A stretch of 15,439 bases of DNA from an uncultured Nitrososphaerota archaeon (GTDB lineage: Archaea; Asgardarchaeota; Njordarchaeia; Njordarchaeales; Njordarchaeaceae), in the NCBI GenBank assembly GCA_964518475.1, contig CAZFGR010000032.1:1-15439 (forward strand), given 5' to 3'. Positions 1 to 15,439 of the stretch are shown here, piece after piece. Under the pieces are notes generated by a model that saw only the letters and a program-made list of their open reading frames with translations, had not been told where the DNA came from and searched no databases. Position 1 is the stretch's first letter, and every line of letters starts with the position of its first letter. Made by a program: the position numbers and the translations under genes.

Positions 1-37
1 CTTTCAATTCCCTTGTCTGGGAGTCTAGTTCTGGCTC
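1..37 (-). CRISPR. Leader-proximal repeat of CRISPR array 1 (array presumably continues beyond the left edge)
   Basis: The + strand reads CTTTCAATTCCCTTGTCTGGGAGTCTAGTTCTGGCTC (37 nt); the minus strand reads GAGCCAGAACTAGACTCCCAGACAAGGGAATTGAAAG. It has the typical ATTGAAAG 3' end (8-nt crRNA 5' tag) preceded by a TCCC/GGGA stem. Related copies occur at 14812, 14887, 15324 and 15402. Only one copy is visible at this end. Confidence 0.85.
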
Positions 38-332
38 CGAGGCTCTTTTCGAGCCCCTTGTCCCGATACTCAAATTCTGATAGAGTTGATTTCGAACATC
101 TATAATTTGCTACTGGGTATTTAAATATGTTCTCGAATAGATTTCATTGAAGTGAAACTTAGTCGCACTTCTGTGCAAATCGTATTTATGTTTTTCTTTT
201 TTGTGTTTCTTCTCTTTTCATATATTTGCTATAGTTTCTCGTTTATGTGAGAAATTTATTCCGACTGCTTATCTATTTTTTTGGGATGTTTTTTCTCAAT
301 GATAAGAAATGTTGTATCTTGTCGTTGTTTCG
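38..332 (-). promoter_or_regulatory. CRISPR leader with TATA-like box
   Basis: AT-rich non-coding stretch between the cas6 stop and the 5' end (minus orientation) of the repeat. TATA-like TATTTAAATA at 118-127. Confidence 0.65.
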
Positions 333-986
333 TTATTTTGTGATTGTTTTCTTGAAGGATATGTTTTTTACAAGTCCTTTACCTTCTCTAGGATCATTGC
401 CGAGGTGGGCGATTTTTGCTGCAAATGCTACTAGGGTTGAGATTTTTTCATCTAGGAGGAGTTTGCCTTTTTTCATTAGGTATTTATTTTTTGCTATTTT
501 TGTCAAGGTATAGTGTGTTTCTCTAACTATATAGCCACTTAGGACTTCCTTTGAATTGAGGCCTAGTCTAGCAAATGTGGGGTTTAGGAGAGCTTCTAAG
601 GATGGTGTTGGTGGGTAGTGAAATAGAGCGTTTTCCCATACGATGTATTTTGTTTTATGATTTTTCTCGTACCATTTTAAGAGGTCGTTAAATTTGTAGA
701 ATATGTTTTCGGAGAGTAGTGTATTGCCGTTGAACAAGAGCTCTGGTCCTTTCGGGGTTAGAATATAGGCTCTTGGAATACGTAGTGCTATTAGAATGCC
801 TGCTAAATCGAATATATCTAGTGGTTCTAGTATCTTCACGCATTCATGATCAAAAAGTATTTTGCCACTATCTAAAGCTTGTGTGATGTTTCTCAGTGAT
901 TTTATGCGTGATGCTACGAATTCTCGAAGTCTTTTCTCGGCTCTTTTGGGGTTTATGGAGTCTGTAAGGATTATACTGATTAGCAA
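333..986 (-). CDS. cas6: Divergent Cas6-like crRNA-processing endoribonuclease (RAMP)
   Basis: C-terminal G-rich loop AHLGNDPREGKGLV fits the Cas6 hGxxxxxGhG motif. HYPPTPSLEALL resembles the Cas6 PxP helix segment. Last gene of the operon, next to the leader. TTG start with GGGGA upstream. Confidence 0.6.
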   Translation of the reverse strand: MLISIILTDSINPKRAEKRLREFVASRIKSLRNITQALDSGKILFDHECVKILEPLDIFDLAGILIALRIPRAYILTPKGPELLFNGNTLLSENIFYKFNDLLKWYEKNHKTKYIVWENALFHYPPTPSLEALLNPTFARLGLNSKEVLSGYIVRETHYTLTKIAKNKYLMKKGKLLLDEKISTLVAFAAKIAHLGNDPREGKGLVKNISFKKTITK

Positions 987-1015
987 AATAAGTCCCCGAA
1001 AAATGATTGATGGTT

Positions 1016-1825
1016 TTATTGTATTAGTTTCTTTAAGTCTTTGAGAAATTCTTTTAAAGGCTTTAGCCAGGGTGAGGGGTTCTGTAGGCTTTTCACAATA
1101 TCTTCTATTTTGTTATTGTTCTTCATTTTTTCATAATTAAATAGGTATCCTCTGGATTCTTCTCCTAATAATCTGGTCATTCCGTATCCTCTCGTTTTAT
1201 GGCCACCTAGTAAGATTCCATGTGTCATCCAGAGCTCAAGTATGTTAACAATGATTTTTAATGGTATTTTGTAAAGGTCTTCGGCGCCGCGATATAAGTG
1301 GAGGGGGTTATCATATATTAGTATTGCCCGGAATTTTACGCCGGGGCTCAGAGAATATACTTGAAATAGATATTTCTCATGTATTGTTCGGGTCTTTTTA
1401 TCTATCTTTATTCCTGGTTTTATGAAGAGGGCGTAATCACTTACTGGTTCTGCGTCAGTTAATTTTATTCTAGCTCGATAGAACTTCGAACCAAATAGGT
1501 TACATACAGGGCATCTCAATGCTAACTCATTAATCTCCTCTGAACTACCAGCTTTGTTTTCATGATCTCTCTCATGATCCTTTATGATTTCTTCACGATT
1601 TGGAAAATTAAGGCTTTTCATTAATAATTCAGCGTATTTTCTCAGAATACCTTTCAGTGTTGTTCTCGGAATTATTGGTTTATACTCGTTATTGATGCTT
1701 ACTTGGAATATTGGTAATGTGAGGTCTCCCTCAGCTCTTTCCCCACCCACGTGGAGTGGCCCCTCATTTACAAAGATTAGTTCCAGGTAAAGCCTTGACC
1801 TAAGATCGTAGATTAGTTCGATCAT
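1016..1825 (-). CDS. csm3: Cas7-group RAMP (Csm3-like)
   Basis: Motifs GPLHVGG, PIIPRTTLKGILR, CPVCNLFGS, G-loop LGGHKTRGYG. GAGGTGA SD upstream. Confidence 0.9.
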   Translation of the reverse strand: MIELIYDLRSRLYLELIFVNEGPLHVGGERAEGDLTLPIFQVSINNEYKPIIPRTTLKGILRKYAELLMKSLNFPNREEIIKDHERDHENKAGSSEEINELALRCPVCNLFGSKFYRARIKLTDAEPVSDYALFIKPGIKIDKKTRTIHEKYLFQVYSLSPGVKFRAILIYDNPLHLYRGAEDLYKIPLKIIVNILELWMTHGILLGGHKTRGYGMTRLLGEESRGYLFNYEKMKNNNKIEDIVKSLQNPSPWLKPLKEFLKDLKKLIQ

Positions 1826-1827
1826 TC

Positions 1828-3027
1828 TTATATCACCTCTTTCGTCGTAACTACTTTAAACCAGTTAAATCCAATCGAAGAAAGTTCGTCCAGACCCGTT
1901 AACTCAATAAATACTAGAGCTTGTTCTGGATCTGGGGAATGTACTTCATAGACATGAATACTACCGGGAGCTCCAGCATAGTACCTCGGAATTGGTCCAG
2001 AACCGTTAGAAGATGTGCCCCATCCGCTAATCTTCGTTAATGAACCCATGACGAATGGAACTTTCCCCTCGTTTGTTTGAACTTTTCTAATGTTTAGTTC
2101 TGCTTCCTGGATCGTTGATACGTGGTTTTTCAAATCCTGGGGAGGATATTTAATATTCTCGATATAAGGTCTAGAATTTTGTCCATCAATGATTTCTAAA
2201 GTAGGTGATAACGCTTTCAATACATACACGGACGATCTGGCAATTTCTTTGGCTCTTTCATCAATTTTCCTTTCGATTTCCTTTTCTTTAAGCTCCATAA
2301 TTGCCCTACCAAAGCCTCTGGAACGTCCCCTACCGAGGAATATTTCTAATTTATCGCCCGTATTCAATTTATCCATGAGTCTCCCTAATAGATCTGCTGG
2401 ATCAAATATAGTAGTAGTGAATTCTAGTCCAGCGGGCAGAAGTTCGTAGGAAAACAGCATTCCCTTCTCTGCAGTATAGTATTTCTTATTAATTGCTGTA
2501 CTTTCATGACGTGATGTATATATGTCCACCTTCTTGATTTTTCTGTTATGGAGAATGACCAGTTCGCCATGCAAGGATTTTGGATAACCTTCTCTCACGG
2601 GAGGAATACTTTTAGCGATTTCATCTATGCTTATTATGCTAGTCAATTCATCCACGGTAATTCCCACAAAAAGACTTTCTTCTCCCGTTTCTTTAATTTT
2701 CTTAACATACACAAATGGACTGGCGGGCTCCGCTTCTTTTCCATCAATAACTGGATACGCGGGGCGTATTCTTAATAATGGATTTATAATTTCATCAATT
2801 AATGCGTCACATTCCTCTCTTTTTCCTCTATTGGATAAACAAGATGCCTTTTTTATTCCGTATTTTATGCTTATTTCTCGTGCCAAACTATCTATTAGAG
2901 CCCCCTTAATACTCCTGGATGGAATATTCAGAGGCTTAGTTAATACTTCGAAGATATTCCTCCTATGTCTCCTTGTCAATATCGTAGGAGAACATAGCCT
3001 TATCTTAACCTCATATAGCTTAGGCAA
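1828..3027 (-). CDS. csx10: Cas5-group RAMP (Csx10/Csm4-like)
   Basis: Motifs LCSPTIL, IPSRSIKGAL, RIRPAYP, AEKGMLFSYE, G-loop LGRGRSRGFG, then a second RAMP-like half (LKALSP...APGS...IGFN). GGAGG SD upstream; 8-nt overlap with the preceding gene. Confidence 0.75.
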   Translation of the reverse strand: MPKLYEVKIRLCSPTILTRRHRRNIFEVLTKPLNIPSRSIKGALIDSLAREISIKYGIKKASCLSNRGKREECDALIDEIINPLLRIRPAYPVIDGKEAEPASPFVYVKKIKETGEESLFVGITVDELTSIISIDEIAKSIPPVREGYPKSLHGELVILHNRKIKKVDIYTSRHESTAINKKYYTAEKGMLFSYELLPAGLEFTTTIFDPADLLGRLMDKLNTGDKLEIFLGRGRSRGFGRAIMELKEKEIERKIDERAKEIARSSVYVLKALSPTLEIIDGQNSRPYIENIKYPPQDLKNHVSTIQEAELNIRKVQTNEGKVPFVMGSLTKISGWGTSSNGSGPIPRYYAGAPGSIHVYEVHSPDPEQALVFIELTGLDELSSIGFNWFKVVTTKEVI

Positions 3028-3664
3028 TAATACCCGCCTCCTTTAGAAGTTTTGACACGGAAGTATCGGGAATTTTTCCCTTGACACATTCGATCCTCTC
3101 TACCCTTAGTAATCCTCCCCTACCAAGTCCGTTATACGCTAATTCTAGAAGAGAAAGAAGAAGGAGATCTACTTCCTTTTCAGATAGTTCTAGAGCGTCT
3201 ATTTCAAAGCTTATTCTGGCGCGTATTGGTAAGTTTTCTTCTGTGAATAATGCACCTTCCTCCACTATGTTCTTTTTCCTGTTAATTCTGATGCGTGTCC
3301 TTCTAATAAGATGCATAGGTTCTATTCTTGCATCACTAACGATTATTTTCCCAGTAGTAGGTGCATTAGGGGCACCAAATAACTTAGAGACATCATCATT
3401 CTCACTACTAAGAACATCAGGTTTTATCTCTGGGACTGCGTAAAGATCAAGAATCCATGCTACTCTTATAGATGCTGACCTTAGGGCACCCTTTATTGTG
3501 CTTCCTGGAATAATTATTACATCACTAAAACGGCCGTTTGAATCGTAATACAATGTCCTGTAGAAGGGTACCTCAACACCAAATTCTACAGGCCGACCCA
3601 TACCCACCGTAAGTAAGTTAAGTGTCTCAGCGGTAACTCTTATCTTAAAAGAATAAGAATTCAT
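3020..3664 (-). CDS. csm3: Cas7-group RAMP (Csm3-like)
   Basis: Motifs LLTVGMG, IIPGSTIKGALR, KLFGAP, RIRINR..EEGALF, GLGRGG. ATGA overlap with the cas10 stop. Confidence 0.85.
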   Translation of the reverse strand: MNSYSFKIRVTAETLNLLTVGMGRPVEFGVEVPFYRTLYYDSNGRFSDVIIIPGSTIKGALRSASIRVAWILDLYAVPEIKPDVLSSENDDVSKLFGAPNAPTTGKIIVSDARIEPMHLIRRTRIRINRKKNIVEEGALFTEENLPIRARISFEIDALELSEKEVDLLLLSLLELAYNGLGRGGLLRVERIECVKGKIPDTSVSKLLKEAGIIA

Positions 3665-6384
3665 ATAGTTCCTCCTCCTAGTAGATCGATGAGGAAAATC
3701 ATATCAATAAGGGGTAAACATAATTTTGTCATGTCCTCAGACACGTCTCTGGCAACTTCTATAATCATTTCATAATATCTCTTGCCTTGCTGTACTCCCC
3801 TTCTAGCAGATTCTCTGAGAGTATATATTGCAGCCGTAGGAATAGATATCTCTCTATCAGTTTGTGCAACACTTAAAACCTTGAGAAGATGACGTCTAGG
3901 CTCCTTCAGGTTTTCTATACCTTCTCGTCTTTTGCGAGCATCAAAGTAAAACCTAACATACCTACGAATTAACTGCTTAATGCCCTCTATTCTCTCTCTA
4001 TAATTCTGTCCAAAAGTTATGTCAAATAATTTTTCTAAGAGATCGTATATTCTCGGTTTCCCGGAGAGAATATAAGGTTGGGCGCTAAGTCTTTCTTTAG
4101 AAATTTTTTGAAGGAATGTTCTTGCTGATTCGCTCGTAAATACTAATGACTTAGATACTAGGAAAGCTAGAGCACCACCAGATCCGAATTTTCTGCCACG
4201 ATCTTTCGCCGTGTTGAGGAGGCTCATGGCAGTTTCTATTAATGACCAAATAGGAGCCTTGGGTTTTCCCGCAATAATTCCTAAAGAGAGAGTGGGCGAG
4301 AGCTTTTGGTGGTAGCCAAGTTCCTTATGGAATGTCTCCATCACTATTAGTGCAAATGGTAGCGAAATATATGCAGGGAGAATAATAAATATGTCATCCC
4401 CGCCCATAAAGATTGTTCCTAGATATACTCTTTCGATCCATTCTCTGGCATCCATAGAATTACCAAGTACGGTTTCGAGCTCTTTCTTAATGATATCTGA
4501 TGCTACTGTGTAAGCTTTTTTCATGGCTAGATCGATACGGTAGCTTCTCTCGACGAGATCAGCCAACGAACTAGCTATACCCATGTAATAACCCATTAAA
4601 TTACCATCAGATTTTATAACAGCTAAGTCGAGATACTCCTCTATCTCACCTTTCTCAAGCTCCTCTATGCTGTGTCCAGCTATATATTCCATAATATATA
4701 ATCTTAGAATATTCTTCCAAAGTGATTCATTTTTTTCTAATGACAATAATTTGCTCCTAAATGTAAACAATCTCCCAAATTGTCGCTTTGCTAAACAATA
4801 TATGCATAATCGATCCTCATCCTCTCCTACAACATCTACATCGACTGCTGGATATTCTTTACAAGAATCGCATACGTAAGCTATAGGGGGAAGATCCAGA
4901 GAGGTTCTATTCCTAGTTCCAATGAGATATTTCTTCGCATTGATTTTTTGTTCGAGTTCTACGAAACTCTTCTTTATGTCAACTTTAAGTGTTGTGCGTT
5001 CCATAACATAGCCCAGAGGCTTATAGATAACACTACTGTCGAATACCTCCTTAATGGCTTCAGCAACTTTAGAATAAACTCTTTCAGGAATCAGTAAAGT
5101 TAGATTCCCACCCGCAGAATAAAGGATACATTCCATAGGAACTTCCTTTTCCGCAATAGCCATAGGTATATCATACATTACCAATAAATCAACTAATAAG
5201 CTACCGCCAGAAATCTCTGGTATCCTAGAGCCGCTGAAAATAAAATTCTGTATCTCCCGAGTATCTATCTTTACCAAACTTACTCCAGTAATCTCCTCAG
5301 ATTCAGTATCTTTTGAGCCTTTTTCTATTAATTCGCCCTTACTCATTATTTCAACGAATTTTTCTATAAGTTTTGAGTAGAGATCAGCTATCTTCTCGAT
5401 ACTCCCCAGTTCTCTTAAGAGATCCTCAAATGCCTCCCATTCTTTAATGCCTTTTATCCAATCTATAATAATCTGCTTTATATTATCGGGAATATCGGGA
5501 AGCTTTTCCATAAGCAGTTCAATATTCTGAGATAGCTCATCAATTCCGCTGATTATCTTGTCAGCTTGAGTAATGTATGCAGCAACCTTAGTGGGTTTCT
5601 GTTCATGATGATTCAATATTATCTCAACAATTCTGTTTAATGTTTCTTCGCTAAGAACATTTTCAAAGACGCTTTTGAATATTTCTGCTGATTTCTCAGC
5701 ATATCGTTTCCAATCAATAGGCTTTCCAATATCATGAAAAAGAGCTGCAAGCCTTATCATATCAGCCTCTTCCGTATTTCCATCGTTACTTGCAAGAGAC
5801 CATGCAAGCGCAGACGTGGTTAATAGATGAACCACTAATGAAGAAGTATTGAGAAGTGGTCTCGGGTCAGCGGGAGTATCGAAAAATATTTTCCTTACCA
5901 ACTCCATTACATCGCGATCTCTTATCCTGGCTATAGAGGGGAGCTCCTTTTCAGTCATTTTTCTATTCAATTCTATAAGCTTGTTAAATAAGGCGAGAGT
6001 TCTATCTTGAATCTCCTCCCTATCATATTTGTAGAGATTTATCTTAAACGGTATACCTCTCGCTCTATTAATGATTCCCAAGATTAACATATACCCCGGC
6101 GATTCTATCAATGGTTTCGCATCTTCTATCGAAGGAGGAATAATCATTGGTGTCTTGAAGAGCAAAGTAATAATATCGGCAAACACTCTAATCTTCTTTT
6201 TCTCATCCACGTCTCCTAATAATTTATTCAACTCCGTTACAACGTCTCTAAGAAGACTAATAAAACGTTCCCAGGCGTTCTTCAACTCCTCAACAGTTTG
6301 TACCTTCACAAATGTGGGTCTGTCCTTATTTTCATCATATATTGGTAAAAGATATCCTCTTATAACATATTGCAATAATACCAC
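3661..6384 (-). CDS. cas10: Cas10 large subunit with HD domain, Zn finger and intact Palm cyclase motif
   Basis: PADPR..SLVVH, LFHDIGK, NHHE, ADKIISG (HD domain); KIDTREIQNFIF and YSAGGN (Palm1); CDSC..CIYC; KSDGNLMG and FMGGDDIF (Palm2). The real start is probably TTG at 6375, 6 nt after a GAGGTG SD. Confidence 0.95.
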   Translation of the reverse strand: MVLLQYVIRGYLLPIYDENKDRPTFVKVQTVEELKNAWERFISLLRDVVTELNKLLGDVDEKKKIRVFADIITLLFKTPMIIPPSIEDAKPLIESPGYMLILGIINRARGIPFKINLYKYDREEIQDRTLALFNKLIELNRKMTEKELPSIARIRDRDVMELVRKIFFDTPADPRPLLNTSSLVVHLLTTSALAWSLASNDGNTEEADMIRLAALFHDIGKPIDWKRYAEKSAEIFKSVFENVLSEETLNRIVEIILNHHEQKPTKVAAYITQADKIISGIDELSQNIELLMEKLPDIPDNIKQIIIDWIKGIKEWEAFEDLLRELGSIEKIADLYSKLIEKFVEIMSKGELIEKGSKDTESEEITGVSLVKIDTREIQNFIFSGSRIPEISGGSLLVDLLVMYDIPMAIAEKEVPMECILYSAGGNLTLLIPERVYSKVAEAIKEVFDSSVIYKPLGYVMERTTLKVDIKKSFVELEQKINAKKYLIGTRNRTSLDLPPIAYVCDSCKEYPAVDVDVVGEDEDRLCIYCLAKRQFGRLFTFRSKLLSLEKNESLWKNILRLYIMEYIAGHSIEELEKGEIEEYLDLAVIKSDGNLMGYYMGIASSLADLVERSYRIDLAMKKAYTVASDIIKKELETVLGNSMDAREWIERVYLGTIFMGGDDIFIILPAYISLPFALIVMETFHKELGYHQKLSPTLSLGIIAGKPKAPIWSLIETAMSLLNTAKDRGRKFGSGGALAFLVSKSLVFTSESARTFLQKISKERLSAQPYILSGKPRIYDLLEKLFDITFGQNYRERIEGIKQLIRRYVRFYFDARKRREGIENLKEPRRHLLKVLSVAQTDREISIPTAAIYTLRESARRGVQQGKRYYEMIIEVARDVSEDMTKLCLPLIDMIFLIDLLGGGTI

Positions 6385-6385
6385 C

Positions 6386-6691
6386 TCAAAGCTCAGAAGA
6401 TAATCTTACGGGTTTTCCAGCCTTCATTGGGAAGAAATGAGGGTGCAGAAGAATGTCCTGAATACATCTAACATTATACGAGTACGTACCGTCAGAATTC
6501 CTATACCAGGAGATCTCTTTGAACTCTTTATCTTCTCTCTTATAAGCGAATCCCATATAGCCGGGGAGCATTTCTGGATGAAAATTCTTTAGGATAGTAG
6601 GTGCAAGAAACTTATTGTAAATTATGAATAATTGATAATCCCTTAACATTCTAAGTAATTCATCTTTACCGACATTAGGCAAGGCGATCAA
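6386..6691 (-). CDS. Small type III-D accessory subunit, possibly a short Csx19-like protein
   Basis: Fills the gap between a Cas7 gene (overlapping) and cas10 (1-nt gap). The beta-rich GFAY...EISWYR..GTY segment loosely resembles Csx19. The start may be TTG at 6682. Confidence 0.55.
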   Translation of the reverse strand: MIALPNVGKDELLRMLRDYQLFIIYNKFLAPTILKNFHPEMLPGYMGFAYKREDKEFKEISWYRNSDGTYSYNVRCIQDILLHPHFFPMKAGKPVRLSSEL

Positions 6692-7595
6692 CCCTCTCTA
6701 CTTCATCAAAGTTTGTCCTCAAATAGTCCTTAAACTTAAGCTCAGCATGACTAATCATTTCTTTAACAAAGTCCTTAGGAGACTTCGATAATTTCTGCGT
6801 AGCTTCATCCGCGAAAATTAGTTGAATATCTTCAAGCTCAAACAACAATCTACCAAACTTCAATTCATTATTTCTCGCATCCCTCAGTTTCCTGAATTTA
6901 AATCGTCCAATTAAAATTGGTTTATTCTCCCCTAGTCTAAGACCAATAAAGAGTAATCCTAATTGATACTTTTCTAAATTTCGAAAGCTTATTTTACCAT
7001 GAAAGATACTTCCAGGCTTTACCGCCATAACTTTTTGGCCAGTAATTAACTCTATCTTCTCTAGATTTTCCGCATTTCCTTCAAGTATAAAATTAGAGAT
7101 ATCAACAAGAGATCCGAGTCCTGGAGCTCCGAATATGTCACAGATTTCACATACCCGTCCAGATGATAGATAATCACACGGCCGCTTTACTTCCCTAACC
7201 ACATCCCCCCAAATTAACAAGTATCTCTGAGGTATTTCCTCTACACGATAAACCCTAAAGCAGGCGGGACATGCTTTATTCACGGATTTAAAAAGAAGCT
7301 CGAGTCTAGTCCTTAATGCACCCTTAATAGAGGATCCGTGAATAACTATATTACCAGCTAAGGATTGAAAGGCTTCAAAATCGAAGCTGAGTTCATGAAT
7401 GAACTCTCTTAGCTTTTCAATATTTGTTTCCTTCTTTAGTGCCTCTAATTTATTTCTGTCAAAAAGAAGGGTCTTTCGCCCAGTTCCTACAAATAGATAT
7501 GAATCCTGAGGAACGAGTGCCTTTAAACGTATTATGCCAGTAATTGGTTTGATAACATCACGTGGAGTCGGTTCTCTAGTCAGAACTCTAATCAT
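6675..7595 (-). CDS. Cas7-group RAMP with insertion (Csm3/Csm5-like, Zn-binding)
   Basis: YLFVGTG, then a ~35-aa insertion, IHGSSIKGALR, CPAC..C..CEICDIFGAPG, and IGRFKFR..KFG G-loop variant. ATGA overlap with the upstream gene. Confidence 0.85.
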   Translation of the reverse strand: MIRVLTREPTPRDVIKPITGIIRLKALVPQDSYLFVGTGRKTLLFDRNKLEALKKETNIEKLREFIHELSFDFEAFQSLAGNIVIHGSSIKGALRTRLELLFKSVNKACPACFRVYRVEEIPQRYLLIWGDVVREVKRPCDYLSSGRVCEICDIFGAPGLGSLVDISNFILEGNAENLEKIELITGQKVMAVKPGSIFHGKISFRNLEKYQLGLLFIGLRLGENKPILIGRFKFRKLRDARNNELKFGRLLFELEDIQLIFADEATQKLSKSPKDFVKEMISHAELKFKDYLRTNFDEVERVDRLA

Positions 7596-8464
7596 TTTCC
7601 TCCGCCACTCTTAACTTTAGCGACATAATTCTCCCAAGCCTTCTTGACAGCGTTTAGAAAATCCCGTATTTGCTGAGGTGAAGAAATAGTCCCCGATACA
7701 TTGAGGCCTATTTCTGTATCATTTTCATCCAGTGCTACTAATTTACCATTGACAATTCCCATAGGCCCATTAATCACTATCTTGTTAATATTAATATTAA
7801 CGGCTCCAAAACCACGTGATTTGAATCCCCCAATCTTGACAATTCCCGCATTTATATAATCAATTACATGACTAATCAACCCAAGCGCGTAGTTAGGCAA
7901 ATTAGTTGCTGTGAGCATAAAACCGAAACGTGCCCCTGGCTCTACGTACTCCACATTATACAGCGCTCTTGGCACAACCGCACCTGTTCTTCTATTAATG
8001 GCAATCCCTGTTTTTACTGAAAGCTTAAATGGTCCCTGAACATAAGCATCGTAGAAATCTACGTGTGATTTATAACTTGCAGACCCGAATATTTTGCAAA
8101 TTATGCAAAAACTATTTACTATCTCTATCAGTTTTCCCCTATTATTCTCTTTCATCGCTCTTTCAAGATCTTTTTTCCTGAGACCCCCACAAATCTTAGT
8201 AGGAGATATCTCACAAACAGGGATAGTATGTATTCTAGCAATACTCTCAGCAGTGCTTCTGAAAACACCTTTCAGGCTTGACCCAGGGATGTAAGGCTCT
8301 ACTTTCCCATTTCTAATAATTGTTAATACCTTCAGATCTGTTAATGCCGTAGGATCCAGCGTTTTTCCTCTACCTATTCTAATGGGTTCCTTATTAACTA
8401 TTTCCCCTACAATCATAATATCCCTAAATATGGTGTCATGAACTACCCACTCAACCATTTTCAC
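7592..8464 (-). CDS. csm3: Cas7-group RAMP (Csm3-like backbone subunit)
   Basis: EPIRIGRG..TDLKVL, PYIPGSSLKGVFRS, C..C..CIICKIFGS, GIAINRRTG, IGGFKSRGFG. Likely start is ATG at 8458. Confidence 0.92.
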   Translation of the reverse strand: MKMVEWVVHDTIFRDIMIVGEIVNKEPIRIGRGKTLDPTALTDLKVLTIIRNGKVEPYIPGSSLKGVFRSTAESIARIHTIPVCEISPTKICGGLRKKDLERAMKENNRGKLIEIVNSFCIICKIFGSASYKSHVDFYDAYVQGPFKLSVKTGIAINRRTGAVVPRALYNVEYVEPGARFGFMLTATNLPNYALGLISHVIDYINAGIVKIGGFKSRGFGAVNININKIVINGPMGIVNGKLVALDENDTEIGLNVSGTISSPQQIRDFLNAVKKAWENYVAKVKSGGGK

Positions 8465-8468
8465 ACCC

Positions 8469-9158
8469 TTATAACTCCTTTCTACTCACTTCTTTAAGCT
8501 CTCCATCTTGGAGAACACATCGTCTTATAACTCCTCTCCTCAGTCTTACTAATCCTGCTCCAATAGTTTTTCGACCTCCAATCTGTAGTCCGTGATCCTT
8601 CAGTGTCTTAATAAGTTTATTAAGGATCTTTGACCGATCATCATTCTCATTATCTAAGTCGATATTGATAATCATCATTCTAAAGCGAAAAACTGTACCA
8701 GGAGCTATAAACTCCTCCATGAACAAGCCTTGGTAGTGTACTGATCCAAGTGTCCTATTGATCCTTATTCCCGGCTTAATGAAAGTCTCTACTGGCACGT
8801 TATCTGCTGGATAAGCATCAAAACAAATAACATGCCCTGCCAATTCCTGAGACCCAAATATTCCGTTCAACAATTCATCAATATTAGAATTGCTCAATTT
8901 ACCTGACTGTAATAATGACTTACCAATAAGTTCACATGTAGCCCTAAAAACACCTTTCAAGCTCGACCCAGGGATATATGGTTCACTCACTAATTGACCA
9001 TTCTTAAAACGCTTAATTCTTAAAACGGGATTATCCACTAAATCGAACTTAGCTTGATCCCTCCCACTACTAATTCTGATAGGAGTCTCAGCTACCAATT
9101 CTCCCTCAATCTCAAATAATACCTTAAGCTCATCAAAATCTTCATACTTGCTATTCAC
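8469..9158 (-). CDS. csm3: Cas7-group RAMP (Csm3-like)
   Basis: ETPIRISSG..VDNPVLR, PYIPGSSLKGVFRA, IFGSQ, IGGRKTIGAG. GTG start with AGGTGA SD. Confidence 0.9.
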   Translation of the reverse strand: MNSKYEDFDELKVLFEIEGELVAETPIRISSGRDQAKFDLVDNPVLRIKRFKNGQLVSEPYIPGSSLKGVFRATCELIGKSLLQSGKLSNSNIDELLNGIFGSQELAGHVICFDAYPADNVPVETFIKPGIRINRTLGSVHYQGLFMEEFIAPGTVFRFRMMIINIDLDNENDDRSKILNKLIKTLKDHGLQIGGRKTIGAGLVRLRRGVIRRCVLQDGELKEVSRKEL

Positions 9159-9167
9159 TAAATCACC

Positions 9168-9638
9168 TTACCTACGACCTATGGCGTATTTTTCAACGAA
9201 ATCTGAAAAAGTTAATTCCTCTATTGCTCTAGGAGGCAAATCAACTCGTTTCCTACTATAGAACAAGTACTCGAATAACCATCGATAATAACCTAAGAAT
9301 TTTCTAGCAAGCTCCCCTTTTTGTCCCCCACCCTTGTTTTTTATTTCAAGAAGAGTCTTTACTAAGGAATTAGCAGCCGCATCATTAATCTCGTTCCTAG
9401 AGTTCTGCCTAAGAATATGAATAATTGTTAATGTAATCGCCGCATCAGCATCGCTTTCACTAGAGAATACCTCAAGAATACTCATTACCGTAGCCCTATC
9501 AACATAAGGCATGCGAGTACGGGAATACAACGCCGCTTTCAATGCTCTATTTATTAACTCATCAGTGCTAAAAAGCTGAGTTGCCATACTAACCCTCTCA
9601 TCAGAATAGAAATTTACATCATCATTATACAATATCAT
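9168..9638 (-). CDS. csm2: Csm2/Cas11-like alpha-helical small subunit
   Basis: Small, predicted helical protein at the head of the operon, with ILRQ..R and ARKFLGYYRWLFE segments typical of archaeal type III small subunits. Probable start is ATG at 9587 (MATQLF, 139 aa) after GAGGG. Confidence 0.7.
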   Translation of the reverse strand: MILYNDDVNFYSDERVSMATQLFSTDELINRALKAALYSRTRMPYVDRATVMSILEVFSSESDADAAITLTIIHILRQNSRNEINDAAANSLVKTLLEIKNKGGGQKGELARKFLGYYRWLFEYLFYSRKRVDLPPRAIEELTFSDFVEKYAIGRR

Positions 9639-9863
9639 TTTTTAAAAAAATTACGTCTAACTTCTTAAACTTCGACTAGGAGAACGAACTAAAAATTATC
9701 ATTAGTATTAATCAGCAAAAGATAAATAACTAATAATTCATAATTCTATAAACCCATCAGACAGACAAGTCAGTACTCTTGGGATTCTATATGTTTTCCT
9801 CTACATCGCATTTTCTCCTAAATACTTACATACAACCGAAAATTTCAACTATCGGGAGTTCTT
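9639..9863. promoter_or_regulatory. Divergent promoter region for the cas operon (-) and the accessory gene (+)
   Basis: AT-rich gap between divergent genes. Contains a T-run/A-run element at ~9637-9650 and other TATA-like words; the exact boxes cannot be assigned. Confidence 0.45.
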
Positions 9864-11542
9864 ATGTACGAACAAAATAAAATAAGTGAAATCATAAAGG
9901 AGGTAATAAATAAATTTATTGAGCAGGTATCAGAGGATCCAGAAGGCGTAATAAAAAAATGTTGGAAGAAGATTGGGTAGGATTCTGTGCTGTGTCTGGA
10001 GAGAATAAAAACTACTTATCAATGATCCCTACGATTATTAACACCCTTTTCAAGAATTCGAAAGTAGTAGATAAAGAAATACGTGATGCCTTAGTTGACG
10101 AAAAACTTAGATCATCTTCTGACGAAATTGATGAAACAATGGAGAAGATAAGAAACATAGAAGAAATGGTTCTTGCTTGCAAATTTTTTAATCTAAGTGA
10201 ATTAGCAAGCAATGCTCTAATGAAATTATGTCAGACTATTTGTAAAAAATTAGAAAGTGTCGCCCGATTAGTTTTCATGAAATATAGAAAAAATGAAGAG
10301 GATATTAATCCTTACGAGCATTTTCGAGCATTAATATTGTCACGATTCGAAATTATACAAAAAGTTTTAGAACTTCTAGATGAAAAAGAGCTAGACAAGA
10401 TAGAGTACTACATTAGGCTTTATAGAAGATATCTGTATTTAGCAAGGAGCATGGCATATAATATAATTATGCATCACAATGAGATGCCAACTAATAGGGT
10501 ATTTCCAATATTTAAACTATATCCAAGTTGGCTAGAGGACATTCTCGATGGTTCGGACAATTCTACAGAAGGTATTTCTACAGATTCAGAAGATCGTCTT
10601 AAAATTTTGTATTTCATAGAGCATTATCTACCTAAGAATCTCCTCGAATTAATTACGGAGATAGTTCCAGTAGAAAGTTTAGAAAATAAATTAATATTAA
10701 TAGAATATACCTTGCAAGAGATGAAATGTAAGTTAAGCAATTCTATTAATAAATTGAGCGAATTCATAATTGGAAAGATCACTTTAAACGAAATCAATAC
10801 TAAAATTAAAGACTATTTATTGTTATTTCTAGAAGAAGAGAAGCTACTAAGAATAAAGAATAGGTTGATAAAAACTATAGCAGAAGCTATTATAGTTGGG
10901 ATAGTGCTTACTTTTGTAAAATTATTTAAGGAGATAGATGCGAAAAATAAGGTAAAATATCCAGTAAGATACTTAGAAAATTTCTTGCGTAAAATAATTA
11001 TCGATAAACACTTAGTTGAAATCCTTTATAACTATATGTTAGAACGACAAGGTTGTGCAGTTGCATATAACAGTTATCTAGGCCTGCTAGAAATAGATGA
11101 CAATAATAACTTTCAACTAAATCTTAAAGAAATAAATGAGATCGACTTAGTTGTATTCCGACCCGAAAAAATCGTTGAGATAATTGAGTTATCTAAAAGC
11201 AGAGATGTTCACAATTATGTAAAGGAGAAATTAAATAGATTAGGAGATATATATTCCTTTGTCTGGAAAATCCTAATGATGTGTGATCAAGTTTCACGAA
11301 TGCCATTTTCAGATTTTCTGATAAGCTTTAAAATAACTAATGGAAAGCACTCTGAATCAGATCTAAATTTAGTTAGAGAAGAATTAACATATAGGATACA
11401 TGGATCTAAAGAAGAATTAGCCATACCTGTATTGATACGAGCACAGCATAGAGTTATAAATTTTAGAAAGACCGCAATAGAAAAAGACATTTCAATAACT
11501 GATCTCTCCAATCTTTTTAATCAAGTTAATGTAAAGGAATAG
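9864..11542 (+). CDS. Uncharacterised CRISPR-associated protein: helical N-terminal region with degenerate HEPN-like motif, C-terminal PD-(D/E)XK-like nuclease domain; apparent -1 frameshift at A7 (9953-9959)
   Basis: Main ORF is 9959..11542 (527 aa). An upstream ATG at 9864 with a GGGAG SD reads MYEQNKISEIIKEVINKFIEQVSEDPEGVIKK up to the A7 run. Motifs: KHLVEILYNYML..AVAYN..NEIDLVVF..IIELSK (nuclease-like) and KLESVAR...YNIIMHH (HEPN-like). Confidence 0.6.
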
Positions 11543-11653
11543 AAACATTTCTTACTGAGAGAGAAATCAAACCATTTTGAGAAAAATGGATTTCCATACT
11601 AAAAAACTCATCTTATTGAAGCAAATAGCAAATAGACTTAGACATTACGAGTA

Positions 11654-12886
11654 TTATAATAAGACTGTTTCTTTTTCTCTTATTCGAGACTTCCAATAGA
11701 GTTGCAGTGATATTGTTGAGGGGCCTTGAGCTATTACCAATGGTTTATCGGCTTGTTCTAAAACACTATCAATGATTTTTTCTGCTATTATTGCATCTGT
11801 CGATGGTATTGGGTAGTAATTAACTTCTAATTCATTAACTGCTTTTATGCACATAATCTTTTTCCGCATCCATTCATCTAATAGTCTTGGCAGGAGAGAA
11901 TTTGGTGTATACAGTACATGGAACTTTTTAACATTTAGTAACTCGCTTAGAAGAAGTAATTGTGCAGTACTCCATTGGCCAGTCGCTATTGTTACGATTT
12001 CTTCACAAGCACTAAACTCTTTATTTCTTAGAGTATTAGCTATTAGCCAGAGCCTTCCGATAAGAGACTCCACCCTGATCCCAAGTAACTCTTTTATATT
12101 TTTAGTGACCTCCTCGATCCACTCTACGAAGAAGTCCCTATATTGAGGCACTAAACGTTGCCTAAGGAAATTTTCTAGAGAGGTCTTCTCTTCCTTAGGG
12201 GCGGGAATATGTACTGCTAGATGTCTCAGTTCTGCTTCGAGAGGCTCCATTAACTTGTTTAGTCGCTCCCTATACCAAGAATACGTATCAAATACCACTA
12301 ATTTAGCCATTTCCTCTAGTTTCTCCTCCACACTTAGCGCAGTTTCACTTTGTTGCTTGAAAAGAAGATACATCAACAATACAATGTTTTGAAAGAATAT
12401 TTGTCTTAGCTCCAATCCTCTCCTAGTAGCTGCTGTCAATAGAGACAGTAAAGTTAGCGTCGCTGACAACTCTATGAAATCCTGAGATAACTTTCCTTCA
12501 GCGTCTTCTATACTAATCTCCACCATAGCTTTTTCTGGAATAGATGTGAGTAGCAGGGGAGTCTTTAATTTCCTATGAATCGCTCCTAAGACTCTCGGAT
12601 CGGTATGTTCTTCTTCGGTTACCTTTGTACTGAGAATAAATGTGTAATTTGTTATTGGTGAGCTTGAGATTAGATGTAGGAGTTGAATGGCGCGAAGTTG
12701 ACCCATAGATGAGTTCTCCGTGTATATCATGAACTCTGATGCCAAAGTAATTAAGTCCGCTATGATTTCTGGTAACTGACCCCTCTTACCCGATATAAAT
12801 AGTATCTTAGGCAGTTCTGGGATAAAATGTCCAGCAAAGATTTTCCAGTTAGATACGTTTACTTTTATGTCCCATTTAATCGTCAT
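11654..12886 (-). CDS. Uncharacterised protein with C-terminal CARF-like domain
   Basis: Long ORF; the ORF track starts it at 12901, but the likely start is ATG at 12886 after GTGGGG, overlapping the upstream stop. The last ~115 aa, IVTIATGQWSTAQLLLL..KKFHVLYTPNS..VNYYPI..D..PLVIAQGPSTISLQLY, follow the CARF beta/alpha pattern. Confidence 0.65.
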   Translation of the reverse strand: MTIKWDIKVNVSNWKIFAGHFIPELPKILFISGKRGQLPEIIADLITLASEFMIYTENSSMGQLRAIQLLHLISSSPITNYTFILSTKVTEEEHTDPRVLGAIHRKLKTPLLLTSIPEKAMVEISIEDAEGKLSQDFIELSATLTLLSLLTAATRRGLELRQIFFQNIVLLMYLLFKQQSETALSVEEKLEEMAKLVVFDTYSWYRERLNKLMEPLEAELRHLAVHIPAPKEEKTSLENFLRQRLVPQYRDFFVEWIEEVTKNIKELLGIRVESLIGRLWLIANTLRNKEFSACEEIVTIATGQWSTAQLLLLSELLNVKKFHVLYTPNSLLPRLLDEWMRKKIMCIKAVNELEVNYYPIPSTDAIIAEKIIDSVLEQADKPLVIAQGPSTISLQLYWKSRIREKETVLL

Positions 12887-13979
12887 TATCAAACCCCACA
12901 ATAGACACTTTCAATGCTAAGATTTTCCAGAATTCCTTGTCATAGTTTTTCAGATCCCTAAGGTACCTCCCTTTGGCCTCTATCCTTCGCTTACTTTGCG
13001 TGCTTTTTACGTATATGTAGAAAGTTTCTGGAATTACGAGTATCCTAAATTCTTTCTCTAGAAGCGTAGCTAGAAGCTCCTTGTTCCAATCCTGCATAAG
13101 AATGAATATTATTTCACTCTTTTCATTTTTCGAGATACTCCCTATGAGATCATTAAAGTCTCTTTGGTATACATTAATACTAGTTGGCAACTGCTCTCTA
13201 AGACTGCACTCAAGATCGGAGATCTCGCGAGGGAATCTCTGCCTTAGATCCCTGTTCGTAACTAATATAACATCCCTTAACATCGTTTTAGAAATGCTCA
13301 AGAGTTTACTATACAACAGACCTATACTCTGAGCTATAGCCTCTACTCTATAACCTCCCAAGCCAAGCTGAGGAAGAATAGCCCACACCTTCGCAGTAGC
13401 AAGAACCTTCTTTAGGAGAGACTCCCTCTGCTGAATTAAGTTCTCAATCAAATCTTTATACTTATTCCAGCCCTCTTCCATAAATTTAATGAATAATTCG
13501 AGAAAATCTAGCGAATCACCTAATTCGCAACCCTTGCCAACTCTTATAAAATCCTCTCTCAGGGAATTCCTATATTCTTTCGCAATGAATAATAGTGAAT
13601 AGAAGAAAAGATTCATCATTTCAGGGAAAAACTCGTAAAGTTGTTCAACATTTCCACGAAACTTTTTCGTTGATGCCTCTCTAAAACGATATATTCTCAG
13701 ACGCCTAGAAAGAGAATTTAGCCTGTTCTCATCCCCCCACCATACAGTCAGAGGAGTATTAACGCTTACAAGCTGCCTTATCGGAACCTTAGACCACTCC
13801 TCCCTATAGACATCCTTACTAGGTTTTTCCAACAGGAATATGCCCCCAATAGGATCATCCATAATTAGCAATCCATCAGCCTCAAATATAGCATCCGTGA
13901 ACAAATAAGCAAGATCAACATCAAACACATTAAGCGAGAACTCTATCTTCCTAAATCTAGGATCATAAGGAAACCCCAT
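12876..13979 (-). CDS. Uncharacterised protein with probable degenerate CARF/Rossmann-like C-terminal domain
   Basis: 367-aa ORF with a strong GGTGGTGA SD. The segment VWAILPQLG..helix..RDVILVTNRD..EIIFILMQDWNKELLATLL..RILVIPE has the CARF-like strand/helix order. The ORF is secure; the domain call is weak. Confidence 0.55.
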   Translation of the reverse strand: MGFPYDPRFRKIEFSLNVFDVDLAYLFTDAIFEADGLLIMDDPIGGIFLLEKPSKDVYREEWSKVPIRQLVSVNTPLTVWWGDENRLNSLSRRLRIYRFREASTKKFRGNVEQLYEFFPEMMNLFFYSLLFIAKEYRNSLREDFIRVGKGCELGDSLDFLELFIKFMEEGWNKYKDLIENLIQQRESLLKKVLATAKVWAILPQLGLGGYRVEAIAQSIGLLYSKLLSISKTMLRDVILVTNRDLRQRFPREISDLECSLREQLPTSINVYQRDFNDLIGSISKNEKSEIIFILMQDWNKELLATLLEKEFRILVIPETFYIYVKSTQSKRRIEAKGRYLRDLKNYDKEFWKILALKVSIVGFDNDD

Positions 13980-14212
13980 TAACCAGTCACCACCCCCAAT
14001 ACCAGTAAAACAATAAGAAAGAACAAAATTAAATAATTAATCGAGAAAAAAGACCTAAAAATAACACAAAATTATTAAATATTTTTTAACCATTGTCCCA
14101 ATTATATAAACTTTTTGAACATAATTTTAGACTTCTCCTCGTAGTTTTTCTTTTTGGCTTTTTTTCACGCATCACAGGATCCATAAGACCTAAATCTTAT
14201 AATTATTCACTA

Positions 14213-14259
14213 GGCACCAGAGGAATTCCCTAGATCCCCCAGAAAAGATAGTAAGAAAG
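14213..14259 (+). repeat. Highly decayed CRISPR repeat relic, inverted relative to the other repeats
   Basis: CTAGATCCCCCAGAAAAGATAGTAAGAAAG (14230-14259) compared with the repeat's CTAGACTCCCAGACAAGGGAATTGAAAG. It sits at nearly the same distance from the L2 stop (47 nt) as the 15324 repeat does from the R2 stop (52 nt). Confidence 0.4.
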
Positions 14260-14287
14260 AACGTCGCCACTCACCAAAACGTCATTG

Positions 14288-14306
14288 AGGGAAAGAAGAA
14301 AAGAGA
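14288..14306 (-). terminator. Pyrimidine/T-rich archaeal terminator-like tract after L2
   Basis: The minus strand reads TCTCTTTTCTTCTTTCCCT directly after the stop codon. Confidence 0.4.
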
Positions 14307-14483
14307 CTAGGCGTCTTCGTGAGGGAATACATTAACGATCAAGTATGCGTAAAAACTCACTATTGCTGCAGCAATTATTAGACCAAGAACTATCAATTTA
14401 TACGGAGTCATCGTCCATAGTATTGTTCCTAGGATAATACCGTAAATACCAAATATTATGGCCAATTTATCAAGCTTATCCAT
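14307..14483 (-). CDS. Small two-TM membrane protein L2 (58 aa), not in the ORF track
   Basis: MDKLDKLAIIFGIYGIILGTILWTMTPYKLIVLGLIIAAAIVSFYAYLIVNVFPHEDA. GGTGA SD overlaps the upstream TGA. Aligns without gaps to R2 (P..I..GLI..A.I......L...V). Confidence 0.75.
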   Translation of the reverse strand: MDKLDKLAIIFGIYGIILGTILWTMTPYKLIVLGLIIAAAIVSFYAYLIVNVFPHEDA

Positions 14484-14490
14484 TAGAAGA

Positions 14491-14692
14491 TCACCGTCTC
14501 TTCAACTCTCCTTTAAACATCATATATAAAAATATGATTGCTACCATTAATAAACCTCCCGCAATTCCAAAAAAATGGAAGTGCTAAGATCGCATTCAAT
14601 ACTCTATCTATTCCGAAAGTGACAGAGATTGCAACAGCAAGAATTGTTCCTCCCAAAATTATTGCCAGAGCAGTATTAACATAGTCGATCAT
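14491..14692 (-). pseudogene. Small two-TM membrane protein L1 (66 aa when corrected), frameshifted at a T7 run
   Basis: Removing one base from the A7 at 14569-14575 gives MIDYVNTALAIILGGTILAVAISVTFGIDRVLNAILALPFFGIAGGLLMVAIIFLYMMFKGELKRR*. This aligns with R1 on both sides of the shift and ends at the TGA embedded in the SD of L2. TATA-like TTATATAAA at ~14729-14737. Confidence 0.7.
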
Positions 14693-14811
14693 TTCTAACC
14701 TTCTGTCTGTTAAAGTTTCATATAATAGTTTATATAATGAAGTCAACCAGCACAAAAATGGCTCCATAAGATACCTGATCCCAAATACTATTAACGAGAG
14801 AGAATACCATT

Positions 14812-14923
14812 CCTTCAATTCCCTCGTTTTGGAGTCTAGTTCTGGCTCGTATTCGTTGGGGACTATACTTCAAAAAGTGATGAGATCTTTCAATTCTCTT
14901 GTCTGGGAGTCTATTATTGATTC
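14812..14923 (-). CRISPR. Degenerate repeat-spacer-repeat unit (trailer end of array 2, or a mini-array)
   Basis: Repeat 14812-14848 has 4 mismatches to repeat 1-37. The spacer at 14849-14886 is 38 nt. Repeat 14887-14923 has 6 mismatches, 5 of them in its last 10 nt. Confidence 0.85.
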
Positions 14924-15097
14924 CTCGCTATTATTCTAGGCTTCTCGCTTATATTGGCTACTCTGTCATTAGCGATTCCAAGTTTTGATTCTGTTGTGCA
15001 AGGTATTCTTGCATTACCGTTTTTAGGTCTGGGAATTGCTTTAATACTAACCGTTGCATTATTTATATATTGGGTAATAAAAGAAAGGTTAGGGTGA
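14921..15097 (+). pseudogene. Small two-TM membrane protein R1, paralog of L1, lacking its start (5' end abuts the repeat)
   Basis: FLAIILGFSLILATLSLAIPSFDSVVQGILALPFLGLGIALILTVALFIYWVIKERLG*; about 23 identities over 57 aa to corrected L1 by hand alignment. In-frame TGA at 14918-14920 and no ATG. Confidence 0.7.
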
Positions 15098-15103
15098 GAT
15101 GGT

Positions 15104-15271
15104 ATGAGTAAATGGTTAGTAGCGTTTGTCATTATTTTCATAATCGCTTTAGTATACGGCATACAAACATTACCGATCAACATCATATTAACTGGCCTGA
15201 TTTTGTTAGCAATAATTAATGCAATTGCAGTAATCTTAGTGGAGAAAGTAGGAATGAGAGACGAATACTAG
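15104..15271 (+). CDS. Small two-TM membrane protein R2 (55 aa), not in the ORF track
   Basis: MSKWLVAFVIIFIIALVYGIQTLPINIILTGLILLAIINAIAVILVEKVGMRDEY. GGTGA SD at 15093-15097 overlaps the R1 stop. Confidence 0.75.
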   Translation: MSKWLVAFVIIFIIALVYGIQTLPINIILTGLILLAIINAIAVILVEKVGMRDEY

Positions 15272-15291
15272 CTTTTTTCTCTTCTTTTTCT
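15272..15291 (+). terminator. T-rich archaeal terminator-like tract after R2
   Basis: CTTTTTTCTCTTCTTTTTCT immediately after the stop codon. Confidence 0.5.
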
Positions 15292-15323
15292 CGGTGATTA
15301 TTTATGAGTGAAAATGATATTCT

Positions 15324-15438
15324 CTTTCAATTCCCTTGTCTGGGAGACTCCTATTGGCTCGTCCGTGATTACGAAGTACATCTCGCCAGCTTCTAACTCG
15401 TCTTTCAATTCCCTTGTCTGGGAGACTCCTATTGGCTC
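15324..15438 (-). CRISPR. CRISPR array 2 (continues beyond the right edge)
   Basis: Two identical 37-nt repeats CTTTCAATTCCCTTGTCTGGGAGACTCCTATTGGCTC (15324-15360 and 15402-15438) with a 41-nt spacer at 15361-15401. Confidence 0.93.
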
Positions 15439-15439
15439 G

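Follow-up and report, generated by a model that had tools for sequence, protein, structure and literature searches.

Probable mobile-element gene fragments, one of them a pseudo-spacer, at the oldest end of a CRISPR array adjoining type III cas genes in a Njordarchaeales archaeon

The stretch of DNA analyzed in this work (the window, 15,439 nt) corresponds to positions 1-15439 of C32, a 17,052-bp scaffold (CAZFGR010000032.1) in the 2.33-Mb metagenome-assembled genome (MAG) of an uncultured archaeon of the Njordarchaeales. The minus strand of this scaffold carries a type III CRISPR-Cas locus, identified by a 907-aa Cas10 with HD and Cas10 palm2 domains and by six RAMP proteins, all encoded at 1016-9158. 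Three open reading frames of 527 aa (plus strand), 415 aa (minus strand), and 367 aa (minus strand) follow at 9959-13979, and none of them has a match in Pfam or NCBIfam. The GC content drops to 29-32% at 10-12 kb of the window. The main CRISPR array begins at 15323/15324 and runs past the window to C32:15576, next to a leader at about 15577-15700 that resembles the one at C32:38-132; near-identical leaders and CRISPR repeats are thus present near both ends of the scaffold, which also contains a 100-N gap within the array. The position of the leader implies that the crRNA of this array is read from the minus strand and that position 15324 is its oldest end. An Rfam search of the region around and beyond this end (13900-15439) returned nothing.

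Beyond the oldest end, a degenerate mini-array of two repeats and one spacer is flanked by two fragments, referred to here as L and R, both of which are directed outward from it. Each fragment holds parts of the last three genes of a five-gene module that encodes a coiled-coil protein (g1), the protein g2, a membrane protein (g3), a small membrane protein (g4), and a P-loop NTPase (g5). The following features were assigned, where C118 is a contig of the same MAG and L019 and L020 are metagenome contigs:

14207-14306, minus strand: distal part of L, with the T-rich g4-g5 intergenic stretch and a decayed g5 start (DNA alignment to C118)
14307-14483, minus strand: L2, an open 58-aa frame, g4 homologue with two hydrophobic segments (open reading frame, 43% identity to the g4 of L020, hydropathy)
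14491-14810, minus strand: g3 remnant of L ("L1"), 5'-truncated, beginning near residue 75 and running to the gene end, interrupted by a +1 frameshift (two-frame translation, alignment, profile)
14811-14849, minus strand: terminal degenerate CRISPR repeat of the variant B type (repeat comparison)
14850-14885, minus strand: old spacer, the sole one of the mini-array, without match
14886-14923, minus strand: degenerate CRISPR repeat, nearest to the variants of contigs C35 and C45 (repeat comparison)
14924-15097, plus strand: g3 remnant of R ("R1"), 5'-truncated, from about residue 105, with the stop codon TGA at 15095-15097 and without a start codon (alignment, profile E value of 2.7e-13)
15104-15271, plus strand: R2, an open 55-aa frame, g4 homologue with two hydrophobic segments (open reading frame, hydropathy, family alignment)
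15272-15323, plus strand: end of R, with the conserved T-rich intergenic stretch, a Shine-Dalgarno site, and the first 20 nt of g5 (DNA identity to L019 and L020)
15324-15439, minus strand: trailer end of the CRISPR array, with 37-nt repeats of variant A (repeat and leader comparison)

The two mini-array repeats (14811-14849 and about 14886-14923) share 77% and 82% identity with the repeat of the adjacent array and are closer to the repeat variants that occur at C32:1-37 and terminally on C35 and C45, to which both are 91-97% identical. The spacer between them had zero matches within the genome and the related loci that were fetched. Read in the sense of transcription, the array and its last repeat are followed by R (14924-15323), one degenerate repeat, the 36-nt spacer, the terminal degenerate repeat, and finally L (14810 to about 14207), and the mini-array is continuous with a host array that possesses a leader and adjoins type III cas genes. 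R is a 400-bp segment that lies flush between two repeats of different variants (about 14887-14923 and 15324-15360). L begins flush after the terminal degenerate repeat and is bordered by a repeat on this side only, none being present at its distal end. A further repeat-associated arrangement was seen at C45:600-760 (L006), where a T-rich motif and an inverted leader-type TATA motif precede a lone repeat in what looks like a rearranged array end. The T-rich motif at that site (C45:676-714) resembles that of the g4-g5 intergenic stretch in 22 of 23 nt, but was dismissed as a relative because it is of low complexity and similar matches occur genome-wide.

The original prediction described L and R as inverted paralogous two-gene units around a degenerate mini-array, and this description is borne out by the strands, the two repeat copies, and the profile matches: in a six-frame search, a profile built exclusively from outside homologues detected L with an E value of 8e-17 and R with one of 2.7e-13. 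The GGTGA Shine-Dalgarno sequence reported to overlap the stop codon of the upstream gene is present in both fragments, and the T-rich tail noted after both cassettes was also found. This tail forms part of the g4-g5 intergenic stretch, since in both cases it is followed by another GGTGA and by the beginning of g5. The identity of L1 and R1, previously put at about 40%, was measured as approximately 40-45% at the protein level, and the DNA of L and R is not alignable. The gapless alignment claimed for L2 and R2 could not be reproduced: the two proteins share 32% identity over 31 aa with one gap and a weak E value of 0.09, and their relationship is seen in that both fit the alignment of the g4 family. 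The prediction of four small genes for membrane proteins with two helices holds for half of them. L2 and R2 each have an open frame, a Shine-Dalgarno site, and two hydrophobic segments, whereas L1 and R1 are broken.

In L, the first gene had been proposed to start at 14692. Translation from this ATG runs into an in-frame stop codon at 14513, and the C-terminal part that resembles R1 lies in another frame, which is reached by skipping one T in a run of seven (A7 on the plus strand, 14569-14575). Upstream, the frame remains open up to 14818, inside the repeat, and the family alignment identifies the proposed initiator Met as an internal residue of the longer g3 gene. Transcriptional slippage at the T7 run might restore the L1 frame at a low level; there is no support for its use. 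L2 is related to the g4 protein of L020 with an E value of 8e-05. Downstream of it, L contains a g5 remnant with a GTG at 14274-14272 and about 21 codons that include stop codons, and this distal DNA aligns to C118:1402-1500 with a local score of 58, as compared to 25 +/- 3 for shuffled sequences. A candidate decayed CRISPR repeat 3' of L2 was rejected, because its alignment with the repeat variants did not score above shuffles and the stretch aligns to the g5 start of C118 instead. Candidate g5 remnants past 14207 were equally discarded, being nonsignificant at the protein level, with a colinear 34-nt DNA match (14140-14107) that falls within the range of shuffles.

In R, the first gene had been placed at 14921, but the frame merely opens there, right after a TGA inside the repeat; it has no start codon, the earliest possible one being a TTG at 14954. 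The g5 remnant of R consists of an ATG at 15304 and 17 further nucleotides, after which the array repeat cuts in flush. In its last approximately 50 nt, R shares about 94% identity with L019 and 92% with L020 (over 49 nt), and the 31 nt adjacent to the repeat are identical to L019 without exception (31/31). L019 is a contig of sequencing run X1, whose sample probably also yielded the window; this contig overlaps the MAG contig C98 at 100% identity and has a depth of 64 in X1 as compared to 20 for the window contig, an approximately 3-fold difference. Comparison with L019 makes the right junction of R exact, whereas the left junction can be placed within about 3 nt by protein alignment. A source was seen at the DNA level solely for these last approximately 50 nt of R and about 100 nt of L; the remainder shows protein homology at 35-55%, and no close relatives of L or R were found in the data searched. 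Given the limited protein identity between L and R, the lack of alignable DNA, and an R end that is near-identical to a present-day element, the two fragments would represent independent captures rather than an inverted duplication.

Such a juxtaposition of host, element, and array sequences might be generated by an assembly chimera in which these parts were joined at shared repeats. The 100-N gap in the C32 array, the segment 15218-15285 linking R2 to the array, which no independent contig of the Logan collection bridges, and the T-rich motif at 15274-15296, which recurs elsewhere in the genome, are compatible with this explanation. However, a 4.4-kb Logan contig of run X1 covers 14100-15217 without any difference, including the T7 run, although this run, as the probable source sample, is not independent. 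Run X2, from another study, is identical over 14259-14506 and 14627-14923, which leaves the T7 site uncovered, and run X3 contains a single synonymous change in L2. Moreover, there is no sequence common to element and repeat at 15323/15324 by which an assembler could be misled, and equivalent junctions are present in the independent assemblies L009, L020, L024, and L034. An artefact is therefore considered extremely improbable.

The g3/g4 family is real, rare, and unannotated, and forms part of a mobile element. The MAG contig C118 holds the module in intact form, with g1 (84 aa), g2 (107 aa), a 226-aa membrane protein in which g3 and g4 share one frame, and the start of g5. Relatives of the module are present on the metagenome contigs L020, L021/L027, and L028, and a long g5 (at least 270 aa or reaching the contig end) was found on L021/L027, L028, and L019. 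A second copy of g1, 75% identical, is located at the extreme end of another MAG contig (C20:29516-29739); its homology begins at the same point as in C118, it is preceded by a 200-aa open reading frame of chromosomal look (28707-29309), and it may be a further integrated or partial copy. The module was found in only 6 matches among 1.84 billion representative proteins and in 2 in a search of 5.8 billion clusters. The homologue search called for by the original prediction thus yielded rare relatives, some of them at CRISPR repeats, whereas the g3/g4 family was not detected in six other genomes of the genus or in 400 genomes of the phylum, and single-protein and profile searches of IMG/VR returned no g5 relatives. 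Searches of Pfam, NCBIfam, PHROGs, and PDB sequences provided no family for g1 to g4 and only generic P-loop matches for g5, for which an AF2 model had a mean pLDDT of 53. No usable look-alike of g3-g4 was found in the ESM Atlas. Small proteins of the g3/g4 type with two hydrophobic helices have a general likeness to the major capsid proteins of spindle-shaped viruses (SSV1 VP1, His1 VP21), which may be regarded as a lead, as PHROG, Pfam, and PDB searches gave nothing usable in this respect.

Information on the element is available from L017, a 13.6-kb contig with g1, g2, a full-length g5, an integrase fragment, a PAPS reductase, and many membrane or secreted-type ORFans, of which the first 4.8 kb are colinear with the MAG contig C52. 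A related provirus is present on contig JAUQYT020000079.1 of Ca. Njordarchaeum guaymaensis, near an EF-1alpha gene fragment at the contig end. In these elements g1, g2, and g5 reside beside membrane and secreted proteins, an integrase, and a PAPS reductase, which is the context shared with the module of this work. The g3-g4 pair, however, is absent from L017, the provirus, and L026, and unrelated small membrane genes occupy its place in L019 and L035. This variation indicates that g3-g4 sit in a hypervariable membrane-protein slot of a mobile element. These data point to an undescribed family of integrase-bearing Njordarchaeales elements with a hypervariable slot for small membrane proteins upstream of a P-loop NTPase. 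Apart from the integrase, the PAPS reductase, and generic P-loop domains, this family has no Pfam or PHROG assignment and could not be linked to any virus family described so far; PMC13700489, in its available text, names one Njordarchaeales-associated virus, a 24-kb adnavirus. Several MAG contigs (C52, C118, C98, which is the one overlapping L019, and C74) together with L017 and L018 appear to be pieces of a virus- or plasmid-like element of about 14 kb, whose genes encode an integrase, a PAPS reductase, a P-loop NTPase carrying an HTH at its C-terminus, and ORFans of the membrane and secreted types; the family as such is unannotated.

Clear links emerge between this module and CRISPR repeats at other loci. 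Cut copies adjoin repeats in at least three further metagenomic loci (L009/L029/L034, L020, and L024), all of which were recovered with module-gene queries, so that an apparent hot spot may reflect ascertainment bias. In L009-L012, L029, and L034, a lone repeat is located two bases after the cas6 stop codon and is followed by a g1 gene truncated near codon 12. The downstream genes g2, g3, and g4 are retained in L009 and its copies (L010, L012, and L029), where two inverted repeats enclosing one spacer interrupt g5 near codon 108; the g2, g3, and g4 genes next to cas6 are intact in several samples. This copy, from a related organism, extends over 1.6 kb (g1'-g2-g3-g4-g5', L009:9441-11160) from the lone repeat on the cas6 side to the inverted repeat pair. 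L034 has the same left junction as L009 but a g3 allele of the L020 type, which suggests that the captured copy later recombined with other elements. In L020 (1142-1250), a direct repeat array interrupts g5 near codon 97, and in L024 (483-592), g3 is truncated near codon 70 and comes after a repeat-spacer-repeat unit. L024 and L020 are near-identical over 375 nt of DNA, and their CRISPR repeats belong to different families. Where a relative without the interruption is available for comparison, the junctions are flush at single-base precision, as seen for the right end of R and for L009 in comparison with L019 and for L024 in comparison with L020, and the cut points within g3 and g5 differ at every locus. 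Tandem repeats of another kind, in L024:1-108 (54-nt units) and at C17:23974-24103, lie within apparent coiled-coil coding regions and are unrelated to CRISPR.

This recurrence is one of the arguments for the functional reading of the original prediction, according to which g3 and g4 form a CRISPR-linked membrane heteropair kept beside arrays as accessory effectors, such as a pore, an abortive-infection unit, or a type III signalling partner. In its milder variant, g4 alone would be retained in the form of L2 and R2, for example as a superinfection-exclusion protein. The module indeed adjoins CRISPR repeats in five loci, both L2 and R2 have remained intact and keep their Shine-Dalgarno sites, the L009-type locus retains g2, g3, and g4 by cas6 in several samples, and C118 fuses g3 and g4 into a single frame. 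The state of the genes speaks against it: L1 is frameshifted, R1 is startless, and the truncations coincide exactly with the repeats. Intact g3-g4 copies occur solely within the element module with a full-length NTPase, and contigs with a full-length g5 are those where no repeat was found. The slot is filled with other genes in L019 and L035 and lacks the pair in L017 and L026, which is at odds with a conserved partnership, as is the fact that these queries did not detect the pair in six congeners and 400 phylum genomes, where a conserved co-occurrence with cas genes or arrays would have been expected. The soluble CARF-like pair postulated next door also lacks support, as the 367-aa and 415-aa neighbors match neither CARF nor any other family and a search of the six congeners did not detect the 367-aa one. 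Both variants taken together are thus considered very unlikely, and what remains of the proposed CRISPR linkage is that it is recurrent (L and R in the window, L009/L034, L020, and L024), in the form of truncated fragments at repeats and not of conserved accessory genes. A tempting false lead, that of a new CRISPR-linked membrane toxin pair, is removed in this way.

Mini-CRISPR arrays are also carried by viruses of the Sulfolobales. By analogy, the element itself may have carried a one-spacer array, and repeat-to-repeat recombination would have inserted element DNA into the host array, followed by erosion. Units of two repeats and one spacer next to module genes, comparable to those virus-borne arrays, are present in the window (14811-14923), in L024 (483-592), and in L009 (11053-11160). 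In contrast to the virus-borne arrays, no repeats were detected on contigs with a full-length g5 or on longer element contigs: L017, L021, L026, L027, and L028 were found to be free of CRISPR-like repeats, although these element genomes are incomplete. The repeat core also has no exact match in IMG/VR, the mini-array of the window is continuous with the host array, and the junction points in g3 and g5 vary by locus, which is in better agreement with independent cuts than with one inherited junction. This scenario is therefore regarded as distinctly unlikely, if somewhat less so than the heteropair.

The explanation we consider probable is that L and R are decaying gene fragments of a mobile, virus- or plasmid-like element embedded at the oldest end of the array, with R being a pseudo-spacer. 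Among the options listed in the original prediction, that of captured viral genes is hence the best reading, on account of the homology to the module and the element context. Each fragment comprises the 3' part of g3, g4, and the first codons of g5 of one element module. After capture, erosion would have led to the frameshift, the lost start codon, and the stop codons in the g5 remnant, and most likely the fragments yield no functional membrane proteins in the host. A counterpoint is that L2 and R2 are still open with Shine-Dalgarno sites, which would be uncommon for fully neutral AT-rich DNA.

The closest precedent is the SiL-E1 pseudo-spacer, a piece of mobile-element DNA between two repeats of CRISPR_2 in Sulfolobus islandicus LAL14/1 (Jaubert et al. 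2013, PMC3718332). This insert of about 2 kb is flanked by identical repeats and shares 82% DNA identity with pING1-like plasmids, and its authors proposed two scenarios for its capture, namely, faulty processing of a protospacer and recombination with pre-existing spacers (PMC3718332). The present case adds an example that is older, recurrent, and from another lineage. Like SiL-E1, it consists of gene-bearing DNA between repeats that is colinear with its source and joined to the repeats without any extra bases, and additional spacer-repeat units come after it. For R, the order and orientation g3'-g4-g5' are those of C118, L020, and L028, a colinearity that is mostly at the protein level and extends to DNA only at the g5 end; both junctions are flush within the precision given above; and one spacer and a repeat follow on the trailer side (14811-14885), while the array continues on the leader side. 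L alone, with its one-sided repeat, does not have the length between two repeats that defines a pseudo-spacer. Unlike SiL-E1, R is 400 bp long, old, and decayed, is enclosed by two different repeat variants, and matches element DNA solely over its last approximately 50 nt; in addition, a second, inverted fragment (L) is located past the terminal repeat, and the same module recurs at the repeats of other loci. A literature search retrieved SiL-E1 as the sole earlier case, and the fragments of this work are thus a second natural example of gene-sized pseudo-spacers, here recurrent and in an Asgard-related lineage.

Two routes of capture may be envisaged. The adaptation machinery would integrate an untrimmed, PAM-delimited long prespacer, or, alternatively, the element would recombine with matching spacers or repeats. 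At the protospacer of R, the flank in the element is TCA in L019 and TCG in L020. The sole other spacer-protospacer pair found in the MAG (C82:57-95 and C39:6774-6812, 37 of 39 nt identical) is flanked by TCC; C39, which encodes large proteins of the secreted type and has an integrase-like gene, may be another binned mobile element or a self-target. A TCN-type PAM is a possible interpretation of these two cases. In a test for two pre-existing spacers, the left end of R showed no TCN-type flank at the distance predicted for an older spacer, which is weak evidence, and none of the 12 assembled spacers of a few arrays match the module. The combination of flush junctions, the TCN-type flank, and the perfect 31-nt match makes the capture mechanism testable, in that integration of a long prespacer can be set against spacer-primed recombination.

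R could still be of use to the host. Pre-crRNA would run antisense through R, and Cas6 cleavage in the repeat at 15324-15360 would generate a guide RNA that is predicted to begin with the 8-nt handle ATTGAAAG and to continue into sequence antisense to the g5 start. The first 31 nt of this guide would pair with the start region of the g5 mRNA of the element. Given that the repeat-proximal 31 nt are identical to the co-assembled element and antisense to the start of the NTPase gene, R may continue to function like any other spacer and serve the type III system of this contig. A bolder proposal, which we judge rather unlikely, is that gene-sized (0.4-2 kb) pieces of one element family, delimited by a PAM, enter Njordarchaeales arrays time and again, by "ruler-less" acquisition or by spacer-primed recombination, to lie flush between repeats, and that the resulting pseudo-spacers stay active. 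If so, pseudo-spacers would serve as guide templates, as exemplified by the match of R to a co-resident element, and as recombination partners of incoming elements, as exemplified by L009 and L034, which share the left junction but differ in their g2-g3 alleles.

Follow-up and report, generated by a model that had tools for sequence, protein, structure and literature searches.

A probable mobile-element fragment in a spacer slot beside a type III CRISPR operon of an uncultured Nitrososphaerota archaeon

Gene-sized pieces of mobile elements in the spacer slots of CRISPR arrays are rare and their origin is debated, with spacer-templated recombination set against the integration of untrimmed DNA. 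In locus F of Sulfolobus solfataricus, an 899-bp fragment of a pNOB8-like conjugative plasmid lies between two repeats (Garrett et al. 2015, PMC4390879, citing Lillestol et al.). In bacterial arrays, long spacers (100 nt or more) are rare and are mostly transposon insertions (Kupczok et al. 2015, PMC4524480). Short units of repeats and a spacer have also been described next to cas genes. In CreTA, Cascade binds the promoter of a toxin gene through partial complementarity with the spacer (PMC8501985, PMC9458426), while a survey of the mini-arrays near type III arrays interpreted these as degraded repeats and saw no targets or conservation (Shmakov et al. 2023, PMC10120712).

In this work, we have analysed a stretch of 15,439 nt, the window, which is C32:1-15439, the remainder of contig C32 being its last 1.6 kb. 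The contig belongs to the MAG G000 (2.33 Mb in 121 contigs, 91% complete, 5.8% contamination), in which TBP genes mark the organism as an archaeon. A minus-strand type III cas operon, which codes for an HD-Cas10 of 907 aa and includes six RAMP-family genes, takes up most of the window, and Cas1 is encoded elsewhere in the MAG, on contigs C35 and C57. The features discussed here are collected in Table 1.

Table 1. Coordinates of the repeats, spacers and putative element-derived features of the window
Feature	Position	Strand	Remarks
Repeat copies	1-38; 14812-14849 and 14887-14924 (both degenerate); 15324-15361; 15402-15439; C32:15540		
Second fragment, different variant of the same element	14206-14811	-	Same three-gene stretch, more decayed, older
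Decayed NTPase 5′ end	14206-14273	-	68 nt, C118/L017 type (MSGILSYFFP)
R2′, intact small gene	14307-14483	-	
psiR1, degenerate repeat	14812-14849	-	Core with 4 mismatches, one in the tag
psi-spacer, 37 nt	14850-14886	-	
psiR2, degenerate repeat	14887-14924	-	23-nt core with 1 mismatch; pre-tag hairpin lost
Probable mobile-element fragment in the spacer slot	14925-15323	+	Homology to C118, L009/L017/L022
R1	14921-15097	+	Last 58 codons of a gene for a multi-pass membrane protein of about 225 aa
R2	ATG 15104-15271	+	Intact 55-aa two-helix hydrophobic gene; GRAVY 1.65; GGGTGA Shine-Dalgarno
Conserved intergenic region	15272-15303	+	T-rich tract and GGTGAT ribosome-binding site
NTPase gene start	15304-15323	+	First 20 nt (codons 1-6 and 2 nt), cut by the repeat
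Last intact repeat of the b-type array	15324-15361	-	Cas6 cut would leave the 8-nt AUUGAAAG tag on RNA from 15323
Ordinary 40-nt spacer	15362-15401	-	
Next intact repeat	15402-15439	-	Array runs on to the leader at C32:15578 onwards

The repeat is 38 nt long and reads, on the plus strand, CTTTCAATTCCCTTGTCTGGGAG followed by a variable half of 15 nt. The copies at 15324 and 15402 are the same 38-mer, the copy at C32:15540 sits past a gap of 100 N after the end of the window, and the intact copies carry a 4-bp hairpin immediately before the 8-nt tag. [quoted passage not shown] The leader is kept in four other arrays of the genome, C32:1, C35, C45 and C82. For the first three of these the conservation extends over 230 nt, TATA box included (about 90 nt upstream), and the full motif GGGACAAGGGGCTCGA.GAGAGCCTC adjoins the repeat, with GAACATATTTAAATAC located about 90 nt upstream; for C82 the match covers only the 18 nt that are assembled beside the repeat (GGGCTCGA.GAGAGCCTC). 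Throughout the genome, the leader-side half of the repeat (15 nt) exists in a separate variant for each array, next to an invariant 23-nt tag-side core, and the solo degenerate repeats at C35:5338, C43 and C45 each fit one of the variants.

The interval between psiR2 and the last intact repeat stands out by its length. It had been given as 400 nt, among spacers of 38 and 41 nt; the contrast holds and the sizes change by one nucleotide, a boundary shift, to 399 nt with repeats exactly at both edges and neighbouring spacers of 37 and 40 nt. The interval is thus outside the length range of canonical Cas1-Cas2 spacers (399 nt versus the 36-41 nt of the C82 spacers). We propose that it is very likely a piece from the interior of a plasmid- or virus-like element of the archaeal community, lodged in a spacer slot. 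Within it, the 3′ end of a gene for a membrane protein is followed by a small gene that is intact, by a conserved intergenic stretch and by the first 20 nt of an NTPase gene, and over this whole row it is colinear with C118, a contig of the same MAG, and with the loci L009, L017 and L022. R1 is an open frame from 14921, with an in-frame stop immediately upstream (14918-14920) inside the degenerate repeat, a TTG at 14954 as first usable start and a stop at 15097. It lacks the start codon and about 110 N-terminal residues of the full-length protein, and its alignment with the 226-aa protein of C118 (residues 111-158; score 95 against a shuffle maximum of 56; tblastn E 5e-7) starts at the first codon past the repeat edge. 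R2 has a start codon and a ribosome-binding site, neither of which is present in R1, and its counterpart is a small ORF for a two-helix protein, located behind the membrane-protein gene or overlapping it in all copies of the element; the equivalence is drawn from synteny and architecture, sequence similarity by itself not being significant. A T6/T5 tract on the plus strand (15273-15289) is a likely terminator. R1, R2 and this terminator-like tract had all been listed in the preliminary description, and all were found again.

The leader-proximal part of the interval is well conserved. Positions 15262-15323 are about 90% identical to the intergenic DNA and NTPase start of C118, L009-L013, L017-L020 and L022, although the coding DNA on the flanks of the intergenic region (15272-15303) has diverged. 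The last 31 nt (15293-15323) are identical to L022 and match an element that co-occurs with the host at 31/31. The start of the NTPase gene, ATGAGTGAAAATGATATTCT, is identical in L009-L013, L022 and L023; beyond it the element reads on into TGAATACTTG, as does the NTPase gene of the free element on a contig of sequencing run X1, and the window changes to the repeat. At either end the repeat edge is the very point at which a gene is cut, and the interval is therefore a piece from within the gene row.

A second, inverted fragment lies on the other side of the degenerate mini-array. Its membrane-protein frame aligns with residues 74-143 of the C118 protein (score 88, shuffle maximum 56), from the first codon outside psiR1, at which the gene is cut exactly, and a frameshift splits it within an A7 homopolymer (14569-14575; T7 on the coding strand) that is the same in the independent X1 contig. 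The end at 14206-14273 scores 33 against the C118-type NTPase 5′ end, a value reached by 0/500 shuffles; as a decayed CRISPR repeat, the same stretch scores only 22-24 (p 0.02-0.03), so we discarded that assignment in favour of the NTPase 5′ end. The NTPase genes of the two fragments are of different types, MSENDIL in the plus-strand fragment (as in L009 and L022) and MSGILSYFFP in the inverted one, and the R1 regions are about 45% identical. Thus, the two fragments represent two independent captures from sister elements and no recent inverted duplication.

The locus resembles the S. solfataricus locus F in having a gene-sized piece of a mobile element exactly between archaeal repeats in an old or inactive part of a CRISPR locus. 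In contrast to locus F, the fragment in the window is 399 nt long, adjoins a type III operon and lies at the seam of two repeat variants, with a second, inverted fragment from a sister element across a degenerate mini-array. With the long bacterial spacers it shares a rare over-long interval among regular repeats, but the interval has no transposase or terminal repeats and is instead a colinear internal gene fragment. A gene-sized element piece in a spacer slot is a rare oddity that has already been described, of which the window is a further well-resolved case. It offers an archaeal type III example with a clear anatomy, in which two independent fragments from sister elements are cut at repeat edges.

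Could one of these junctions have been made by the assembler? Run X1, assembled independently, gives a contig that spans 13700-15217 with zero differences, which shows the left junction to be real. The junction on the right (15323/15324, ATGATATTCT followed by CTTTCAATTCC) is seen in this assembly only: the X1 Logan contig ends at 15217, and the junction word had 0 matches in the JGI metagenomes. Short contigs of another run, X2, cover 14259-14506, 14627-14923 and 15323-15438 and leave 14976-15265 uncovered, with no contig spanning the gap, and we do not count this hole as evidence of an empty site. A chimeric join in a metagenome that also contains the free element would agree with the end of the X1 contig and the missing junction word, with a MAG of 121 contigs and 5.8% contamination, and with the greater depth of the element in the same run, where the contig that continues into an intact NTPase gene has a depth of 64 and the host locus of 20. 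We nevertheless consider a chimera very unlikely. The X1 contig, which also carries the cas side, agrees at every position with the left junction and with 293 nt of the fragment, the element and the repeat share no word at the junction that could mislead an assembler, the element identity stopping at ATTCT, and a junction of the same kind occurs at psiR1, within the confirmed contig. In addition, 15286-15323 shows 2 differences from the X1 contig of the free element, so the copy in the window is distinct from it.

The degenerate mini-array that separates the two fragments differs from the adjacent array. The variable half of psiR2 has 3-5 mismatches to repeat variant 'a' and 6 to variant 'b', that of the adjacent array, and the variable half of psiR1 has 1 mismatch to the 'a' copy at window positions 1-38 and 5 to 'b'. 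Over the whole repeat, psiR2 has 7 mismatches and psiR1 has 9 to the array's own repeat, and 4-6 and 5-7, respectively, to another variant of the genome; the hairpins of both are weakened. The repeats that flank the 399-nt fragment are thus not of the same variant, psiR2 being 'a'-like and the repeat at 15324 being 'b', and the slot may mark the place where an old 'a'-type relic meets a younger 'b' array, rather than a spacer position of one array. The psi-spacer has no match of at least 13 nt elsewhere in C32, none of at least 17 nt in the genome and none in the element loci that we retrieved. As a degenerate two-repeat unit with no target and no conservation, the mini-array resembles those of type III loci surveyed by Shmakov et al., and it fits their view of degraded repeats (PMC10120712); it differs from them in that both of its outer edges abut truncated mobile-element genes.

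The same mini-array invites comparison with CreTA and CrePA. Two degenerate repeats around a 37-nt spacer, a position between a cas operon and an array, and small genes adjoining reproduce the layout of creA (PMC8501985, PMC9458426), and a version with a protein toxin, CrePA, is on record (bioRxiv 10.1101/2024.01.05.574328). Together with the idea of addiction, this likeness suggests a guard in which a crRNA-like RNA from 14812-14924 directs a Cas effector to repress the flanking divergent membrane-protein genes. Such a guard is extremely unlikely here. A test for pairing between the spacer and a promoter fails, as the psi-spacer has not even a partial match of at least 13 nt in C32. Both flanking genes have lost their 5′ ends at the repeat edges, and their native promoters with them. 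The window's operon is of type III, whereas a CreTA effector would be a DNA-binding one of type I (or V), and type III mini-arrays have been found without targets or conservation (PMC10120712). Moreover, the tag of psiR1 is mutated, the hairpins are weakened in both degenerate repeats, and neither a seed-type match of the psi-spacer beside a PAM in a promoter of R2 or R2′ nor conservation of the mini-array in sister strains was found.

What is the source of the two fragments? The gene row of the element codes for a multi-pass membrane protein, a small protein with two transmembrane helices and a P-loop NTPase with a helix-turn-helix (HTH) domain, of which the full-length relatives have 265-445 aa with a C-terminal HTH of the excisionase or AsnC type. 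In L017 (13.5 kb), the membrane protein and a full NTPase are encoded among about 15 small ORFs of no known family together with a serine resolvase, and pieces of the element are present in the MAG on C118, C55 (full-length NTPase), C98, C30 and C74 (two further L017 genes). The resolvase, the many small ORFs without a family, the patchy distribution and the existence of several variants point to a mobile nature, and from this context we infer a plasmid- or virus-like element of which several variants circulate together. No virus or plasmid hallmark gene was identified in the element. The membrane proteins belong to no Pfam, PHROGs or NCBIfam family, and the NTPase gives only weak nSTAND3 and RNA_helicase P-loop matches; a full-length NTPase relative had no match in a PDB sequence search. 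The 226-aa C118 protein has only two close relatives in a set of 5.8 billion proteins, in which a near-length search with R2 found no match; the protein atlas returned no usable match for either protein, and a pattern scan of IMG/VR with the 226-aa protein returned none. A search of 40 relatives did not find the DNA of the cassette, nor did a protein search of 13 other genomes of the order find the membrane protein of the element. The spacers of the MAG had no match in the retrieved element loci.

The region of R2 holds two open frames at L009:10500-10672, L017:900-1034 and C118 (L004):1200-1398. In the gene calls, the membrane protein runs on into a basic tail of low complexity (..KRKRRRKKK); the hydrophobic R2 frame starts from an ATG of its own, and the called membrane products of 223-249 aa are probably partly in the wrong frame.

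The junction of element and repeat recurs outside the window. In L009-L012 and L023, which represent one population in several samples, the same gene row follows cas6 directly, and its NTPase gene is cut at about codon 115, where a two-repeat mini-array starts. The repeats of this mini-array are of another type (GTTTCAAAG...GGATTGAAAG) and stand in sense orientation relative to the element genes. Counting the two fragments of the window and the L009 locus, junctions of the element at a repeat edge have arisen at least three times, and the opposite orientation in the L009 locus, the only other one in which the element meets a repeat, disfavours an antisense arrangement by design. This third locus, in which the same element gene is cut by another type of repeat, and the living relative of the element in the same sample add to the value of the case. 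The spacer of the L009-type mini-array (L009:11040-11160, also in L010, L012 and L023) starts with ATGATATTC, the 9 nt found immediately before the window's junction, and L010 has an extra solo copy of the L009-type repeat near csa3. At C45:685-753, a T-rich word like the intergenic region of the element (22/23) abuts a solo repeat; we did not count it as a further junction, since similar words occur at C2 and C9.

The position after cas6 in four contigs of that population (L009-L012), in a neighbourhood with Cas3, Csa3, PglZ and HerA, and the two fragments beside the type III operon of the window would also agree with another origin, namely that the row of membrane-protein and NTPase genes is an accessory module associated with CRISPR, not mobile DNA, and that the window holds decayed paralogues of it. 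This origin is hard to reconcile with L017 and L018, which carry the same genes among small ORFs and a resolvase with no cas genes, and with C118, C55 and C98, which lie outside cas contexts. The NTPase gene of L009 is itself cut by the repeat, and a search of 13 genomes of the order did not find the row. We therefore regard an accessory module as very unlikely, and return to a fragment of a mobile element.

How did element DNA come to lie between the repeats? We propose a recombination or integration event that would have joined it to the repeat boundaries. One candidate is gene conversion from the element across two neighbouring spacers, which would remove the repeat between them and leave exact junctions. 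The other is the integration of an untrimmed long prespacer, which predicts that the flanking repeats should be identical. Since they are of two variants, recombination is favoured over a single Cas1-Cas2 insertion. The preliminary description had named an oversized acquisition, or two arrays split by an unrelated cassette, only as alternatives to its main reading, and one of these is essentially what the evidence shows. The source DNA has a 5′-ATTCA flank at the leader-proximal end, and the single comparable protospacer (of a C82 spacer, on C39) has 5′-ATTCC, which with one reference is no more than a hint at a PAM. In a search for an att-like site or microhomology, the NTPase 5′ region showed no resemblance to the repeat (p above 0.25).

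In type III systems, Cas6 makes the 5′ tag of the crRNA, the 3′ end is trimmed to a length set by the complex, and the targets are RNAs. By this logic, a pre-crRNA from the leader would run antisense through the fragment and Cas6 would cut in 15324-15361, giving a AUUGAAAG-tagged antisense RNA as had been anticipated; there is no run of at least 5 A on the plus strand within 14925-15323, and so no U-run terminator for the minus-strand array transcript in the interval. A type III complex would protect only the first 31-40 nt or so, from 15323 downwards, and the remainder would be trimmed. The predicted product is a crRNA of the ordinary kind, which would pair with the NTPase mRNA at its ribosome-binding site and first codons, and the end of the fragment that would be kept in it matches the co-occurring relative perfectly. 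Antisense transcripts of an array that match the tag are treated as self in type III systems (PMC4390879). The element would count as foreign, its 3′ flank UGAAUACU having no pairing to the tag, while the plus-strand transcript of the array itself would bear the anti-tag and be treated as self. The antisense polarity of the fragment would be what a type III guide needs, yet it would be expected in 50% of cases by chance. The hydrophobic ORFs would be passengers of the fragment, with no toxin module.

The preliminary description had favoured a different role for these ORFs, a type I-like toxin-antitoxin pair in which R1 or R2 would be the hydrophobic toxin, the Cas6-cut pre-crRNA would be the antitoxin, and loss of the array or of Cas6 would kill the cell. 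R2 does have the appearance of such a toxin: it is intact, strongly hydrophobic and equipped with a ribosome-binding site, and it lies antisense to the likely array transcript with no terminator between; R2′ is intact as well, while the first gene is disabled in both fragments. The proposal finds no support in the comparison with the element, and we give it very little credence. The cassette is a piece of a mobile-element operon cut at both ends, in which R1 lacks a start and the 29 nt upstream of it show no evident promoter, and the counterparts of R2 are regular genes upstream of the element's NTPase gene, with no antisense array. The arrangement was not found in relatives (40 searched by DNA, 13 genomes of the order by protein), the orientation of element and repeat in L009 is sense, and no protein family supports a toxin. 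Unlike a type I system, the locus would draw its antisense RNA from read-through of the array instead of a dedicated gene, no promoter could be assigned in it, and conservation as a unit was not found in these relatives.

The intactness of R2 and R2′ could reflect a selected function of R2, and it is also not surprising for short ORFs that have undergone mild decay. A variant of the addiction idea would have both genes kept because they are harmful if expressed, with read-through of the array and a type III crRNA from 15323 repressing them. This, too, we think most improbable; if true, the cell could hardly lose the array and the machinery that processes it, owing to a gene derived from an element, and the locus would be a counterpart of CreTA that acts at the RNA level with a type III effector. 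The more general lesson is that a hydrophobic ORF antisense to a CRISPR array should be checked for being a gene fragment before it is called a toxin.

Two minor observations concern other parts of the genome. Three genes coding for proteins of 527, 415 and 367 aa lie between the type III operon and the fragments (9959-13979); they belong to no Pfam, PHROG or NCBIfam family and do not resemble any of the element contigs that we examined. In the C82 array, the spacer next to the leader matches C39:6774-6807 at 33/34, with the 5′ flank ATTCC on the crRNA-sense strand, and this match is either a self-target or a sign that C39 is a co-binned mobile element.
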